Below are positions 1 through 64,000 of a DNA stretch of 64,000 nucleotides, one piece after another. Below the pieces are notes generated by a model. It did not search any database. It saw only the letters and a program-made list of their open reading frames with translations, and was not told the origin of the DNA. This DNA comes from Oscillospiraceae bacterium (GTDB taxonomy: Bacteria > Bacillota > Clostridia > UBA1212 > UBA1255): assembly GCA_015069165.1 (NCBI GenBank), contig SVJD01000005.1, positions 6,021 through 70,020 on the forward strand. The letters are read 5' to 3'. The position numbers and the translations under genes were made by a program. Position 1 is the first letter of the stretch. Each line of letters opens with the position of its first letter.

Positions 1-388
1 CTTCAAATAAATCTTTTTCTGCAGAAAACAGTAATTCCCACAATTCCAGTATCGTTGCGGCATAAAAATCTCCATCTTCATCATATACAGTATTTATCAG
101 ACCCATCGAATACAAGTACTGACCGTAACAATATAATCCCGGACCATCGTCTGCAGCCTCACATTCAAGAGCCAAATAATCTTTAATTGCAATATCCGAT
201 ACAACTGCCAACAACACGTCTTTGTTCTTATACGCTTGTGTAATATAATCAATTCTCGCTTCCTTGACACTTTCTGTTTTTTCTTCTATTTTCGCCCCAA
301 CCCTGATAACATACTTTTTGATTTTTTTATATATTTTCTCAATCTGTTTTTTATCTTTTGTATGCAAATTCTCTTCACGACTTGCCAT
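1..388 (-). CDS. hypothetical protein (partial, runs off 5' window edge)
   Basis: Minus-strand reading frame starts at ATG 388 and stays open to position 1 with no stop. N-terminus is MASREENLHTKDKKQIEKIYKK... It is absent from the ORF track because it is open-ended. No family recognised. Confidence 0.35.
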   Translation of the reverse strand, partial: MASREENLHTKDKKQIEKIYKKIKKYVIRVGAKIEEKTESVKEARIDYITQAYKNKDVLLAVVSDIAIKDYLALECEAADDGPGLYCYGQYLYSMGLINTVYDEDGDFYAATILELWELLFSAEKDLFE

Positions 389-512
389 TGTAATATACTA
401 CCGTTCCTTTCTCAGAAATACACGGATTTCCGGCGGCTGCGAAATATTGTTACGATGCGCAAAAATCAGTGGATGTATATTACAACAGCTCCACTGTTTT
501 TGCAAATCCGAA

Positions 513-532
513 ATTATTTCCCGGGAAATAAT
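513..532 (-). terminator. possible hairpin downstream of spoIIIAH
   Basis: Perfect palindrome ATTATTTCCC/GGGAAATAAT lies 6 nt after the spoIIIAH stop. The stem is AT-rich and the T-run is weak. Confidence 0.3.
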
Positions 533-537
533 CTTGC

Positions 538-1143
538 TTAATATACGCCTTTAAGTACAATGTCGTCCATTTCACAACCTGTAATGTCACATGCAGAAAC
601 AGCTATAGCAGATGCTTCATTGGCATCGAGAGATTCCGCAGAAACCGTAATGTACACACATTCGTTTTCAATAATTACAAATACATCATCATATCCTCTT
701 GCCGTAATATTCGTTTCAAGGTTCTCTTCGATTTGTGTAATTTCTCTAAGTGATTCAATTTTTGCAACGGCTTCTGCCACACTGTTTTCTCCGGAAGTTT
801 CGCTGCCTATAATTTCATTACAACTTTCTTCCGCTTCGCTTCGTTGATTTAATTTATTAAGCCTTACAGTTGCAAAATATTCTTCCTTATCATCAACTTT
901 AATAACACCGCTGCCTATATTTTCAATTTCACCTTCTGATACAACTTCGGAGCCGTCATCCTCTCCTATATCAGTATTCACATTAACATTGCCTTCTCCT
1001 GCCGGTTTTCCCGCCTGTGCACTTTGCGTGCCGGCATTCTGAACAACGGCAACTGCCAAAAGCACAAGACATACTGCTAAAGCAATAAGTCTTTTCGTTC
1101 TCATAGACATATTTTTAATTTTTTCCATAATATCAAATTTCAT
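538..1143 (-). CDS. spoIIIAH: stage III sporulation protein AH (SpoIIIAH-like)
   Basis: Last gene of a co-directional spoIIIA cluster. It has an N-terminal TM anchor followed by an acidic linker and a C-terminal globular domain. RBS AAAGGGG sits 8 nt upstream of the ATG. Confidence 0.7.
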   Translation of the reverse strand: MKFDIMEKIKNMSMRTKRLIALAVCLVLLAVAVVQNAGTQSAQAGKPAGEGNVNVNTDIGEDDGSEVVSEGEIENIGSGVIKVDDKEEYFATVRLNKLNQRSEAEESCNEIIGSETSGENSVAEAVAKIESLREITQIEENLETNITARGYDDVFVIIENECVYITVSAESLDANEASAIAVSACDITGCEMDDIVLKGVY

Positions 1144-1191
1144 ATTGCCAACCCCTTTAAGATTTTATTTGTTATTTATATATGCACCACA

Positions 1192-1752
1192 CTACCCCGT
1201 TATGCTGATTTTCCCCGGCGAAATACCGTAAAGTGCCATTAAAGTTTTAAGTATTTTTTCTTCAAGTATTTTACTCACACCGCCTTCCACGCACACGGCA
1301 ATCCCTTCGATTTCAGGCGCGATCTCCGAAAGCATTACAGCTTGTTCGTTGCCTTGCGAATCCTTTATAACAACTACATTCCCCTCTTTAACATCACGAT
1401 TTTCTTCCGCATGGTTATCGCCGTTCGACTCGGTAATAACTGACATATCGTTGTTTTCGTTGCGAGCCGGAATTTTGCTTCCTTGATTTTTCACATACAC
1501 CGCAACCGTAACTTTTTTTACCCCCTCTATACCTTTTAATACGCGTTCTATTTGCGCTTCATATTTTTCGCTGTAACTCATGCAAACCGTTTCTTTCTCA
1601 GGTTGCGTAAAATCCTCTTGCCCGACGGAATCCATGTTTTTCGCCTGACTGTTTTCTACGATATTCCCAATCAACAACAAAACAATTCCGGTAAGTACTA
1701 TAGCTATCTCAAATTTATAAAGCCGCAATTTAACATTTTTTAAAATCCCCAT
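1192..1752 (-). CDS. spoIIIAG: stage III sporulation protein AG
   Basis: Seventh position in the operon. Single N-terminal TM segment and a size typical of SpoIIIAG. RBS AAGGTGGGA. Confidence 0.75.
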   Translation of the reverse strand: MGILKNVKLRLYKFEIAIVLTGIVLLLIGNIVENSQAKNMDSVGQEDFTQPEKETVCMSYSEKYEAQIERVLKGIEGVKKVTVAVYVKNQGSKIPARNENNDMSVITESNGDNHAEENRDVKEGNVVVIKDSQGNEQAVMLSEIAPEIEGIAVCVEGGVSKILEEKILKTLMALYGISPGKISITG

Positions 1753-1754
1753 AA

Positions 1755-2351
1755 TTATTCATCCCACCTTATCATTATTTTGCTTTTATCTGTTCCGACA
1801 AGCTCCGAAACCATATCTTTAATTTCATTTTCATATACTTTCATATCTTCGTTGCCCGTACTTTCTTCTTTTTCTATTTTTATACCGTGCTTGTCTATAA
1901 CTATATTCGGTACCTCAATTTTATTAATCGAGGCCTCTTCTTTCTCCTCTTTTTTCTCTGAAATATTTAAAGCAACACTTAAAATCTGAGCAAAACTTTC
2001 CGACGACATATTTTCGTCTACGGTAATAATTATTTCTCTGCAAACATACTTTTTCTCTTTTAATGCTTTTTCTATTTCTTCCTTAATTCTGCTTTTATAA
2101 TGTTCTATAACCTGATGCTCCGCGCTGTCGTTTTGTGCTTGGTTTACAAGTTCGTTTTTCTCTGTTTCAAGCATAATTTTTTGACTTATTATTTCTGTTG
2201 TAAAGTCAGAAAGGGGCATTATAAGTATGCTTAAAAACACAAATGAAAGTGCAATTGTCGAGGCATTTCGTATATTGCTTTTCGGCAAAATATAACTCAC
2301 CACAGTAAACAAAATTGCCGCAACGCAAATCTTCACTACCCAATCAAGCAT
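1755..2351 (-). CDS. spoIIIAF: stage III sporulation protein AF
   Basis: Sixth position in the operon, with two N-terminal TM helices and a charged C-terminal domain. I prefer ATG at 2351 (after GAGGGGG) to the track's GTG at 2363, which abuts the RBS. Confidence 0.7.
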   Translation of the reverse strand: MLDWVVKICVAAILFTVVSYILPKSNIRNASTIALSFVFLSILIMPLSDFTTEIISQKIMLETEKNELVNQAQNDSAEHQVIEHYKSRIKEEIEKALKEKKYVCREIIITVDENMSSESFAQILSVALNISEKKEEKEEASINKIEVPNIVIDKHGIKIEKEESTGNEDMKVYENEIKDMVSELVGTDKSKIMIRWDE

Positions 2352-2355
2352 TCCG

Positions 2356-3264
2356 TCACACACCCCCTCGCACCAAAGTTACAAGCACCGCAACATTCAG
2401 AATACTCATTACACTCATAAGGGCTGTTATGCCCGTTATCATCATAAATGCGTCACCGACGTTTGTTATTGCGTTTGAAATTTTGGCATCTGCAACAGGC
2501 CGTATTAAGATACCTGCTATGCGGTACACAAGCACATGTGTTGCCATTTTTACGCAAGGAGCTATTGCAATCGACAAAACGCCTGTTACCGCCGCTATTC
2601 CTGCCGTGCTTTTAATCACCGATGCTCCGGCAAAAACCATATCGGCGCTTTCTGCCAAATATCGCCCTACAACCGGTACCATGGCACCTGTATATTTTAG
2701 CGTTCTCGATGCCATACTTGCTCTTGCTCCGGTCAATGCGCCTGACAATGTTGCTGTACAAGAAAAGACTATCATCATAATTCCGAGGCCCCAGTTAAAT
2801 ACAAATTTTACCATTCCTTTAACTCCGTCAAGGCTGAATTTATTGCTTACACTTGCACAGATGCCGATTATTGTATAAATAAGTGCAAGGGGCAAAAATA
2901 TTTCAGAGAGCAAAACCGCCGCACTTTGTGTGAGTGTTATAAAGACAGCTGCACCTGAAGCACCGCTTCCTACATCGCTTGCGCACAGCGCCGGAATGGA
3001 ACTCAACATTACCGTTCTGATTTCTTCTATTGTTTGTGTTGCGTTTTGTATAACATCTTTTATGTTTTCTACTATGGGAACGCACAATACGCATATTGCG
3101 GCAAAAGAAATTATATCTTTCAGACCGCCGTTTTGGTCTTCGGTCGTTGCCGAAAACAAAGAACACATATAGCTTGCAGATACAATCAAGAGTAATATGC
3201 CGCCCCCGGATTTGAACTGTATTGAAACTTCATTATTGATTAGATCTATAAATTGCTCCCACAC
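2356..3264 (-). CDS. spoIIIAE: stage III sporulation protein AE (polytopic membrane protein)
   Basis: Multi-TM protein at the fifth position in the operon. The track ORF (to 3450) overlaps spoIIIAD by 180 nt. GTG at 3264 is preceded by AGGGTG and lies just after the spoIIIAD stop at 3270. Confidence 0.8.
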   Translation of the reverse strand: MWEQFIDLINNEVSIQFKSGGGILLLIVSASYMCSLFSATTEDQNGGLKDIISFAAICVLCVPIVENIKDVIQNATQTIEEIRTVMLSSIPALCASDVGSGASGAAVFITLTQSAAVLLSEIFLPLALIYTIIGICASVSNKFSLDGVKGMVKFVFNWGLGIMMIVFSCTATLSGALTGARASMASRTLKYTGAMVPVVGRYLAESADMVFAGASVIKSTAGIAAVTGVLSIAIAPCVKMATHVLVYRIAGILIRPVADAKISNAITNVGDAFMMITGITALMSVMSILNVAVLVTLVRGGV

Positions 3265-3269
3265 TTTAA

Positions 3270-3659
3270 TCACCCTGCTAACGACTTTACGGTTTCTATA
3301 AGTGTTGCAGCCCACGGAACTGCCATCATAACAATAAATACCCTGCCTGCTGCTTCTATTTTTGCCGCAGTGGAATTTTCCCCAAAATCGCGGCACAGAG
3401 CCGACGAAAATTCCACCGTATATGCCGCCCCTATTATTTTTACTACGCATTTTACAGTTTCACTGCTAAGCTGAGAATTGTCGAAAAGTTTTCTTATAGA
3501 CTCAATCGCACCGCTTGCCGTGTTTAAAACTCCCACAAGCAAAAGTACGGAGCCTGCCGCCGTAATAAGCGGTACCATTTGACTTTGCATCCCTTTCAGC
3601 AAAACGATAAGCATTGATACGACTACGCCCGCAAGCGCTATTTTCAAAATTGTTTCCAT
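3270..3659 (-). CDS. spoIIIAD: stage III sporulation protein AD
   Basis: 129-aa four-TM protein, METILKIALAGVVVS..., with the typical SpoIIIAD size and position. Confidence 0.85.
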   Translation of the reverse strand: METILKIALAGVVVSMLIVLLKGMQSQMVPLITAAGSVLLLVGVLNTASGAIESIRKLFDNSQLSSETVKCVVKIIGAAYTVEFSSALCRDFGENSTAAKIEAAGRVFIVMMAVPWAATLIETVKSLAG

Positions 3660-3677
3660 GATAAATACTATCCTTTA

Positions 3678-3869
3678 TTATCCGAAAAATGATTTCAACA
3701 AAGAAAACAAATCTTTTATCTCGCCGGAAATGACAATCATTGCAAGTATCAGCCCTGCAACAGTCACAAGTGTAGCTTGTTCATCTCGTCCCGACTTAAT
3801 CAAAATCGGATTGACGACAGCTACAATAATTCCAATCCCGGCAATTTTAAATATCAAATCAATTTCCAT
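3678..3869 (-). CDS. spoIIIAC: stage III sporulation protein AC
   Basis: 63-aa two-TM protein. The IFKIAGIGIIVAVVNPILIKSGRDEQA motif matches the SpoIIIAC pattern. Confidence 0.85.
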   Translation of the reverse strand: MEIDLIFKIAGIGIIVAVVNPILIKSGRDEQATLVTVAGLILAMIVISGEIKDLFSLLKSFFG

Positions 3870-3887
3870 TTATCTCACCTTATCAGC

Positions 3888-4421
3888 TTAAAAAAGCACA
3901 ATTATTACTACAGCCGCTATCGCCAGTGCAATTTTAACAGCGTTATTCCCTTCTTTTGTTTCTGCCGCATTCGCTTCTTTTTCAAGTGTTTGCAATCTCT
4001 GCAAACCTGCCGTAACGTGCGCAGTTTGTCTTTGTGTATTTGCAATACCTATGGCTTTGCCTATATTTCTTATGCACTCTTTGTCCTTTTCATTAAGACA
4101 AACTTCATCCTCAAAAAACTCATTGCAAGCTTTGTCCCATGCGTTTTCAAAGCTTCCGAACTCCGTTTTCAAATTTTCTGCCGCACAAGTCCATACATCT
4201 TTTCCTTTTTCTTTTTTGAAGAATTTCTCTCCGCAATCACGAAGCACATTATCAAGAAGTGTATTCTCTATTGCAATTGTGTCATCCGCATATTTAAGAG
4301 CTTCTTGCATTTGCTTCAAAATCTCACACCTTTTTTTATATTGCATTTTTACTTTTCTTCCTGCAAGCAAACTGCCTATCGTAACAAGTGCAGAGCCCGC
4401 AACTTTTAATACAAAGTACAT
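3888..4421 (-). CDS. spoIIIAB: stage III sporulation protein AB
   Basis: 177 aa with TM segments at both ends. Its start overlaps the spoIIIAA stop (TAATG). Confidence 0.75.
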   Translation of the reverse strand: MYFVLKVAGSALVTIGSLLAGRKVKMQYKKRCEILKQMQEALKYADDTIAIENTLLDNVLRDCGEKFFKKEKGKDVWTCAAENLKTEFGSFENAWDKACNEFFEDEVCLNEKDKECIRNIGKAIGIANTQRQTAHVTAGLQRLQTLEKEANAAETKEGNNAVKIALAIAAVVIIVLF

Positions 4422-5386
4422 TATCCCACCACCTGTTTCCCTTGAAAAATCACTTCTTTTAATGTTCCGGGGCCTTTTTCACAGTCGAAAATTATGTATT
4501 TTTCAAAAACTCCGGCACCCATCATAGCCCCGATTTCATTTCTCTTTTTCATATCCGTCAAACAACTGCCGTGAGCCGTTGCTATTATCTTCATTCCGGC
4601 ATTTATAGCAGATTCCACCGCCGCCGCATCGCCTTTTCCTCCGATTTCATCTGTGATAATCACCTCCGGTGCCATACTTCTTATCATCATCATTATGCCT
4701 TTTTCTTTTGGGCAGGCATCGTACACATCTGTCATTTTACCTACATCATTTGACGGAACACCGTTGTAACACGCTGCAATTTCCGAACGTTCGTCTATAA
4801 TCCCCACGCTTATACCCTTAAACTGCAAATACGCATTGCCTGTACCCAAAATTCTGGCAATATCTCGTATAACCGTTGTCTTTCCGCACGCAGGCGGCGA
4901 AATAATAAGTGTACTGAATACTTCGCGGTCGTTTTTTATGATGTGTCGAATTACGTTTTTTGAACACCCTTTAACTTGTCTTGCAATTCTGATATTCATA
5001 CTCGAAATGTCATAAATAGCACCATCGGGAAGCATTTTGCCGGCAATTCCGACCCTGTGACCACCTTTTAATGTTATATACCCGCACTTAATATCTTCCT
5101 TGTACGCATACAGCGAACTTCTGCAAATTCCCGCAAATATTCTGTTTACTTCTTCTTTTGACGGAATGTACGCTTTCTCGGCAAGTACGGTATCTCCGTT
5201 TGCATCAATAAAGAGTTTATTTTTGTTGCCGTCAATCACACAAAGGGGCATACTTGCTCTTATTCTTATTTCAGCAGCAGTCGTAAGCATTGTATTATTA
5301 CGCGAAAAACAGCTTTTAAGCGAAAAAGCAACAGGCGTATTGCCTAACCTGTCCGTAATTTCTTGCTGAAACTTAACATAATCCAT
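4421..5386 (-). CDS. spoIIIAA: stage III sporulation protein AA (AAA-type ATPase)
   Basis: Walker A motif SPPACGKTT, a Walker B-like ITDEIG, and first position in the spoIIIA operon. RBS AAGGAGGAG. Confidence 0.9.
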   Translation of the reverse strand: MDYVKFQQEITDRLGNTPVAFSLKSCFSRNNTMLTTAAEIRIRASMPLCVIDGNKNKLFIDANGDTVLAEKAYIPSKEEVNRIFAGICRSSLYAYKEDIKCGYITLKGGHRVGIAGKMLPDGAIYDISSMNIRIARQVKGCSKNVIRHIIKNDREVFSTLIISPPACGKTTVIRDIARILGTGNAYLQFKGISVGIIDERSEIAACYNGVPSNDVGKMTDVYDACPKEKGIMMMIRSMAPEVIITDEIGGKGDAAAVESAINAGMKIIATAHGSCLTDMKKRNEIGAMMGAGVFEKYIIFDCEKGPGTLKEVIFQGKQVVG

Positions 5387-5491
5387 ATCTTGCTCCTCCT
5401 TGGTTTGTCCTTATCAACAAGTTTGTACAAATATATGAAAGCGTGTCCTGTTTTATTCTTATAAAAATTTTCAAAGTCTAAAAAAATTGTA

Positions 5492-5520
5492 TTGCAAAAA
5501 AAAAAATTTAGTGTTATAAT
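5492..5520 (+). promoter_or_regulatory. sigma-A-type promoter for tRNA-Gln
   Basis: TTGCAA (5492-5497), 17-nt spacer, extended -10 TGtTATAAT (TATAAT at 5515-5520). It lies 34 nt upstream of the tRNA. Confidence 0.45.
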
Positions 5521-5553
5521 AACCAATGTTGTTCAGAGTTATTAACTCTTCGG

Positions 5554-5627
5554 TGCGGAATTGTGTAACGGTAGCACGAATGACTCTGACTCATTTTGTC
5601 TGGGTTCGAATCCTAGTTCCGCAGCCA
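5554..5627 (+). tRNA. tRNA-Gln (anticodon CTG)
   Basis: Hand-folded cloverleaf. Acceptor TGCGGAA/TTCCGCA; anticodon stem AATGA/TCATT with loop CTCTGAC; T-arm CTGGG-TTCGAAT-CCTAG; encoded GCCA 3' end. Confidence 0.9.
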
Positions 5628-5630
5628 AAA

Positions 5631-5662
5631 AGCCAACTTGTTTGCAAGTTGGCTTTTTTATT
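5631..5662. terminator. bidirectional rho-independent terminator
   Basis: Stem AGCCAACTTG / CAAGTTGGCT with loop TTTG, flanked by an A-run and a T-run. It lies between tRNA-Gln (+) and the gtrA-like gene (-). Confidence 0.7.
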
Positions 5663-5708
5663 TTTCACAAATATGGAGTTAAAGAAGAACAAAAATGTTT
5701 ATCTCGTG

Positions 5709-6134
5709 TCATTTTTTAAATACCCAAAATTTATTTATCAAATAATTTTCAACAATCAACACCGGTGTCGCTATAAGTTTGCAGTATTCTTCCGGAATAC
5801 CCAAAGCATTCAGAAGCATAACAAAAAGAGCGCTGAGTGCTACATAAATCAGAAATGCAATTATAAATTTAACGCCTGTATGCTTGTTTCTTTCATCAAA
5901 AACAAATTTACTGTTTAAGATATAACTGTTGATTGCACCTGCGATATCACCGATCACAGAGCTTATAGCGGCGCTTAAAGAAGCGCCTGCTATTACGACG
6001 TTCAATCCTGCCAATCCAAATATTTTAAGCATTATCCAATTCACAACGAGAGCTACAATTGTATTTGATGCGCCCACGATACAAAAAAGAATAAATTGTT
6101 TGTATTTTTGCCACAACTCTTTAAATTTCTTCAC
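5709..6134 (-). CDS. GtrA family membrane protein
   Basis: Four-TM small protein with a GtrA-like pattern (FILFCIVGASNTIVALVVNW... INKFWVF). I prefer GTG at 6134, 6 nt after CAGGAGA, to the track start at 6158. Confidence 0.75.
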   Translation of the reverse strand: MKKFKELWQKYKQFILFCIVGASNTIVALVVNWIMLKIFGLAGLNVVIAGASLSAAISSVIGDIAGAINSYILNSKFVFDERNKHTGVKFIIAFLIYVALSALFVMLLNALGIPEEYCKLIATPVLIVENYLINKFWVFKK

Positions 6135-7050
6135 TTTGAATCTCCTGTTTCTTTGCACTGCATACTTTATATACCATTACCATAGTAATGCATATCATAA
6201 CAACACTAAAAATTAAAATTACAACTTCTTCGATGAAAGTTACCATAATGGCTGATGGTATTCCCGAAATATTAAACATACTATGTATGATTATAGCTGC
6301 TAATATAGAACCGGATTGCTCATATACATACACCATAAACAACGAAATTGTTCCGGCGTAGAGAGCTTGTAAAATATTGCCGTGGTATATTCCGAATAGG
6401 AATGAAGTTACAACAGCTGCTGTAATTACAGTAAAATATTGCGTTGATTTAGTTTGCGTTTTTGTTAATGTTTTTATGATTTTTTTGATTGCGTTATATA
6501 TCAAGCCTCTGAACAGCAGTTCTTCTACGATGGGTGCGCAAATTCCGGTGGCAATCAATGTAAGGATTAAATTGCTTTCTTGGAAAACTGAAACGTTTTC
6601 TTGATTACCTTGTATCCAAGAATCAGGGAGTCTGTTTGCTATGAGATTAAGCCCTACATTCGAAGCAATTCCTATAAAAATTCCCAAAGCAACGGATAAT
6701 ACCGCAATCTTTCGGGTAGGAGATTTATATTCAAAGTCAATGGTTTTTGAAAAATTTTTCTTAATATGCACCAACATGAAAATTCCCAAAAACAAGACAA
6801 CAATAATTGAATACATCAATGATATATGTTGATTAAACATATTCATAGCTTTTTCTAAATGTTGTTCCTCGGTTAAATTTACATCTTCTGTCAATTTTAC
6901 AAAAATAAAAGAGAAAGCGGATTGAACTGCAAAGTTAATAGCCAAAAAAACAAAGAAATTAGCAAACGGAATTATAATTGCTTTTAAAATTGTTATTATG
7001 TTTAAGTACTTTTTTACTTTTTCTTCATTTTGATTATTTAGCTCTTCCAT
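6121..7050 (-). CDS. CPBP family intramembrane glutamic endopeptidase (CAAX protease / Abi family)
   Basis: Motif 1 EELLFRG and motif 2 FGIYHGN in a polytopic protein. ATG at 7050 is preceded by GGGAGGAG. Confidence 0.85.
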   Translation of the reverse strand: MEELNNQNEEKVKKYLNIITILKAIIIPFANFFVFLAINFAVQSAFSFIFVKLTEDVNLTEEQHLEKAMNMFNQHISLMYSIIVVLFLGIFMLVHIKKNFSKTIDFEYKSPTRKIAVLSVALGIFIGIASNVGLNLIANRLPDSWIQGNQENVSVFQESNLILTLIATGICAPIVEELLFRGLIYNAIKKIIKTLTKTQTKSTQYFTVITAAVVTSFLFGIYHGNILQALYAGTISLFMVYVYEQSGSILAAIIIHSMFNISGIPSAIMVTFIEEVVILIFSVVMICITMVMVYKVCSAKKQEIQSEEI

Positions 7051-7156
7051 ATTGTAAACTCCTCCCAAAACATGGTATAATAAACAAAATATGTTCACAA
7101 CAAGCTTAATTATATATAAATTTCATATAATTACAAGTTTTTAAGGAGTCAGCGTT

Positions 7157-7747
7157 ATGCAGCATACCGAAAATGTTTCGCGAGCCGAAGCACCTTTTGC
7201 AATTTTAAACAGAATCAAAGAAATATACGAAGAACGCGGCATGTGCATTGTTGCAATCGACGGAAACTCCGGCGCAGGCAAAAGCACTTTGGCAGCTCAT
7301 CTTGCTGCGGCATCTCGTGCTTCTTTGATACACACGGATGATTTCTTTCTTCCGACCGAATTGCGCACAGAAGAACGCCTCGATACTCCGGGCGGTAATA
7401 TCGATTATGTCAGATTCCAACAAGAAGTAATAAATGGTATTTCGTCAGGAAAAAGCTTTAATTACAAAGCATACTCTTGTGCAAATGGCGAGTATTCCGT
7501 AAAAAGAATAAAATGTTCTCCGATATATATCATAGAAGGTGTATACAGCCTTCATCCGATATGGCAAAACGCCATTGATTTGAAAGTTTTTATGCGTGTT
7601 GATTACGAAACTCAATTAAGCAGAATCCTCGGCCGCAGCGATGCGGAAAAGTTGAATATTTTTAAAAACAAATGGATTCCTATGGAAAATAAATATTTTG
7701 ATTTTTACAATATCGAAAGCCTTTGTGACATCATCGTATTTTCGTAA
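7157..7747 (+). CDS. uridine kinase-like P-loop nucleoside/nucleotide kinase
   Basis: P-loop GNSGAGKST, followed by DDFF and EG.Y.LH patterns typical of the uridine kinase / PRK family. RBS AAGGAG. Confidence 0.7.
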   Translation: MQHTENVSRAEAPFAILNRIKEIYEERGMCIVAIDGNSGAGKSTLAAHLAAASRASLIHTDDFFLPTELRTEERLDTPGGNIDYVRFQQEVINGISSGKSFNYKAYSCANGEYSVKRIKCSPIYIIEGVYSLHPIWQNAIDLKVFMRVDYETQLSRILGRSDAEKLNIFKNKWIPMENKYFDFYNIESLCDIIVFS

Positions 7748-7755
7748 AATTGCTA

Positions 7756-7784
7756 TTGACAGCTAAACAATAATCGTGTAAAAT
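7756..7784 (+). promoter_or_regulatory. sigma-A-type promoter for tRNA-Arg
   Basis: TTGACA (7756-7761), 17-nt spacer, TAAAAT (7779-7784). Confidence 0.45.
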
Positions 7785-7818
7785 ATGCGGCGTTGCTTAT
7801 CTTTTAAGCACTTCATAC

Positions 7819-7895
7819 GCACCCATAGCTCAATTGGATAGAGCGTCTGGCTACGGACCAGAAGGTTGTGGATTCGAGCTCTGCTGGGTGCGCCA
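7819..7895 (+). tRNA. tRNA-Arg (anticodon ACG)
   Basis: Acceptor GCACCCA/TGGGTGC; D-arm GCTC-AATTGGATA-GAGC; anticodon stem TCTGG/CCAGA with loop CTACGGA; encoded CCA. The T-stem GTGGA/TCTGC needs two G-U pairs. Confidence 0.85.
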
Positions 7896-7902
7896 ATAAA
7901 AA

Positions 7903-7940
7903 AGCCTTGTAAATGATTAGTTTACAAGGCTTTTAGTATT
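7903..7940 (+). terminator. rho-independent terminator after tRNA-Arg
   Basis: Stem AGCCTTGTAAA / TTTACAAGGCT with a 7-nt loop, followed by a T-rich tail. Confidence 0.7.
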
Positions 7941-8128
7941 TTCCGAGATTACATTTGAAAATTTTGTTAAAAGCTTCTGGTTTCCAAATCAAATGAATGA
8001 ACAGGAACATCGAATATCAACTATAGCGTTTCACAATAGCATATTGCGCATAATTTACAGTTATTTCAGCAATCAAAACATGGAGAAATATATAAAATCA
8101 TTACCTTATGGCGATAGGATCTAATAGC

Positions 8129-8158
8129 AAAAGCGAGGTGAATTTCACCTCGCTTTTG
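8129..8158. terminator. terminator hairpin downstream of fic
   Basis: Stem GCGAGGTG / CACCTCGC with loop AATTT, flanked by AAAA and TTTT. It lies 18 nt after the fic stop. Confidence 0.6.
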
Positions 8159-8175
8159 TAATGTTAATTATTGAT

Positions 8176-9309
8176 TTATGTGTCTTTTCGTAGTATCGAA
8201 AGATATTCTTCATACGCAAATACTCGATTGCGATTTGCGTTGTTGGTTTGAATTAAAATTCCCGCGTCCACCAATCTATTTACCGCAAGAGAAACTGTGC
8301 TGAATGCAAGATTTAATTCTTCTGCAGTTTTACCGATATCAATAATTGGATTTTGCTCAAGATAATCAAAAACAGCTCTGGCATTCTTTGCAGCTCTCCC
8401 CATCGCATCTATCTTTTTAATGTTTGCATCATGGAGTTCGGATAGTTTTTTGATTGTTTCAACCGATTCATCGGCTGACTCTTTAATAGCATTTAAGAAA
8501 AATTTTATCCACTGCTCGTAATTGTCTTTATTACGAACCTCACTCATGCGGTCATAATACTCAATTCGATTTTTCTTAAGATAGTATGATATATATAATG
8601 CAGGGGAATTTAACACCTTCTTATCCATCAAGAAAAGAGTAATTAAAAGTCTGCCAACGCGACCGTTACCATCAAGGAATGGGTGGATTGTTTCAAACTG
8701 GTAATGCAGTAAAGCCGCTTGAATAAGTAGGTCCAAAGAATCGTCAGAATTGATATACTCTTCCAAATCAGACATGGCATTTATCATATCCTCCGGATTC
8801 GGTGGAATATAACGTGCATTCTTTAGAGATGAATCACCAGCGCCAATCCAGTTTTGAGAAGTTCTGAATTCGCCTGGATTTTTCTCCTGTCCACGAACTC
8901 CTGACATTAAAACTTCATGCGTTTCTTTAATCAGTCTATTGCAGAGAGGAAGTGTGTTCATTCGTTCGAGCGCAAACTCTGTGGCTTTAATATAGTTCAC
9001 AACATCTGCCACATTTTGATTAGCATTCTTTTCTATTAATGGATCTAAAACATCTTCAAGTGTTGCTTGTGTGCCTTCAATTTGAGATGACAACAAAGCT
9101 TCCTTTCTAACATACATTGATACAAAAAGATTCATATTGGGGATATACAAAAAAATTGCATCCAACGTTGCCAATGCTTTAGTTGCACCGGTGAGAAGAA
9201 AAACCATTTCGTTATCCATATCAATTACAGGCGGCAATGGTGCAGGCCTAAACGATTTATACATTGCCTCCCCGCTTAAATTGCTTATATATTCTCCCGA
9301 TCTTTGCAT
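8176..9309 (-). CDS. Fic family protein (class II, N-terminal inhibitory helix; C-terminal winged-HTH-like region)
   Basis: Catalytic motif HPFLDGNGRVGR (HxFx[D/E]GNGRxxR). Inhibitory motif SSQIEG ([S/T]xxxE[G/N]) lies upstream in the same chain. ATG at 9309 sits 6 nt after GGAGGAA; the track start at 9324 is a TTG inside the RBS. Confidence 0.9.
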   Translation of the reverse strand: MQRSGEYISNLSGEAMYKSFRPAPLPPVIDMDNEMVFLLTGATKALATLDAIFLYIPNMNLFVSMYVRKEALLSSQIEGTQATLEDVLDPLIEKNANQNVADVVNYIKATEFALERMNTLPLCNRLIKETHEVLMSGVRGQEKNPGEFRTSQNWIGAGDSSLKNARYIPPNPEDMINAMSDLEEYINSDDSLDLLIQAALLHYQFETIHPFLDGNGRVGRLLITLFLMDKKVLNSPALYISYYLKKNRIEYYDRMSEVRNKDNYEQWIKFFLNAIKESADESVETIKKLSELHDANIKKIDAMGRAAKNARAVFDYLEQNPIIDIGKTAEELNLAFSTVSLAVNRLVDAGILIQTNNANRNRVFAYEEYLSILRKDT

Positions 9310-9341
9310 AAACGTTTCCTCCAAGTCGAAATTACATTTTA

Positions 9342-9370
9342 ATTATATGAATTTTATTTTGACTTGTCAA
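9342..9370 (-). promoter_or_regulatory. sigma-A-type promoter for fic
   Basis: On the minus strand: TTGACA (9370-9365), 17-nt spacer, TATAAT (9347-9342). Confidence 0.45.
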
Positions 9371-9430
9371 GCTAAATCAAAATAATCGTTACTCTTTTTT
9401 ACTTTTAATTTTGAGTTTAGAATATAGAAA

Positions 9431-9465
9431 GCCGGATGAACTTCTGTGTCCATCCGGCCTTTTAC
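9431..9465 (+). terminator. terminator-like hairpin with no upstream plus-strand gene
   Basis: Stem GCCGGATG / CATCCGGC with a 12-nt loop, then CTTTT. There is no cognate plus-strand gene upstream. Confidence 0.4.
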
Positions 9466-9683
9466 TATGTATTCCAACACCTCTCCTTAATAACAATTAA
9501 AGCCTAAAACAGCTTGTTTTCTCGAAATTTATTGGACAAAATCAGTGAAAAACTCAGTGTTTATGCGGTTTCATAGCTCTTGGTGTTATTATCCTGCGCT
9601 CATCAATTTTCTGTTTCACTCTTCAAGAATTTACTTTTCAAACTGCCTATGCTAAAATGAATAAAACTCTTTGGAGGCAAAAT

Positions 9684-11240
9684 ATGTCAAAAGTTTTCTT
9701 TCGTTATTTAGAACATAACAATGCAGAATTATTTACGATTGTATTTTTACCGCAAGACGGCGCAAAATACCCTACCGTAATTATACGCTCCCCTTACGTT
9801 GATTCATTTCAAAATTTAAGTGAAGAAGAAATTTGCAGAATTAAATCAGAAGAATATCAATGTTGGTTAGAAAATAATTACGCAGTAGTTTTCCAACATT
9901 GCCGAGGCCGCGGAAAAAGCACCGGAGATTGTATTCCGTATATAAACGAAAGAGATGACGGACTTTTTTTACAAGATTGGATAAGAAACCAGCCTTTTTA
10001 TAACGGAGAATTATATTTGTGGGGCGGAAGTTACACCGCAGCCGTACATTTTGTAACATCACCCTTTGCCGAGGACATAAAAGGCGCCGTTTTGCTGTTC
10101 AATGATTGCGAAAGATATAACAGCAATTACCGCAACGGTTTTTTTAAAATGGGACTTCACGGAAGTTGGTATGTAGGAATGTACAAAAATAAAACCTTGG
10201 CAAACAAAAACTACACACCTGAAAGTTTTAATATTTTGCCTCTTTCAAACTTTTCAAAAACTGTTTTCGGAGAATCTGCAAAAAATTTTGACGAAGTATT
10301 AAAACACCCTAATAAAAACGATGATTTTTGGAAAACTCATGCCGGAGGATTTGAATCCCACGATGCCATAAAACACGCAAATATTCCGATTTTACTTCTT
10401 ACAGGTTTTTATGACATCTTCACCGGCGGTGTTTTTGATATGTGGAACTCACTTGATGCGCAAACAAAATCAAAATCGGTTTTAATTGTGCATCCCTTTG
10501 ACCACGATTGCAACGGAAATGCAGAGCCTATAAATTTTGAAAACGGCAATGTCCATACGGAATTCGGAGCTTTTTCTATACTATGGCTTAATTCTGTTCG
10601 TGATAATTCGGAATCCCCTTTTAAAAAAGGCAAAGTCACCTACTACAAGCTATTTGACAACAAATGGCATTGTGATGATTTTAACACAGCAAAGCAGCAG
10701 CAAAAGATAAGTTTAGGCAATGGCAAAGTATCGTACAAATACAACCCTGACAATCCTGCAACTTTCAAAGGCGGCTTATCAGCTAATTTCGGCGGTAACG
10801 CTTGGCAAGACGAGCCCGGTTTGCGAGATGATATTATAACCGTTTATACGCCTGAATTTGCAGAAGATACTTTTGTTAAGGGAAAAATTAAGGCAAAATT
10901 AAAAGTCAAGTCAGACTGTGAAGATACTTGTTTCTACATAAGAATAAGCCTTTGCAAAAACGAAGGATATTACGGAATTCGGGATGACATAAATCAAATA
11001 TCCAATTTCGATGACGAATATGTACCCAACACAGAAATCTATATGGACTTTTCATTTGACGATCACGCCTTTGTGATAAAAAAAGGAGAAAAGCTGCGAA
11101 TTGATATTTCATCATCAGCGTTCCCCCACTATGTAAGGCATACAAATAATAAAGGATTGTTTTCTGAACAAACCGAAACAAAAATTGCCGATAATACTGT
11201 CATCTTAGGTGAGTCATATATAGAATTACCCATCGACTGA
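9684..11240 (+). CDS. CocE/NonD family hydrolase (S15 X-Pro dipeptidyl-peptidase-like alpha/beta hydrolase)
   Basis: N-terminal alpha/beta-hydrolase region with nucleophile elbow WGGSYTA and a C-terminal beta-sandwich-sized domain. ATG at 9684 sits 6 nt after GGAGG. Confidence 0.8.
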   Translation: MSKVFFRYLEHNNAELFTIVFLPQDGAKYPTVIIRSPYVDSFQNLSEEEICRIKSEEYQCWLENNYAVVFQHCRGRGKSTGDCIPYINERDDGLFLQDWIRNQPFYNGELYLWGGSYTAAVHFVTSPFAEDIKGAVLLFNDCERYNSNYRNGFFKMGLHGSWYVGMYKNKTLANKNYTPESFNILPLSNFSKTVFGESAKNFDEVLKHPNKNDDFWKTHAGGFESHDAIKHANIPILLLTGFYDIFTGGVFDMWNSLDAQTKSKSVLIVHPFDHDCNGNAEPINFENGNVHTEFGAFSILWLNSVRDNSESPFKKGKVTYYKLFDNKWHCDDFNTAKQQQKISLGNGKVSYKYNPDNPATFKGGLSANFGGNAWQDEPGLRDDIITVYTPEFAEDTFVKGKIKAKLKVKSDCEDTCFYIRISLCKNEGYYGIRDDINQISNFDDEYVPNTEIYMDFSFDDHAFVIKKGEKLRIDISSSAFPHYVRHTNNKGLFSEQTETKIADNTVILGESYIELPID

Positions 11241-11275
11241 TGGTAAATTTATCTGCAAACCACTATTAAACGATT

Positions 11276-11303
11276 AAAGAGGGGTAAAATCACCCCTCTT
11301 TGT
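11276..11303. terminator. bidirectional terminator between convergent genes
   Basis: Stem AGAGGGGT / ACCCCTCT with loop AAAATC, and A/T runs on both sides. Confidence 0.65.
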
Positions 11304-11845
11304 TATAATAACTCCTGATTATACTCGGCTCTGCAGCCGCCGATAAATTTCGGTCTTGTTCGAGCGGCAAGCACAGTTGCCTCGCCTATCTTATTGTTTT
11401 CCAAACGCAGCGGAACGGCAACTTTCTTTAAATGCATTCCTATAAGGGTAAATCCTATATCGATTCCTGCATCGGCTCTAATCTCTTCCACAACTACCGG
11501 ATTTTCAAATTTCAAGTACGCCTGTGTTGCCATAGAACCGCCCGCTTTAGGTTGCGGAACAACATTAACTAATTCAGAATCCGGAACAACATTCTTCTGT
11601 GTAACAATTGCTCGGTTCAAGTGTTCACAACACTGAAAGGCAAGACTCCACCCCATTTTTTTCGCATATTCATAAATAGCATCAAAAACAACTCCTGCTA
11701 CCTCCGGGCTGGAATTCGTACCGATTTTAGAACCAATAATTTCACTTGTGGAACATCCCACAACAACAATATCCCCGGCTTTAAGCTTCGCTTTTTCACC
11801 AAGTTCTTTCATTACGACAGTAGTCTGTTCAAAGAGTTTATCCAT
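11303..11845 (-). CDS. TIGR01440 / UPF0340 family protein (YwlG-like)
   Basis: Motifs VVGCSTSE, AFQCCEHLNRA, IGMHLK.VAVP and ARTRPKFIGG match the YwlG family. ATG at 11845 sits 8 nt after AGAGGTGA. Confidence 0.75.
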   Translation of the reverse strand: MDKLFEQTTVVMKELGEKAKLKAGDIVVVGCSTSEIIGSKIGTNSSPEVAGVVFDAIYEYAKKMGWSLAFQCCEHLNRAIVTQKNVVPDSELVNVVPQPKAGGSMATQAYLKFENPVVVEEIRADAGIDIGFTLIGMHLKKVAVPLRLENNKIGEATVLAARTRPKFIGGCRAEYNQELL

Positions 11846-11859
11846 AATTATATTCACCT

Positions 11860-13104
11860 CTAAAATTCAAAATCAATCTCTACACTAAAAGTACCTATAT
11901 CCGATTGAATTTTTCTGTAAGAAAATCCGGAACATTCAATTTTCTGTGCAACATTCATAATATTATCCCCGTTCATCCAATCGTATGCTTTTTGCGCATC
12001 TTCATAATTTTTATACTTAATTTCAATTATCACACTGCTATTTTTGCGGTTTACCTCTTTTACTGCATCGTACAACGCATCTTCAAGAATTTTTGCATTA
12101 TATTCTTCAAAGAAAAACGCTTCTTTTACGTAATAATTTTCATCATTTTCTTTGTATTCAGGAAGATTCATATACATTTCATCAAAAGTATGGCTTGCTA
12201 AAATTTCAGCAGTAGTTACATGCAAATAAGAATAATCAACATTATCCTTTAATAATTCTGCATTATCACTTTCAATAACGGGATCTCCCCATGTACAATC
12301 AACATAATACCAGTCCCCGTCTATCTTGACAATATTCCAAGCGTGAAGATCCCCTTTGCCCTCTCCGCAAATATAACCTGCTTCAACACCGCATTTTTGC
12401 ATTATATACAGATACGCCTTAGTATAGCCGTCGCATTTGGTTATTCCGTCTATTAAAGCTCCGCACATATTGTACATATTATCTCCGTCACCGTAAGTGA
12501 CATTTTGCGCTAAATACGTATACACATATTTTGATTTATTGTAATCATCAAAATCTTTAATTTCTTCGCATATTTCATTTACAATTTTGTCAATTTTTTC
12601 TTGTTTGAGCTTTGCAGTTTCAGAATCCATGTTCATCTCAAACTTCAAAACTACCGAATAAGCTTTAAAATCAGTTTCATACATATACGAATAACTGTTT
12701 TCATACATAAAAAGCTCAGGATGATCTCTTAAAACTGAAAAAATAGCATTTGACGTTATTTCTTTTATTGCCTTTTCAGAAGCAAAATAACCCGTCAAAG
12801 AAGATAAACTTACAGATGTTTCACCTTTTTTCATACCGCTGTAAATTATATCATATACAAGCTTCTCGTATCTATTTAAGAAATTATTACGAGAATAACA
12901 AGTTATATCATCTTCATAAGATTCCGCATTCTCAGGAGCAGTAAAATCTGTTACCCCGGGATTTTCGTTTTTCTCATAAACAGAACTTATGTTAGTCTGA
13001 GAATTTAAACTCGAAGTAAAATCCTTAATAAATTCCGAAAAGTTACATCCCGACAGAATAACAGTGTATATTAAAACGAGAAATAAAAGTAATTTCTTTT
13101 TCAA
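11860..13104 (-). CDS. transglutaminase-like cysteine protease-fold lipoprotein
   Basis: Lipobox LSGC after a KKKLLLFLVLIY signal. Cys-His-Asp core (CDGYTKAY ... HAWNIV ... YVDCTWGD). TTG at 13104 sits 8 nt after GGAGG. Confidence 0.75.
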   Translation of the reverse strand: MKKKLLLFLVLIYTVILSGCNFSEFIKDFTSSLNSQTNISSVYEKNENPGVTDFTAPENAESYEDDITCYSRNNFLNRYEKLVYDIIYSGMKKGETSVSLSSLTGYFASEKAIKEITSNAIFSVLRDHPELFMYENSYSYMYETDFKAYSVVLKFEMNMDSETAKLKQEKIDKIVNEICEEIKDFDDYNKSKYVYTYLAQNVTYGDGDNMYNMCGALIDGITKCDGYTKAYLYIMQKCGVEAGYICGEGKGDLHAWNIVKIDGDWYYVDCTWGDPVIESDNAELLKDNVDYSYLHVTTAEILASHTFDEMYMNLPEYKENDENYYVKEAFFFEEYNAKILEDALYDAVKEVNRKNSSVIIEIKYKNYEDAQKAYDWMNGDNIMNVAQKIECSGFSYRKIQSDIGTFSVEIDFEF

Positions 13105-13192
13105 CGCCAAGGCCTCCAACAGATAACAGTAAACCACCCGACTTGCGGATGGTTTACAATAAAACTCAAATCAATTAATTTCTTTAACGGAA

Positions 13193-14815
<1,623 letters not shown>

Positions 14816-14830
14816 TTATATCCTCCCAAA

Positions 14831-15130
<300 letters not shown>

Positions 15131-15162
15131 TTATGATTTAAAAAATTAACTTTCCCAGAGTT

Positions 15163-15189
15163 TTAGCACTCATTTTGCTCGAGTGCTAA
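15163..15189 (-). promoter_or_regulatory. CIRCE operator (HrcA binding site)
   Basis: Perfect consensus TTAGCACTC-N9-GAGTGCTAA, located between the promoter and the groES RBS. Confidence 0.9.
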
Positions 15190-15201
15190 CAACTGCACTA
15201 T

Positions 15202-15230
15202 AATATACTCCGTTTCTCCAAATATTGCAA
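15202..15230 (-). promoter_or_regulatory. sigma-A-type promoter of groES-groEL
   Basis: On the minus strand: TTGCAA (15230-15225), 17-nt spacer, TATATT (15207-15202). It lies 12 nt upstream of CIRCE. Confidence 0.5.
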
Positions 15231-15278
15231 GTCATATTTTAATAAAATTTTTCTTAATTTTCCATTAATCATAATCCA

Positions 15279-17606
15279 TCACGGATTTTCCAATTTTGCA
15301 TAAGCAATGATAAGCCTTTTCATACCGCACTCATCGAAAACAATCTCAAGCGTTTTGTTCATACCGTCTCCGAGAATTTTTGAAACAGTACCTACTCCGA
15401 ATTTCTTATGCTTAACTCTCTGTCCTATATCAAATTCTTTTAAGTATTTGCCGCCGTCTTCCTCAGTCTTTGAAACAATAGCTTTTGCCGCACTTATTCC
15501 GGCAGCCGCAGAAAGTTTTTTGTTATACGCTTCTTCTGCATCAAATTGTTTCTTCAAAAAGCTGTTTGCTTGCTGATATTGTCTGCTTTCTAAATTACTT
15601 CCGAATCCCGGAGTTCCTCTCCCTTGCGAAAATCTGTTTTGGGGCTTTTGATTAAGGCCTTGCACGCAAGAAGCAGGAAGTTCAGCCAAAAATCTCGATG
15701 GTTGATTTCTGGTTGTTTTACCGTAGAGCATTCTCTCTTCTGTATTTATTATATATAACTTTCTCATAGCACGTGTAATTGCTACATAGCAAAGTCGTCT
15801 TTCTTCGTTTATTGCCTCCGGTGACTCATCCATAGACCTGTAGGACGGGAAAATTCCGTCTTCTGTGCCGACTATAAACACAACGGGAAACTCCAAACCT
15901 TTTGCACTGTGTATTGTCATTAAAGTCACTTTGTTGTTATCATCATCTGCCGCTGATTTCGTGTCTGCATCTGAACTTAACGAAACATACTCAAGGAATC
16001 CGGCATACGTAATATCGTCATTACCCAAATTACGTTGCTCTATTTCATATTCTTTCGCTACCGAGAGAAATTCTCGTAAGTTGTCTGCTCTTGCTTGATC
16101 TTCAATCTGCGAATCTTCTTTTTCGTACGCTGCGAGCATTCCTGTTTCATCAAATACTTTTTGTATAAAATCAGGTATAGCCATTTCGTCTGCTTGGAGC
16201 ATTATTTCAGAAAACTTTAATGCTGTTTCAAACATTCTCGGTGCAGTACGGGCAAGTTCCGGGTATTCCGTTGCAGACAACATAACATTAAATAACGATG
16301 TATTTTCGCGTTCTGCAATCTCGACTGCTCTTGCTAAGGCCGTCTGCCCTATTCCGCGTTTGGGCACGTTTATAATCCTTTTTAGTGACACATCGTCTGC
16401 CGGATTATTAAAAACTCTCAAATAAGCAATTAAATCTTTGATTTCCATTCTGTCAAAGAATCGCAGACCGCCGTAAATTTTATACGGAATTCCGTGTTTT
16501 ACCAAAGCGTTTTCTATATTTTTGGACAGTGCGTTTGCTCTGTACAAAACGGCGTAATCGCTGTAATTCATATCGCCCGTTACGACACCCTTCTTTATTT
16601 CACGCACCACATAGTCGGCTTCTTCATTTTGATTGTATGCAGTATAATGAATAATCTTGTCTCCGTCACCTTTTGCTGTCCACAGTGATTTTGATTTTCT
16701 GCCGGAATTGTTTGCGATAACTTTATTTGCGGCATCAAGTATATACTGTGTCGAGCGGTAATTTTGCTCTAATTTTATAACTTTACAATTTCTGTTTTCT
16801 TTCTCGAAATTGAGTATATTTCGTATATCTGCCCCTCTGAAACTGTAAATACTCTGGTCATCATCGCCCACCACGCATAAATTATGATGTTTTGCCGCAA
16901 GCTTTGACACAAATAAATATTGTGCTTGGTTTGTATCTTGGTACTCGTCTACCATAATATATTTAAACCTGTCTTGATAATACTCTAAAACATCGGGACA
17001 CTTATCGAACAACTCCAAAGTGTTTAACAGCATATCATCAAAGTCCATTGCGTTATTTTTACGCAAAGTATCTCGATACATCTGATAGCACATAGCGAGC
17101 ATTCTGCTGTCGTAATTCTTCATATCCGACATATCCGCATATTGCTCAGGCGAAATCATTTCGTCTTTTTGCTTTGAAATAACTGCTTTTATTGTACCGT
17201 GTGTAAGTCTTTTATCGTCAATATTTAATCGTCTTTGACAGTCCTTAATTACCGCTGTTGCCTCGGAATCATCATAAATTACGAAATTCTTTGTAAAGCC
17301 TATCCTTTCTGCATGGGCTCTTAAAATCTTACCGCAAGCCGCGTGAAAAGTGTTAAGCCACATTCCGTTGATATTGCCGTTTAATAACCTTTCTGTTCTT
17401 TCCTGCATTTCACGCGCCGCTTTATTTGTAAAAGTAATTGCCATTATATTGTACGGTGAAACACCGCATTCACCTACGAGATATGCAATTCTGTAAGTAA
17501 GTACGCGCGTTTTACCGCTTCCCGCACCTGCAAGTATCAGCACAGGACCTTCAGTAGACACGACTGCCTCATACTGTCTGTCGTTCAATTCATTTTTATA
17601 ATCCAT
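15279..17606 (-). CDS. pcrA: ATP-dependent DNA helicase PcrA (UvrD/Rep superfamily 1)
   Basis: Helicase motifs AGAGSGKT, VDEYQDTN, NYRST and TIHSAKGLEFPVVF; size 775 aa. Confidence 0.9.
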   Translation of the reverse strand: MDYKNELNDRQYEAVVSTEGPVLILAGAGSGKTRVLTYRIAYLVGECGVSPYNIMAITFTNKAAREMQERTERLLNGNINGMWLNTFHAACGKILRAHAERIGFTKNFVIYDDSEATAVIKDCQRRLNIDDKRLTHGTIKAVISKQKDEMISPEQYADMSDMKNYDSRMLAMCYQMYRDTLRKNNAMDFDDMLLNTLELFDKCPDVLEYYQDRFKYIMVDEYQDTNQAQYLFVSKLAAKHHNLCVVGDDDQSIYSFRGADIRNILNFEKENRNCKVIKLEQNYRSTQYILDAANKVIANNSGRKSKSLWTAKGDGDKIIHYTAYNQNEEADYVVREIKKGVVTGDMNYSDYAVLYRANALSKNIENALVKHGIPYKIYGGLRFFDRMEIKDLIAYLRVFNNPADDVSLKRIINVPKRGIGQTALARAVEIAERENTSLFNVMLSATEYPELARTAPRMFETALKFSEIMLQADEMAIPDFIQKVFDETGMLAAYEKEDSQIEDQARADNLREFLSVAKEYEIEQRNLGNDDITYAGFLEYVSLSSDADTKSAADDDNNKVTLMTIHSAKGLEFPVVFIVGTEDGIFPSYRSMDESPEAINEERRLCYVAITRAMRKLYIINTEERMLYGKTTRNQPSRFLAELPASCVQGLNQKPQNRFSQGRGTPGFGSNLESRQYQQANSFLKKQFDAEEAYNKKLSAAAGISAAKAIVSKTEEDGGKYLKEFDIGQRVKHKKFGVGTVSKILGDGMNKTLEIVFDECGMKRLIIAYAKLENP

Positions 17607-17633
17607 TTTTATAACCTTTCCTTCTTGCCTTGG

Positions 17634-18404
17634 TTATTCTACCAAGCGACCTTTGAACACTTCGTAAAGCACTACTCCTGCCGCTACCGAAGCATTAAGT
17701 GATGAAACTTCACCTTTCATTGGTATTGTTACTATAAAATCACATTTTTTCGTTACAAGATTGCCCATTCCGTGCCCTTCGCTGCCTATGACAATTCCGA
17801 TAGGTCCTTTAAAATCGGCCTTATAAAACGGTACTGTTCCCGTCAAATCCGTTCCCGCTATCCAAAGACCTGCTTCTTTCAGTTGGTCAATTGTTGCCGG
17901 AATATTCGAAACTCTTGCAATCGGTACGTGCGCCGATGCTCCTGCCGAAGTTTTAGCTACTGTTCCCGTAAGCTGTACACTTCTGCGCTTCGGAATGATT
18001 ATGCCGTGAGCCCCTACTGCATCTGCCGTTCTTATGATTGCTCCGAAATTATGAGGATCTTGTATTTCATCGAGAATTATTACAAAAGGTGCCTCGTTTG
18101 CATCTTTTGCTTTTTGCAAAATATCATCTACTTCGCAATATTCAGCAGGCGAAGTATACAATGCTACTCCTTGATGATTTTTAGTTCCCGTAATATCGTT
18201 AAGTTTGTTTTTTTCAACAAATTGATATACAAGATGTTTTTCTTTTACAAGAGCCATTATAGCTTTAAGAGAGCCTGAAATATCTCCCGAAGATATAAGC
18301 ACCTTATTTATGGGCATTCCGGATTTTATTGCCTCTGTTACAGCATTTCTGCCGTAAACTATTTCTTCTGAAATATTTTCACTTGATTTATTTTCTCGAT
18401 TCAT
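17634..18404 (-). CDS. rlmB: 23S rRNA (guanosine-2'-O)-methyltransferase RlmB (SpoU/TrmH family)
   Basis: SpoU motifs LDEIQDPHNFGAIIRTA and SLNASVAAGVVLYE. ATG at 18404 sits 6 nt after GGGAGAA. It follows mrnC, as in other Firmicutes. Confidence 0.85.
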   Translation of the reverse strand: MNRENKSSENISEEIVYGRNAVTEAIKSGMPINKVLISSGDISGSLKAIMALVKEKHLVYQFVEKNKLNDITGTKNHQGVALYTSPAEYCEVDDILQKAKDANEAPFVIILDEIQDPHNFGAIIRTADAVGAHGIIIPKRRSVQLTGTVAKTSAGASAHVPIARVSNIPATIDQLKEAGLWIAGTDLTGTVPFYKADFKGPIGIVIGSEGHGMGNLVTKKCDFIVTIPMKGEVSSLNASVAAGVVLYEVFKGRLVE

Positions 18405-18819
18405 CTCTGATTCTCCCGATTTCAATTGATTTCTTTAAAATATACTCTAATCTCTCTTTATTATCCGAAAGGTACAAATACCCGATAAGCACCTCGTATG
18501 CAGTTGCGTATCTGTAGTCAACAACGTCCGCGTTTTTAGGTACTGTATGCGGATGTGCATTACGGCCTCTGCGTACAAAATTCTGTTCGTCTTCCGTAAG
18601 CTCTTCTTCAAGCTCATGCAGAATATGGGCTTGTGCCTTTGCTTTTACAAAGAAAACAGACTTTCTGTGCAGATCATTTACATCTCTGTATTTTTCTGTA
18701 ATAAGAAAATTACGTATATAAAGCTCATACACACAATCCCCCACAAAAGCTAAAACCAAAGGCTTCATTTGCAAAAGCTCGATTTTTGTATATTTTTTAT
18801 TTTCTAATCCTTCAAACAA
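18388..18819 (-). CDS. mrnC: Mini-ribonuclease 3
   Basis: LAFVGDCVYELYIR RNase III-like signature; 143 aa; TTG start after AAAGGAAAAGGA. Confidence 0.85.
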   Translation of the reverse strand: MFEGLENKKYTKIELLQMKPLVLAFVGDCVYELYIRNFLITEKYRDVNDLHRKSVFFVKAKAQAHILHELEEELTEDEQNFVRRGRNAHPHTVPKNADVVDYRYATAYEVLIGYLYLSDNKERLEYILKKSIEIGRIRDESRK

Positions 18820-21094
18820 AATCTTCTGTCCTTTTCCTTTTTAATTTTTCTCTCGTCAATAAAAAAACGCAAACAAGCGAAGCTGCTGCTATAACACCGC
18901 TCAAAATGCAAAATCTTATAAACTTACTCCTAAAGCTTGCCATAACGGCAAACTCCATTCCATCCGTTATCAAACTCGAATCAACAACTTGGAACGACGG
19001 GTTTTCCCAAGCGTCTGTCGTATTTTCTTCTTCTGCGCTGTTAACACAGTATTTGTCTTTTAAAGTTTTGTTTGCTCCACTTACAAGCTTTATCATTTCT
19101 TCATCAGAAAAATCAAAATCCCACCAATATGAAATCTGAACTCCCGACTCTGTAATAAAATTAAGATGAACCTTAGTATCGTTGTAAAAATCTTGACCTT
19201 CTGCTAAACTTGCAGAGCTTGTAGCACCGTTAAACAAAACTTTTCCTAACTTCTGTGCTTGTAACACATATTTCGGCAAATCACAATGCCCGTATGCATG
19301 AACACTGATAACATCAAGTGTCTTATTAAGCAAAGTCAAAGCTTCTTCGCCTTGTTCGCTTTTAAAAATACTGTCACCACTCGTTATAAGGTGTACTTTA
19401 TCAAATTCACGGATTATATCTGCACAATCTGCGTAAAACTCAGCTAATTGAGTTAAAGAATAATCCGGGTTAATATCCATTTCGCTTGCAATTTCCCACA
19501 TTAAAACTGACTTTCTGTCTTTATATCTTGTAATAAATTTTTCTAAATAACTATACAAATTCTTTCTTGATTCACTTTGAGAATCCACTATTAAATCAAG
19601 TTTAGTTTCTGTACTTAAAACATATTCTTCTGTACTAACCAAATCTTTTTTAAGAAGATAATCTTCTGCCAAGCCCAGGCATGCAACAACTTTTATTTCG
19701 TATTTGTCACACAAATCAAAAAATTCGTCCATTGCCTTGAAATACTTATCCTGTTGATTCTCGTCGTATATTAAATTTAATAATTCATCGGAAAACGTAA
19801 AAACTCTTATTGACTTAACACCAAGCTCATTAAGTTGTTTCAATTCATTTTCCGCGCTTTGTAAGTTGCCGGTTAAAACTTTATTAAACAAATCAGCCTT
19901 GTTAAAGCTTATTTCGTAATACGGCTCTGCATTCATATACAGTTTGCCGCCTATTATTTTAAGCAAACCGTCTTTTTTTGCTTCACCAAGTGAAATAACC
20001 ACAGTATTTGCCGCACTGTCCCACCATACTTTTGCATTTAAAACCTCACTTAAAAAATTAAGAGGCACCATTATAACGCCGTTTATCTTCTCAGGAGCAT
20101 TCAAAATTGTATATTCTTTACCGTTTATTCTTAAAACTTTGCTTCCAATTACAGCCTCTGCCGTAACATTCTCATTGGCCAATACAAATATTTTTTTTGC
20201 CTTGTCTTCTGTAAGCGTTAAGCCAAGACATCTTGCCAACTGTTCAATATCTGTATATACAGTGTTTTTTTTGGAAACCGGAGCATTTGCCATTGCAATT
20301 TCCGTAGTATTTATAAAAACACGAATATTCTTATTTTCTTTTATTTGTGTCTGAATTATTTCGGGTGCCTCTCCCGTGTTTTGTTCTGAATATTTCTGCA
20401 TATTTTTACCTTTTGCAAATACGCATACATTATCTATAATCACATACGATTTATTTGCAGCTTCAAGTGATTTTACATTCACTTGAATATCTTCTGCGGA
20501 ATATACTTTTACGCCGCTGCTGCAATTTTCGGCCGCAAGTACATCATTTACATATATGTTGTACAAATCGCTTTTTCTTGAAAACTCGCAATAAATTCCG
20601 TAACGAATATCTTGATCAAGTTCTGCAACAGTGTTGTTATTGCAGTCCTTTAATAAAATCTTCTCATTATTTTTAGAAATACAAAATGCGTTAACATGCG
20701 CATATTTTGTTTTGTTTGCAGAGGGTTGCAATGTTGTAAATGATACATTTAAATCATTATTAAACTCTGCATCTGCTCTTACCGTAAGTCCCACATACAT
20801 TTTCTCGTCAATCAAGGATAAAGCATCCCATCTCATATCACACTCATTTATTGCCAAAGAGCGCGTACCTAACAAAGAAAAGTCAGAACCTACAACTTTA
20901 ATCTTGCTGTTTTCTGATAAATAAGAAACACCGAGTTCTTCCTTTCCTACATTAAAATCGTCTGTTGTTTCGAGATTTTCATACGTTTGGTCAAGACGAT
21001 AATATAGCTCAGAACCTGCAAAAACAGAAAAGGCGGGCATCGCCGCCACTGATATTATCAATGCAAGCAGTAATGATACCCACCTTTTTTTCAT
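18812..21094 (-). CDS. secreted, C-terminally membrane-anchored protein with a copper-amine-oxidase-N-like (stalk) domain and a GH5-like TIM-barrel region
   Basis: Signal peptide MKKRWVSLLLALIISVAAMPAFSVFA. The segment IRVFINTTEIAM...VPLNFLSEVLNAKVWWD resembles the clostridial stalk domain. The segment IRVFTFSD...LMWEIASEMD...ISVHAYGH resembles clan GH-A. There is a terminal TM helix. I could not confirm catalytic residues. Confidence 0.6.
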   Translation of the reverse strand: MKKRWVSLLLALIISVAAMPAFSVFAGSELYYRLDQTYENLETTDDFNVGKEELGVSYLSENSKIKVVGSDFSLLGTRSLAINECDMRWDALSLIDEKMYVGLTVRADAEFNNDLNVSFTTLQPSANKTKYAHVNAFCISKNNEKILLKDCNNNTVAELDQDIRYGIYCEFSRKSDLYNIYVNDVLAAENCSSGVKVYSAEDIQVNVKSLEAANKSYVIIDNVCVFAKGKNMQKYSEQNTGEAPEIIQTQIKENKNIRVFINTTEIAMANAPVSKKNTVYTDIEQLARCLGLTLTEDKAKKIFVLANENVTAEAVIGSKVLRINGKEYTILNAPEKINGVIMVPLNFLSEVLNAKVWWDSAANTVVISLGEAKKDGLLKIIGGKLYMNAEPYYEISFNKADLFNKVLTGNLQSAENELKQLNELGVKSIRVFTFSDELLNLIYDENQQDKYFKAMDEFFDLCDKYEIKVVACLGLAEDYLLKKDLVSTEEYVLSTETKLDLIVDSQSESRKNLYSYLEKFITRYKDRKSVLMWEIASEMDINPDYSLTQLAEFYADCADIIREFDKVHLITSGDSIFKSEQGEEALTLLNKTLDVISVHAYGHCDLPKYVLQAQKLGKVLFNGATSSASLAEGQDFYNDTKVHLNFITESGVQISYWWDFDFSDEEMIKLVSGANKTLKDKYCVNSAEEENTTDAWENPSFQVVDSSLITDGMEFAVMASFRSKFIRFCILSGVIAAASLVCVFLLTREKLKRKRTEDFV

Positions 21095-22827
21095 TATACC
21101 TTCTCCTCAATTTCACGCTTAAGCTGTTCAATCAAAGCGCAAACTTCGTCAATAATTTGATCTTTTGCTACTTTCTTGCTTACTTTCTTATCGCGTGTAG
21201 AAAGTTCAATCATGTTTTCACCCAAGGATCTCGGGCTTACAACAACTCTTACGGGAACACCTAACAAATCAGCATCAGAGAACATTACACCTGCACGTAC
21301 ATCGCGGTCATCATAAATAACCTCAATGCCTTTTTTCTGTAATTTCTCATATACATCATCGGCTGCTGCTTTTACAACTTCGTCGTCAGCTCTTAAGCAG
21401 CAAAGATGAACTTGCCAAGGCGCAATTGAAATAGGCCAAATCGGACCGTAATCGTCTCTGTAAGCTTCGCAAACAGAAGCAGCAAGACGGCCGACACCGA
21501 TTCCGTAGCAACCCATAATAGGATATTGCAAGTTGCCTTCTTTATCCAAATACTGCATACCCATTGTTTTTGTGTATTTTGTGCCAAGCTGGAATATATT
21601 ACCAACTTCAATACCTCTTGAAACATTGATTGAATGTTTGCCGCACTTAGGACAAATGCCGCCTTCTTTGATTTTTGCTACGTCAACGTATTCGACCTTG
21701 CCGTAATCACGCTCGATATTAAAGTTAACATAGTGATAATCGAGTTCGTTAGCTCCGCAACACACATTAACCATGCCTTGCAAAGATTTATCAAATACAA
21801 TTGTATGTTTCTTTGAATCCAACCCTTTAGGTCCGATAAAGCCGGCTACAATGCCGGATTCTTCTGTAATAACACCGGGGTGAATTTCTTCTCCGACATA
21901 ATTACGCAATTTAGTTTCGTTAACCTCGATGTCGCCTCTTAAAAATACAACAACATATTCGTCTGTCATATTTTTCTGGTATACAACTGCTTTGCAAGAT
22001 TTTTCAACAGGCGCATTAAGGAACTCGCATACTGCCTCAATTGTAGATGTATGCGGTGTTTCAACCTTAGTAAGTTCTTTAAGTTCCTCTGTTGAATCAT
22101 TCTCAATAATGCTTTCTGCCGCTTCCATATTTGCTCTGTAATCACACTCTGCACAAACTGCAATCGTATCCTCACCTACAGGCGTAAGCAACATATATTC
22201 GTGTGAAACGTTACCTCCCATCATTCCGGAGTCAGATTGAACAGTAACGACCTCGGGAATTCCGGCTCTTGCGAAAATTCTGTTGTATGCATCGTAGCAT
22301 CTTTGATAATAACTTTCTAAATCTTCTTGCGAAGTGTGGAAAGAGTACGCATCTTTCATTGTAAATTCGCGCACACGAATAAGACCTGCTCTCGGTCTTG
22401 CTTCGTCACGGAATTTTGTCTGAATCTGATATATCATAAAAGGATAACGTGTATAACTGATACCGTATTCGCGTACCAATTGTACGGCAGCTTCCTCATG
22501 CGTCATACCGAGTACCATTTGCGCATTGTTTCTGTCTTTGAAACGAAGAAGCTCACTGCCTACGCTTTCGAAGCGTCCGGATTCTTCCCAAAGACTTGCA
22601 GGAAGCGCAACCGGAAAGAGTACTTCTTGTCCGTCAATCGCATCCATTTCTTCTCTGATTATCTGCTCAATTTTACGGCAAATACGTTTAAGGGGCATAT
22701 ATTGTGAAAAAATACCGCTTGCAACGAATTTCATATATCCGCCTCTGAGCATCAAAGAGTGACTTTCAATTACACAATCTGCGGGCTTTTCTTTAAATCT
22801 GTCGCCCACAAGCTTTTCTAATTTCAT
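21094..22827 (-). CDS. proS: proline--tRNA ligase (bacterial type with INS editing domain)
   Basis: Class II aaRS motifs (FRDE.RPR.GL.R.REF), a central insertion domain and a C-terminal anticodon-binding domain; 577 aa. Confidence 0.95.
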   Translation of the reverse strand: MKLEKLVGDRFKEKPADCVIESHSLMLRGGYMKFVASGIFSQYMPLKRICRKIEQIIREEMDAIDGQEVLFPVALPASLWEESGRFESVGSELLRFKDRNNAQMVLGMTHEEAAVQLVREYGISYTRYPFMIYQIQTKFRDEARPRAGLIRVREFTMKDAYSFHTSQEDLESYYQRCYDAYNRIFARAGIPEVVTVQSDSGMMGGNVSHEYMLLTPVGEDTIAVCAECDYRANMEAAESIIENDSTEELKELTKVETPHTSTIEAVCEFLNAPVEKSCKAVVYQKNMTDEYVVVFLRGDIEVNETKLRNYVGEEIHPGVITEESGIVAGFIGPKGLDSKKHTIVFDKSLQGMVNVCCGANELDYHYVNFNIERDYGKVEYVDVAKIKEGGICPKCGKHSINVSRGIEVGNIFQLGTKYTKTMGMQYLDKEGNLQYPIMGCYGIGVGRLAASVCEAYRDDYGPIWPISIAPWQVHLCCLRADDEVVKAAADDVYEKLQKKGIEVIYDDRDVRAGVMFSDADLLGVPVRVVVSPRSLGENMIELSTRDKKVSKKVAKDQIIDEVCALIEQLKREIEEKV

Positions 22828-22851
22828 AATTTCAACTCCTGAATTTATTTA

Positions 22852-23676
22852 TTAACCTTGTGATGATTGTGTTGTATGTTCAACTATCCATTTATCAATG
22901 CTGCCGTCTGCAATCAAACGCTCAATTACTTTGTTAACTTTTTCGAGGAGCTCGTCATTGCCTTTTGCAATTGCAACAGCATAAGATTCGTCTGTCTTGC
23001 TGCCGTCTGCATAAACGAGTTCGATTGCTTTGAAGTTATCATACTGTCCTGCAACAATTTCTGCGGGGAGCTTGTCGATTACAACAACATCAACTTTGCC
23101 TGAATTCATGTTTACTGCTGCATCCGCTGCTGAATTGTACTGTGTAACCGTTGCACCCGTACCTTCGAGTACACCTTTGATATGCTCTCCTGTTTTCTCA
23201 TCCTCTGTTCCTGATATTTCGTCAGAAATGATAAAGTCTCCTGTAGTACCGAGCTGAACACCGATTTTAAGTCCTGCAAGGTCTTCGATTTTTTCAATTT
23301 CAGCATCGTTCTTCATTACGATATACTGAGTACTTGTTGCATAATTTACAGAGAAGTTTACAGATTCTTTTCTTTCGTCTGTAACTGTGATACCTGCAAT
23401 ACCCAAATCACCCTTACCGGAGCTGATTGATGTAAGAATTGTATCGAATTTTACATTTTTAATTTCAAGCTTCATTCCGAGCTCATCTGCAATAGCTTGA
23501 GCAATCTGCATATCTACACCAACAGGCTTATTGTCTGCAAGATATTCAAAAGGCGGAAACTCTGCATTTGTATAAACTGTAAGTACATCTTCCTCTTTCT
23601 TGCACGATGTCAAAGCGAATGCTGACATAACTACTGCGAGAACCAATAATACTGAAATAATTTTTTTGAATTTCAT
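22852..23676 (-). CDS. polar amino acid ABC transporter substrate-binding lipoprotein (orphan)
   Basis: Lipobox LTSC. SBP_bac_3 pattern (NAEFPPFEY, GKGDLGIAGITVTDERK, FSVNY). The preferred start, ATG at 23676, gives MKFKKIISV... Confidence 0.85.
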   Translation of the reverse strand: MKFKKIISVLLVLAVVMSAFALTSCKKEEDVLTVYTNAEFPPFEYLADNKPVGVDMQIAQAIADELGMKLEIKNVKFDTILTSISSGKGDLGIAGITVTDERKESVNFSVNYATSTQYIVMKNDAEIEKIEDLAGLKIGVQLGTTGDFIISDEISGTEDEKTGEHIKGVLEGTGATVTQYNSAADAAVNMNSGKVDVVVIDKLPAEIVAGQYDNFKAIELVYADGSKTDESYAVAIAKGNDELLEKVNKVIERLIADGSIDKWIVEHTTQSSQG

Positions 23677-23713
23677 AAAATGAAACACTCCAATCATATA
23701 ATGTTATCACTGA

Positions 23714-23743
23714 ATTATAGCACATTCAAATTATTTGTTGCAA
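23714..23743 (-). promoter_or_regulatory. sigma-A-type promoter of the SBP-proS transcription unit
   Basis: On the minus strand: TTGCAA (23743-23738), 18-nt spacer, extended -10 TGcTATAAT (TATAAT at 23719-23714). Confidence 0.45.
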
Positions 23744-23767
23744 TATGGTATTTTTCAAAAAAAGGCA

Positions 23768-23796
23768 TTGACATTAAATGTTTATTTGTGTATACT
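23768..23796 (+). promoter_or_regulatory. sigma-A-type promoter for tRNA-Trp
   Basis: TTGACA (23768-23773), 17-nt spacer, TATACT (23791-23796). Confidence 0.45.
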
Positions 23797-23808
23797 TACA
23801 GAGCTCTA

Positions 23809-23883
23809 AGGGGAGTAGTTCAATGGTAGAGCAACGGTCTCCAAAACCGTCTGTTGCGTGTTCGAGTCGCGTCTCCCCTGCCA
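23809..23883 (+). tRNA. tRNA-Trp (anticodon CCA)
   Basis: Acceptor AGGGGAG/CTCCCCT; anticodon stem ACGGT/ACCGT with loop CTCCAAA; T-loop TTCGAGT; encoded GCCA end. Confidence 0.9.
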
Positions 23884-23894
23884 GATAACATAAA

Positions 23895-23934
23895 ACGAAC
23901 TTGTTAGTTAATAACAAGTTCGTTTTTTTATTTT
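23895..23934. terminator. bidirectional rho-independent terminator
   Basis: 12-bp stem ACGAACTTGTTA / TAACAAGTTCGT with a 5-nt loop, then a T7 run. It lies between tRNA-Trp (+) and the convergent minus-strand gene. Confidence 0.7.
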
Positions 23935-23953
23935 CCGATTGTTAATTCAAATT

Positions 23954-25501
23954 TTATTTCCCGAATTTCTTGTTTGCAGACCTTATTGCAAGAAGCACTG
24001 CAATACCAAAACAAACTATACTGCCGACAATAAGTGCTATATTCCATCCCTTGCCGGTTTTTTTCTCTGTTTTGTCTGCAGGAGAATTTGTCTTATCTGC
24101 AATTTCCGGAACCGCAGTCGCATCAGACTCTGTGTTATCTTCAGCGGGAGCATTTCTGTCTTTGCCATGAGAAAGAATAACTGAATTCACGACTGTACGC
24201 GTAGCACCGTAATTACCGTTAGAATCCTTATCACAAGGTCTGTTTACAAGTTTATAGCCGTCTTCTTCCAAAGCAATCAGTGTAGACGAACCACCGCCAT
24301 CAACAATAAAAGCATTTTTCAAATCAAGTTCTCTTGCAAGATTATCACAGTCATTATGTCTTAAACCAAGACTGTACCCCTCTTGTCTGCCGTCATTCTG
24401 AATAAGCATAACATTTCCGGAATTTGTTTCTGCAATAATAGTAGACGGATAATACGACGGTGCTCCGAGGTCTATGTATTCGCCGTTTTTAGCAAAAACC
24501 ATATGACCGCCAACTGCGTTTTTAATTTCATTTTGCCATACCGCATCATTTCCGAATTCATCTTTCACTGTAATTGAAATTTCAACTTCGTCGCCTATCA
24601 CATAGTCTTTAATTTTTTTCTCAGCACTTCCTCTTGCTGTTAAAATAATTCTGTTTGCTTGCATTTTAGGATCAGCATCGCCCTCTTTGCAAATGGCAGT
24701 AACTTTTCCCTTAATCGTCTCGCCATGCTTAACAACATAATCATAATCACAATCAACAACAACCTCATAGGCATCGGAAAGCGAATAATTTGAAAGTACG
24801 CCTTTGTCTGTATACATTACCAAAGCATTTTTAGCAGGAAGTCTGTTGATGCCGTTTATTGCTTTCGATGTGTCTTGAGTTATGTTTTTAATTTTGATTG
24901 TAGTTTTAGGTTGTCCGAGATACGGTTTATTGTCTGCAGTAAATCCAAAAGATTGGAAAGCACCTTCATACGGTGTTTCTTGCATCATGTGAGCACTTGT
25001 TATAATCTCTCCGTTGTACATATTAAAACCACGAGGTACTGTAAGAGATTTAGTTACTACAGCATCACTACAACCGCCATAAACAGTACCGGAACCTTCA
25101 ACTCTTGCATGAGCATAAGCAACCATCCACAAATCGCCGTTTACTGCAGCAATAGCAGTTTTTCCCTCCGTGTTATTCTTGTTAAAGTCCTCGACAGTTT
25201 TCATTACTGTCTTAAGTTCATTTGAGTAATCCGCCGCATTTGTAACATCTATGTACAAATCACTCTGTTTCGGATCAAATTCTACAATTTTAAATTTATT
25301 AAGCGTATACGAAGACTTTTGATCAACCTCGAAGCTTGTAAGGGTTACACCTTTATAAAGCTCGGTAACTTCAACGTTCTTTGCCTCCGGTATAGGTTGC
25401 TTCACTTTTGCACTGATAAAATTACTTCCAAAAAGCGTAACAATCAATACGCAACAAATTAAAGCTGATAAAATTTTCTTTAATACTATCTTTTTTTTCA
25501 A
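23954..25501 (-). CDS. phosphodiester glycosidase family protein (NAGPA/DUF2233-like), surface-anchored
   Basis: Signal peptide, AAVNGDLW and FIVDGGGSSTL motifs typical of the family, and a C-terminal TM anchor (WNIALIVGSIVCFGIAVLLAI). Confidence 0.75.
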   Translation of the reverse strand: MKKKIVLKKILSALICCVLIVTLFGSNFISAKVKQPIPEAKNVEVTELYKGVTLTSFEVDQKSSYTLNKFKIVEFDPKQSDLYIDVTNAADYSNELKTVMKTVEDFNKNNTEGKTAIAAVNGDLWMVAYAHARVEGSGTVYGGCSDAVVTKSLTVPRGFNMYNGEIITSAHMMQETPYEGAFQSFGFTADNKPYLGQPKTTIKIKNITQDTSKAINGINRLPAKNALVMYTDKGVLSNYSLSDAYEVVVDCDYDYVVKHGETIKGKVTAICKEGDADPKMQANRIILTARGSAEKKIKDYVIGDEVEISITVKDEFGNDAVWQNEIKNAVGGHMVFAKNGEYIDLGAPSYYPSTIIAETNSGNVMLIQNDGRQEGYSLGLRHNDCDNLARELDLKNAFIVDGGGSSTLIALEEDGYKLVNRPCDKDSNGNYGATRTVVNSVILSHGKDRNAPAEDNTESDATAVPEIADKTNSPADKTEKKTGKGWNIALIVGSIVCFGIAVLLAIRSANKKFGK

Positions 25502-26484
25502 TTTCCTGAATCTCCTTTTAAAGACTTTCCCTTCTTCATTTTTTGTGCTAAAGCACTGTCATCGTCAAGGAAAAGTGTGCAGATTATTCCAATAACAACA
25601 AGCAAAGCATCTATAACGAGAACGCCGATTATTCCGTCTGCCAAACCGCCGCCCGTAAATATTGCTTTGAACCTGTCATCCAGCAACACTCCGTCTGCAA
25701 AGAGAATAATTACAGCTCCGAGTACCATTCCTGAAACCCCGTAGTAAACTTGCGCTTCAAATTTCGCAAGAAGTTTTGCAATAAGTTTTGCAATTATAAG
25801 GAATCCCAACACACCGCCGATTGCAAAAACAATAGCAGTTCCCAAAGAACGGCTTGCAAGCAGTGCATTTTCAAAATCACCTTTTAAAATAAACTTTACC
25901 ATGTCCGAGCAATCTCCCACTGCTCCGTAAACTTTATTATACTGTCCCAATACCATCAAAGTAACGGAACCGCTTACGCCGGGTATAGACATAAAAGCAC
26001 AAGATAAAAATCCTGCTACAAAAACAGCAATAACATCACTGAAACCGGTTAAGTAATGAACTGTTTCAGAAATTGTAACATCACCCTCGCCGCCGGACAA
26101 ATAACCCATAAGTAAAATAAAACCAAAACTGAACAAAGTAATTAATAAGTAAGCAGGTTTAAATTTTATCTGTTTTACTTTTCTGAGTACAAGAGGTATA
26201 CTTCCCAAAACAAGACCTATAAAGAAGAAATACGCTTGCTGAGGATACTTCTCACATAAATCAACTATCAATTTAGCTGATAAAAGTATACCAATGACTC
26301 CGCCTATTACGATAGGCAACAAAAATAAAACGTTCTTTTTAAAGTTTTTCCTCAGGGTGCTGATTGAATTAATCATTTTTTCATATAATCCAACGATTAC
26401 AGCAAACATACTACCTGACAAACCCGGTATTACAACCGCAATTCCTACAATTATTCCTTTTATAAAATTTATGATGAAAGACAT
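25498..26484 (-). CDS. DUF368 family membrane protein (PopT-type polyprenyl-phosphate transporter candidate)
   Basis: Polytopic protein with duplicated IPG(L/V)SGS motifs (VVIPGLSGSMFA, MSIPGVSGSVTL). A 4-nt overlap couples it to the downstream gene. Confidence 0.8.
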   Translation of the reverse strand: MSFIINFIKGIIVGIAVVIPGLSGSMFAVIVGLYEKMINSISTLRKNFKKNVLFLLPIVIGGVIGILLSAKLIVDLCEKYPQQAYFFFIGLVLGSIPLVLRKVKQIKFKPAYLLITLFSFGFILLMGYLSGGEGDVTISETVHYLTGFSDVIAVFVAGFLSCAFMSIPGVSGSVTLMVLGQYNKVYGAVGDCSDMVKFILKGDFENALLASRSLGTAIVFAIGGVLGFLIIAKLIAKLLAKFEAQVYYGVSGMVLGAVIILFADGVLLDDRFKAIFTGGGLADGIIGVLVIDALLVVIGIICTLFLDDDSALAQKMKKGKSLKGDSGN

Positions 26485-26572
26485 TGTCTACCTCCTTTTT
26501 TTATAGTATAATGGATATGTTTTTTATTTGCAATTTTATTTTGATTAATATTCCAAAAGCGGAGCGTTATAT

Positions 26573-27085
26573 ATGGGTAATTTTCACGCATTTTTAAAAA
26601 AGAACAAGCAGCCTCTTATCATTGCGTTAGCCTTATCTTTGATAAACCTTCTTGCGATTTTAATTTTTGATTTGCAAACATTTTCATTTGAAACAAGAAA
26701 GCTCAGCATTCCGGAAATAATTTTTTCAAGCGGAACGATACTTTTTTTAATTATCCTTTGTATCTTTATGCGAGTAAAACGATATTCAAAACTTGCAAAA
26801 GGTCTTTTTTTCTATGAATTAATAGGTTTTTTAGCCTTTGCATTGTACTTTTTTACTTTTATATTCAGCATTAGCGCGCAATCTGTTTTCTACAGTCTTT
26901 TTCATTCATGGACGATTCCGTTCGAACCTCTCGGCGTTTTATTAGGACGCATTTGCGGTATAAAAGCAAAATATATCGTAGCACTTTTTTATCTTACAGT
27001 TACATTTATAACAGGCAAAACCGTAATTGCCATCAAAAAAGATATTGCATACGAAAAGCAATACAAAGAAGACCATCATTTGTAA
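26573..27085 (+). CDS. hypothetical membrane protein
   Basis: 170 aa with about five predicted TM helices. RBS GGAG. No family recognised. Confidence 0.5.
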   Translation: MGNFHAFLKKNKQPLIIALALSLINLLAILIFDLQTFSFETRKLSIPEIIFSSGTILFLIILCIFMRVKRYSKLAKGLFFYELIGFLAFALYFFTFIFSISAQSVFYSLFHSWTIPFEPLGVLLGRICGIKAKYIVALFYLTVTFITGKTVIAIKKDIAYEKQYKEDHHL

Positions 27086-28555
27086 TTATTTATTTTTCAT
27101 TTCAATAACAGATACACTGTTAGCCACATTTTTCCAATCCGTGCTATATTTTTCTTTAGGTGAATTTCGCAATTCAAACCCCGTTCCTTGAACATAATCA
27201 CGCATAAGCTCTATGATACTTGTATTCATTGTTTCTTCTGATAAAGCAAATAAATATGTTAATGCCGATGACATAACAGGAATCGAAACACCGCCTTCTG
27301 CTGCTTTGATAATTACATTTTGCAAAGACGGCAAATATCTTTTTACCGTTGAAATAAAATATCCGTCTTCCAAAAGATTTTTTAAATCCGGTTTATTTTT
27401 GTATGCATCTATAATTCTCGAAAGGAGCCTTGATCTTATATATGCCCCTCCTTGGAAAGTTATTGCAACATCTAATGCAGAAGTACCCCAGATTCCCACC
27501 GAAGATTTACGTCTTAGAAGATTAAAGGCTTGAGCATGTACACAAATCAAGCTTAAGTATAAGGCATTTTTTATGTCCGTAACAAAAGTCTTTCTTTCTC
27601 TTTGTTTAAGAACTATATTACTCTTTTCTTTTGCAATCAAATCTGAATAAGATGTTCTTTCTTTTTTTAATCCAGATAAAAACCTGTTATTTAGTGATGC
27701 ATAAATCGACGGAACAGGCTCCGACAATTCCGCTGCACTCTCACAAAGCCACAATACAGATTTGCCGTTACCCACCTTATCCGAAACAGTATTTTTAAAA
27801 AATTCTCCTGTTGCAGAATCATTTTTAGTTAATATTTCATAAGCTATTTGCATAAGGAAACTCTCGTTTTCACCAATCGACCATTCTCCGAATGTTTCAA
27901 GAATGATATTATTGTCAAAATCAGCAACATGCTCTAAAAGAGATATACTTTCACAGATTGATTGCATAATGCCATACTCTATACCATTATGTATCATTTT
28001 TACATATTGGCCCGCGCCATCCGGTCCTACGTATGCACAACATTCCTGACCGGCAAATTTCGATGACTGGTCTTTAAGCAAATCACGTATTTCATCATAA
28101 GCATCTCTTGAGCCGCCTACCATTAAAGAAATGCTTGATCCCCCTGCAGCCTCTCCGGAAAAACCCACTCCCAGATACGAAACATCTTTCTTTTCAAAAA
28201 GCCTGCATCTGGCTGTGGTTATATTGTAATCAGCATCACAAGTGTCAATAATAATATCATTTGCCTCAGAAAACTCATATAATTCTTGCAAAACAGTATC
28301 GGCATATAATTTACTTTGACTTACAATAAAAATCCTTCTTGGTTTTTTTAATAAATTAAGCATTATTTCCACAGATGTGGTTGTAAGTATTTCTTCCTGA
28401 TGCATATCCGAAACATAATTGTTGATTTCGCCTCTTGACATTCTTTCAAGTCCTGTATTGTATAAAACACAAGAATACCCGTTGCCTTTTAATCTTCGGG
28501 CAAAATTACATCCTATCTCAGAATCTGTTATAACGCCTACTTCATATTTATTCAA
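27086..28555 (-). CDS. 6-phosphogluconate dehydrogenase family protein, divergent (atypical dinucleotide-binding motif)
   Basis: KMIHNGIEYGIMQ matches the 6PGDH catalytic signature, and GFSGEAAGG matches the substrate loop. In the N-terminal Rossmann motif GVITDSEIGCNFA replaces the canonical GxxGxxxxGxN. TTG start. Confidence 0.7.
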   Translation of the reverse strand: MNKYEVGVITDSEIGCNFARRLKGNGYSCVLYNTGLERMSRGEINNYVSDMHQEEILTTTSVEIMLNLLKKPRRIFIVSQSKLYADTVLQELYEFSEANDIIIDTCDADYNITTARCRLFEKKDVSYLGVGFSGEAAGGSSISLMVGGSRDAYDEIRDLLKDQSSKFAGQECCAYVGPDGAGQYVKMIHNGIEYGIMQSICESISLLEHVADFDNNIILETFGEWSIGENESFLMQIAYEILTKNDSATGEFFKNTVSDKVGNGKSVLWLCESAAELSEPVPSIYASLNNRFLSGLKKERTSYSDLIAKEKSNIVLKQRERKTFVTDIKNALYLSLICVHAQAFNLLRRKSSVGIWGTSALDVAITFQGGAYIRSRLLSRIIDAYKNKPDLKNLLEDGYFISTVKRYLPSLQNVIIKAAEGGVSIPVMSSALTYLFALSEETMNTSIIELMRDYVQGTGFELRNSPKEKYSTDWKNVANSVSVIEMKNK

Positions 28556-28584
28556 AACAATTCACATCCTCTGTTCTTTAGCAA

Positions 28585-29865
28585 TCAAACAAATTTTATA
28601 TTATCTACTTCGTGTATAATTTTTTCTTCATCAAGCCGCGTAAGTACTTTGTTTTGCATTAATATTTCTCCGTTTACAATCACAGTATCAACATCAGAGC
28701 CCTGCATTGCATAAACAATCAAAGCATCAATGTCATTTACTGGATGCAAATGAGGAGCAGACATATCTATCATTATCATATCAGCTTTTTGGCTTTCTTT
28801 AATTTGTCTGCCCAATGTAGCAGCTTTAATTACTTGTTTCGGAGATACCAATGTAGGATCTTTATGAAGTCCTTTATAAAGAATTCCCGCAAGATGCATT
28901 TCCTCAAACATATTTAAATTATTATTACTTGCGCATCCATCTGTTCCAAATCCTACTTTTACGCCTGTTTCCAACATTCCCGGAAGATTCGGAATACCGC
29001 TTGCAAGTTTCAAGTTACTTGTAAGGTTAATTGCAGCAAGCACATCATGTTTCTTTAAAACTTGCATTTCTTCCTCAGTCATATGCACACAGTGAGCTGC
29101 CGTAACAGGCACATCAAAAGCACCGATATTCTCGAAGAATTCAACAGGACGCACACCCAAATCATTCAATGCATCAGTCACTTCTTTTTCTGTTTCTTGC
29201 AAGTGCATATTTATCCCTATATTGTTGCTTTTGGAAAAATCAACAACATCTTTTAAAAACGCAGTATCATACAGATATACGGAATGAATTTCACTTAAAA
29301 GAGTTATCCTGCCATCTGCCTTTCCTCTCCACTCTTTTATAATCTTCTCTCCATCTCCAAAAGCAGAACTCGTTATTCTTTTTCCTGAACTCCAATCATT
29401 ATGAAGCAACTCCACACTTAAAGAAGCTCTTAACCCGGATTCTTCAACCGCCATAGCTTGAGACTCAAAAGAGGGATACATATCAGTAAACTCAACAGTA
29501 CCCGACCTAATCATCTCTATTTGTCCTAAAAGCGAACCGTAATATATTGCCTGCGGTGCGAATTTTGCTTCTCTGGGAAAGATTTCTTCAAAGAGCCATC
29601 TGTGTAAAGGTAAATCACTTCCCACGTTCCTTAAAGCTGTCATAGGGCTATGCGTGTGAGTATTTACCAATCCCGGCATTACCAATTTATTTTCTGCATT
29701 TATTTCAGTTATTTTTTTCTGTTCCCTAATAAACGAATCAGCTATGCTGTTATCATCAGTCAAGTATTTTACCTTGTCCTCTTCGATGCATAAATATTTA
29801 TACTTTTTTATTCCTTCATCAGTATAAACAGCAACATTTTTTATTAGTATAGCCATTATCTTCAC
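28585..29865 (-). CDS. amidohydrolase family protein (MTA/SAH deaminase-like)
   Basis: Metal-binding PGLVNTHTHSPMT, the later GTDGCASNN and the overall MtaD-like layout. GTG start 6 nt after GGAAAGG. Confidence 0.75.
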   Translation of the reverse strand: MKIMAILIKNVAVYTDEGIKKYKYLCIEEDKVKYLTDDNSIADSFIREQKKITEINAENKLVMPGLVNTHTHSPMTALRNVGSDLPLHRWLFEEIFPREAKFAPQAIYYGSLLGQIEMIRSGTVEFTDMYPSFESQAMAVEESGLRASLSVELLHNDWSSGKRITSSAFGDGEKIIKEWRGKADGRITLLSEIHSVYLYDTAFLKDVVDFSKSNNIGINMHLQETEKEVTDALNDLGVRPVEFFENIGAFDVPVTAAHCVHMTEEEMQVLKKHDVLAAINLTSNLKLASGIPNLPGMLETGVKVGFGTDGCASNNNLNMFEEMHLAGILYKGLHKDPTLVSPKQVIKAATLGRQIKESQKADMIMIDMSAPHLHPVNDIDALIVYAMQGSDVDTVIVNGEILMQNKVLTRLDEEKIIHEVDNIKFV

Positions 29866-29889
29866 CTAATACCTTTCCGTGAAATAATA

Positions 29890-30888
29890 TCATATTTTTT
29901 GGTATCTCTGCAAGTCCAACACAATCAGTTTCGATGCCGCATATCTCATCAAACTTTCCATTGCGTTTGCCTGTAATATTGTAAACTCATTTTCCGGCAT
30001 AACAAGAATGAGTCTTTTTTGCATTATATCTTTCTGTGTAACACTTATTCCTCCGAAAGCCGCCCCTTTAAATGCATATAATTCGTCAATCATACTTCTT
30101 ATTTTATATTCGAAAGCACTGGTTTTTTCATAACTTTTCGCAGTATGATTCATACTTTTAATCATCGTAGCCATACCATTTTCAAATATATCTATCGCCG
30201 GAAAACCGGCAGGCAAATTGGCTCCGTACATCTGTCTGATAACCGATCCCCTATACAAATTGTTTTTATCCCAAATACTTTCGTTGTTACTTTCCTCATC
30301 GGGATAATTCTCAGCTGATACGTGAGGCATAACGCCTTTTCCCCATGCCAGGCAATCAATTTCAGATGAAATTTTCACTTCAAACGGTAAATATGTTTTT
30401 ACTGTACAAACTGCTTTAATGCTTATATCATTTGAATCATTGTGAAAGAAATTGCTTTTATAAAGATTCAAATTATACATATTTACTATACCGTTTTTTA
30501 TAAAAATATCTTCCTCAATGTATTTGTCACACAAAGATTGTGATGTAAAGCTGTAAATATAATCAAAAGAATATTCCGAAACCTTTCTCAATTGAAAAAT
30601 ACCCATTAAAAAGTCACCGGCTTCGCCTTGCAATTCTTTTTTTAACTCACCGCCCACTTTATCCAAAAGTATTTCTTGCATATCATCCGCTGCAAAATTT
30701 TTATAAACAGGCGCCCATTTACACATTTTGTCGGCTGTTTTCACAACCGAAGAACAAAGTATTTGCTCTGCTGCCATAATTTGTACTACAGATATAAAAG
30801 ACAAAAGGACTCCTAAAAAAAACGGCATTAAAACTGCAGCCTCAAGAGTTATGCTGCCTTTTTCGGAATGTTTAATATGAAACTTCAC
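29890..30888 (-). CDS. TadE-like (pseudopilin-type N-terminus) protein with C-terminal globular domain
   Basis: N-terminus KGSITLEAAVLMPFFLGVLLSF fits the TadE-like G-x4-E plus hydrophobic helix pattern. GTG start 5 nt after AAGGGAGGA. A 17-nt overlap joins it to the upstream gene. Confidence 0.55.
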   Translation of the reverse strand: MKFHIKHSEKGSITLEAAVLMPFFLGVLLSFISVVQIMAAEQILCSSVVKTADKMCKWAPVYKNFAADDMQEILLDKVGGELKKELQGEAGDFLMGIFQLRKVSEYSFDYIYSFTSQSLCDKYIEEDIFIKNGIVNMYNLNLYKSNFFHNDSNDISIKAVCTVKTYLPFEVKISSEIDCLAWGKGVMPHVSAENYPDEESNNESIWDKNNLYRGSVIRQMYGANLPAGFPAIDIFENGMATMIKSMNHTAKSYEKTSAFEYKIRSMIDELYAFKGAAFGGISVTQKDIMQKRLILVMPENEFTILQANAMESLMRYAASKLIVLDLQRYQKI

Positions 30889-32737
30889 AACAATCCTCCC
30901 TTCTGTATGTTTTGTTCATTCCCAACAGCACAGGAGAAATAAATTCAAACTCCGTTATTGCTTTTGCACAAACTGAATTATACACACCTGAGAGATTATA
31001 TTTTTCGCCCGTAATTTCTTCCATATTTATTTCCATCATATCGCATATTCTAAGCAGTTTTGTTTCCTTATCCGTAAACAGCAACAAAAGCCTGAGATAA
31101 AAACTATAATCTTGGATTTCATTAATTTTATTATCCGTTTCTCCTTTCACTTCAATGAGCGGAACACTTTCTCCTTTAATCAATTGTTCAACATCCATAT
31201 AAGAATCAATCAAAGCCCATGCTGAAATAATAATATATTTATACAGCATAACACCTGCCCCTCTGCTTATAACGGCCGCAATAGCCGCCGCCATAGCTTC
31301 TGCTACAGCAACTCTTTGGTTGTCATTCATAATATTTGCAAAATTAAGTATAAATCTTAAAGCCACAAGTTTTTCTTCTACAGTATCATTATTTTTATCA
31401 CAAGATTCATTTCCGCACAAAATATATTCAATTTCGTTATTTACTTTCTCGTCGGAAACTCCCGTTTGCCTTGTTGTCATATACGTTATAATATAATCAT
31501 CAATCAAAATCCTGCTTGTCATGTCACTGATCAATCCATCAAAAGAAACATCATCCCAAAATGAAAACATATTTCCGAATGAATCAAATTTGTCTATAAA
31601 ACCTTCTTGACTTGCATCAAACAACATTTTAGATGCCTCTTTCTCAGCTTGTGCTCTGATTGACGGAAGCATTGCGTATTTTACAGATGGTATCACATAT
31701 TTGTCATCATAAAAAATTTCACTTGTAACTTTACTCTTAACATCTTGTGTAAGTACTTTTCTCGAATCCTTATACTCACCGCTGTTTTCAGCATAAATTG
31801 TATTGATTTTTATGTTTGTGTACGGTTCTTTTTGATTTAAAACAGATTTAAGCTGTGTAATATCCGTAAATTCTTTATTTTCAAAACTGTAAAGCACATC
31901 CAGTCGTTCTTTTAACACTTCACAGTTATAATTAATTTTTTCACAAGCATTGCTGTTTAATAAAGCTTGTGTTTGTTTTCTAATAGAATCCGCATCGTCT
32001 TTTAAACCTGACAGCATACTATTTATCTCATCTGCTCCGATTTTCAGCTTATTAAATATCAAAGCCGCATCGTTATTGTATCTTTGATACTGTTCATTGA
32101 AAGATATCATTTGTTTCAGCAAAATATCTGCAGAATTTTCATTTGGCTGGGCAAAACTTTCAAAAACTGTTGTAATAAATTCTTGTTTATATCCGTTCAC
32201 ACAAGCAGGATCATTCGTATAATACCCCTCGACTTTAATTTTCAATTCATCGCGAAGCGTTTGAAGCTCGGACAATTTTTGTGCAGCTTTGCCGCAAATG
32301 CTATACTCATCACACTCTTTGTCAGTCTGCGAAATTATATCAAATGCTTTAAAAACAGTTTCCGTAATGCGTACGGGAGTTTTGATTTTCATAAGACCTG
32401 ATATTTGATTTTCAATAATATCAAGCTCTGTAAATGCACCTTTAAAATTAACTGTACTTTCCTTTGCATCATAATATTTCATAAAATCACGCTGCGCGGA
32501 GCAATCAGAGCTTGTATTGTACCCATATAACCCATACTTATCTGCAAGCAAAGCATCATACGAGGCAAGTACGGAATTGCAGGCAAGTTTCATTCTAGCC
32601 GGTATATTGCTCATTATTGTTTTCATATACACATAATCAATTAAAACAGTATTAAGTACAATTATCGAAGATAAAACAATCGCAGCCGCTGCCGTTATGC
32701 TTCCTTTGTTATCCCGAATAGTTTTTACACAATTCAC
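30872..32737 (-). CDS. TadG-like / DUF5702-like large membrane-associated protein
   Basis: N-terminus NKGSITAAAAIVLSSIIVLNTVLI followed by SVLASYDALLADKYGLYGY, a pattern I associate with Firmicute Tad-locus DUF5702 proteins. Hydrophobic segment near the C-terminus. GTG start. Confidence 0.5.
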   Translation of the reverse strand: MNCVKTIRDNKGSITAAAAIVLSSIIVLNTVLIDYVYMKTIMSNIPARMKLACNSVLASYDALLADKYGLYGYNTSSDCSAQRDFMKYYDAKESTVNFKGAFTELDIIENQISGLMKIKTPVRITETVFKAFDIISQTDKECDEYSICGKAAQKLSELQTLRDELKIKVEGYYTNDPACVNGYKQEFITTVFESFAQPNENSADILLKQMISFNEQYQRYNNDAALIFNKLKIGADEINSMLSGLKDDADSIRKQTQALLNSNACEKINYNCEVLKERLDVLYSFENKEFTDITQLKSVLNQKEPYTNIKINTIYAENSGEYKDSRKVLTQDVKSKVTSEIFYDDKYVIPSVKYAMLPSIRAQAEKEASKMLFDASQEGFIDKFDSFGNMFSFWDDVSFDGLISDMTSRILIDDYIITYMTTRQTGVSDEKVNNEIEYILCGNESCDKNNDTVEEKLVALRFILNFANIMNDNQRVAVAEAMAAAIAAVISRGAGVMLYKYIIISAWALIDSYMDVEQLIKGESVPLIEVKGETDNKINEIQDYSFYLRLLLLFTDKETKLLRICDMMEINMEEITGEKYNLSGVYNSVCAKAITEFEFISPVLLGMNKTYRREDCCEVSY

Positions 32738-32915
32738 TTAATATAGCGCCTCCTCTGACAACATCAGTATGGCTTATTAGTTCTTCGGGAACAGACGTTG
32801 CATTTTTGTCTGCGTGCTGCGATACCATATCCGTATATTTTAAACTTACGAAAATTACCACTGCCGCAAAAATCAATACGGCAGGCAATATAATCGCCGT
32901 CTCAAGTGTGTGCAT
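32709..32915 (-). CDS. small TadE-like membrane protein
   Basis: MHTLETAIILPAVLIFAAVVIF N-terminus (ExAxxxP pattern). ATG at 32915 sits 7 nt after AGGAGG. A 29-nt overlap joins it to the next gene. Confidence 0.45.
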   Translation of the reverse strand: MHTLETAIILPAVLIFAAVVIFVSLKYTDMVSQHADKNATSVPEELISHTDVVRGGAILSELCKNYSG

Positions 32916-33006
32916 TTCATCACCTCCTTGACACACTTTTTATACAATAAATCACTTGTCTTGTAAAGAAAAACCGTTCGTCTGAATCGGACTTTTTTCG
33001 ACTGTT

Positions 33007-33402
33007 TCAGAGTATATTTAACAAGTCCGGTTTGTCTTGTTTTGACGTAATTTCCAGAATTTTCTCAAGTTTTTTTGCTTCTAATTCTGCACTGTTCTTC
33101 TCGCCTTTTTTGCTGTATTCGATGAAAGTTGTTATGCTCAACTCTACCTTTTCTATTGCTGAATGATGCACCACAAAGCTCCAATGGTCCATGTGTTCAT
33201 TCCATAATTTTTCAAGCTCATCGCACTTTTGAAATACAGCATCATCATTTTCCTCCAATGCCGATATTTCTCTGACTTTTTTCATAAATTTATCAACATC
33301 ATCCCCCAACATTTTGTCAAACATCAATGTAGGTACAAAAACAGCCACAAGTATCAATATTACTGCCAACACGAAAAAACACGAGTTTTTGTATACTTTC
33401 AT
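33007..33402 (-). CDS. DUF4363-like small membrane-anchored protein
   Basis: One N-terminal TM segment plus a helical domain. It is characteristically paired with and overlaps (ATGA) a DUF421 gene. Confidence 0.6.
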   Translation of the reverse strand: MKVYKNSCFFVLAVILILVAVFVPTLMFDKMLGDDVDKFMKKVREISALEENDDAVFQKCDELEKLWNEHMDHWSFVVHHSAIEKVELSITTFIEYSKKGEKNSAELEAKKLEKILEITSKQDKPDLLNIL

Positions 33403-34073
33403 TTTATATTTTCCTTTCTTTGAACAATGATTTTACCTGCTCCGTTTACATAACAGTAAAAAGCGTCCTCTACTTTACTAAGTCCGCTTTTTGAAAGTTC
33501 GCACATCAAAAAATCCTTTTTTATGTTCAGCAGTTCTAAATTATCTTCTAACAAACATCCGCCGATTATCAAATCAGTTACCACATCAGACGGTGCTTTT
33601 ATGCTCATATCTCCCCTTGTCAAATTTTGCGACTCACTTATAGGTAATACGCTCAATTCTCCGTTATTTTCCAAAATTGCCAACTGTACGCTTTTAACAT
33701 CAGGGAATCCTTTCAGTCTTAATGCTTCCAACAAATCATCAAGTGTGTACATTTGATTTCTCAAGTTTTCCTCAATTACCACACCGTTTTTTATCATGAT
33801 ACATGGTTTTCCGCACAAAAAGCCTCGTATTTTTTTCGATTTCATCACACTGAACGATATACAAAGTTGAAGCAAGAGCAATGATAATATGGGTACAATT
33901 CCTGTCCAAAGAGGAATACTGCTGTCTTGCATCGGAAGTGATGCCAAATCAGAAATCATTATTGCAATTACAAATTCATACGGTTGCAATTGTCCGATTT
34001 GGCGTTTTCCCATAATTCTCATTGTCAATATTACTATTGAATACATTATTATTGTTCTGATAAAACTTACCAC
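33399..34073 (-). CDS. DUF421 domain protein (YetF/YrbG-like spore membrane protein family)
   Basis: RIMGKRQIGQLQPYEFV motif plus a C-terminal YetF-like domain. I prefer GTG at 34073 (after AAGGAA) to the track TTG at 34166. Confidence 0.7.
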   Translation of the reverse strand: MVSFIRTIIMYSIVILTMRIMGKRQIGQLQPYEFVIAIMISDLASLPMQDSSIPLWTGIVPILSLLLLQLCISFSVMKSKKIRGFLCGKPCIMIKNGVVIEENLRNQMYTLDDLLEALRLKGFPDVKSVQLAILENNGELSVLPISESQNLTRGDMSIKAPSDVVTDLIIGGCLLEDNLELLNIKKDFLMCELSKSGLSKVEDAFYCYVNGAGKIIVQRKENIK

Positions 34074-34189
34074 TTTTGTCAATTCCTTATTTTTTTGCCC
34101 TTTTCGGACTGAATGTTTTGCGTATATTTTCTGCTTTTTTATACAAAATATTCTGCGTATCAACAAATTCAGAGAGGATGAACTGTAAA

Positions 34190-34405
34190 ATGGCTAATTC
34201 TACAATGCCTGAAAAATCACTTTCAATGCTTGAAGACATCCTGGGTGCCGAATCTATGGCTGTCAAAAAGTATCAATTTTTTACTGCAAATTGCACTGAC
34301 CCTAATTTAAAAATGATCTGCGAAAAAGCAGAACAAATGCACAGAAAACATTTTGACACAATGTTTCAGTATTTGAACTCACACGCATGTCAGGGAGGAA
34401 TGTAA
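34190..34405 (+). CDS. CotF-like spore coat protein (short)
   Basis: LEDILGAESMAVKKYQFFTANCTDPNLKMICEKAEQMHRKHF fits the Coat F domain pattern. I prefer ATG at 34190 to the upstream track start. Confidence 0.6.
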   Translation: MANSTMPEKSLSMLEDILGAESMAVKKYQFFTANCTDPNLKMICEKAEQMHRKHFDTMFQYLNSHACQGGM

Positions 34406-34406
34406 T

Positions 34407-34676
34407 ATGCAGCAGATTTTAACAGAGCAAGATATGATTACGGATGCATTGAGCACAGAAAAACAACTCACGGAGTTGTACGCAACTGCTGTTTCAGAAG
34501 CGTCATGTCAGATTTTAAGAAATGAAATCACAAAAATGTTTACTGAAACACAACAGCTTCAATTTGAAATTTTCAATGCCCTTAAGTCAAGAGGTTGGTA
34601 TCAAGTTAAAAATACAGAAACAGCTGATGTTCAACAGGCTGTTGCAAAATTCCGTCAGGTAATGAGCAATCTGTAA
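34407..34676 (+). CDS. CotF family spore coat protein
   Basis: EQDMITDALSTEKQLTELYATAVSEASCQILRNE fits the Coat F domain. It starts 1 nt after the preceding stop. Confidence 0.75.
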   Translation: MQQILTEQDMITDALSTEKQLTELYATAVSEASCQILRNEITKMFTETQQLQFEIFNALKSRGWYQVKNTETADVQQAVAKFRQVMSNL

Positions 34677-34704
34677 AAAAAAGCGGCACCTTTAAAGTGC
34701 CGCT
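34673..34704 (-). terminator. rho-independent terminator of the fused ABC gene
   Basis: Stem AGCGGCAC / GTGCCGCT. The T8 run lies on the minus strand, immediately after the hairpin. Confidence 0.65.
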
Positions 34705-34723
34705 CTTACATATTCAATCTATT

Positions 34724-37354
34724 TTACTCTGTTCTCAATGCAACTACGGGATCTTTTTTTGCCGCGAATCTTGACGGTATAAGGCCTGCAATCAAAGTAA
34801 GACACATACTTATTACAACCAAAATAATCGCACCTTGCCAAGGTAAATGAGCCAAACCGTTTATATCTGTTATGAGCTCAATAATAATATTTATCGGAAT
34901 TATCAAAAGACACGTTACACCGATTCCTATGAGTCCCGCAACAAATCCTACAATAAGCGTTTCTGCATTAAATACTCTCGAAATATCTTTTTTTGAAGCT
35001 CCGATACTTCTGAGAATACCGATTTCTTTCGTTCTTTCAAGAACTGAAATATAAGTAATTATTCCTATCATTATAGATGAAACAATAAGCGAAATTGCAA
35101 CAAAAGCAATTAAAATATAACTGATAGAATTAATAATCGTCGTTACAGAAGACATCATAATACCGATGTAATCAGTATACTGTATTTTATCATTTTCTGA
35201 TTTTCCCTCATTATAATTCTTTATCTTCTCTACAATTTTCTCTTTTGCTTCAAAATCTACGGGATATATATTAATCACGGACGGATTATCAACATCTGCA
35301 ACACCCATAAGTTCAAGATTTCCGTCGTAAGTTGCCGTTGAAGTACCCATATACGATTGAATTGCCATCATTTGTTGCTCTTTGGTCATACTCATAAATT
35401 GAGCTTGCATTTCCGCAGGCATCTGTGCAACAATTCCCGCAATTTCCTCCTGTGTCATTTTATTAATGTCAAATGTTTCGCCGTTTGAAAACTTTTGTCC
35501 CGTAAAAATATCATATTCGGAATTTTCTTTTTGCGCTTTAACAACATCGCTGTTATTAACTTGTTCAATCAATTTAGGCATCAAATCTTTGTGATAACCC
35601 ACCATTCCGCCGGAAGCAGCCGTTTTGGCATCCTCTTTCGGAACAAACACACCTACAATATCAACATCGAAACCTTTGCTTGCGTTTTCAACGAGCTGTT
35701 TAATATAAACATTATCGGAAGACTTATCTACCCACCTGTGCTCACTTTCGCTGTACTCAAAATAGTCGGTTGTGGGCAAAACTTTATACGACAAAGACAT
35801 GAGATAATCAAACGTATATTTTTCTTCCTCGTTAGACGTTATTTCTTTGCCCGATGCCAAATCTTTCATCAAGCCCGAAAGCTCGGAAGTATCCTTTATC
35901 CCCAAAGTATAAAGTGAGTAGTCACTGATTTCCGCATTTTTATCAAGAATGATTACAGCCTGGTTATAGGCATTCGGAATTTCGCCGTAAATCTCATACT
36001 GTTCTTCCAAAAGCTCCCTGTTATTCATGAGTTCTGTCCAAACATTCATATTTGCACTCATCATTCCCATGGATGCTGAACCGCCGTCACCGGAAATACC
36101 CATCATTTCGTTAAAACCCAAAATGTCGAAAACTTGGCTGGGATTCACTTTTAAAACACCCTTTGAAGTATCTTTTTTGTATATATGCATGGGCGTGGTA
36201 TATGTGTATTTAATATCGGAAGTAAGTTCGGCAAAACCGTTTTCTTTACTTTCAAGGAAAAATTTAAATGACTTTAAATCGTTTACAACAACCTCTTTAG
36301 AAACAGCTTCAAGCATATCCATCATAACATCGTTTGAATACGCTGTATTTTCCTCTTTTGCAATATCTTCCTTATTGGCCATAGACATCATCGACATCAT
36401 AAGTGAAGACATATCCATAGTTGCCGACTCTATTGTAAGCGGATAACTTGACAGGGTTTCCGATTCTACTTTTTCTATATACAAATCAACTCCGCTGGAA
36501 AGTGCCAAAATCAAAGCAATTCCTATGATTCCGATACTGCCTGCAAAAGAAGTCATAAAAGTTCTTCCTTTTTTTGTAAGTAAGTTGTTAAAACTGAGAG
36601 AAAGCGCAGTAAAAAATGACATTGAAGTCTTATATTTTTTCTTTTTTACTTCCTGAACATCAGCTTTCTCTTCTGCAATATATACGTTTGTATCACTGAC
36701 AACTTCACCATCGAGAAGTCTTATAATTCTGTTAGAATATTGCTCAGCAAGTTCGGGATTATGAGTAACCATAATAACAAGCTTTTCGTTTGCAATTTCT
36801 TTTAATATTTCCATAATCTGAATACTTGTTTCAGAATCAAGCGCTCCGGTAGGCTCGTCAGCAAGCAAAATATCAGGATTGTTTACAAGCGCCCTTGCAA
36901 TTGCAACACGCTGCATTTGACCGCCTGACATCTGATTAGGCTTTTTGTGTGCTTGATCTTTAAGACCTACTTTTTCCAAAGCCTCCATTGCTCTTTTCTT
37001 TCTTTCTGCTTTGCCTACACCCGAAAGTGTCAAAGCAAGCTCTACGTTAGAAAGAACAGATTGATGCGAAATAAGATTATAACTTTGAAACACAAAACCG
37101 ATTTTATGATTTCTGTACGCATCCCAATCGCTGTCTTTATACTGCTTTGTGGACGTACCGTTAATTACAAGGTCACCGGATGTATATTGATCAAGACCGC
37201 CGATTATATTAAGAAGCGTTGTTTTGCCGCAACCGGAAGGGCCTAAAATTGCAACAAATTCGCTTTTGCGAAACTCCATACTCACACTTTTAAGTGCTTG
37301 TACTTGTAATGTGCCGGTATCATATGTTTTAGTGATATCTTTTAATTTTAACAT
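34724..37354 (-). CDS. fused ABC transporter ATP-binding protein / FtsX-type permease (MacB-like)
   Basis: N-terminal Walker A GPSGCGKTT, signature SGGQMQR and Walker B LLADEPT. These are followed by a TM segment, a large extracytoplasmic domain and a C-terminal FtsX four-helix module (ERTKEIGILRSIGA). Confidence 0.85.
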   Translation of the reverse strand: MLKLKDITKTYDTGTLQVQALKSVSMEFRKSEFVAILGPSGCGKTTLLNIIGGLDQYTSGDLVINGTSTKQYKDSDWDAYRNHKIGFVFQSYNLISHQSVLSNVELALTLSGVGKAERKKRAMEALEKVGLKDQAHKKPNQMSGGQMQRVAIARALVNNPDILLADEPTGALDSETSIQIMEILKEIANEKLVIMVTHNPELAEQYSNRIIRLLDGEVVSDTNVYIAEEKADVQEVKKKKYKTSMSFFTALSLSFNNLLTKKGRTFMTSFAGSIGIIGIALILALSSGVDLYIEKVESETLSSYPLTIESATMDMSSLMMSMMSMANKEDIAKEENTAYSNDVMMDMLEAVSKEVVVNDLKSFKFFLESKENGFAELTSDIKYTYTTPMHIYKKDTSKGVLKVNPSQVFDILGFNEMMGISGDGGSASMGMMSANMNVWTELMNNRELLEEQYEIYGEIPNAYNQAVIILDKNAEISDYSLYTLGIKDTSELSGLMKDLASGKEITSNEEEKYTFDYLMSLSYKVLPTTDYFEYSESEHRWVDKSSDNVYIKQLVENASKGFDVDIVGVFVPKEDAKTAASGGMVGYHKDLMPKLIEQVNNSDVVKAQKENSEYDIFTGQKFSNGETFDINKMTQEEIAGIVAQMPAEMQAQFMSMTKEQQMMAIQSYMGTSTATYDGNLELMGVADVDNPSVINIYPVDFEAKEKIVEKIKNYNEGKSENDKIQYTDYIGIMMSSVTTIINSISYILIAFVAISLIVSSIMIGIITYISVLERTKEIGILRSIGASKKDISRVFNAETLIVGFVAGLIGIGVTCLLIIPINIIIELITDINGLAHLPWQGAIILVVISMCLTLIAGLIPSRFAAKKDPVVALRTE

Positions 37355-37444
37355 ATATCAAACTCCATTCCCAAAAGAACTTTAAAACTCAAATTGTGCA
37401 ACCTGCATATTATACCATTTAAAATATAAAATTTGTATAAATTT

Positions 37445-38473
37445 TTATGGCACAATATTCTTAATAACAGGAATCTTTTTTAACAAATATGTAAACAACA
37501 AACAAATTGCGTATATCAAGAAAGGAACAATCAATCTCCACTCCCAATGAAATTCCGCAATAAATCTTCTTAAAAATCTATATACAGTCATGTGCATTAA
37601 GTAAATACCGAAACTGCAAGCAGATATTCGAGATATAATTTTTGACATTTTGGGGTTTTCCGCAATCTTTTTGATAACATTGCTCTGCTTAAAGAACAAA
37701 AACACACCGCAAGCTTGAAGCACTGCAATGTACGATGTATAACCGTAAAATGTTTTATCCAAAGCTCCGTTTTCATACGAAAGTATAACAGTTCCTGCAA
37801 ATTTTACCAAAACTGCCAATACAGCCAATGCGTAAACGATAAGTCTTTGCTTTTTTGTGAATTCCGTAGCAGAGAAAAGATACCCCAAAATCGTAAAAAT
37901 AAGCATTCCGCCAACACTTTGCATTGCTAAACTGTAATTCCATGTTAAACCCATATACGAGAAAACCGATGGTAATAACGAGTTAACGAAAAGTGCGCCC
38001 AGTGCCATATACCACAATATTTTACGATTATCTTTCAAGCAAGAGAGTACGGGAATTGCCAAATAAACAGCAAAAAGAGGAATAAAGAACCAATAAACAG
38101 CTTCAATTTTACAATTAACAAAGTCATTTATAAATACTTTGAAACCCGTTTCAAATGGACTTATATGTTTTTCCGCCGCAACAATAAGAGACCAAACCAC
38201 AAAAGGAATAACAGTTTTCATAAAGCGTTTCTTAAAAAATTCGCCTGTGGTGTATTTTTCACGGTAATTCATAAGATTTGCGCCCGATAACATTATAAAA
38301 ACAGGAACAGCCCAATAGCATATAACTTCTATCGTTATAGCTTGAAGCCAAGCCAAATCTCCGGTAAATTTAAAAGAATTTCCGTTGCAGTGCAAAAAAA
38401 TAACGCTTAAAGCCGCCAAAATATTCAAAATATCAAAATATATTACTCTCGAACCGGCTTTTAACTGTTGCAC
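37445..38473 (-). CDS. acyltransferase family 3 membrane protein
   Basis: Polytopic protein. The N-terminal YFDILNILAALSVIFLHC matches the Acyl_transf_3 pattern. GTG at 38473 sits 8 nt after AGAGGAG; the longer track ORF overlaps the divergent gene's start region. Confidence 0.75.
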   Translation of the reverse strand: MQQLKAGSRVIYFDILNILAALSVIFLHCNGNSFKFTGDLAWLQAITIEVICYWAVPVFIMLSGANLMNYREKYTTGEFFKKRFMKTVIPFVVWSLIVAAEKHISPFETGFKVFINDFVNCKIEAVYWFFIPLFAVYLAIPVLSCLKDNRKILWYMALGALFVNSLLPSVFSYMGLTWNYSLAMQSVGGMLIFTILGYLFSATEFTKKQRLIVYALAVLAVLVKFAGTVILSYENGALDKTFYGYTSYIAVLQACGVFLFFKQSNVIKKIAENPKMSKIISRISACSFGIYLMHMTVYRFLRRFIAEFHWEWRLIVPFLIYAICLLFTYLLKKIPVIKNIVP

Positions 38474-38625
38474 GAAAAATTCTCCTCTTAAATATAATTC
38501 ACTCAAACGAATTGTATCATCTTCGCAAAAAATTTCAAGTATCACAACAGAGTAAAATATGGTATAATTCAAAGAGCAAACAAATTGCTTAAAACAACAA
38601 TGTGAAAAGGGAGATTTTTCATATA

Positions 38626-40377
38626 ATGAATTTTGCTCAGGAAAACAAAAAAATTCACAGACCTTGGATAAAATATTATTCTGATGAAATACCGGCAGAT
38701 TTGGAATATCCTGACGGTACAATGTACGATGTTTTTCTTAAAACTGCAACAGAATTTTCTCACTTTCCTGCTTTAGATTATATGAATACAAAAATTTCTT
38801 ACCGAGCACTTCATTCCGAAATTTTACGCTCGGCAAAAGCTCTCAAAAAAAGCGGAATTTCACGCGGTGACAGAGTTACTGTTTGTCTTCCGAATATTCC
38901 GCAGGCAGTTATAATTTTTTATGCAATTATTTATTTAGGGGCGCACGCCAATATGATTCATCCCCTTTCTTCGGGAAATGAGATAGAATTCTACGTAAAC
39001 ACAAGCAAAAGCAAACTTTTATTTATTTTAGATGCATTTTATGGCAAAACAAGCAATATAAACTGCCCCACACTTGAAAAAACAATTTACGCAAGTGCTG
39101 CCGAATATCTTTCTTTCCCGATGCGTGTCGGTTTCAAATTGACAAAAGGCAGAAAAATCAGCAATCCAAAAAACATGCCAAAAAATACTTTTGGGGCACA
39201 ATCTTGGAACGAATTTTTGGGCGAATATAAAAATGCAAAAGTAACCGATAATTTCGGTGCAAAAAAAATCCCCCCCACAGATACAGCCGTAATTTTATAT
39301 AGTGGCGGCACAACAGGAATACAAAAAGGCATAATGCTTTCGCACCTTAATTTTAACGCATTGGCACTGCAGACAGCAACAAACGGCGTAAACAGTATAA
39401 ATCCGGGAGACACAATGCTTGCTGTACTTCCTATGTTTCACGGATTTGGCTTAGGCGTATGTATTCATACAGCAATATTAAAAGGTTGTACCATAATTCT
39501 CGTTCCGCAGTTCAACGCCGACTCTTTTGCAAAGCTCCTTCGCAAAAAGAAGCCATCTTTTATAGCAGGCGTTCCTACCCTTTATGAGGCACTTTTAAGA
39601 AACGACCGTCTTAAAGGCGTTGATTTTTCAAAGGCAAAGGGCATATTTGCAGGCGGTGACACGCTCCCTTATGATATAAAAATACGTTTCGACGAAGCTT
39701 TGAAAGTTCGCGGTTCCACAGTTACATTGCGTGAGGGTTTCGGTCTGACGGAATGTGTCACAGCAAGTGCACTTACTCCTTCAAAAGAATACAGAAAAGG
39801 CAGCGTAGGCATACCGTATTCCGACACTTTCTATAAAATAGTAACTCCCGGTACAACAGAGGAAGTTCCTGCAAACACAAATGGAGAAATCTGTATAAGC
39901 GGTCCCTCTGTAATGAATGGTTATTTGGATAATGAGGAAGAGACTTCCAAAGTGTTGAAAATCCATAACGATGGCCGGATGTGGCTTCATACCGGTGATT
40001 TGGGAGCAATGGATGAAGACGGATTTATATATTTTAAATCAAGAATTAAAAGAATGATAAAATGTTCGGGATATTCGATTTATCCGTCACAAATCGAAGA
40101 AATCATAAATTCACATGAGGCAGTTGCACTTTCGTGTGTAATCGGTGTGCACGATGACTATAAAATGAACAAAATAAAGGCATTTATTGTTTTGAAAAAC
40201 GATTTAACACCTACTCAAGATATAAAACAGTCTATAGAAGATTATTGCAAGAAAAATATTGCGCGCTACTCTTTACCTAAAGAATACGAATACAGAAAAG
40301 AGTTACCGTTGACCAAAGTGGGTAAAGTAGCGTATACTATTCTCGAAGAACAGGAGATGTCAAAAAATGTCAAATAA
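38626..40377 (+). CDS. AMP-dependent synthetase/ligase (long-chain fatty acid--CoA ligase-like)
   Basis: AMP-binding motif YSGGTTGIQKG, plus the later GDLG..DEDG and KVGKV patterns. Confidence 0.85.
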   Translation: MNFAQENKKIHRPWIKYYSDEIPADLEYPDGTMYDVFLKTATEFSHFPALDYMNTKISYRALHSEILRSAKALKKSGISRGDRVTVCLPNIPQAVIIFYAIIYLGAHANMIHPLSSGNEIEFYVNTSKSKLLFILDAFYGKTSNINCPTLEKTIYASAAEYLSFPMRVGFKLTKGRKISNPKNMPKNTFGAQSWNEFLGEYKNAKVTDNFGAKKIPPTDTAVILYSGGTTGIQKGIMLSHLNFNALALQTATNGVNSINPGDTMLAVLPMFHGFGLGVCIHTAILKGCTIILVPQFNADSFAKLLRKKKPSFIAGVPTLYEALLRNDRLKGVDFSKAKGIFAGGDTLPYDIKIRFDEALKVRGSTVTLREGFGLTECVTASALTPSKEYRKGSVGIPYSDTFYKIVTPGTTEEVPANTNGEICISGPSVMNGYLDNEEETSKVLKIHNDGRMWLHTGDLGAMDEDGFIYFKSRIKRMIKCSGYSIYPSQIEEIINSHEAVALSCVIGVHDDYKMNKIKAFIVLKNDLTPTQDIKQSIEDYCKKNIARYSLPKEYEYRKELPLTKVGKVAYTILEEQEMSKNVK

Positions 40378-41437
40378 AGAAAACAAACAAAAAATTAAAA
40401 TGACAGAGGGTAAAAAGATATGTTCCGTAGGCGGACAGGCCCTTATGGAAGGTATTATGATGTTAGGTCCTCACGGAATGGCTCAAGTTGTACGTGACCC
40501 ACAAGGAGAGCTTAATATTAAAACAGAAAGCATTACTCCCCTTGTTCGTAAAAATAAATTCTTCGGTTTGCCGCTTATTCGCGGTTGCGTTGCTTTGGTG
40601 GATTCTATGCGCCGCGGTATGAAAGCTTTGTTTGACTCTGCAGAAATCGCAATATCCGAAGATGATCCCAACTATGAGCCATCAAAGTTTGATAAATGGG
40701 TAGAAGATAAGCTAGGCGATAAAGCAATGGGTGTACTTATAACTATTTCCACCATTATTGCCGTGTGTTTCTCGGTAGGTCTTTTCTTTGTTTTACCTAC
40801 ATTTATTTCTTCTTTCATCCCAAAAACAGTCCCGAAAGTTCTTTTCAATCTCTGTGAAGGTGTTGTCAGATTAGCAATTTTCATGGGATATATGATTATT
40901 ATTGCAAAAATGAAAGATATTCGCCGTGTGTATATGTATCACGGTGCCGAGCATAAAACTATCCACTGTTTTGAGCACGAAGACGAGCTTACCATAGAAA
41001 ATGTACGCAAGTATTCCAAACATCATCCTCGATGCGGAACTGCATTTTTATTTGTGGTTATGATTATCAGTATTCTTATCTACTCTCTCCTTCCCAGATT
41101 TGACAGTATTTGGTTGCGAGTAGGTTGCAGACTTTTGCTTTTACCTGTAATTGCCGGTGTCAGCTATGAATTTAACCGTTTTGCCGGAAAACATGTGAAT
41201 TGGTTTACTAAAATTCTTCGCGCTCCCGGAATGGCTATGCAGCGTTTTACAACGATAGAGCCTGATGATGATATGATAGAAGTTGCAATCGTCGCTCTTA
41301 CAAAAGCTCTCGAATATGAAAAAGAGTACGAAAAAGAAAAAACTTACAGCGCCCTTGATAACGAGCCTGAAAGTTGCTCTTGTTGCAACGAGTGTGCTGA
41401 AACAGCAAAAGAAGATATTCAGAATAATGAAACTTAA
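40367..41437 (+). CDS. DUF1385 domain membrane protein (YqhQ-like)
   Basis: VGGQALMEGIMM and YHGAEHK motifs. It shows the usual linkage upstream of prmC. Confidence 0.8.
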   Translation: MSNKENKQKIKMTEGKKICSVGGQALMEGIMMLGPHGMAQVVRDPQGELNIKTESITPLVRKNKFFGLPLIRGCVALVDSMRRGMKALFDSAEIAISEDDPNYEPSKFDKWVEDKLGDKAMGVLITISTIIAVCFSVGLFFVLPTFISSFIPKTVPKVLFNLCEGVVRLAIFMGYMIIIAKMKDIRRVYMYHGAEHKTIHCFEHEDELTIENVRKYSKHHPRCGTAFLFVVMIISILIYSLLPRFDSIWLRVGCRLLLLPVIAGVSYEFNRFAGKHVNWFTKILRAPGMAMQRFTTIEPDDDMIEVAIVALTKALEYEKEYEKEKTYSALDNEPESCSCCNECAETAKEDIQNNET

Positions 41438-42263
41438 TGAGTGGAGATTATCCTCCAAACTTCCAAAACACGAAACAGATATGATAGTTGAGAGAGTGTG
41501 CGGTCTTGACAGATTGCACATTCTTATTGTTGCTTCAAATTTTGAGCTTTCTCAATCTCAAATCGACGAACTAAACAAATTACACGATGCCAGATATATA
41601 CAAAAATATCCGCTTCAATATCTTTTGGGGTATTCTTATTTTATGGGATTAAAATTCAAAGTTACTCCTGATGTTCTCATTCCGAGATATGATACCGAAA
41701 TTCTTGTAAACGAAGCAGAAAAGGTTATTTCTCCCCTGCCGCAAGCTAAAGTTCTTGACCTTTGCACAGGCAGCGGTTGTATAGCTGTTTGTCTTGCAGA
41801 CAAATTTAAAAACAAAGAAAACATCAATTTTTTTGCAAGCGACATATCTGAAAAAGCTCTAACTGTTGCAAAAGAAAATGCCGAAAGCCTCGGTGTAAAC
41901 ATTGATTTTGTTCTTTCAGATATGTTTAATGCTTTTTATGATGCCGAAAACAACGCCAAAGAAAAATTTGATATTATACTGTCAAACCCGCCATATATTG
42001 ACATATCTGAAAAAATTTATATGTCAGAAGATACAAAAAACTTTGAACCTGAGCTTGCACTTTTCGCGGACGACAACGGCTTGGAATTTTATAAAAAAAT
42101 CGCTTCAAATTACAAAAAACTTCTCAATCCCGGCGGCCATGTAATTATGGAAATAGGTTTCAAGCAAGGATATTCCGTAGCCGATTTATTCAAAGATTGC
42201 CGTGAAGTAAAAATAATAAAAGACTTAGGCGGCAACGACAGAGTTATCCATGTGTTTAATTAA
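41427..42263 (+). CDS. prmC: peptide chain release factor N5-glutamine methyltransferase
   Basis: SAM motif VLDLCTGSGCIA and catalytic NPPY (LSNPPYI). ATG at 41427 overlaps the upstream stop by 11 nt. Confidence 0.9.
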   Translation: MKLNEWRLSSKLPKHETDMIVERVCGLDRLHILIVASNFELSQSQIDELNKLHDARYIQKYPLQYLLGYSYFMGLKFKVTPDVLIPRYDTEILVNEAEKVISPLPQAKVLDLCTGSGCIAVCLADKFKNKENINFFASDISEKALTVAKENAESLGVNIDFVLSDMFNAFYDAENNAKEKFDIILSNPPYIDISEKIYMSEDTKNFEPELALFADDNGLEFYKKIASNYKKLLNPGGHVIMEIGFKQGYSVADLFKDCREVKIIKDLGGNDRVIHVFN

Positions 42264-42310
42264 ATGTAATTTGCCCATAATCTTTTTGAAAACATTTTTT
42301 AAGAGGATTT

Positions 42311-42874
42311 ATGGCGAAATCAGTAATTTTATTGATATTTTTAATACTTATTTTGCTTGTGGCGGCAATATTTTCCGTTGAGCTTCGTATTGTTGTTTCC
42401 TTTTATACTTCAACGGAATATTTGACTTCGCAATCTGAAAATTTATACAAGTATTCCGTAGTTGTAAATCGAATTTTTCGCCGTGACAGCAATACACGAA
42501 AAAAATCAAAGCCAAAATCAAAAAGAAACATTTTAAGAAAAATAAGTAAATTCAGTCACTGTCTGGAAATTTCAAACATTTCAATCATAGGAAACATCTC
42601 CCTTGCAAATGCTTTTCCAACAGCAATTTCTGTGGGAATTTTAAATTCTGCGGCAGGCTTTTTTATCGCTTTTTTATCTGCACATTGCAGTAAAATATCA
42701 CTTTCGAAAATTGTAATTCAACCTATATACAGCGAAGAAATAGAAGGAGATATATTTTTTGAATGTATAGTTAAGACAAATTTAGGAAACATTATCACAG
42801 AAAGCGTGAAGCATTTTATAAACACACAAAAAATGAAGAAAGGACGTAAAAAAAATGTCAAATCCCATAAATGA
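42311..42874 (+). CDS. DUF2953-like sporulation protein (YtfI-like)
   Basis: N-terminal TM segment, a basic linker and a position immediately upstream of a GerW/YtfJ gene. Confidence 0.55.
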   Translation: MAKSVILLIFLILILLVAAIFSVELRIVVSFYTSTEYLTSQSENLYKYSVVVNRIFRRDSNTRKKSKPKSKRNILRKISKFSHCLEISNISIIGNISLANAFPTAISVGILNSAAGFFIAFLSAHCSKISLSKIVIQPIYSEEIEGDIFFECIVKTNLGNIITESVKHFINTQKMKKGRKKNVKSHK

Positions 42875-43340
42875 TGTAACGATTACCTCTATGAACGGAA
42901 TTAAAGAAATGATTGATGTCAATACCGTTATCGGCGATGCTGTTCAAACTCCCGACGGTTCTGTGATAATACCCGTTTGCAAAGTTTGCTTCGGTCTTAC
43001 CGCAGGCGGCGCACAATACAGCGGAAATCTTGATTTTTCAAACCCCATTACCGGTCCCGGCAAACCGCTTGATGATAAATTTATTGTACCGATAAAATAT
43101 CCTTTTGCAGGAGGCTGCGCTACAGGTGTTTCGATTACTCCTGTAGCTTTTATTAAATCAGGAGACGGAAATGTTCAGCTCATTCCGGTTGACAGTAACG
43201 ATACCCTTGAAAAATTAGTAAATTTGATACCTGATTTATTTAATAAAATTTTAACTGTTATTGAAGATAAAATGTGTGAAAAAAATTGCCACTCTCAAAA
43301 CGAAAGCGGCAATTGCGAATGTGACGATATTGAAAAATAA
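42855..43340 (+). CDS. gerW: GerW (YtfJ) family sporulation protein
   Basis: VIGDAVQTPDGSVIIPVCKVCFGLTAGG and ITPVAFI patterns typical of YtfJ/GerW. Confidence 0.8.
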   Translation: MSNPINDVTITSMNGIKEMIDVNTVIGDAVQTPDGSVIIPVCKVCFGLTAGGAQYSGNLDFSNPITGPGKPLDDKFIVPIKYPFAGGCATGVSITPVAFIKSGDGNVQLIPVDSNDTLEKLVNLIPDLFNKILTVIEDKMCEKNCHSQNESGNCECDDIEK

Positions 43341-44186
43341 TTAAATTCCCATATAATCGTTAAATTCTTTATATACAGCGTTACGGACCTTATCCATGTT
43401 TACGGGGTCCTTACCGCCTACAGGCTTACCGTCAATTTCTGTAGCCTGTATACATAATGTGGAAGAACTGGAAACAATAACTTCATCAGCATCCATAAGT
43501 TCTGCCAATGTAAACGGTGTTTCATCAACGGGAATGCCGAGCTCGTTACAAGCTTTAATAAGGTGTGCTCTTGCGATTCCGGGCAAAATAAGATTGTCTG
43601 TGGGTGCTGTACGGAAAACTCCGTCTTTCAATATACTTACATTACAATGTGCACATTCCGTAACTCTGTCTCCTCTGTGGAGAACTGCCTCATCACAACC
43701 TGCTTTGCGAGCCTTTTCAGAAGCAATAACGCTGGGCAAAAGGTTAATTGTTTTGATATTACAGTGAAGATATCTTGTATCTTCGAGAGTGATAAGTTTA
43801 AATCTCTTGTCAACGCCTGCAGTCTTACCGGGTTTTACCATAATCATAAGATTAGGTTTACACGGAGCATCAGGATAAATGTGATTACGAATTGCTGTAC
43901 CTCTCGAAACTTGCCAATAAATACTTACGTCTTTACACTCAGACTTTGACACTGCTTCGTAAAGAATTTCTGCCATTTCCTCTCGTGTATACGGAATTTC
44001 TATTTCAATCAAAGCAGCGCTTCTGTACAGACGGTCTAAATGTTCGTCAAGAGCAAAAATTTTGCCGTTATGTGCAAGTGAAAAGTCATAAACACCATCG
44101 CCAAAATAACATGCTCTGTCAAGCATTGGAATTTCCATTTCAGCCAAAGAGCCGAATTTACCGTTATAATAACCTACCTCAACCAT
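43341..44186 (-). CDS. dat: D-amino acid aminotransferase (class IV PLP aminotransferase)
   Basis: LDRACYFGDGVYDF...EHLDRLYRSA N-terminal pattern and the class IV fold length (281 aa). Confidence 0.8.
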   Translation of the reverse strand: MVEVGYYNGKFGSLAEMEIPMLDRACYFGDGVYDFSLAHNGKIFALDEHLDRLYRSAALIEIEIPYTREEMAEILYEAVSKSECKDVSIYWQVSRGTAIRNHIYPDAPCKPNLMIMVKPGKTAGVDKRFKLITLEDTRYLHCNIKTINLLPSVIASEKARKAGCDEAVLHRGDRVTECAHCNVSILKDGVFRTAPTDNLILPGIARAHLIKACNELGIPVDETPFTLAELMDADEVIVSSSSTLCIQATEIDGKPVGGKDPVNMDKVRNAVYKEFNDYMGI

Positions 44187-44245
44187 AAAAATATATCCCT
44201 TTCTATGTTAATAATTATTTATATGTATATGTTTTTGTATGCCGA

Positions 44246-44812
44246 TTAATTTTCTGTTTCCTGTTCATTCTCTTCTTGCGTAATGTCAGGTAATTCACCC
44301 AAATTGCTGATACCGAGACTCTTGAGGAACAAATCAGTTGTACCGTAAAGAGTCGGTCTGCCGGGGCTGTCTGCCTTTCCGCATTCCGCAACAAGTCCTC
44401 TCTCAACGAGTTTCGCAAGTACGCCGTCACTGTTGACACCTCTTACCATTTCGATGCCGGCTCTTGTTACAGGCTGATTATAACCTATTATTGTTAAAGT
44501 TTCCATAGCTGCTTTACTTAAATTTCCCGTTGCCGTTTCTTGGAAATAAACGCACAGGTCATCGTAATACTCAGGATTTGAAGAAAACTGGAAACCATTG
44601 TTTACTTTTCGCAAAATAATGCCGCCTTTTCTTTTTTCGTATTTTGCGGTTAAGCGATTCATAACATTCTCTGCCTCATTTTTCTTTACTTTCAAAACAA
44701 GACATATTTCTTCAAGAGTTACAATTCCGCCCGAAGCAAACAACAAAGCTTCTGCAATCGCTTCATTTTTACTGTATGCATTTTCTATATTTTCTGTACC
44801 AAAATCACTCAT
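44246..44812 (-). CDS. scpB: segregation and condensation protein B
   Basis: ALLFASGGIVTLEEI and ETLTIIGYNQPVTRAGIEMVRGV patterns; it follows scpA. Confidence 0.9.
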   Translation of the reverse strand: MSDFGTENIENAYSKNEAIAEALLFASGGIVTLEEICLVLKVKKNEAENVMNRLTAKYEKRKGGIILRKVNNGFQFSSNPEYYDDLCVYFQETATGNLSKAAMETLTIIGYNQPVTRAGIEMVRGVNSDGVLAKLVERGLVAECGKADSPGRPTLYGTTDLFLKSLGISNLGELPDITQEENEQETEN

Positions 44813-44838
44813 ATCAGAGTCACCTTTCTCGCTTATTA

Positions 44839-45660
44839 TCAGCTCAGCAATCCGTCGCCGAAAGATTCATTTTCGAAGTCACCGTTAAGCTCGCTGTCTC
44901 CGGCAAAATCGAAATCACCGTCTTCTATTTCCTCTCCCGGCAAAATAACTATTTCTCCGAAATTTTCTTTTTGCTCGGCTCTTACACGTTTTCTTCTTGT
45001 AAGTTCAAGAAGCGCAAGAAACCCTGTCACAATCTCTGCTTTACTGCTCTTTTCCTTTGAAAAAAGCTCAGAAAACTTTGTTTTTGCTTTTTTTAAAACA
45101 CTTGAAACAACTTGTTTCATTTTATCTTTAAGGCTTACTTTCTCAACTTTGAGAATTCTTTCCATTTTTTCACGGTTGTCGTTTTGCCTTACGAGATACC
45201 TGGTGCGAACTTCTGCAAAACACGCTGCAAATTCATTTTTATCAATTTCAGGCGGCTCGTACTTTTTCGGATAATCCAAAGGCTCCGGCATTTTATAATG
45301 CGATTTTGACCAATACAAATATCTTTCTGTAATCTCCGGCGTAACATCTTTGTACTTTTTATACTGAGTAAGCCTTCTTATAAGTTCTTCCTCTGTAATC
45401 TCCTCTTCTTCTTTCTCGGGCTTCGGCAAAAGTTTCTTTGATTTTAAATGTAAAAGCCAACTTGCCATAACAAGAAACTCCGAGGCAATTTCCATGTCAA
45501 AATTCTGACTGAGTACATCAATATATTGATCCGCAATCAAGCTTATCTTAATATCTGTAATTTCAAGCTTGTTACGCTCCAAAAGTGCAAGCAAAAGGTC
45601 AAAAGGGCCCTCGAACACATCAAGTCTTATATTAATTTCTGATTTGTATTCCTCTGACAA
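44839..45660 (-). CDS. scpA: segregation and condensation protein A
   Basis: FEGPFDLLLALLERNKLEITDI N-terminal kleisin motif. Confidence 0.9.
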   Translation of the reverse strand: MSEEYKSEINIRLDVFEGPFDLLLALLERNKLEITDIKISLIADQYIDVLSQNFDMEIASEFLVMASWLLHLKSKKLLPKPEKEEEEITEEELIRRLTQYKKYKDVTPEITERYLYWSKSHYKMPEPLDYPKKYEPPEIDKNEFAACFAEVRTRYLVRQNDNREKMERILKVEKVSLKDKMKQVVSSVLKKAKTKFSELFSKEKSSKAEIVTGFLALLELTRRKRVRAEQKENFGEIVILPGEEIEDGDFDFAGDSELNGDFENESFGDGLLS

Positions 45661-45759
45661 AACCCTTAACCTCCATGAAAAATCTAACCTATTAAGTATA
45701 TCACATTTATAAAATTTGTGCTATAATTAAATTAATAAAATCATTAGGGAGGTTTTTAT

Positions 45760-46338
45760 ATGAATTTCTGTACATATTGCGGCTCAAAATTAGAAAACAA
45801 CTGTAATTTTTGCCATTCTTGCGGCAAACCTGCAAACAATATCCAGAAAAATATCAAGTACACTGCCGAGGAAGAAAAATGTCTTGATGACTTTAAGGGA
45901 TTTTTAAAATGGGAGCGTTTTTTCTATAAATTGGCAGGCATAATTTATCTCGTATGTACAATTATTTTTGCTTCTTTCGGCTTGTTTTTCCTTTTAGTAA
46001 CTTCTGTTACATATTCTGAATACAACAATTACGCCATGTATGTTCCTTCATTTCTTATGTGCTTCATATATCTTTTTATAGCACTCATCATATATACTCC
46101 TGTTGTTATTATTAACTTTTCTCTCAAAAACAGGACTGAAAAATATATGAATACAGTACACACCGATATAAAAGCAGTTGAAGAGCGTTGCGGCAACGTC
46201 GCAATGATTGTTGTTTCAGTTATTTTTAACAGTCCTGCCGCTATATTCGTTATAATAAATTTTGTACGAACAAAAACAAATAAAAATCTGATTGACAGCA
46301 TATCCTATAAACAAAAAACGGAGGGTTCAAATGCTTAA
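45760..46338 (+). CDS. zinc-ribbon domain membrane protein
   Basis: N-terminal CxxC-x10-CxxC (FCTYCGSKLENNCNFCHSCG) followed by about four TM helices. Confidence 0.5.
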   Translation: MNFCTYCGSKLENNCNFCHSCGKPANNIQKNIKYTAEEEKCLDDFKGFLKWERFFYKLAGIIYLVCTIIFASFGLFFLLVTSVTYSEYNNYAMYVPSFLMCFIYLFIALIIYTPVVIINFSLKNRTEKYMNTVHTDIKAVEERCGNVAMIVVSVIFNSPAAIFVIINFVRTKTNKNLIDSISYKQKTEGSNA

Positions 46339-47578
46339 AAAAGTTGAAATATTGTCTGTGGGCACAGAGCTTCTTATGGGGCAAATTGCCAATACAAATG
46401 CACAATTTATTTCTCAACACTTACCCGAGGTAGGATTGGGTGTATATTATCACAGCGTTGTAGGAGATAATCCGGAGCGTCTTACAAAGTGTTTACAGTA
46501 CGCACTTTCAAGAAGTGATGTTATAATCACAACAGGCGGTTTGGGCCCCACACAAGACGATTTGACAAAAGAAGTAATTGCCAGAACATTAGGTCTTGAA
46601 ATGATACAGGACGAAGAAAGTGCAAATCACATAAGACAATATTTTAAAAACACAGGAAAAGTTATGAGCGAAAATAATTTGCGCCAAGCTTTTTTCCCTG
46701 CCGGAAGTACAATAATAGATAATGTTCAAGGTACAGCTCCCGGTTGTATAATCGAGCATGAAGGTAAAGTTATAATACTTCTCCCCGGTCCGCCGAAAGA
46801 GCTTATTCCAATGTTTAACAGACATATTTTGCCATTTTTTCAAAAGAGATGCGATTCTCCTTTGACATCAAAATTTTTAAGAGTTGTCGGAATCGGTGAA
46901 TCAATGGTTGAAAAGAAATTACTTTCACTGGTGGATAAGCAAACAAACCCAACTCTTGCCACTTATGCCAAGGACGGCATTGTTTCTATTCGTGTAACTG
47001 CACATGACGAAGGTAAAATTCCGGCTTCTTTGTTGGTTTCCGATATGTGCGGAAAAATCGTGTCAATTTTGGGAGATTCCGTATACACAGATAATGACGA
47101 AGAATTGGAAAATACCGTATTAAAGCTTTTGATTGCAAACAACCTTACTTTCTCATGTGCGGAATCGTGCACAGGCGGAATGTTAGCTGAAAAGCTCACT
47201 GCAATACCCGGTTCTTCAAAAGTTTTCAAATGCGCGGCAGTAACGTACATGACAGAATCAAAAACAGAAATGTTAGGTGTTAACCCTGAGATTATTGAGA
47301 AATTCGGAGTTGTAAGCAAAGAAACTGCACTTGAAATGGTAACGGGAATGATTAAAACCGCCAAAACCGATGTTGCAATATCAATAACAGGTTTTGCAGG
47401 TCCTCAATTTGCAGATGAACCTGTCGGCAAAGTTTGTATAGGCGTGTGTACTCCCGATTGCACAACAGTAAAAGAATTTAAATTCTCAGGAAGCAGAGAC
47501 AGAATCAGAACATTAAGCGTTGTCTATGCGCTTGATATGTTAAGGCGTGCCCTGCTCCACCTGGATATTCCAAATTAG
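46331..47578 (+). CDS. cinA: competence/damage-inducible protein CinA (MoCF-binding plus PncC-like deamidase domains)
   Basis: VEILSVGTELLMGQIANTN N-terminus and C-terminal SCAESCTGG. ATG at 46331 sits 5 nt after GGAGGG. Confidence 0.9.
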   Translation: MLKKVEILSVGTELLMGQIANTNAQFISQHLPEVGLGVYYHSVVGDNPERLTKCLQYALSRSDVIITTGGLGPTQDDLTKEVIARTLGLEMIQDEESANHIRQYFKNTGKVMSENNLRQAFFPAGSTIIDNVQGTAPGCIIEHEGKVIILLPGPPKELIPMFNRHILPFFQKRCDSPLTSKFLRVVGIGESMVEKKLLSLVDKQTNPTLATYAKDGIVSIRVTAHDEGKIPASLLVSDMCGKIVSILGDSVYTDNDEELENTVLKLLIANNLTFSCAESCTGGMLAEKLTAIPGSSKVFKCAAVTYMTESKTEMLGVNPEIIEKFGVVSKETALEMVTGMIKTAKTDVAISITGFAGPQFADEPVGKVCIGVCTPDCTTVKEFKFSGSRDRIRTLSVVYALDMLRRALLHLDIPN

Positions 47579-47705
47579 GAATTACCAATTCAGTTTATAA
47601 TTTCCATATTTTACAAAGAATAAAAGCTTTCATTTAAAGCACAATAAATTTTATTCAGGTAACGGTTTACAAAACTGTTCCGCTCAAAAAGGAAGTGTGC
47701 TTAAA

Positions 47706-49868
47706 ATGAAAGCTATTATTATGGCAGGAGGCGAAGGAACAAGACTGCGCCCCATAACTTGTCAAATGCCAAAACCTGCAGTACCTGTATGCGACAAAGC
47801 TGTAATTATTCACATCATTGAACTTTTAGAAAAACACGGTATAAGTGAAATTGCCGTAACATTAAAATATCTCCCTGCAGAAATAAAAAAGATAATCGAC
47901 ATTGCAAGAGCAAATGAAACAATAAAATCAGATATAAAATTTTGTACGGAATCCTCACCTCTGGGTACAGCAGGAAGTGTAAGAAACTGTATAAAAGAAT
48001 GTTTTGACAATTCCGAAGATGATTTTTTAATAATCAGCGGAGATGCCATGACAGATATAAATCTCAGTGAAATGATAAAGTTTCACCAAAACAAGAAAAA
48101 AATGGCAACTATAGCAATAAAACCGGTAGAAGAACCTACAGAATTCGGAATAGTTCTTACTAACAGCCAAAGCATGGTAACGGGATTTATTGAAAAACCT
48201 GTTTGGAGTGAAGCCGTAAGCAATTTGGCAAATACCGGTATTTATATTATTACAGAGGATTTGATGCAACTTTGTCCCGACGAAGGTGCATGTGATTTTG
48301 CAAAAGATATTTTTACAAAAATTCCGGATTTAAGTAATAATTTGGCAGCCTTTTACACAGATGCTTTTTGGTGTGATATAGGAGATATAAATTCATACAG
48401 GAAAGTTAATTTAAGGTTAGCAACAAAAAACAATAATAGCTTTATAGGAAAAAATTGCAACATTTCAGAAGATGCTATCATAATAAACAGTGTGATTTGT
48501 CATGGCTGCACGGTAGAAGCAGGAAGCGTAGTGGAAAATACTGTAATAATGCCCAATTCCTATATTGGTAAAAATTGTCGCATAAGGAACAGCGTTATAT
48601 GTAAAAGCGTTACTTGCCAAAATGGTGTAACTGCCGAAAATGCCGCGGTGGGAGAAAAGGCAAATATCGGAAAATCAGTTACAATCAAAAACGGAACAAA
48701 AATTTGGGATAATATAAACATTTTACCCGAAAGTGTATTAAGCGGCATTGTTAAAAGTCCGACAGAAACAAACTGCATCAACGCAAATAATATATTCGGA
48801 GGTTCTGTTGCAAGTTATTCTCCTGAAATGATTTTGCGTTTAGGCAGAGCATTCGGAACATTCTTAGGTCAACACGCATCTTGTGTAGTTTGTTCGGACA
48901 GCAGCGGAAGCAGCTCAATGATTGCAGCCGGGTTTCAATCTGCACTTGCGTCTGTGGGAATTTCCGTGAAAATAATTGAGTCTGTTCCCCTACCCGTATT
49001 GAGATGGATTTGCCGCTCGGGAATATGTGACGGCGCTGTCCATGTTTCAGAAAAGGAAGATAATGTAATTCATTTGTTAAACGGATTCGGGGATGATTTG
49101 TGCAAAAACGAAAGAAGAAAGTTCAAATCTCTTTATGACTCAGAAGATTTTACAACAGTAAACCGCCGTAACATTCCTGCCTTTGAAGAATTGTCAAATC
49201 CGGAAGATTATTACATTTCTTCACTTATGGATATATTCAAATGTCCTCATAAAAATTTGAATTATATAGGCCGTAAATTTTCAAAAAGCCAACGTTTTGC
49301 CGCAGCTTCATATTTAACAATAAAGATGTTTCGCGATGCACCAATATTTTTACCTGCTTTTGATTCTTTGGCTGCTGAAAAAATAGCGGTAAAATACGAC
49401 CGTTATTTTATAAAATGCGGATGCAAAACAGGAGATATAATGGCAGAAATGGAAAAATTTATGCACATTGACGGTGTATATGCACAATATCTTATGTTGT
49501 TCGACGATCTTGCTTTTGATTTAGCTCTGTGTTGTATAGATAGTTTTATTAACGAAGAAAAAGATATTGAGACAGAAAACCTCATAAAAATTCCCGTTTT
49601 TCGTTCCGAATGGGAAATTCCGATAAAAAAAGACCCTGCTAAGTGCAACAAAGCAGAAATTATAAAAAAATTTACAAACTCAAAAATTGCCGAAAACGGC
49701 TATGAAATAAACGACGGAATACGTATTCACACACCGGATTTTGCCGCCAGAGTATGTGCAGAAGACGAAAAGCAAGCTTTTCATGTGTATGTTGAGAGTT
49801 TAAGCGAAGAGTACGGAAAAGAAATAGCTTTTGACATCCTCAAAACTCTTGAAAATTTATTGACTTAA
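47706..49868 (+). CDS. sugar-phosphate nucleotidyltransferase fused to left-handed beta-helix and a degenerate phosphohexomutase-like C-terminal region
   Basis: N-terminus MKAIIMAGGEGTRLRPIT (the GGxGTRLxPLT motif). Hexapeptide repeats span about aa 250-330. The C-terminal half has a PGM/PMM-like layout but no TASHNP or DGDGDR motif. Confidence 0.7.
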   Translation: MKAIIMAGGEGTRLRPITCQMPKPAVPVCDKAVIIHIIELLEKHGISEIAVTLKYLPAEIKKIIDIARANETIKSDIKFCTESSPLGTAGSVRNCIKECFDNSEDDFLIISGDAMTDINLSEMIKFHQNKKKMATIAIKPVEEPTEFGIVLTNSQSMVTGFIEKPVWSEAVSNLANTGIYIITEDLMQLCPDEGACDFAKDIFTKIPDLSNNLAAFYTDAFWCDIGDINSYRKVNLRLATKNNNSFIGKNCNISEDAIIINSVICHGCTVEAGSVVENTVIMPNSYIGKNCRIRNSVICKSVTCQNGVTAENAAVGEKANIGKSVTIKNGTKIWDNINILPESVLSGIVKSPTETNCINANNIFGGSVASYSPEMILRLGRAFGTFLGQHASCVVCSDSSGSSSMIAAGFQSALASVGISVKIIESVPLPVLRWICRSGICDGAVHVSEKEDNVIHLLNGFGDDLCKNERRKFKSLYDSEDFTTVNRRNIPAFEELSNPEDYYISSLMDIFKCPHKNLNYIGRKFSKSQRFAAASYLTIKMFRDAPIFLPAFDSLAAEKIAVKYDRYFIKCGCKTGDIMAEMEKFMHIDGVYAQYLMLFDDLAFDLALCCIDSFINEEKDIETENLIKIPVFRSEWEIPIKKDPAKCNKAEIIKKFTNSKIAENGYEINDGIRIHTPDFAARVCAEDEKQAFHVYVESLSEEYGKEIAFDILKTLENLLT

Positions 49869-49923
49869 TTAACTAACCGAATTATAATTATACAGATAAT
49901 GCTAATCGGAGGATGACACTATT

Positions 49924-52215
49924 ATGAAAAAAAGCTTATTTTCAGCAATTAAGGTTTGTTTGATGCTTTTAGTTTCTTTAGTTCTTGTTTTTGCACTTTG
50001 TTCATGCAACGGCGAAGAAGCACCCGAAGCTACTCAAGCACCTTCAACAGAACCCCCTGCAATTGCAACTTTTAAGCCCGTAGTTGAAATCAACTATGAC
50101 AAGACAGAATTCACAATCGTAGAAACAACGATTGTTGAATACATAGGTAAAGGCGGAGATGTTGTAATTCCCGAAAAAGTAACTGCAATCGGAGACATGG
50201 CGTTCAGCGGACGTTCCGACGTAACATCTGTTACTTTTACAAAGGACGTTGTTTCAATCGGTGAGAAAGCGTTTGAAAACTGTTCCGGACTGGGAGCAGG
50301 TTTTGTTCCCCCTTCTAACCTTTCATATCTCGGCGACAGCGCTTTTGCAGGATGCACAGGTATTACTGAGATAGAAATTCAAAACAAACCTATCGAAGTA
50401 GGTACTAACATCTTCGAAGGATGTACTTCATTGAAGAAAGTAATAATTCCTAAGACTTTCCAAATAATTCCCGACTATACTTTTGCCGGATGTTCTTCTC
50501 TTACAGATGTAACCATCGACAACGAAATCGTTTCTATCGGTGAGCACGCTTTTGACGGTTGCACAAGTCTTGAGAAATTTAATTTCCCCACAAAGACAAC
50601 AAAAATCGGCGACTACGCATTCACAGGATGTGAGAAACTTTCAGAAATCAACTTCCAGAGAGCTCTCGACGAAATCGGATATTTTGTATTCAATGACACT
50701 GCATGGTTTAACAATCAAGTTAAAGCTCAAAAGGAAAATACTCCGGCTGAAACACCTGCCGAGGGTAATGCAGATATTAACAAATACATCCTTGTAGGTC
50801 ACGATGTTATTATTTATTATATTGATGATAACGCAACAACATTAAATATACCTGACAAAGCATACGGTATTGCATCAGGTGCTTTTGACCACTGCATTGC
50901 AAATGTAGAAACTGTAAACTTTACAACATCAAGCAGCCTTGTAAAACTCGGTTCAGGCGCATTCAAAGATGCTGTTAAACTTACAACATTCAGCTTGCCT
51001 ACAAAGGTTACTATATTGAATAACGATGTATTCAGCGGTTGTGTTAGCATGTCTACATTCAATGTTGCAAGCAAATTGACATTCGTTGGTGATAACGCTT
51101 TCAAAAACTGCGAAAAGCTTACATCTATTTTCTTGCCTGATGATATTACTTCTATCGGCGACAATGCTTTCTATGGTTGTAAAGCTCTTAAGGAAGTTAC
51201 TCTCCCCGACTCTATTACAAGTCTCGGCGATTATGCTTTCAAAGATTGTAACGAACTTGCAAAAGTTATCATTCCTCTTAAATTGTCAGATATCGGTGTT
51301 CAAGCTTTCGACAACACAAAATGGTATAACGACCTCAGCGTTTATGAAGAAGCTCCCACAGAAAACCAATTCCACATTTTTGGTGACGGAATTCTTATCA
51401 AAGCTGACATTATTGACAATTCTTCAATTGTAATTCCCGAAAATGTAAAATCTATTGCAGCTTTCACATTTACAAACTGGGGCAAAATCAATGACAGAGA
51501 ATTCTACAATTCAAAGCTCCCTAAGAGTATTACAATTCCTGACGGTGTTACATCAATCGGCGATTATGCTTTCTACTTCTGCGACAACTTGGAAACTGTT
51601 TTCATTTCAAACACAGTTACCAACATCGGAGAAAAAGCATTCTACGGTTGTAAAAACCTTAAGTTAATTACTCTTCCCGAGTCTTTAACAGAAATCAAAG
51701 ATTATGCTTTCTACGGATGCAGTGCTCTTCCCGAGATTACATTGCCTTCCAATTTAACTTCAATCGGAAGCTATGCTTTCTATGATTGTTATAAACTTAC
51801 AGAAATCGAAATTCCCGCTTCGGTAAAATATGTAGGATCCAATGCTTTCAAAAACACAAGTTGGTTCTACTATAACACTGACGAAGAAATGATTGTCGGT
51901 GACGGTGTGCTTCTTAAAGTTACTGCTCCTTCCGCTGACATCGTTCTTTCAAACAATGTAAAATCATTTGCCGGCGGTGCTTTTGATTCTGCTAACATTC
52001 AGACAATTAAGCTCCCTGCTGCAGTAACGGAAATTCCCGAGTATGCATTCTCCGGTTGCGTAGACCTTAAAGAAGTAACAGGCGGCAACATCAGCAAAAT
52101 AGGAAAGCGTGCTTTCAACGGATGCTTCAAGATAGAGAGCTTCAATGCAGGCAGCGCAACTGTTGATGCAGAAGCTTACATTAACTCTTCTTTGGACAAA
52201 GCTGTTTCCGAGTAA
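49924..52215 (+). CDS. BspA-type leucine-rich repeat surface lipoprotein
   Basis: Signal/lipobox ...LVFALCSC. There are more than 20 tandem units of about 23 aa of the form IGd.AF.gC..L..i.iP..v.. Confidence 0.8.
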   Translation: MKKSLFSAIKVCLMLLVSLVLVFALCSCNGEEAPEATQAPSTEPPAIATFKPVVEINYDKTEFTIVETTIVEYIGKGGDVVIPEKVTAIGDMAFSGRSDVTSVTFTKDVVSIGEKAFENCSGLGAGFVPPSNLSYLGDSAFAGCTGITEIEIQNKPIEVGTNIFEGCTSLKKVIIPKTFQIIPDYTFAGCSSLTDVTIDNEIVSIGEHAFDGCTSLEKFNFPTKTTKIGDYAFTGCEKLSEINFQRALDEIGYFVFNDTAWFNNQVKAQKENTPAETPAEGNADINKYILVGHDVIIYYIDDNATTLNIPDKAYGIASGAFDHCIANVETVNFTTSSSLVKLGSGAFKDAVKLTTFSLPTKVTILNNDVFSGCVSMSTFNVASKLTFVGDNAFKNCEKLTSIFLPDDITSIGDNAFYGCKALKEVTLPDSITSLGDYAFKDCNELAKVIIPLKLSDIGVQAFDNTKWYNDLSVYEEAPTENQFHIFGDGILIKADIIDNSSIVIPENVKSIAAFTFTNWGKINDREFYNSKLPKSITIPDGVTSIGDYAFYFCDNLETVFISNTVTNIGEKAFYGCKNLKLITLPESLTEIKDYAFYGCSALPEITLPSNLTSIGSYAFYDCYKLTEIEIPASVKYVGSNAFKNTSWFYYNTDEEMIVGDGVLLKVTAPSADIVLSNNVKSFAGGAFDSANIQTIKLPAAVTEIPEYAFSGCVDLKEVTGGNISKIGKRAFNGCFKIESFNAGSATVDAEAYINSSLDKAVSE

Positions 52216-52240
52216 TATCATCCTCATAAATAAACTATTT

Positions 52241-52270
52241 AAGCGGTTCGTTTTACGAGCCGCTTTTTTA
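52241..52270 (+). terminator. rho-independent terminator
   Basis: 10-bp stem AAGCGGTTCG / CGAGCCGCTT (one G-U pair) with loop TTTTA, then a T6 run. Confidence 0.75.
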
Positions 52271-52304
52271 TATTTTGGGGTTTTACAAACTTTGCATATT
52301 TTTA

Positions 52305-52333
52305 TTGCACAAGTTTTCTATTTGTGATAGAAT
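52305..52333 (+). promoter_or_regulatory. sigma-A-type promoter of glnA
   Basis: TTGCAC (52305-52310), 17-nt spacer, extended -10 TGaTAGAAT (TAGAAT at 52328-52333). Confidence 0.5.
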
Positions 52334-52371
52334 TTTTGAGTGTTTAAATAACAACAGATTGGAGTGTTTAT

Positions 52372-53796
52372 ATGGGCAAAAGTGTTAAAGATATCATGAA
52401 TCTTATTAAAGAAAAAGATATCAAAATGATTGATTTTAAAATGGTAGACATAAATGGACAGTATCGTCATGTTACTATTCCGGCTCAACATTTTTCAGAA
52501 GAAACAATGGTTACCGGCGTAGGTTTTGATGCATCAAATTACGGTTACGCAGTAGTTGAAAAAAGTGATATGGTATTTATACCCGATCCTGACACAGCTT
52601 TAATCGATCCTTTCTGTGAAATACCTACGTTGTCAATGAGCGGTAACGCAATGATTATTGATACACCGAATAATAAGCCTCTTGCACAATATCCGAGAAA
52701 TATAGTTCAGGCTGCAGAGCAGTATATGAAGGATTCCGGTATTGCCGATACAATGCTTATTCTTCCTGAGTTTGAGTTTTATCTTTTCGACCAAGTAGGT
52801 TGGGAAGTTCAATCAAATTCCGTAGCAGCTTTTGTTGATGCAAAACAATCATACTGGAACAGTATGACAGAAGGTATGGGACAAGTAGTTCCCAAGCAAA
52901 AAGCTTACCACATTGCTAAACCTTTCGATACATCTTACGAATGCAGAAGTGAAATGTGTATGCTTATCGAGGAAGCAGGTATCCCCGTTAAATACCATCA
53001 CCCCGAAGTAGCAGCTTCAGGTCAGTTCGAAATAGAGCCTATGCTCGGCGAAATGTCAAAAATGGCTGATGCTACAATGATGATTAAATATATCATTCAC
53101 AACACAGCAGCTAAATACGGCAAGAGCGCAACACTTATGCCGAAGCCTGTTTACGGTGAAGCAGGAAGCGGTATGCATGTACATATCATGCTCTTTAAAG
53201 ACGGCGAACCTCTCTTCTCTGATGACAACGGTTATTCACATTTGAGCGAAACTGCTCACTACTTTATGGGCGGTCTTCTTAAACATATCGGCTCTTTGTG
53301 TGCAATCACAAACCCCAGCACAAACTCATTCAAGCGTCTTGTGCCCGGTTTTGAAGCTCCTGTTACTGTTGGCTATGCAACATCAAACAGAAGTGCCGTT
53401 ATCAGAATTCCGGCATACGCAAAACAGCCTTCTGAGCGCCGTTTTGAGCTCCGTAACCCTGATGCTACATGTAACCCCTATTTCTGCTACGCAGCGATTT
53501 TAATGGCAGGTCTCGACGGTATTAAGAATAAAATCGATCCTCATGCTAATGGTTGGGGTCCTTACGATGTAAACCTTTACAATTTGCCCGAGGAAGAAAA
53601 AGCAAAACTCAAAGGTTTGCCCACATCACTCGAAGCAGCTCTCGATGCTCTTGAAGCAGATTACGAGTACCTTACAGCCGGCGGAGTATTCCCCGAAGTG
53701 CTCATCAAAAACTTTATTGCCACAAAGCGCAAAGAGTGCAGTGAACTTTCAAAGATCCCCCACCCTGCTGAGTTTGAGAAATATTATAATCTTTGA
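52372..53796 (+). CDS. glnA: type I glutamine synthetase
   Basis: GS signatures FDASNYGY (beta-grasp), KPVYGEAGSGMHVH (ATP site) and NPDATCNPY; 474 aa. Confidence 0.95.
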   Translation: MGKSVKDIMNLIKEKDIKMIDFKMVDINGQYRHVTIPAQHFSEETMVTGVGFDASNYGYAVVEKSDMVFIPDPDTALIDPFCEIPTLSMSGNAMIIDTPNNKPLAQYPRNIVQAAEQYMKDSGIADTMLILPEFEFYLFDQVGWEVQSNSVAAFVDAKQSYWNSMTEGMGQVVPKQKAYHIAKPFDTSYECRSEMCMLIEEAGIPVKYHHPEVAASGQFEIEPMLGEMSKMADATMMIKYIIHNTAAKYGKSATLMPKPVYGEAGSGMHVHIMLFKDGEPLFSDDNGYSHLSETAHYFMGGLLKHIGSLCAITNPSTNSFKRLVPGFEAPVTVGYATSNRSAVIRIPAYAKQPSERRFELRNPDATCNPYFCYAAILMAGLDGIKNKIDPHANGWGPYDVNLYNLPEEEKAKLKGLPTSLEAALDALEADYEYLTAGGVFPEVLIKNFIATKRKECSELSKIPHPAEFEKYYNL

Positions 53797-53818
53797 TTTT
53801 TTACAAATAAGATAGAGA

Positions 53819-53855
53819 AAGACTGTGACCTACTTTGGGTTCACAGTCTTTTTTA
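53819..53855 (+). terminator. rho-independent terminator of glnA
   Basis: Stem GACTGTGACC / GGTTCACAGTC followed by a T6 run. Confidence 0.75.
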
Positions 53856-53899
53856 TGTAATCATTATGATTTACTTGGTATTTTTTTGAATAGAAGATA

Positions 53900-53928
53900 T
53901 TGACAGCAGAAATTTATTATGATATCAT
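53900..53928 (+). promoter_or_regulatory. sigma-A-type promoter of the SPFH operon
   Basis: TTGACA (53900-53905), 17-nt spacer, TATCAT (53923-53928). Confidence 0.5.
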
Positions 53929-53946
53929 TTTGATATCATAATAAAT
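53912..53946. promoter_or_regulatory. perfect 16+16 bp inverted repeat (candidate operator)
   Basis: ATTTATTATGATATCA-TTT-TGATATCATAATAAAT. The arms are exactly complementary, each contains the TGATATCA sub-palindrome, and the repeat overlaps the -10 box and the predicted transcription start. Confidence 0.6.
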
Positions 53947-53963
53947 AAAGGAGAGACAAAATT

Positions 53964-54989
53964 ATGAGTGAAAAAATTTTAGCAAATAAAAAGAGTGGAA
54001 TGTTAATGCTTATATTAACGATTATCTGGGAAGTATCTTGCTTTGGCGGATTTATTTTTGGCGTTTTTCAGCTTGAAAAAGCAGAAACTACTCCTTGGAT
54101 TATTTGGACTTTAGGATGTTTCTTTTTGACTTCTACTGGTTGGTTTCCTGTGTTCGGTTTAAAAGTACTTAAACCTCAAGAAGCTTTGGTACTTACACTT
54201 TTTGGTAAATATAAAGGAACTTTAAAAGGCGACGGATTCTTTTGGGTAAACCCCTTCTGCACCTCTGTAAACCCCGCAGCGCAGACAAAACTCAATCAGA
54301 GCGGCGATGTTCAGACGGTTACAACTACAATAATTGATGCTTCAAAAGGTACAACTACAACAACATCAAATACGTCAAAAAAACTTTCATTAAAATTAAT
54401 GACACTCAATAACAGCCGTCAAAAAATCAACGACTGTTTGGGTAACCCTATCGAAATCGGAATTGCCGTAACATGGCGAATTGTTGACACAGCAAAAGCA
54501 GTTTTCAATGTTGATAACTACAAAGAATTCCTTTCGCTCCAATGCGACAGTGCACTTCGTAATATAGTTCGTATTTACCCCTACGACATAGCACCGGGTG
54601 TTGATACTACAGGCGACGGAATTGCAGACGAAGGAAGTCTCAGAGGCTCCAGCGAGATCGTAGCACAAAGAATACGCGATGAGATTCAAAATCGTGTTGA
54701 CGAGGCCGGAATCGAGATTGTAGAAGCTCGTATTACATACCTTGCTTACGCTACGGAAATTGCGGCTGTTATGCTCCAACGTCAGCAAGCATCTGCTATT
54801 ATTGATGCTCGTAAAATGATTGTTGAAGGCGCTGTAGGTATGGTAGAAATGGCACTCGACAGATTAAACGAAGGCGGCAAAGTTGAATTGGACGAAGAAA
54901 GAAAAGCTGCTATGGTATCCAACCTTTTGGTTGTTCTTTGCGGAAACCGTGATGCGCAGCCAATTGTAAATTCAGGAAGTTTGTACTAA
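53964..54989 (+). CDS. SPFH/Band 7 domain membrane protein
   Basis: Two N-terminal TM helices followed by an SPFH-like core (VLKPQEALVLTLFGKY..., coiled-coil AVMLQRQQASAIIDARK). A Thr-rich insert lies within the core. Confidence 0.85.
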   Translation: MSEKILANKKSGMLMLILTIIWEVSCFGGFIFGVFQLEKAETTPWIIWTLGCFFLTSTGWFPVFGLKVLKPQEALVLTLFGKYKGTLKGDGFFWVNPFCTSVNPAAQTKLNQSGDVQTVTTTIIDASKGTTTTTSNTSKKLSLKLMTLNNSRQKINDCLGNPIEIGIAVTWRIVDTAKAVFNVDNYKEFLSLQCDSALRNIVRIYPYDIAPGVDTTGDGIADEGSLRGSSEIVAQRIRDEIQNRVDEAGIEIVEARITYLAYATEIAAVMLQRQQASAIIDARKMIVEGAVGMVEMALDRLNEGGKVELDEERKAAMVSNLLVVLCGNRDAQPIVNSGSLY

Positions 54990-55013
54990 TTATGGAAAAG
55001 GAAGGCGATTTGC

Positions 55014-55217
55014 ATGGGAGAAAATGAAAAAAAACAAGTGCCGCTGCGCCTTTCGTCAAAGCTTTACAATGCAATTGCAAGTTGGGCAGAAGATGATTTT
55101 CGTTCGGTAAACGGACAGATAGAATATCTTTTAACTGAATGTGTGCGTCAACGCAAGAAAAACGGAAAATATATTTCCGACGAAATTGACAAACCACTTG
55201 ATATTGATATTAAGTAA
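55014..55217 (+). CDS. Arc-type ribbon-helix-helix DNA-binding protein
   Basis: [34 protein letters not shown] fits the RHH beta-strand / helix / helix pattern. RBS AAGGAAGG. Confidence 0.75.
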
Positions 55218-55289
55218 TATTTAGCATTTTTCGGTTGACAAAGTCGCATTTTAGAAATACAATAAGAAAAAAAGATGGAGGTATTATCT

Positions 55290-55538
55290 ATGGATAACAG
55301 AGTTTTATACGGAATTATGTGTATTATTTTCAACTCTCTCGGTGTTCCCTGCTTTATGAGAGGCGATGTCGGCACAGGTATTCTCAGAATTGTTTTGGGC
55401 GTTGTTACTTGCGGCGTAATCAGTATTATTAATGAAATCATGGGTATCATCCTTGGAATTCAAGTATTGTGTATGTCTGATGAAGAATTCAACGAGAAAA
55501 AAGCAACTCTCGTAAAAGGCGTTCCCGCAGGCAAATAA
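55290..55538 (+). CDS. small two-TM membrane protein (TM2-domain-like)
   Basis: LYGIMCIIFNSLGVPCFMRGDVGTGILRIVLG resembles the TM2 domain pattern but lacks the HRFY core. ATG at 55290 sits 8 nt after GGAGG. Confidence 0.5.
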   Translation: MDNRVLYGIMCIIFNSLGVPCFMRGDVGTGILRIVLGVVTCGVISIINEIMGIILGIQVLCMSDEEFNEKKATLVKGVPAGK

Positions 55539-55554
55539 TTTACATAACGTAAAC

Positions 55555-55587
55555 AAAAAGCCGACCACGATGTGGCCGGCTTTTTTT
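55555..55587. terminator. bidirectional terminator between convergent operons
   Basis: Stem GCCGACCAC / GTGGCCGGC (one mismatch), flanked by A5 and T7 runs. Confidence 0.65.
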
Positions 55588-55594
55588 ATCTTTT

Positions 55595-56008
55595 TTAAGC
55601 ATTTAAAATTTTTTTCACTGACAAAATATTTTGTCCGTTTTTATACTCGTACATAATTTCGTCCATTAATTTCTTTACCATATATATACCAAGTCCGCCG
55701 ATTTGTCTTTCATCTGCCGAAAGTGTTATATCAGGTTCGGTTTGTTTTGTAGGGTCATAAGGTATACCTTCATCAATAAATGTTATAAGTACTGCCAAAG
55801 GATTCTCTGTAAATTCCACTTTTACAGTTACATTGCCATCAGAAAGATTATATGCGTAATGTGCAATATTTCCAAAAAGTTCATCAATAGCTATGTCAAT
55901 CTGCATTTGGACTTTTATGGGGCAATCAAAAGCTTCAAGTTGTTCATTTACAAAATCCGTAACAGTTTTAATATTTTCAACTGTAGCACAAACAGTTATC
56001 TCTTTCAT
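55595..56008 (-). CDS. anti-sigma-factor-type serine kinase (RsbW/SpoIIAB-like GHKL ATPase)
   Basis: 137 aa with an N-box-like DELFGNIAHYA, a G-box DEGIPYDP and an ATP-lid GGLGIYMV. A 4-nt overlap joins it to the upstream phosphatase gene. Confidence 0.85.
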   Translation of the reverse strand: MKEITVCATVENIKTVTDFVNEQLEAFDCPIKVQMQIDIAIDELFGNIAHYAYNLSDGNVTVKVEFTENPLAVLITFIDEGIPYDPTKQTEPDITLSADERQIGGLGIYMVKKLMDEIMYEYKNGQNILSVKKILNA

Positions 56009-57834
56009 TCAGCTTCTCCCTCCCCATTAAATTTAAAACACAACATAGTAATATCATCAAATTGAGGTACTTCGCCAACAAAAGAATCAACGTCGTTTTT
56101 GATTTCATCGCAGATTCCTCTTGTATCAAGATTCTCAATTTTTTGCAAAACATCAAGGAGACGACTTTCTCCGTAAAGTTCATTCTGAATATCCATCGCC
56201 TCTGTTACACCATCAGTGTAAAGATAAATAACATCACCTTTTTCAAGCTGATATTCATTCTTGCTGTAACGAATACCCTCCATACCTGCAAGTACAAAAT
56301 TTGCCCTCGATTTAAGAGTTGTAACACTTCCGTCAATATGCTTAATGACAGGTGGATTGTGGCCTGCATTCACGAAACTTATCATACCTGTTTTCGTATC
56401 TAAAAAGCCCATCCACACCGTAACAAACATACCGGCATCGTTGCTTTCACAAAGTTTTTCATTGGCAGTTGTAAAAACTTGTTCAATATCCATTCCCGAT
56501 TCCGCATAACTTTTAAGGAGTGTTTTTGAAGTCATCATAAACATTGCAGCCGGAATTCCTTTGCCTGAAACATCGGCAACAAGAAACGCCAGAGTGTCTT
56601 CGTCAACAAAATAGAAGTCATAGAAATCACCACCAACTTCTTTTGCTGTATACATTGCAGCACTGATTTCAAATTCATTACGGTTAGGATAAGGAGGAAA
56701 TACCGACGGCAATGCCGAATGTTGAATAGCTTTAGCAAATGCAAGTTCAGCATCAATACGAGCTTCCGCTTCTGAAATATATTTTTTAAGTGTATTTACG
56801 GTAGCATTTATATCATTTGAAAGAGCGTCAAACTCAATGCTGGAACGCACATCAACAGTCGTATTGAGATTACCTGCTGTTATGTCGGAAAGTGATTCAT
56901 TCACTCTGTAAATATTATCAACAACAAGGCGTTTTACAAGATAAAAAATCACAATAAACAAAGATGCAAAAACAATCAACTGCATGATTGTTGTGATACA
57001 CACAGAAACATTACGCGATAGAGCCGCCTCAATTTTAGGCATAACTGCAAAAATGTGATAACCTTCCGTCACTTGATGCATACAAAAACACGATTCTCCA
57101 TACACTTTAGCGGTAAAATTCTGTCTTTCAGGAACTTCCGAAGTATCAAAGCAAATTCCGGTAACACCAATATTTTGACCTTCATTACCATAGCGGTCAC
57201 TGATAATGTTCCCTTTTTCATCAACGATGATAATCGAACCGTTTTCTCCCACGTGGCGATTATGGGTGACACCAATCACAAATTCATCAATGTCTTTTTG
57301 AAAGCGTTCCGCTCCGTAACCTACTTGAACAAAACCTCCGTTTTCAAGGACAACTCCGCCGTATTTACGCGAGATTGACGCATCATAAGAAACAGGCTGA
57401 TAACTCTGCACATATTCCTTTTCACCCGAAAGCAAAACCATAAATTCTGCCGATTGCACTCCGCTTCTCATATCATAATTTAAAAAATAAGGATACGTGC
57501 TTGCAATGATGATTCCGGCATTATTTACGCAATTGATTTCTGTTACATCATATTTTTGGGTAAGTTCCGCAAGCAATTCTGAATTTATATTTTCTGATTT
57601 GTTTAATTCGTCTGCGATTTGATAAGAAAGTTTTAGCAAATTTTTATCGGAAGCATCAATAATATCTTCCTTGACATCCGAAATATTCAAAGATAGCAAC
57701 TGTACTGCGTTGTTTTTTGACAATTGGGTCTGAAAAACCCATAAAAATACCGTTGTTGCTAAAAAAGCAACAATTACAAGCACCAACAACCATTGTCTGA
57801 ATATTCCCGAAATCTTTTGCTTTTTATTTTTCAT
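56005..57834 (-). CDS. membrane sensor PP2C phosphatase (SpoIIE/RsbU family) with extracytoplasmic Cache-like region and HAMP
   Basis: Layout: TM (aa 14-34), an extracytoplasmic region of about 250 aa with two PAS/Cache-like segments (VNNAGIIIAST, IIIVDEKGNIISD), a second TM, a HAMP-like linker, then a PP2C core (EVGGDFYDF, FLVADVSGKG, LYTDGVTEA, DDITML). Confidence 0.85.
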   Translation of the reverse strand: MKNKKQKISGIFRQWLLVLVIVAFLATTVFLWVFQTQLSKNNAVQLLSLNISDVKEDIIDASDKNLLKLSYQIADELNKSENINSELLAELTQKYDVTEINCVNNAGIIIASTYPYFLNYDMRSGVQSAEFMVLLSGEKEYVQSYQPVSYDASISRKYGGVVLENGGFVQVGYGAERFQKDIDEFVIGVTHNRHVGENGSIIIVDEKGNIISDRYGNEGQNIGVTGICFDTSEVPERQNFTAKVYGESCFCMHQVTEGYHIFAVMPKIEAALSRNVSVCITTIMQLIVFASLFIVIFYLVKRLVVDNIYRVNESLSDITAGNLNTTVDVRSSIEFDALSNDINATVNTLKKYISEAEARIDAELAFAKAIQHSALPSVFPPYPNRNEFEISAAMYTAKEVGGDFYDFYFVDEDTLAFLVADVSGKGIPAAMFMMTSKTLLKSYAESGMDIEQVFTTANEKLCESNDAGMFVTVWMGFLDTKTGMISFVNAGHNPPVIKHIDGSVTTLKSRANFVLAGMEGIRYSKNEYQLEKGDVIYLYTDGVTEAMDIQNELYGESRLLDVLQKIENLDTRGICDEIKNDVDSFVGEVPQFDDITMLCFKFNGEGEAE

Positions 57835-57845
57835 AAAACATTCCT

Positions 57846-58142
57846 TTATTCAATCGTCAAAATATTACTGAATCCTGTTACTTCAAAAATTTCAGAGATA
57901 GTTTCGTTGACATTTCGTACAATCATTTTTCCTTGTTTATTCATTGTTTTTTGTGCAGAAAGAAGCACACGAAGTCCGGCCGAAGATAAATAATCAAGTG
58001 CCGCAAAATCAAAAACAAGTTTTTCAATACCGTTCAAGCTTTGATTAAGCTTAGCTTCAAGCTCGGGTGCAGTTGCGGTATCGAGCCTGCCTTCAAGAGC
58101 AATTATAAGTTCTCTTTCATTTATTGCTTTGTTTATATTCAT
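57846..58142 (-). CDS. STAS domain anti-sigma-factor antagonist (RsbV/SpoIIAA-like)
   Basis: 98 aa. The conserved phospho-acceptor context DYLSSAGLRVLL is present, as is the C-terminal FEVTGF pattern. Confidence 0.9.
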   Translation of the reverse strand: MNINKAINERELIIALEGRLDTATAPELEAKLNQSLNGIEKLVFDFAALDYLSSAGLRVLLSAQKTMNKQGKMIVRNVNETISEIFEVTGFSNILTIE

Positions 58143-58159
58143 TGTTCTTTCCTCACTTT

Positions 58160-59251
58160 TTATTTTATTTTTGCAATTATAAGATTTGTATATTCATCTT
58201 CGCTGATTTCGGAATACTCGATACTTTCCGCCGCGTTCTGCGCAATTTTCAGAGAGAGAATATTGTCTGAATTTATAGGATTGAAAGTTTTACCATTATA
58301 TTTGGCCTGCATTAAAATACTTTCTTCTTCCTGTGAATATTCAACCGTTATATTCAGTTTAAATTCATTTGACATTTCAGCAATGATAATCTGTACACAA
58401 AGTTCTTCAAATACCGATTGCATATGGTAAATCGACTTTTGAGAAATACCGCTTCTCCTGCCAAATTCCTCAAGACTTGTGTTAAAACCAATAAAGTCAA
58501 AGTTCTTTGAAGTTATATCTTTTTCAAATACTTTAACACGTTTAATAAAACGAGCAGTCTTTTCTCTTTGCGGATTGTCAAATATCTGCTCCGGCGTGCC
58601 TTCTTCGTAAATTCCGCCATCATCCATATAGAACACTCTGTTTGCAATTTCACGTGCAAAACGCATTTCGTGGGTTACAATCATCATTGTAAGTCCTTTT
58701 TTGCCCAAATCCTTAATAACAGTCTGAACCTCTCCCACCATTGTAGGGTCAAGAGCTGATGTAGGCTCGTCAAATAGTATTATTTCAGGATCCATGGCAA
58801 GTGTTCTTGCAATGGCAACTCTTTGCTTTTGACCACCTGAAAGTTCATCAGGGTAATTAAAAGCTTTGTCGGCAAGGCCCACGGTGCGAAGAAGTTGCAT
58901 TCCGTCATCATACGCCTGTTGCTTTGATTTGCCGAGCAAATCCATTGGTGCCGCCATAATATTTTCGATAATATTAAGGTGATTAAAAAGGTTGAACGAC
59001 TGGAAAACCATTCCCATTTTTTGCCTTATTTTATTAATATCGCATTTTTTGTCAGTTATACAATTATCACCAACCCATATTTCGCCGGAAGTGGGAGTTT
59101 CAAGCCTGTTTATACACCTTATAAGTGTGGATTTCCCCGTACCGGAAGGTCCGATAATCGAAATTATGTCGCCTCTGTTTATCTCAACACTTACATCCTT
59201 TAAGGGCGTAGCGTTGGGATATTCTTTTCTTAAATGATTGATTTTTATCAT
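58160..59251 (-). CDS. polar amino acid ABC transporter ATP-binding protein with an unusual ~120-aa C-terminal extension
   Basis: Walker A GPSGTGKST, signature LSGGQKQR, Walker B ILFDEPTSALD and H-loop VTHEM lie within aa 1-242. Residues about 245-363 are extra compared with GlnQ/HisP-type ATPases. Confidence 0.9.
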   Translation of the reverse strand: MIKINHLRKEYPNATPLKDVSVEINRGDIISIIGPSGTGKSTLIRCINRLETPTSGEIWVGDNCITDKKCDINKIRQKMGMVFQSFNLFNHLNIIENIMAAPMDLLGKSKQQAYDDGMQLLRTVGLADKAFNYPDELSGGQKQRVAIARTLAMDPEIILFDEPTSALDPTMVGEVQTVIKDLGKKGLTMMIVTHEMRFAREIANRVFYMDDGGIYEEGTPEQIFDNPQREKTARFIKRVKVFEKDITSKNFDFIGFNTSLEEFGRRSGISQKSIYHMQSVFEELCVQIIIAEMSNEFKLNITVEYSQEEESILMQAKYNGKTFNPINSDNILSLKIAQNAAESIEYSEISEDEYTNLIIAKIK

Positions 59252-61494
59252 CTTACTACCCCCTTCAAAATACTTTTATTTTTTCGTCTTTTTGGGTCTG
59301 TTTTTTTCTTAGCAATACCCATAAGCATTGTAACTATCCATATTAGAGCAAAGTATATAAGCGCAACGGCAATGAGCGGGAAAAAGGCTTCATACGTATT
59401 ACTTCTTATAATATCTCCCATTCTCGTAAGGTCATTTACAGCAATATAGCCGACAATTGACGTTGCTTTAATAAGACCTATAATTTCTCCTGTGTAGGCA
59501 GGTATAAACATTTTCATTGCCTGAGGAAGGATAATTTTAAAAAATGTTTTGTTTCTGCTGTAACCAAGTGCATAGGCTGCCTCTGTTTGCCCTTTATCAA
59601 CATTTTCGACTGTTATATCAAGTTGCCCGTAAACAAACGAGCTGAATGTCATAATAAACCCTATAATAGCTACGATTATTCCGCTTATATCTGCCTTGGC
59701 AAAAACCAAATAGTATAAAATCATCAAGATAACAAGAATTGGCGTACCTGAAATAATGATTGAATGGACTTTCGCAAGTTTCTTGGCAATCAACGATAGA
59801 AGTTTATATTTCGAACGGGAAATCATATAGAAAACAAAACCGAATACCGTGCCGCCGACTACAGAGCAAAAGCTGATTAAAACCGTTACGGCAAGACCTT
59901 TGACAATGAGTTTCCAACGACTCTCACGTATAAATGTTTTTTCAAAGCTTTCTTTTATTGACGCAAGAAAATCCGTTTCGGCGTTATCATTTTCATAAAT
60001 TACCATAATTATATCAGACACCATATACGGCTCACAAAAATTAACACTTTCTTTTCGTTCATCTGTTATATAGATACCGCAGGAAACTACATCATATTTA
60101 CCCTCAGTAAGACCTGCCACACCTGCAGTCCATTGAGCATCTTCAAATTTAGGCTTATAACCGTATTTCTCGCAGAACATATAGAGAATTTCAACTTCAA
60201 AACCTGCATGTTCATTGTTTAACATATACACAAAAGGTTTTCTTGACGAATCAAGTGCAATTTTCAACTCTTTTTCATTTGCTGACAAATCCTGAATTTT
60301 GATATTTTCTGTTGGTTCAACCGTTCCGCACCATTTGTCCCAAATTTTATCAAGAGTTCCTTCTGCGCGAAGTTCGTCAAGGTATGCATTCATTTGAGTT
60401 TGAAGTTCACTGCCCTTTTCGTTCTTTCCGAAAGCATAGCCGATTTCCACATTGTAGTCCGGCACTTTAATATAAGAAAGACCTTTGTCCGTTCTTTTTG
60501 CAGCGTTGTAATTTGGCATATCAAGGAGGAATCCGTCAACCTTACCCTGTTTTACGCACTGGAAAAGATCCGGGAATGATTGATACGCATCAATATTAGC
60601 ATCCGGGAAAAGTTCTTTTGAATAACCGTCATAAATCGAGCCGACTATAACACCGAGAGTTGCGTTTTTGAAATCATCAAGAGTTCTTACTGCAGAACCT
60701 GAAGATTTAACAACGAGCACCATTTCATCGGAATAATAAACATCCGAAAAATCAAGACTGTTTTTTCTTTCTTCGTTAATGGTTGCGCCGGAAGCACCAA
60801 TATCATAAATACCACTTTTTATTCCTGAAAGAATTCCTGTAAAAGACGAGTCGAAAAACTCAATGTTATATCCGTACTCTCCTGCAAATTTAGTTAAAAA
60901 TTCTATATCATAACCTGCATATTTTGCATTTTTTATATACACAAAAGGTTTTTGTTCAGAACAAATCGCAACACGTATTGTGCCGTTTTTGCCGCTTAAC
61001 TTCTCGTAATCTGCAAATTCCGAAGGTTCGCTTGAAGAAAACCACTTTTCTTGAAGCTGTTTAAGTTTGCCGTTGGTCTTTTGATTTTTTATGAATTCGT
61101 TCAATTGCTTTTGCAAATCAAGTTTTTCACCTTTATTGAACATAAAACCGTAATTACTCACAGCAATCGGTTCTTCAACACGTTTAACTGCTATTCCTTC
61201 CCATTGCATTGCACATAAAACAGAATTTTCAGTTGAAAAAGTTTCAATTTTATCTGACATAAGCGCCATAACAGAATCTGAAGGATTGGAATACTCAACA
61301 TGCTCTGCATCCGGCAAAAGTTCTTTGAGAAGGTTCGACTGTATAGAACCTGCTACCGAACCTACTTTAGATTGACTGAAATCAGAAATACGAGTTTTAT
61401 TCGTGTCGGAATCCTTAACCTCGGTTGTGTTACAACCTGTAAGAGACAACAGTAAAATCACGGCAGATAACAACACCACAAAAAATCTTTTCAT
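59248..61494 (-). CDS. fused amino acid ABC transporter substrate-binding domains plus permease (lipoprotein)
   Basis: Lipobox LTGC. It contains a partial SBP module, a complete SBP_bac_3 module, a second partial module and then a HisM/GlnP-type permease (EAAYALGYS EAA loop). ATG at 61494 sits 9 nt after AAGGAGG. Confidence 0.85.
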   Translation of the reverse strand: MKRFFVVLLSAVILLLSLTGCNTTEVKDSDTNKTRISDFSQSKVGSVAGSIQSNLLKELLPDAEHVEYSNPSDSVMALMSDKIETFSTENSVLCAMQWEGIAVKRVEEPIAVSNYGFMFNKGEKLDLQKQLNEFIKNQKTNGKLKQLQEKWFSSSEPSEFADYEKLSGKNGTIRVAICSEQKPFVYIKNAKYAGYDIEFLTKFAGEYGYNIEFFDSSFTGILSGIKSGIYDIGASGATINEERKNSLDFSDVYYSDEMVLVVKSSGSAVRTLDDFKNATLGVIVGSIYDGYSKELFPDANIDAYQSFPDLFQCVKQGKVDGFLLDMPNYNAAKRTDKGLSYIKVPDYNVEIGYAFGKNEKGSELQTQMNAYLDELRAEGTLDKIWDKWCGTVEPTENIKIQDLSANEKELKIALDSSRKPFVYMLNNEHAGFEVEILYMFCEKYGYKPKFEDAQWTAGVAGLTEGKYDVVSCGIYITDERKESVNFCEPYMVSDIIMVIYENDNAETDFLASIKESFEKTFIRESRWKLIVKGLAVTVLISFCSVVGGTVFGFVFYMISRSKYKLLSLIAKKLAKVHSIIISGTPILVILMILYYLVFAKADISGIIVAIIGFIMTFSSFVYGQLDITVENVDKGQTEAAYALGYSRNKTFFKIILPQAMKMFIPAYTGEIIGLIKATSIVGYIAVNDLTRMGDIIRSNTYEAFFPLIAVALIYFALIWIVTMLMGIAKKKTDPKRRKNKSILKGVVR

Positions 61495-61525
61495 TGTTAA
61501 AAGCCTCCTTTTAGTGTTTTTTAGT

Positions 61526-61554
61526 ATTTTAGAACGCATGATTTTTTTTGTCAA
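61526..61554 (-). promoter_or_regulatory. sigma-A-type promoter of the ABC / partner-switching operon
   Basis: On the minus strand: TTGACA (61554-61549), 17-nt spacer, TAAAAT (61531-61526). The leader is short, leaving no room for a riboswitch. Confidence 0.45.
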
Positions 61555-61751
61555 TACAAACTGTAGATGGTAATTTTTTTATACGAAAGAGAGTGTTATC
61601 GACAACGTATTTTCTTTGTAATCAGCAGAAATACTGCCACCCATTTACAAGGTAATTTTTTCTAAATCGCTATTTACCTTTTTACGAAAATAGAGTATAA
61701 TTCAACGATGAATTAATTAACCATAAATAAGTAATAAGGAGTGTTTTAATA

Positions 61752-63410
61752 ATGAATATATCTTCCCTTCAACAGGCCAGATATCAGTACCAACCAAAAT
61801 TGCCCGGTATGCTCAGAAACGGTATTTCTGATATATGCGTAAAAACGGGTGCCCCTACTGAGAGTGTGGCAGACCAAGAAAAAATCAAATCTCTTTTCCC
61901 TAATACTTATGGTAAAAATGAGATTACTTTCCAAAAAGGAAGCAACACTTCAGAAGCTAAAAAGCAAGTTGTAGGTGTTATTCTCTCCGGCGGACAAGCT
62001 CCCGGCGGACACAACGTTATTTGCGGTCTTTATGACGCTTTGAAAGCAACTGACAAAGACAATGTGCTCTACGGATTTAAAGGTGGTCCCAGTGGTCTTT
62101 TAGAAGACAGCTTCGTAATTTTTGATGATGAATATATCAATCAATATCGCAACACAGGCGGTTTTGATATTATCGGTTCAGGCCGTACAAAGCTCGAAAC
62201 AGAAGAACAATTTGCTGTAGTTGCGGAAGTTTGCAAGAAGCACGGTATTACTGCTATTGTTATTATCGGCGGTGACGATTCAAACACTAACGCTGCAGTG
62301 CTTGCTGAATATTTCGCAGCTCACAACAGCGGCGTACAAGTTATCGGTTGCCCTAAGACAATTGACGGCGACTTGAAAAATGAAGATATCGAATGTTCTT
62401 TCGGTTTCGATACAGCTACTAAAACTTACAGCGAAATCGTAGGAAATATCGGACGTGATGCTAACTCTGCAAAGAAATATTGGCATTTCGTTAAAGTAAT
62501 GGGCCGCTCGGCATCACACGTTGCTTTGGAGACAGCTCTTCAAACACAGCCCAACATCTGCCTTATCGGTGAAGAAGTTGCAGCTAAAAAAATGTCTTTG
62601 GCACAAATCACTGATTACATTGCTGATTCTGTTGCTAATCGTGCTTCAAACGGATGTAATTTCGGTGTTGCCGTAATTCCCGAGGGAATTGTTGAGTTCG
62701 TTCCTGAATTTTCTATACTTATTGCAGAAATCAACGAGCTTTTGGCAGGCGAAAAAGCTGATGCTTTCAATGCTCTTCCCTCTTGGGCTGACAAATACGC
62801 TTTCATCAAAGCCGGTTTAACAAAAGAATCTATGGCAGTTTTCGAAATTTTGCCTGAGGCTATTCAGCAACAGCTTTTCTTGGATCGTGACCCCCACGGT
62901 AACGTACAAGTTTCTTTGATTGAGTCAGAAAAGCTTTTCTCTGCTATGGTTAAAGAAAACTTGGCAGCTCGTAAAGCAGCCGGCACTTATAAGGGCAAAT
63001 TCTCCCCCATTCACCATTTCTTGGGATATGAGGGACGTTGTGCATTCCCTTCAAATTTCGACGCTGACTACTGCTATTCATTAGGCTATAACGCATTTAT
63101 GCTTATTCAATACGGTTTCAACGGATATCTTTCCAAGGTTTCAAATTTGAGCAAACCTGCTGAAGAATGGATTGCAGGCGGTATGCCCATAACAAAGATG
63201 ATGAACATCGAAAGACGTCACGGCCATGACAAACCTGTTATCCGCAAAGCTCTCGTTGAGCTTGACAGCAAGCCTTTCAAATATTTCGAAGCGAACAGAG
63301 AAAAATGGGCTGTTGAAACATGCTACGTATTCCCCGGTGCTATTCAGTACTTCGGACCCAGCGAAGTTTGCGATACAACAACAAAAACATTGGCTTTGGA
63401 AAAGGCTTAA
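61752..63410 (+). CDS. pfp: diphosphate--fructose-6-phosphate 1-phosphotransferase (PPi-dependent phosphofructokinase)
   Basis: PFK fold with the PPi-type residues: GGDDSNT (Asp instead of Gly) and PKTIDGDL (Lys instead of Gly). MGR motif present; 552 aa long form. Confidence 0.9.
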
Positions 63411-63426
63411 GCAAAGGATTAATCAC

Positions 63427-63465
63427 AAAGGGTTATAGTGGATTGCCCACTATAACCCTTTATTT
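63427..63465. terminator. bidirectional terminator between pfp and the toxin gene
   Basis: 14-bp perfect stem AAGGGTTATAGTGG / CCACTATAACCCTT with loop ATTGC and a T-rich tail. The right arm overlaps the last codons of the minus-strand toxin gene. Confidence 0.7.
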
Positions 63466-63776
63466 TCAAGTCTGCGTTCAGCTTCTTTATAAACTTCTTC
63501 GTCATCCCGGACGGATATTACAATTATCTTCATTTTTTCCTTGTCTCTAACCAAAGAATACACAACCCTGTATCCAAGATTGCGTAATTTAATTTTATAA
63601 AAACCACTCAATTTTGATGCCACATGATTTCCCAACGGCTTTCCGATTCCATCGGGTGGAGGCAATGGATGTTCTGCCGTCTTTTCGATCGCTTTCAAAA
63701 TAAGTTTACGATTATACGGATCCAGACGTTTTAAATCACGTTGAGCCTCTTTAATATATTCTATCTTCCATTTCAT
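63450..63776 (-). CDS. type II toxin-antitoxin system RelE/ParE family toxin
   Basis: 108 aa. The pattern W.I.Y...A..DL..L......I...I..L...P...G..L.G.L.G.Y..R.G.YR..Y is typical of RelE/StbE. It lies 12 nt downstream of an antitoxin-like gene. Confidence 0.8.
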   Translation of the reverse strand: MKWKIEYIKEAQRDLKRLDPYNRKLILKAIEKTAEHPLPPPDGIGKPLGNHVASKLSGFYKIKLRNLGYRVVYSLVRDKEKMKIIVISVRDDEEVYKEAERRLENKGL

Positions 63777-63788
63777 ACCAAGGGCTCC

Positions 63789-64000
63789 TTAATCAATATC
63801 AACTTCTACATCGGCCAAATCTTCATCGGTGATACCTAATTCTTTCATTATTTCTTCATGAGAAACATTGTCATCATCATTATTTATCGCAACACGCTTT
63901 TCAGCTTCTGCTTTCAATGCATAATCAGAAAGCATTTCAGTCAGCATTTCATATTGAGTCGGAGAGACAAGCACACAAGCCGGGCGATTGTTTTTCACTA
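63789..64000 (-). CDS. Phd/YefM-type antitoxin (partial, start beyond window edge)
   Basis: RPACVLVSPTQYEMLTEML matches the Phd/YefM core, and the C-terminal tail is acidic. The reading frame is open to the window end, so the apparent GTG at 63998 is probably internal. Confidence 0.7.
   Translation of the reverse strand, partial: VKNNRPACVLVSPTQYEMLTEMLSDYALKAEAEKRVAINNDDDNVSHEEIMKELGITDEDLADVEVDID

Follow-up and report, generated by a model that had tools for sequence, protein, structure and literature searches.

Organization of the operon

The locus, from a gut member of the Clostridia, consists of five co-directional genes on the minus strand of the window (the whole 64-kb stretch of DNA analyzed here). 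ORF analysis gives the order SBD-permease, ABC ATPase, STAS protein, dCache-HAMP-PP2C phosphatase and RsbW-like kinase, and the set is preceded by a single strong promoter-like site and followed by a single strong terminator. The features are as follows.

61526..61554, minus strand: promoter-like site of the sigma-70 type, TTGACA-17-TAAAAT (11/12 matches)
59248..61494, minus strand: 748-aa fusion of lipoprotein-type substrate-binding domains with a GlnP-like ABC permease of the polar amino-acid family (SBP_bac_3 and BPD_transp_1)
58541..59251, minus strand: nucleotide-binding domain of the ABC ATPase, residues 1-237 (ABC_tran; canonical Walker A, signature, Walker B and H-loop)
58160..58540, minus strand: C-terminal domain of the ATPase, predicted degenerate pseudokinase of the RsbW/SpoIIAB fold and proposed STAS docking site (residues 238-363 and stop codon)
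57846..58142, minus strand: single-domain STAS protein, 98 aa, with phosphorylatable Ser54 (STAS E 8e-18; TIGR00377 anti-sigma antagonist E 2e-21)
56005..57834, minus strand: membrane PP2C (SpoIIE-family) phosphatase, 609 aa, TM-dCache-TM-HAMP-PPM (SpoIIE E 1.4e-50; HAMP E 0.004)
57007..57729, minus strand: extracytoplasmic part of the phosphatase, about residues 36-276, a double-Cache sensor flanked by two TM helices (fold match)
55595..56008, minus strand: RsbW-like serine kinase, 137 aa, ATP-binding boxes intact (HATPase_c_2 E 5e-20)
55555..55585, minus strand: intrinsic terminator, 14-bp stem (7 G-C pairs) followed by a T run (hairpin search)

In order of transcription the ORFs span 61494..59248 (748 aa), 59251..58160 (363 aa), 58142..57846 (98 aa), 57834..56005 (609 aa) and 56008..55595 (137 aa). 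The first two genes and the last two overlap by 4 nt each, and the STAS gene is separated from the ATPase gene by 17 nt and from the phosphatase gene by 11 nt. The five co-directional genes, their order and junctions, and the single promoter and terminator all agree with an earlier sequence-only reading of this DNA. An independent gene caller returned the same five lengths on metagenome contigs carrying an identical ATPase. The 748-aa ORF starts with the ATG at 61494, which follows a AAAGGAGG ribosome-binding site and lies ~30 nt downstream of the promoter-like site. No Rfam leader element was found. The claim that the operon leaves no room for internal promoters holds for the intergenic gaps, but not inside the genes, where promoter-like hexamers occur at chance frequency (31, versus 25.2 +/- 5.4 in shuffles) and internal starts are thus neither supported nor excluded.

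Importer, STAS protein, kinase and phosphatase

The 748-aa protein matches SBP_bac_3 (E 2e-59) and BPD_transp_1 (E 9e-19), and carries a lipobox (LTGC) and transmembrane segments from about residue 528. The match of the ATPase to the GlnQ, TcyN and ArtP models and to PDB 4yms is confined to residues 1-239, and in the PDB its N-terminal 240 residues are related to MetN and OpuA, among others. As judged from sequence, the importer is a GlnPQ-type amino-acid ABC importer.

The STAS protein keeps the expected context of a phosphorylatable serine, and the kinase its GHKL ATP-binding features, both as previously noted. The serine lies in the motif Y-L-S-S-A-G-L-R, of which S54-A-G-L-R is invariant in all 86 of 86 homologues. 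The kinase retains the N-box (E43, N47), G1 (D79-x-G81) and G2 (G104-G-L-G107), all of them invariant in the family. The best 120 relatives of the STAS protein include no STAS-transporter fusion, and STAS sequences form no clades specific to a gene context. The STAS family (at least 7999 clusters at 90% identity) is far larger than that of the ATPase C-terminal domain (392 clusters at 50% identity), so most of its members must have other partners.

The phosphatase (PPM domain at residues about 390-605) has intact GGDFYD, DVSGKG, TDG and DDIT motifs, including those that bind metal. Its best NCBIfam name is SiaA, and the matches to HAMP and dCache_1 are weak. The sensor region is modeled by AlphaFold with a pLDDT of 87.5, and its top Foldseek matches are dCache ligand-binding domains (E 1e-10 to 1e-7). 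The Cache-like region of the sequence-only reading is therefore recovered as a double Cache fold, but the amino-acid binding proposed for it is not. The amino-acid-binding motif YxxxxRxWY...Y...D was not found in the dCache region and the extracytoplasmic part contains no Trp, and with the motif absent an amino-acid signal is not indicated.

A kinase-like domain at the C terminus of the ATPase

The most informative feature of the operon is a C-terminal extension of the ATPase that went unnoticed in the sequence-only reading. This 125-aa domain of the 363-aa protein lies outside all characterized GlnQ/TcyN/ArtP/HisP models, and every solved homologue of the ATPase covers residues 1-239 only, none of them the C-terminal domain. 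Pfam yields a weak match to HATPase_c_2 (E 0.046). In the AlphaFold model the domain has a pLDDT of 95.3, and the top 21 PDB matches of this model in Foldseek are all RsbW-type anti-sigma kinases, with UsfX ranked best (TM 0.80), then SpoIIAB, RsbW and SiaB. Several of these were solved together with a STAS partner (8ih8, UsfX-RsfB; 1th8/1tid, SpoIIAB-SpoIIAA; 6m36, RsbW-RsbV; 6kko, SiaB-SiaC). The fold on the ATPase is the one bound by STAS antagonists, which makes the transporter a plausible direct output of the switch.

Alignment with the family of the co-encoded kinase by hhalign (92% probability, E 5.8e-7) identifies the domain as a homologue of the kinase encoded three genes downstream. 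The alignment contains a 13-residue deletion in the domain at the ATP lid. The domain lacks the Asn of the N-box, the Asp of G1 and all of the ATP lid/G2, boxes that are invariant in the kinase family. With the residues and lid needed for ATP binding lost, the domain is predicted to be a pseudokinase, a dead copy of the kinase fold. Its most conserved part is the N-terminal strand and helix, ITSKDFDFIGFNTSLEEFGR. Across families where attachment to the ATPase persists the domain is 53-73% identical, a clear indication of purifying selection. The pseudokinase domain is probably the docking site of the switch, which would then likely act on transport itself and not by way of a sigma factor.

Distribution and genomic context

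A search of 1.84 billion representatives yields 392 clusters of the docking-domain family at E <= 1e-3. Those members examined that are full-length or longer are either amino-acid ABC ATPases or fusions of SBD, permease and ATPase, and the domain was found on amino-acid ABC ATPases in 63 other species. STAS is the next gene after the domain-bearing ATPase in 15 of 52 loci. Among 21 well-flanked loci a small STAS gene is present in 13, a PP2C gene in 11 and a kinase gene in 11. A sample seeded with STAS gave two of four loci with a domain-bearing 363-aa ATPase directly upstream of STAS. With respect to the proposed check on conservation of gene order, the linkage is recurrent but not universal, as no small STAS gene was found within about 8 kb of the domain-bearing ATPase in the remaining 8 of 21 well-flanked loci.

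Other transporters share this arrangement. MatE transporters with a fused RsbW-like domain (Pfam MatE and HATPase_c_2) occur beside the same module, with a STAS gene immediately upstream of the MATE gene in five loci and on both sides of it in a sixth (L042). One SDF symporter beside the same module also bears an RsbW-like domain. The shared docking domain on MATE and SDF proteins suggests a general device that places transporters under the switch.

Proposed mechanism and alternative explanations

We give a slightly better than even chance to the reading that the importer is gated post-translationally by its own partner-switching module, with STAS acting on the pseudokinase domain. The pseudokinase domains would hang below the ATPase dimer, and unphosphorylated STAS would dock there, much like RsbV on RsbW or RsfB on the kinase-dead UsfX/RsbW1. 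Docking would alter how easily the two nucleotide-binding domains close, and transport would thereby be switched. The free kinase would phosphorylate STAS on Ser54 and so release it, and the membrane phosphatase, whose extracellular double-Cache domain may sense a ligand that is probably not an amino acid, would restore active STAS. We lean weakly toward docking turning import on rather than off, because, by analogy, MlaB is needed for MlaF function. The gating hypothesis of the sequence-only reading is thus plausible in its direct, non-sigma output, given the RsbW-fold ATPase domain and its recurrent linkage, but its amino-acid sensing is not supported. If correct, a transporter would be the output of a partner switch not mediated by sigma, and this target would carry its own RsbW-like docking domain.

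A second explanation, which we consider unlikely, is that the two halves of the operon are simply co-transcribed. The module would regulate something else, and the domain would be an ordinary regulatory or dimerization appendage, comparable to MetN C2 or the MalK regulatory domain, with a metabolite as ligand or no ligand at all, and its RsbW fold would be a relic. The loci with no small STAS gene and the vastly larger STAS family are in keeping with this. In addition, the L001-L004 lineage retains the module beside a truncated ATPase remnant, and of the kinase-seeded loci with long flanks, about two thirds showed no fused transporter. However, three unrelated classes of transporter carry this fold, in every case with STAS, PP2C and kinase genes alongside, and the adjacency of STAS is by our estimate far above chance for the few STAS genes of a genome. 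The purifying selection on the domain also argues against a relic.

It is distinctly unlikely that the pseudokinase instead pairs with the free kinase through an RsbW-type dimer interface, so that the state of transport sets kinase activity or the kinase phosphorylates the transporter, while STAS passes the signal to a different target. RsbW/SpoIIAB proteins are obligate dimers, and the domain and kinase are homologues within one operon. In SpoIIAB the region corresponding to ITSKDFDFIGFNTSLEEFGR, the best-conserved stretch of the domain, takes part in dimerization and in contacts with partners. Heterodimers of the paralogues RsbW1 and RsbW3 are also on record (PMC7693655). Against such pairing, the ATPase is present twice and already supplies two domains able to homodimerize, and it is STAS rather than the kinase that directly adjoins the domain-bearing transporter genes. 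Furthermore, some loci (L042, L044) have several such transporters and several STAS genes but a single kinase.

Least probable, and improbable in our view, is that the transporter is a sensor whose pseudokinase is a tethered anti-sigma factor that keeps a remotely encoded sigma factor on the transporter while this is idle, in the way MalK keeps MalT, until STAS binding or the transport cycle frees it. A sigma factor is the classical partner of the RsbW fold, and the best structural match, UsfX, is a kinase-negative anti-sigma factor. The organism is a spore former (spoIIIA genes), and further sigma factors are likely encoded outside the window. Kinase modules 64-73% identical to that of the operon also adjoin ECF-like sigma genes in other organisms (L072-75, L079, L083, L087, L099/100, L105, L119). 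However, no domain-bearing transporter was detected at these sigma-linked loci except in L119, and a sigma gene is within reach at only 1 of 63 domain-bearing ATPase loci. The reported lack of a sigma gene in the operon and the window is confirmed by two sigma-70-family probes, validated against Pfam, which found none in any reading frame of at least 50 codons in the 64 kb. Classical partner-switching systems, in contrast, keep the sigma gene in the same operon.

Comparison with known systems

Direct gating of the importer by STAS, the reading preferred here, has several relatives. As in the RsbU-RsbV-RsbW-sigmaB and SpoIIE-SpoIIAA-SpoIIAB-sigmaF switches of Bacillus, small overlapping genes in one operon encode a GHKL kinase, a PP2C phosphatase and a STAS protein whose Ser can be phosphorylated, and each keeps its motifs. 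Unlike in those switches, neither operon nor window holds a sigma gene, and the RsbW fold is split into a free active kinase and a kinase-dead copy fused to the ATPase.

The mycobacterial SigF system has UsfX/RsbW1 as a kinase-negative binder and RsbW2 as the kinase, with RsbW3 also present, and in M. smegmatis the kinase-dead RsbW1 and the separate RsbW2 kinase act on one STAS protein (PMC7693655). One STAS protein would likewise be served here by a kinase-dead binder and a separate RsbW-fold kinase. However, the mycobacterial kinase-dead protein is free-standing and holds sigma, whereas here it is the C-terminal domain of an ATPase.

The sequence-only reading knew of no described partner switch whose output is an ABC importer, but MlaB-MlaF is a precedent for a STAS protein acting on an ABC ATPase. 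The contact between MlaB and MlaF includes the phospho-site residue of MlaB, and binding is weaker with a phosphomimetic (PMC7367683). In both systems the STAS protein has a single domain and is encoded together with an ABC ATPase, which is the target of MlaB and the proposed target here. MlaB, however, sits on the helical subdomain of the nucleotide-binding domain itself and has no known kinase or phosphatase, its phosphorylation being hypothetical. MlaF is without an RsbW-like domain and belongs to a Gram-negative lipid transporter rather than an amino-acid importer.

MetN C2, the MalK regulatory domain and the CBS domains of OpuA are other folds that bind metabolites, ions, c-di-AMP or EIIA/MalT. 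They too follow the nucleotide-binding domain and are positioned to control dimer closure, but none has the RsbW fold or is linked to a STAS phospho-switch.

SiaABCD of P. aeruginosa is a partner switch with a diguanylate cyclase as its output. A second non-sigma switch, HenR/All4160 of Anabaena, has a glycosyltransferase output (bioRxiv 10.64898/2026.04.08.717354). In both, a switch built of a STAS protein, a kinase and a membrane PP2C with a HAMP domain acts directly on an enzyme instead of a sigma factor. SiaA gives the phosphatase its best name, and SiaB-SiaC is among the fold matches. The output proposed here differs in being a transporter, and the target in having its own RsbW-like docking domain. 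Chlamydia RsbU (PDB 6mab) is also a partner-switching PP2C with an extracytoplasmic Cache-type sensor (fold match rank 43), but it is a distant structural relative (TM 0.25) and differs in ligand and output.

Organization of the operon

The operon consists of five genes on the minus strand, all of which fall within positions 61554-55555 of the window.

Features of the operon and its transcription signals (window positions, strand, description)
61554..61526, minus strand: promoter-like site, TTGACA-17-TAAAAT, matching at 11 of 12 positions
61494..59248, minus strand: gene 1, SBD-permease, 748 aa, with a lipoprotein signal (lipobox LTGC), SBP_bac_3 substrate-binding modules and a BPD_transp_1 permease
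59251..58160, minus strand: gene 2, ABC ATPase, 363 aa
58142..57846, minus strand: gene 3, STAS protein, 98 aa
57834..56005, minus strand: gene 4, SpoIIE/PP2C phosphatase, 609 aa
56008..55595, minus strand: gene 5, HATPase_c_2 kinase, 137 aa
55585..55555, minus strand: terminator, a 14-bp stem followed by a T run

The promoter-like site is followed by a ribosome-binding site (AAAGGAGG) and then the ATG at 61494. Successive genes are joined by a 4-nt overlap, a 17-nt gap, an 11-nt gap and a 4-nt overlap, exactly as the sequence-only reading had described. Because the flanking genes are divergent or convergent (the divergent one, at 61752..63410 on the plus strand, belongs to the PFK family), the operon forms an isolated unit. 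On 19 metagenome contigs whose ATPase is identical, an independent gene caller predicted these five products as well. Promoter-like and terminator-like matches inside the genes are as frequent as in shuffled sequence. No Rfam element was found in the leader; control by a riboswitch or leader was rejected, the Rfam matches being sub-threshold only and mostly at the terminator hairpin. Also on the minus strand, at 63450-63998, two small adjacent ORFs of 108 and 69 aa resemble, on sequence alone, a RelE/ParE-type toxin and antitoxin.

Within the SBD-permease (59914-61431, residues 22-527), the central substrate-binding domain (173-392) has counterparts on either side: its C-terminal half is similar to residues 22-172 (E 2e-13) and its N-terminal half to residues 393-527 (E 3e-22). 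This similarity points to two domain equivalents in permuted order and not to a simple tandem pair.

The STAS protein, kinase and phosphatase

The three products of the module are intact, and their catalytic motifs are present. The STAS protein gives a domain match with an E value of 8e-18 and carries a phosphorylatable serine in a conserved loop (Y-L-S-S-A-G-L-R). The S54-A-G-L-R portion is invariant in all 86 family members collected, which bears out the serine context noted from sequence alone. We take Ser54 to align with the phospho-serine of SpoIIAA. The kinase is a GHKL serine kinase by its HATPase_c_2 match (E 5e-20). Here too the sequence-only reading was correct, since the N-box (E43, N47), G1 box (D79-x-G81) and G2 box (G104-G-L-G107) are all kept and are invariant in the family. 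The SpoIIE domain of the phosphatase is matched over its full length (E 1.4e-50) and retains the four acidic PPM motifs (GGDFYD, DVSGKG, TDG and DDIT). Hydrophobic segments at residues ~13-35 and 277-300 bracket an extracytoplasmic region.

A degenerate kinase fold at the C-terminus of the ATPase

The nucleotide-binding part of the ATPase has canonical Walker A and B, signature and H-loop motifs, and its residues 1-239 match the GlnQ model (E 1e-83) and ArtN (4yms, E 3e-82). At 363 residues, however, the protein extends ~120 residues beyond any characterised relative: matches to the GlnQ, TcyN, EhuA, HisP and ArtP models, like those to every solved homologue, are limited to residues 1-239. The remaining tail (residues 238-363) was modelled with AlphaFold from nine sequences at a pLDDT of 95.3. 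Its topology (strand-helix-helix-strand-strand-helix-strand-strand) is the Bergerat alpha/beta fold of anti-sigma kinases, and the top 21 Foldseek matches in the PDB are exclusively RsbW-type anti-sigma kinases. The best is UsfX (TM 0.80, E 1e-6), in a structure that is a complex with its STAS partner RsfB; other fold matches with STAS partners are SpoIIAB-SpoIIAA, RsbW-RsbV and SiaB-SiaC.

The tail is also related in sequence to the co-encoded kinase. An hhalign comparison of a profile of 18 tails with one of 12 co-encoded kinases gives a probability of 92% (E 5.8e-7) over 109 columns. The aligned tails have Gln in place of the N-box Asn and Tyr in place of the G1 Asp, and they lack 13 residues that take in the ATP lid and the GGLG box. 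Pairwise BLASTP of tail against kinase is not significant (E 0.25), so the relationship is revealed only by profile-profile and fold comparison. The tail profile likewise found nothing usable among PDB sequences, the best relevant match being RsbW at E 0.21. Pfam HATPase_c_2 scores residues 259-326 below threshold (E 0.046, 14.2 bits, gathering cut-off 27.4), and this score together with the lost ATP-binding boxes indicates a divergent pseudokinase rather than a working family member. These comparisons establish the fold of the tail, its homology to the kinase and its loss of ATP-binding elements. On the predicted structure and the profiles, the tail is a kinase-dead paralogue of the kinase encoded in its own operon, attached to the motor of a transporter.

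Distribution and genomic context of domain-bearing ATPases

A word-indexed homologue search with the tail returned 18 matches, mostly gene fragments. An exhaustive profile search of 1.84 billion representative proteins identified 392 clusters at E <= 1e-3, 145 of them at E <= 1e-10. Most of the matches listed are again gene fragments, and those of ~360-380 residues have the domain C-terminally, as in the ATPase of the operon. Eight longer matches were checked with Pfam; all are SBD-permease-ATPase or permease-ATPase fusions except one with SBP_bac_3 only.

Gene context was surveyed in 63 loci, obtained by scanning one genome per species and annotated with HMMs built from the window proteins. 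The hosts are uncultured Acutalibacteraceae, Oscillospiraceae, Lachnospiraceae and Peptococcaceae, together with Phascolarctobacterium (Negativicutes) and Tissierella. Of the 52 loci with at least 500 bp of sequence downstream of the domain-bearing ATPase, 15 have STAS as the very next gene on that side. We estimate that this adjacency is above chance, taking a genome to hold few STAS genes. Twenty-one loci are well flanked (at least 5 kb upstream and at least 3 kb downstream). The linkage seen in the operon is conserved in part: 13 of these 21 have a small STAS gene nearby, and 11 each have a PP2C gene and a kinase gene, but 8 have no small STAS gene, so that the link between transporter and STAS is strong but not obligatory. 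One further well-flanked locus (L016) has PP2C and kinase genes at its edge. The arrangement also varies. The module lies upstream of the transporter in three loci (L009-L011) and is interleaved with it in another (L054), and some loci (L044) have two domain-bearing ATPases and two STAS genes. In sampling seeded with close STAS relatives, two of four loci have a 363-aa domain-bearing ATPase directly upstream of the STAS gene.

The module and genes for domain-bearing transporters are therefore recurrently linked. Mere co-transcription of transporter and module is a less likely explanation of this linkage; the loci with no STAS gene are in its favor, and the recurrence of the fused domain on three classes of transporter is against it.

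The STAS family is far larger than that of the putative docking domain, its search having saturated at no fewer than 7999 clusters at E <= 1e-10. The best 120 STAS relatives, searched for fusions to a transporter or docking domain, are all stand-alone proteins of 97-112 aa. An exclusive pairing of one STAS protein with each docking-domain transporter was considered and rejected: the 86 STAS sequences are uniformly 55-80% identical and form no context-specific clades, which does not support one-to-one pairing.

One lineage (L001-L004) keeps the STAS-PP2C-kinase genes beside a deletion remnant of the transporter. At L001:6566-7328, and likewise in L002-L004, the remnant consists of the last 50 permease codons and a 218-aa ATPase fragment running from Walker B onward through the pseudokinase domain; intact STAS, PP2C and kinase genes follow. 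The remnant protein was found in contigs of at least four samples. In another locus (L154:13133-14102), ~4 kb downstream of an operon like that of the window, a gene for a 357-aa protein precedes six small tandem genes (46-61 aa), which may be a peptide family.

The domain on MATE and SDF transporters

The docking domain is not confined to ABC ATPases. In L042, a 592-aa MatE protein ends in the domain (E 4e-7 to the HMM) and is encoded with STAS genes to either side. Seeding a metagenome scan with the kinase yielded 41 annotated loci of at least 6 kb, 8 of which have a degenerate copy of the domain on a MatE-sized protein. Pfam identified MatE in the four checked from L084, L088, L108 and L139, with HATPase_c_2 as well in three (E 1e-5 to 6.5e-7); a fifth one that was checked, of 434 aa (L095), matched no Pfam family. 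In five of the eight loci the STAS gene is immediately upstream of the MatE-sized gene, and PP2C and kinase genes are downstream. An SDF-family symporter (L040) carries an N-terminal copy (hhalign 85%, E 6e-6). Overall, a transporter with a domain fusion is present in about one-third of the kinase-seeded loci with long flanks.

In four further MatE-sized proteins the domain copy retains the N and G1 boxes and part of the G2 box. These proteins (L119:1283-3055, L101:511-2259, L090:238-2049 and L122:2062-3819) have the RsbW-like domain C-terminally, and Pfam matched both MatE and HATPase_c_2 in the two that were checked (L119, E 4e-15; L101, E 1e-13). Judging by the retained boxes, such copies may be active kinases tethered to a transporter. 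L119 and L122 each encode another MATE-sized protein in the same locus, and its copy of the domain is degenerate.

Several other fusions occur. Proteins of 393-421 aa (L038:8199-9392, L041:11061-12326, L056:14939-16147 and L114:9045-10226) combine an N-terminal STAS domain with an APH-type phosphotransferase (PF01636), and in L038 and L041 the gene comes just after that of the module kinase. A single 947-aa chain in L099:7565-10408, present also in L100, joins 5TM-5TMR_LYT, dCache, SpoIIE and HATPase_c_2 domains, and a 747-752-aa fusion of SpoIIE and HATPase_c_2 is found at 7294-9552 in L151-L153.

The sensor region of the phosphatase

The sensor region of the phosphatase had been called Cache-like from sequence, and the structural comparison confirms this assignment. 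Its AlphaFold model, built with 22 homologues, has a pLDDT of 87.5. Foldseek against the PDB ranks highest the ligand-binding domains, of the double-Cache type, from chemoreceptors and sensor kinases (E 1e-10 to 1e-7), led by those of PscC, Tlp3, Mlp24, Mlp37 and PctA/C. The low global TM scores (0.35-0.46) partly reflect the membrane helices in the model. Precomputed annotation gives PF02743 for one homologue, and another is named 'cache and HAMP domain-containing'; a profile of the region found no match among PDB sequences.

The nature of the ligand is a different matter. Amino-acid-binding dCache_1AA domains are recognised by a motif of their distal module, YxxxxRxWY ... Y ... D (PMC8915833). 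This pattern is absent from the phosphatase, which has no tryptophan at all between its two transmembrane helices. An amino-acid ligand, as the sequence-only reading had proposed, is thus not indicated.

A secreted peptide was also considered as the signal and was rejected for the window, which contains no double-glycine-leader peptide or C39 exporter, unlike related loci. In those loci, ORFs of 99-105 aa (L152:3867-4184, L151:6684-6983, L153:6604-6921 and L033:12384-12662) encode a double-glycine leader (for example LSDDALDAVTGG directly before TGTDTVV) and a Cys-containing mature part. The ORFs of L151-L153 adjoin pairs of ~728-aa ABC exporters, one with Peptidase_C39, and these pairs are directly beside STAS-PP2C-kinase modules of the operon's family; in L152 the pair also adjoins a domain-bearing amino-acid importer. 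The signal in loci of this type may be a secreted peptide.

Sigma factors

The window was searched by phmmer with B. subtilis SigF and SigW. Pfam confirmed both probes as sigma-70-family, SigF by regions 2, 3 and 4 and SigW by regions 2 and 4 together with the ECF model. Among all reading frames of at least 50 codons no sigma-70-family gene was found, in keeping with the sequence-only reading, and Pfam assigned eight ORFs in the size range of sigma factors to other proteins. A stage III sporulation cluster lies at 538-3450 on the minus strand (SpoIIIAH and SpoIIIAF by Pfam); these spoIIIA genes mark the organism as an endospore former, so that genes for its sporulation sigma factors must lie beyond the window.

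Elsewhere the picture is mixed. Only one of the 63 related ATPase loci has a sigma gene within reach, but in several kinase-seeded loci an ECF-like sigma gene adjoins the module, and both of the two checked were confirmed by Pfam. Such genes are found at L072:15578-16138, L087:9445-9939 and L099:10573-11121, and also in L073-75, L079, L083, L105 and L119. The kinases of these modules are 64-73% identical to that of the window. In L072-75, L079 and L083 the sigma gene co-occurs with Peptidase_C39 ABC exporter pairs, and in L099/100 it comes after the single-chain 5TMR-LYT-dCache-PP2C-kinase fusion. With the exception of L119, no domain-bearing transporter was detected in the sigma-linked loci. 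Since sigma genes stand beside such closely related modules, the family seems to serve sigma outputs in some genomes; evidently the module is a general-purpose switch with several outputs, and it may have a second target elsewhere in the genome of the window. A tethered anti-sigma function of the domain, with the transporter acting as sensor, is a less likely reading: the sigma-adjoining modules are in its favor, and the single sigma gene among 63 ATPase loci is against it.

Proposed mechanism and significance

We infer the following cycle for the operon. Unphosphorylated STAS protein would bind the pseudokinase domains below the ATPase dimer, where docking would alter closure of the nucleotide-binding domains. 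The free kinase would phosphorylate Ser54 and thereby release the STAS protein, and the dCache-HAMP-PP2C phosphatase would regenerate the active form on binding an extracellular ligand. As to the direction of control, we lean slightly towards STAS binding activating transport.

Two precedents make such a mechanism plausible. In M. smegmatis, the kinase-negative UsfX homologue RsbW1 binds the STAS protein RsfB, which is phosphorylated by a separate kinase, RsbW2 (PMC7693655). E. coli provides the other: MlaB, a STAS protein, binds the ABC ATPase MlaF with a conserved Thr at the interface, and a phosphomimetic weakens the binding (PMC7367683). RsbW paralogues are also able to heterodimerise (PMC7693655), and a heterodimer of the docking domain with the kinase is a less likely alternative to STAS docking; the homology of the two favors it, and the STAS complexes among the fold matches favor docking.

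More broadly, the RsbW-fold pseudokinase of gut Clostridia and some Negativicutes may be a portable docking module that has so far escaped notice. At least three classes of transporter (amino-acid ABC importers, MATE exporters and an SDF symporter) would through it be controlled directly and post-translationally by one Ser-phosphorylated STAS switch, whose input comes from sensor phosphatases with extracellular dCache or 5TMR-LYT regions. We offer this reading tentatively, its chances falling a little short of even. If true, it would describe a control system for transport that arose from anti-sigma partner switching and exists alongside it, in which a disabled anti-sigma kinase fold on the transporter lets the STAS switch act in seconds and not via transcription. 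It would also provide a concrete, testable output for the widespread 'sigma-less' partner-switching modules of gut anaerobes. The ~400 clusters named merely 'amino acid ABC transporter ATP-binding protein' could gain a sharper annotation, and because the proteins are small and soluble (98-aa STAS, 125-aa domain, 137-aa kinase) the first decisive experiments are simple.

To our knowledge, only a handful of bacterial ABC importers are under post-translational control (MalK, MetN, ModC, OpuA and MlaFB), and we know of none among these that uses reversible phosphorylation of a dedicated partner protein. Partner-switch outputs other than sigma factors, STAS proteins on ABC ATPases and C-terminal regulatory domains on importer ATPases are already known separately. 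The new element is the fused pseudokinase docking domain, which combines these parts and is spread over several transporter classes. The open-access full-text literature, where absence is no proof, yielded no account of an ABC or MATE transporter with an RsbW-like domain or of an importer controlled by a partner switch. In a 2021 review of single-domain STAS proteins, transporters appear solely in the SLC26/SulP context.

Comparison with known systems

The operon shares the STAS Ser antagonist, GHKL kinase and PP2C phosphatase of RsbW/SpoIIAB-type switches. However, those switches have a sigma gene encoded with the module, and none lies alongside the module of the operon. In SiaABCD the output is a diguanylate cyclase, whereas the operon codes for no GGDEF protein; the SiaA model scores the phosphatase at 63.7 bits against a cut-off of 700. 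On the transport side, the operon resembles polar amino-acid importers of the GlnPQ type in the fusion of substrate-binding domains to the permease and in its canonical ATPase, but GlnPQ-type ATPases are ~240-260 residues long and have no extra domain, while that of the operon has 363 residues and carries one.

As in MlaFB, a STAS gene adjoins that of an ABC ATPase, although the MlaB model matches the operon STAS protein only weakly (E 1.6e-4, model cut-off 90 bits). MlaB binds MlaF at the ATPase helical subdomain, whereas the site proposed from the modelled fold would be the C-terminal pseudokinase domain. MlaFB is also not known to have a dedicated kinase or phosphatase, and the operon has both. 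The MlaFB work posed the question of whether STAS phosphorylation ever regulates an ABC transporter (PMC7367683); if the proposed mechanism is true, the system encoded by the operon would answer it.

Follow-up and report, generated by a model that had tools for sequence, protein, structure and literature searches.

Which regulatory input, if any, reaches the importers of polar amino acids through their ATP-binding subunits? Such ABC ATPases (GlnQ/HisP type) usually consist of ~240 residues. The locus described here, found in a window (the whole stretch of DNA that was analysed) of 64,000 nt from an Oscillospiraceae bacterium (contig SVJD01000005.1; all coordinates are window positions), encodes one of 363 residues, followed by genes of a partner-switching set. 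To our knowledge, only a few regulatory domains are involved in the post-translational control of bacterial ABC importers (those of MalK and MetN, the CBS domains of osmolyte importers, and PII acting on nitrate importers), and we know of no such control for the very common polar-amino-acid importer class. The identity of the additional residues, and their possible connection with the neighbouring switch, were the subject of this analysis.

An ABC ATPase with additional C-terminal residues in a five-gene operon

The ATPase gene is the second in a tight operon (4-nt overlaps, gaps of 11-17 nt) with the following features:

61526-61554, (-) strand: promoter-like site TTGACA-17-TAAAAT, ~30 nt before the ATG at which gene 1 probably starts; a consensus match only (11/12 positions), sites of this kind being no more frequent in the region than in shuffled sequences
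59248-61554, (-) strand: gene 1, GlnP-like fusion of a permease with two substrate-binding domains in tandem (SBP_bac_3 2e-59, BPD_transp_1 7e-19)
58160-59251, (-) strand: gene 2, whole ORF of the ABC ATPase, 363 aa, a GlnQ/ArtP-type domain with ~125 extra C-terminal residues
58541-59251, (-) strand: ABC nucleotide-binding domain of the polar-amino-acid type, gene 2 residues 1-237 (Walker A GPSGTGKST, LSGGQ, Walker B ILFDEPTSALD; ABC_tran 2.4e-36)
58163-58540, (-) strand: C-terminal pseudokinase domain of predicted RsbW/SpoIIAB fold, gene 2 residues 238-363 (AlphaFold2, Foldseek, hhalign, Pfam and motif statistics)
57846-58142, (-) strand: gene 3, single-domain STAS protein of the anti-sigma-factor antagonist type (STAS 8.4e-18, TIGR00377 1.7e-21)
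56005-57834, (-) strand: gene 4, membrane sensor phosphatase, HAMP and PP2C/SpoIIE (SpoIIE 1.4e-50)
55595-56008, (-) strand: gene 5, RsbW-like serine kinase, 137 aa (HATPase_c_2 5.3e-20, RsbW models 2.4e-12)
55555-55585, (-) strand: terminator-like hairpin 10 nt downstream of the stop codon of the kinase gene, with a T-rich tail and a 14-bp stem (7 G-C pairs)

The likely true start of gene 1 is the ATG at 61494, giving a protein of 748 aa, and the same 748-aa call is present in public contigs L001-L006. The stop of gene 1 overlaps the ATPase start by 4 nt, the STAS gene follows the ATPase stop after 17 nt, the start of the kinase gene overlaps the phosphatase stop by 4 nt, and the hairpin marks the end of the five-gene operon.

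Judged from their sequences, genes 3-5 constitute a complete partner-switching set (STAS, PP2C and RsbW-type kinase), in which both the phospho-acceptor loop and the kinase motifs are intact. The S-S-A-G-L-R loop is invariant in 21 STAS proteins (encoded by the nearest STAS gene of each extension-bearing locus) and reads YLSSAGLR here, with Ser53 as the likely phospho-acceptor. The kinase contains ELFGN...H, DEG and GGLG, and its N, G1 and G2 boxes are conserved in 13 relatives. In the phosphatase, two membrane segments, predicted by reading the sequence, flank an outer domain of ~240 aa that is weakly dCache-like (HAMP 0.004 and dCache_1 0.05, both below cut-offs). No further partner-switching genes were found in the remaining ~58 kb of the window.

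Gene 2 belongs to the polar-amino-acid (GlnQ/HisP/ArtP) subfamily, with complete Walker A, signature and Walker B motifs. The GlnQ model (240 positions) is matched end to end by residues 1-239 of the protein, as are the TcyN, HisP and ArtP models. The closest solved relatives comprise 240-242 aa, the best being 4yms_A (55% identity over 238 aligned columns), and in Foldseek searches 4yms_A and ArtP matched with TM 0.96-0.97 relative to the target. Since the GlnQ-type models end at residue 239 and the best solved relatives have 240-242 aa, the extension is real; polar-amino-acid ATPases with solved structures (240-258 aa) have no such domain. The TcyN and GlnQ models scored 281 bits over residues 1-239, under their equivalog cut-offs of 406 and 379, and no specific substrate was therefore assigned to the ATPase. 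An earlier note, made from the sequence, had already remarked on the unusual length (363 aa instead of ~240 aa) and placed the extension at 58163-58519 on the (-) strand, i.e. residues 245-363. The length was confirmed, and in the AlphaFold2 model the extension starts slightly earlier, at residue ~238 (window position 58540).

Fold and ancestry of the extension

AlphaFold2 predicted the structure of the extension with high confidence (pLDDT 95.3, pTM 0.88; pLDDT 93.4 for the full-length ATPase). The modelled domain has the RsbW/SpoIIAB-type anti-sigma-factor serine kinase fold, a Bergerat-type alpha/beta fold with the element order of SpoIIAB (b-a-a-b-b-a-b-b), and the succession of helix, two strands, F/Y-(N/D)-P turn, helix and terminal strands that had been read from the sequence recurs in the model. 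When it was compared with the PDB using Foldseek, the best 20 matches were all anti-sigma-factor-type (RsbW-fold) kinases. The best of these was 8ih8_C (E=1.2e-6, TM 0.80), a structure of UsfX (8ih8 and 8jzt, E ~1e-6, TM 0.72-0.80), followed by SpoIIAB, RsbW and SiaB.

At the level of pairwise sequence comparison this relationship does not rise above chance. BLASTP of the extension against the co-encoded kinase returned only a 27-residue segment (E=0.25), and the Smith-Waterman score (z=0.95 against 2000 shuffles) was reached by 16% of the shuffled sequences; the by-eye alignment of the two proteins, on which the earlier note had relied, thus carries no statistical weight alone. Its register was nevertheless reproduced by HATPase_c_2, by profile-profile comparison and by structure comparison. 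HATPase_c_2 (PF13581) matched the extension over profile positions 14-82 with 17.2 bits (E=0.005), under the gathering cut-off of 27.4 bits, and one divergent intermediate family member exceeded this cut-off (28.7 bits, profile positions 12-125). It was the sole Pfam family matched repeatedly, by 10 of 52 extension members (best 5e-5). The hhalign comparison of 52 diverse extensions with the kinases gave E=3.4e-5 over 86 columns, with a gap at the ATP lid; the 52 diverse members were needed for this value, as an earlier comparison with narrow alignments had given E=0.08. In the opposite direction, an HMM built from 35 true kinases alone reached extension-bearing ATPases with E=4e-6 and E=6.5e-4. 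This model, consisting of 35 clear kinases, came from round 1 of an iterative search, and only that round was used, because later rounds took up extension-like sequences. Homology of the extension to RsbW-type kinases is real despite the chance-level pairwise score.

The same results bear on the idea that the resemblance is accidental, the extension having some unrelated fold (ACT/NIL, TOBE or HPr-like) or being a linker with no specific function. The chance-level pairwise similarity, the sub-threshold Pfam match and a weak sequence match to HPr (E=0.04-0.06) speak in its favour. Against it stand the high confidence of the model, whose 20 best structural matches were all RsbW-fold kinases, the profile-level links, the bridging sequences and the strong conservation across the family, and we regard it as scarcely credible. 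ACT/NIL, TOBE and CBS domains gave no Pfam match to the extension at E<=1 and were absent from the top 50 Foldseek matches. A sequence search of solved structures, with the single domain and with profiles, returned only weak HPr matches (E 0.04-0.9). The HPr phosphocarrier fold was rejected: its better matches (E=0.04-0.06) covered 47-50 residues, and they were taken as chance since no HPr occurred among the Foldseek matches, including the top 50, and the match was confined to the last third of the domain.

The extension occupies the same C-terminal position as the regulatory domains of MalK, MetN, PotA, CysA and OpuA/ProV, and presumably shares their logic, in which a dimeric module transmits a signal to ATPase closure. 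Those domains have a different fold, and none is related to GHKL kinases. MetN, MalK, PotA and CysA align with the ATPase domain only, with an rmsd of ~10 A where the alignment covers the regulatory domains.

Lost and retained kinase motifs

Motif statistics were calculated for 130 non-redundant extension domains, using the register from hhalign. Three sites are of particular importance:

58403-58408, (-) strand: codons of Glu282-Glu283 (domain E45-E46), the pair invariant in the family, on the helix that corresponds to the kinase N-box
58391-58393, (-) strand: codon of Gln287 (domain Q50), in place of the N-box Asn (hhalign register)
58298-58300, (-) strand: codon of Tyr318 (domain Y81), found where the G1 box of the kinase has its adenine-binding Asp (D79; motif statistics)

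In active kinases the N-box (E-x-x-x-N) provides the catalytic Glu and the Mg-binding Asn. The Glu is kept in the extension, where E283 corresponds to E43, the N-box Glu of the kinase, and E45 and E46 occur in 99% and 100% of the 130 domains, and the Asn position is taken by Gln in 92% (Asn in only 3%). At the G1 box (D-x-G), the Asp position holds Tyr in 90% of the domains, otherwise Phe, His or Trp, and Asp in 0/130, although the Gly (here Gly320) is kept in 92%. The G2 box with its ATP lid (G-x-G-x-G) is also lacking: hhalign placed a 10-residue gap at the lid, the lid segment comprises 14 residues versus 27 in the co-encoded kinase (13 shorter), and GxG was found in 0/130 domains. Compared with the active RsbW, SpoIIAB and SiaB kinases, including the co-encoded one, the extension thus shares the element order, the N-box Glu and, following the second pair of strands, the aromatic-x-G-x-x-F-(D/N)-P turn, but is only ~15% identical and differs in the N-box (Asn to Gln, His to Leu) and in G1 (Asp to Tyr).

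By its motifs, the extension lacks what ATP binding requires, given the replacement of the G1 Asp by Tyr, the halved lid devoid of glycines and the replacement of the N-box Asn by Gln. The statement of the earlier note that the ATP-binding motifs are absent holds for the G1 Asp, the G2 glycines, half of the lid and the N-box His; it does not hold for the N-box Glu, which is strictly kept, and the Asn to Gln exchange is conservative. On account of these losses across 130 family members the extension is considered a pseudokinase, and its proposed descent from an RsbW-like anti-sigma factor is supported by the fold, the profiles, the bridging sequences and the degenerate motifs.

The most conserved positions (E45, E46, Q50 and Y81) line the former ATP pocket and not an obvious protein surface. 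This would suit a ligand-sensing domain independent of STAS, in which the Glu-Glu/Gln/Tyr pocket binds a small molecule, e.g. an amino acid, and the two C-terminal domains would hold the ATPase dimer open, a trans-inhibition like that by the MetN C2 domain. We consider this improbable: no known ligand-binding regulatory fold (ACT/NIL, TOBE, CBS) was matched, and the gene neighbourhoods described below argue against it.

Distribution, gene neighbourhood and possible role of the extension

The extension family comprises 392 clusters at 50% identity, is unannotated and is known only from the C-terminus of polar-amino-acid-type ABC ATPases, to which it is always attached in this position. It occurs mainly in gut Clostridia, from herbivores and other animals. 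In some lineages the extension ORF is intact and the N-terminal part of the ATPase has been lost, with a STAS gene directly downstream in L007-L009, L055 and L056. A literature search for an ABC ATPase with an RsbW-like extension found no description of this architecture.

Genomes were scanned with a 13-sequence alignment, and 48 of 80 genome loci have STAS, PP2C or kinase genes near the extension. Where the flanking sequence reaches 7 kb or more on each side, such genes lie within 8 kb in 22/28 loci; these counts refer to extension-bearing loci only, and they overstate independence because the loci are phylogenetically clustered. The linkage recurs in at least six gene orders in Clostridia, Negativicutes and Spirochaetales, and in L037 one module is situated between two extension-bearing transporters. 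It is not universal, and a constant STAS neighbourhood, a point raised in the earlier note, was not found; in most of the informative genomes, the extension is encoded near STAS, PP2C and RsbW-type kinase genes. In the remaining 6/28 loci, no partner-switching gene and no other conserved neighbour was detected within 8 kb, and the ATPase is the last gene of the operon, next to unrelated genes. These six loci are compatible with ligand sensing, whereas the recurrent linkage in three bacterial classes, and the retention of the extension with a directly downstream STAS gene even where the ATPase is truncated, speak against it.

As the extension is a dead copy of an RsbW/SpoIIAB-type kinase, the neighbouring phosphorylation switch may control nutrient uptake directly. 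The explanation that we favour, and hold as a whole to be slightly more probable than improbable, is that the partner switch controls the importer via the pseudokinase domain. The dead kinase domain would act as receptor for the small product of the STAS gene located 17 nt downstream; this STAS protein would be phosphorylated by the separate, intact RsbW-like kinase and dephosphorylated by the membrane HAMP-PP2C phosphatase upon a signal from outside. Docking on the C-terminal domains of the ATPase would be limited to a single phosphorylation state of STAS, probably that without phosphate, and would alter the closure of the two ATPase subunits and thereby either raise or lower amino-acid uptake. 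The two invariant Glu residues, which line what remains of the nucleotide pocket, would be turned towards the phospho-acceptor loop of STAS and reject phospho-serine. The external signal read by the phosphatase could thus turn uptake on or off within seconds, without transcription.

By analogy, we infer that the extension may have retained STAS binding and could serve as a docking site for the module, which is consistent with the conserved gene neighbourhood and with the precedent of kinase-dead anti-sigma factors that bind STAS proteins (PMC7693655). The best structural match, UsfX of M. tuberculosis, is kinase-inactive, as is its M. smegmatis homologue RsbW1, which shows no kinase activity and binds the unphosphorylated STAS protein RsfB, the kinase being the separate RsbW2 (PMC7693655). 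The same division of labour is proposed for the extension and the co-encoded kinase. UsfX/RsbW1 differs in being free-standing and in having a sigma factor as its other partner, whereas the extension is fused to an ABC ATPase and has no sigma factor gene nearby. In the extension, moreover, the lid is shortened and the G1 Asp replaced.

Several observations count against STAS docking or its universality. In SpoIIAB-SpoIIAA complexes (1TH8 work) the ATP lid is reportedly part of the STAS interface, and in the extension this lid is halved. The six fully flanked loci devoid of partner-switching genes argue against universality. In addition, closely related kinase modules (77% identity) adjoin unrelated bacteriocin-type exporters, with no extension-bearing ATPase. 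The module can therefore have other targets, and this leads to an alternative in which the transporter is the sensor: its dead-kinase domains would hold or release STAS (or the kinase) with ATPase cycling, reporting amino-acid flux to a target elsewhere. In the maltose system, idle MalK sequesters the activator MalT, which offers an analogy. The operon contains no output gene (sigma factor or enzyme) besides the transporter, and the persistence of the extension after loss of the N-terminal part of the ATPase, in several cases with STAS directly downstream, suggests a role beyond transport. However, the module has its own input, since the phosphatase carries an extracytoplasmic sensor domain and HAMP, and the models used, which covered six domain types only, detected neither a sigma factor nor another candidate output near any of the 80 loci. 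A sensor role for the transporter accordingly appears unlikely. A 157-aa protein encoded after related kinase modules was also considered as a free-standing extension and rejected, as it gave no match and has a hydrophobic, probably membrane-spanning N-terminus.

A linked kinase gene is present in many loci, and the extension might instead pair with the free RsbW-like kinase in a SpoIIAB-type mixed dimer, so that the kinase is tethered or silenced at the transporter. SpoIIAB/RsbW-type proteins are described as homodimers, and in M. smegmatis, RsbW3 exerts its effect through binding to RsbW1, with which it probably forms a heterodimer (PMC7693655). On the other hand, two identical C-terminal domains lie close together in the assembled transporter and would presumably pair more readily with each other, and L042, L047 and L082 have STAS with no kinase detected near the ATPase. 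We consider such pairing very unlikely.

STAS docking on an ABC ATPase has a partial parallel in MlaFB, where MlaB, a STAS protein, regulates the ATPase MlaF by binding to it, with involvement of the MlaF C-terminal extension (PMC7367683). As here, the ATPase is encoded together with a single-domain STAS protein; regulation there is by direct binding, as is proposed for the extension. In MlaFB, however, MlaB sits on the nucleotide-binding domain itself, the MlaF extension is a short tail and not a folded kinase-like domain, and the abstract of that report describes no kinase/phosphatase pair acting on MlaB (PMC7367683). The Mla system transports lipids in Gram-negative bacteria, whereas the present system is an amino-acid importer. 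Partner switches with STAS, PP2C and an RsbW-like kinase that control an enzyme and not transcription are SiaABCD of Pseudomonas, whose SiaB is among the structural matches of the extension, and HenR/All4160 of Anabaena, with a non-sigma output (bioRxiv 10.64898/2026.04.08.717354). Compared with these, the output here would be a transporter, recognised via a fossil of the kinase itself.

The chances appear about even that an anti-sigma-type serine phospho-switch directly gates an amino-acid ABC importer, or that the transporter reports its activity via the same domain. If STAS docking is true, a kinase-derived receptor domain would be a new regulatory mechanism and a new domain class for ABC importers. 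Partner switching would likewise gain a new type of output in the transporter, and the arrangement would be widespread among gut Clostridia. It would mean that a partner switch can gain a target by duplicating its own kinase, killing the copy and fusing it to that target, and would account for partner-switching modules with no sigma factor nearby. The hypothesis is directly testable with a few purified proteins. A definition of the family, all 392 clusters of which lack a domain annotation, would improve the annotation of many genomes; the protein described here is publicly named 'amino acid ABC transporter ATP-binding protein', with no domain assigned to its extension.

An operon with an extended ABC ATPase

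As read from the sequence, and with Pfam and NCBIfam in agreement for each gene, the ABC ATPase lies in a tight five-gene operon on the minus strand of the window.

Genes of the operon, in order of transcription (window coordinates, strand)
59248-61554 (-): gene 1, two substrate-binding domains and a permease, fused; likely true start 61494
58160-59251 (-): gene 2, ABC ATPase, 363 aa
57846-58142 (-): gene 3, STAS protein, 98 aa
56005-57834 (-): gene 4, membrane HAMP-PP2C phosphatase, 609 aa
55595-56008 (-): gene 5, RsbW-like kinase, 137 aa

Overlaps of 4 nt join genes 1/2 and genes 4/5; the remaining intergenic gaps measure 17 and 11 nt. A promoter-like site (a good match) precedes gene 1, and a terminator with a 14-bp stem follows the kinase gene. 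The operon was found again on many metagenome contigs, and its kinase has a 100% identical counterpart in Oscillospiraceae/Ruminococcaceae metagenome-assembled genomes. No further STAS, PP2C or RsbW-type kinase gene was found elsewhere in the 64-kb window. Neighbouring genes, all on the plus strand, encode a glutamine synthetase (474 aa, 52372-53796), which fits a nitrogen/amino-acid role of the transporter while proving nothing, a Band_7/SPFH protein (53964-54989) and a PFK-family (Pfam PF00365) phosphofructokinase (552 aa, 61752-63410). At 49924-52215 (+), a predicted secreted protein of 763 aa seems, by eye, to contain leucine-rich-type repeat units. The product of a stop-to-stop frame of about 876 codons (34727-37357, -) matches an ABC ATPase-domain model (E=1e-63) and gave no match to the extension model.

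The earlier note had described the ATPase as longer than its class norm and placed the extra region at 58163-58519, which is exactly residues 245-363; this was borne out. Residues 1-239 cover the 240-position GlnQ model and relatives end to end. Since this match ends at residue 239 and the nearest solved ATPases of the class have 240-242 aa, the extension is real and unusual for the class.

Fold, descent and catalytic motifs of the extension

The AlphaFold2 model of the extension (16-sequence alignment; pLDDT 95.3, pTM 0.88) has the element order strand, two helices, two strands, helix, two strands. In a structure search with this model, the best 20 PDB matches were all anti-sigma-factor-type (RsbW-fold) kinases, including M. 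tuberculosis UsfX complexed with RsfB or SigF (E about 1e-6, TM up to 0.80), SpoIIAB, B. subtilis RsbW and SiaB, followed by the Rv1364c RsbW domain and histidine-kinase ATP-binding domains. Unrelated folds, raised earlier as the alternative, did not appear: ACT, NIL, TOBE, CBS and HPr were absent from the top 50 Foldseek PDB matches. The full-length ATPase model (pLDDT 93.4, pTM 0.75) is matched by solved ABC ATPases over residues 1-238 only.

The segment-by-segment likeness to the co-encoded kinase that had been seen by eye held in part. Pairwise comparison was at chance level (BLASTP E=0.25 over 27 residues; 16% of shuffles reached the Smith-Waterman score), and the match to Pfam HATPase_c_2 was sub-threshold (17 bits, E=0.005). 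Alignment of 52 diverse extensions with the kinase family by hhalign, which recovered the register of the by-eye alignment, gave E=3.4e-5 over 86 columns, with a 10-residue gap at the ATP lid. HATPase_c_2 was the sole Pfam family matched by more than one of these 52 extensions (10 matches, best 5e-5). In a divergent subgroup (loci L091 and L037) the lid is longer and retains 'AHLGV' as a remnant, and one member clears Pfam's own threshold with 28.7 bits over nearly the entire profile. Among 8187 ORFs, an HMM derived from 35 clear kinases alone recovers two ATPases of this subgroup (E=4e-6 and 6.5e-4). By fold and descent, the extension belongs to the RsbW/SpoIIAB superfamily, and it falls outside all known families of ABC regulatory domains. 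A weak, repeatable profile match near HPr Ser46 (YNGKTVNLKS...SLGIAKGA vs YNGKTFNPINSDNILSLKIAQNA, E=0.04-0.06) at window 58163-58312 (extension residues 72-121) gained no support from the fold search and is probably due to chance.

Kinase motif positions and their hhalign equivalents in 130 non-redundant extension domains
N-box Glu (kinase E43): kept in 100%; preceding residue Glu in 99%
N-box Asn (kinase N47): Gln 92%, Asn 3%
N-box His (kinase H50): Leu, Ile or Met
G1 Asp (kinase D79): Tyr 90%, never Asp
G1 Gly (kinase G81): kept in 92%
Lid and G2 box (kinase G81 to G107, 27 residues): 14 residues, never GxG

Every motif is intact in the co-encoded kinase. The loss of ATP motifs described in the earlier note is right overall, except that across the 130 domains the N-box is remodelled and not absent. 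As the G1 Asp and the G2 glycines are lost, the lid is shortened and the N-box is changed, ATP binding by the extension is very unlikely, judging from these residues. The fold model, the profiles and the motif loss together support the pseudokinase reading, and the missing catalytic features, with this member falling below the Pfam threshold, lead us to file the extension as a degenerate, separately evolving family. Asp252 (domain D15; window 58496-58498), in a conserved F-D-F turn at the junction of the first strand and first helix, is invariant (130/130) and has no counterpart in known kinase motifs.

Distribution and gene neighbourhood

For the extension, a word-indexed search returned 18 close relatives, most of them gene fragments. 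When 1.84 billion representatives were searched exhaustively with a profile, 392 clusters matched at E<=0.001. Wherever the sequence suffices, the extension is C-terminal on a GlnQ-type ATPase, also in single-chain forms of 900-1150 aa (binding domains, permease, ATPase and extension). Two database proteins in which a response-regulator receiver (P0008) or a stretch matching Pfam PF19864 (P0015) directly joins the extension come from contigs of 1.4 kb and <1 kb; they look like assembly or gene-call chimeras and are probably not true architectures.

Scanning one genome per species yielded 80 loci, mostly from gut/rumen Clostridia (Acutalibacteraceae, Oscillospiraceae, Lachnospiraceae); other carriers are Phascolarctobacterium, two Spirochaetales, Thermoclostridium and Pelotomaculum. 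When HMMs from the window proteins were mapped on all loci, 48 of the 80 proved to carry one or more genes for STAS, PP2C or an RsbW-type kinase, counted over phylogenetically related, and so not independent, loci with no matched control ATPases. As a rough general estimate, a random 16-kb stretch would carry such a gene in at most about 5-7% of cases. In 13 of the 70 loci whose downstream sequence is long enough, STAS directly follows the ATPase. The module may lie (i) directly downstream, (ii) 1.6-3.7 kb downstream, (iii) split, with STAS upstream of the transporter and phosphatase and kinase downstream, (iv) entirely upstream, (v) in kinase-STAS-phosphatase order or (vi) on the opposite strand. 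This variation of gene order by lineage argues that the linkage was maintained and not inherited once. Two more features agree with this: two extension-bearing transporters flank one STAS-PP2C-kinase module in L037 (2182-10773), and several loci have lost the N-terminal part of the ATPase while the extension is still an intact ORF (L007 6672-7328, likewise L008-L010; L011 6406-6846; L046 6006-6884; L055 7812-8381; L056 1421-2017). Walker A is always lost, and some loci also lack the signature motif or nearly the entire domain; a STAS gene lies directly 3' of the truncated ATPase in L007-L009, L055 and L056. The truncated loci may reflect a transport-independent role of the domain or be recent pseudogenes. 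In L091 (1856-7860) two extension-bearing transporters stand in tandem; there and in L037, one of the two extensions is of the divergent, more kinase-like subgroup, at or near the HATPase_c_2 threshold.

Among the 28 loci with 7 kb or more on each side, 14 carry STAS and 10 all three genes. Six, mostly from related rabbit-gut Clostridia, have no STAS, PP2C or kinase gene and no other conserved neighbour, as expected if the extension acted without STAS, for instance as a small-molecule-binding trans-inhibition domain; we consider the latter unlikely. The linkage is not universal, with the other 22 loci carrying at least one such gene.

Putative docking role and precedents

To the established fold, loss of ATP-binding motifs, fixed position on a GlnQ-type ATPase and gene linkage, the likeliest mechanism may be added. 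The dead kinase domain would be a putative docking site for the STAS protein, which is plausible; STAS phosphorylation would be set by the separate kinase and the sensor phosphatase, and docking would alter closure of the ATPase dimer and thereby uptake. The invariant Glu-Glu pair could, speculatively, be placed to repel phospho-serine. The same contacts with the transporter as sensor, as for MalK and MalT, have a rather low probability, and pairing of the extension with the free kinase is improbable.

For STAS docking, the closest precedent is mycobacterial RsbW1, a homologue of UsfX (the best structural match here), which has no kinase activity and binds unphosphorylated RsfB, while a separate RsbW2 phosphorylates RsfB (PMC7693655). 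In MlaFB a STAS protein binds an ABC ATPase, as proposed here, but at a different site, and the abstract describes no kinase or phosphatase (PMC7367683). The literature searches turned up no ABC ATPase described as carrying an anti-sigma-like domain, and public records name the protein only as 'amino acid ABC transporter ATP-binding protein'. Partner switches whose output is not a sigma factor are already known, as are regulatory domains on ABC importers, and the present case is therefore a new variation, not a categorically new system.

A switch of this kind may also have targets besides the importer, and two loci count against a universal link with the extension. In L092 (4853-12300) and L095 (4844-12318), modules of STAS, PP2C (607-610 aa) and a kinase 77% identical to that of the window adjoin not an amino-acid importer but two Peptidase_C39 ABC exporters (bacteriocin-export type), together with a 157-aa protein whose N-terminal segment is hydrophobic.
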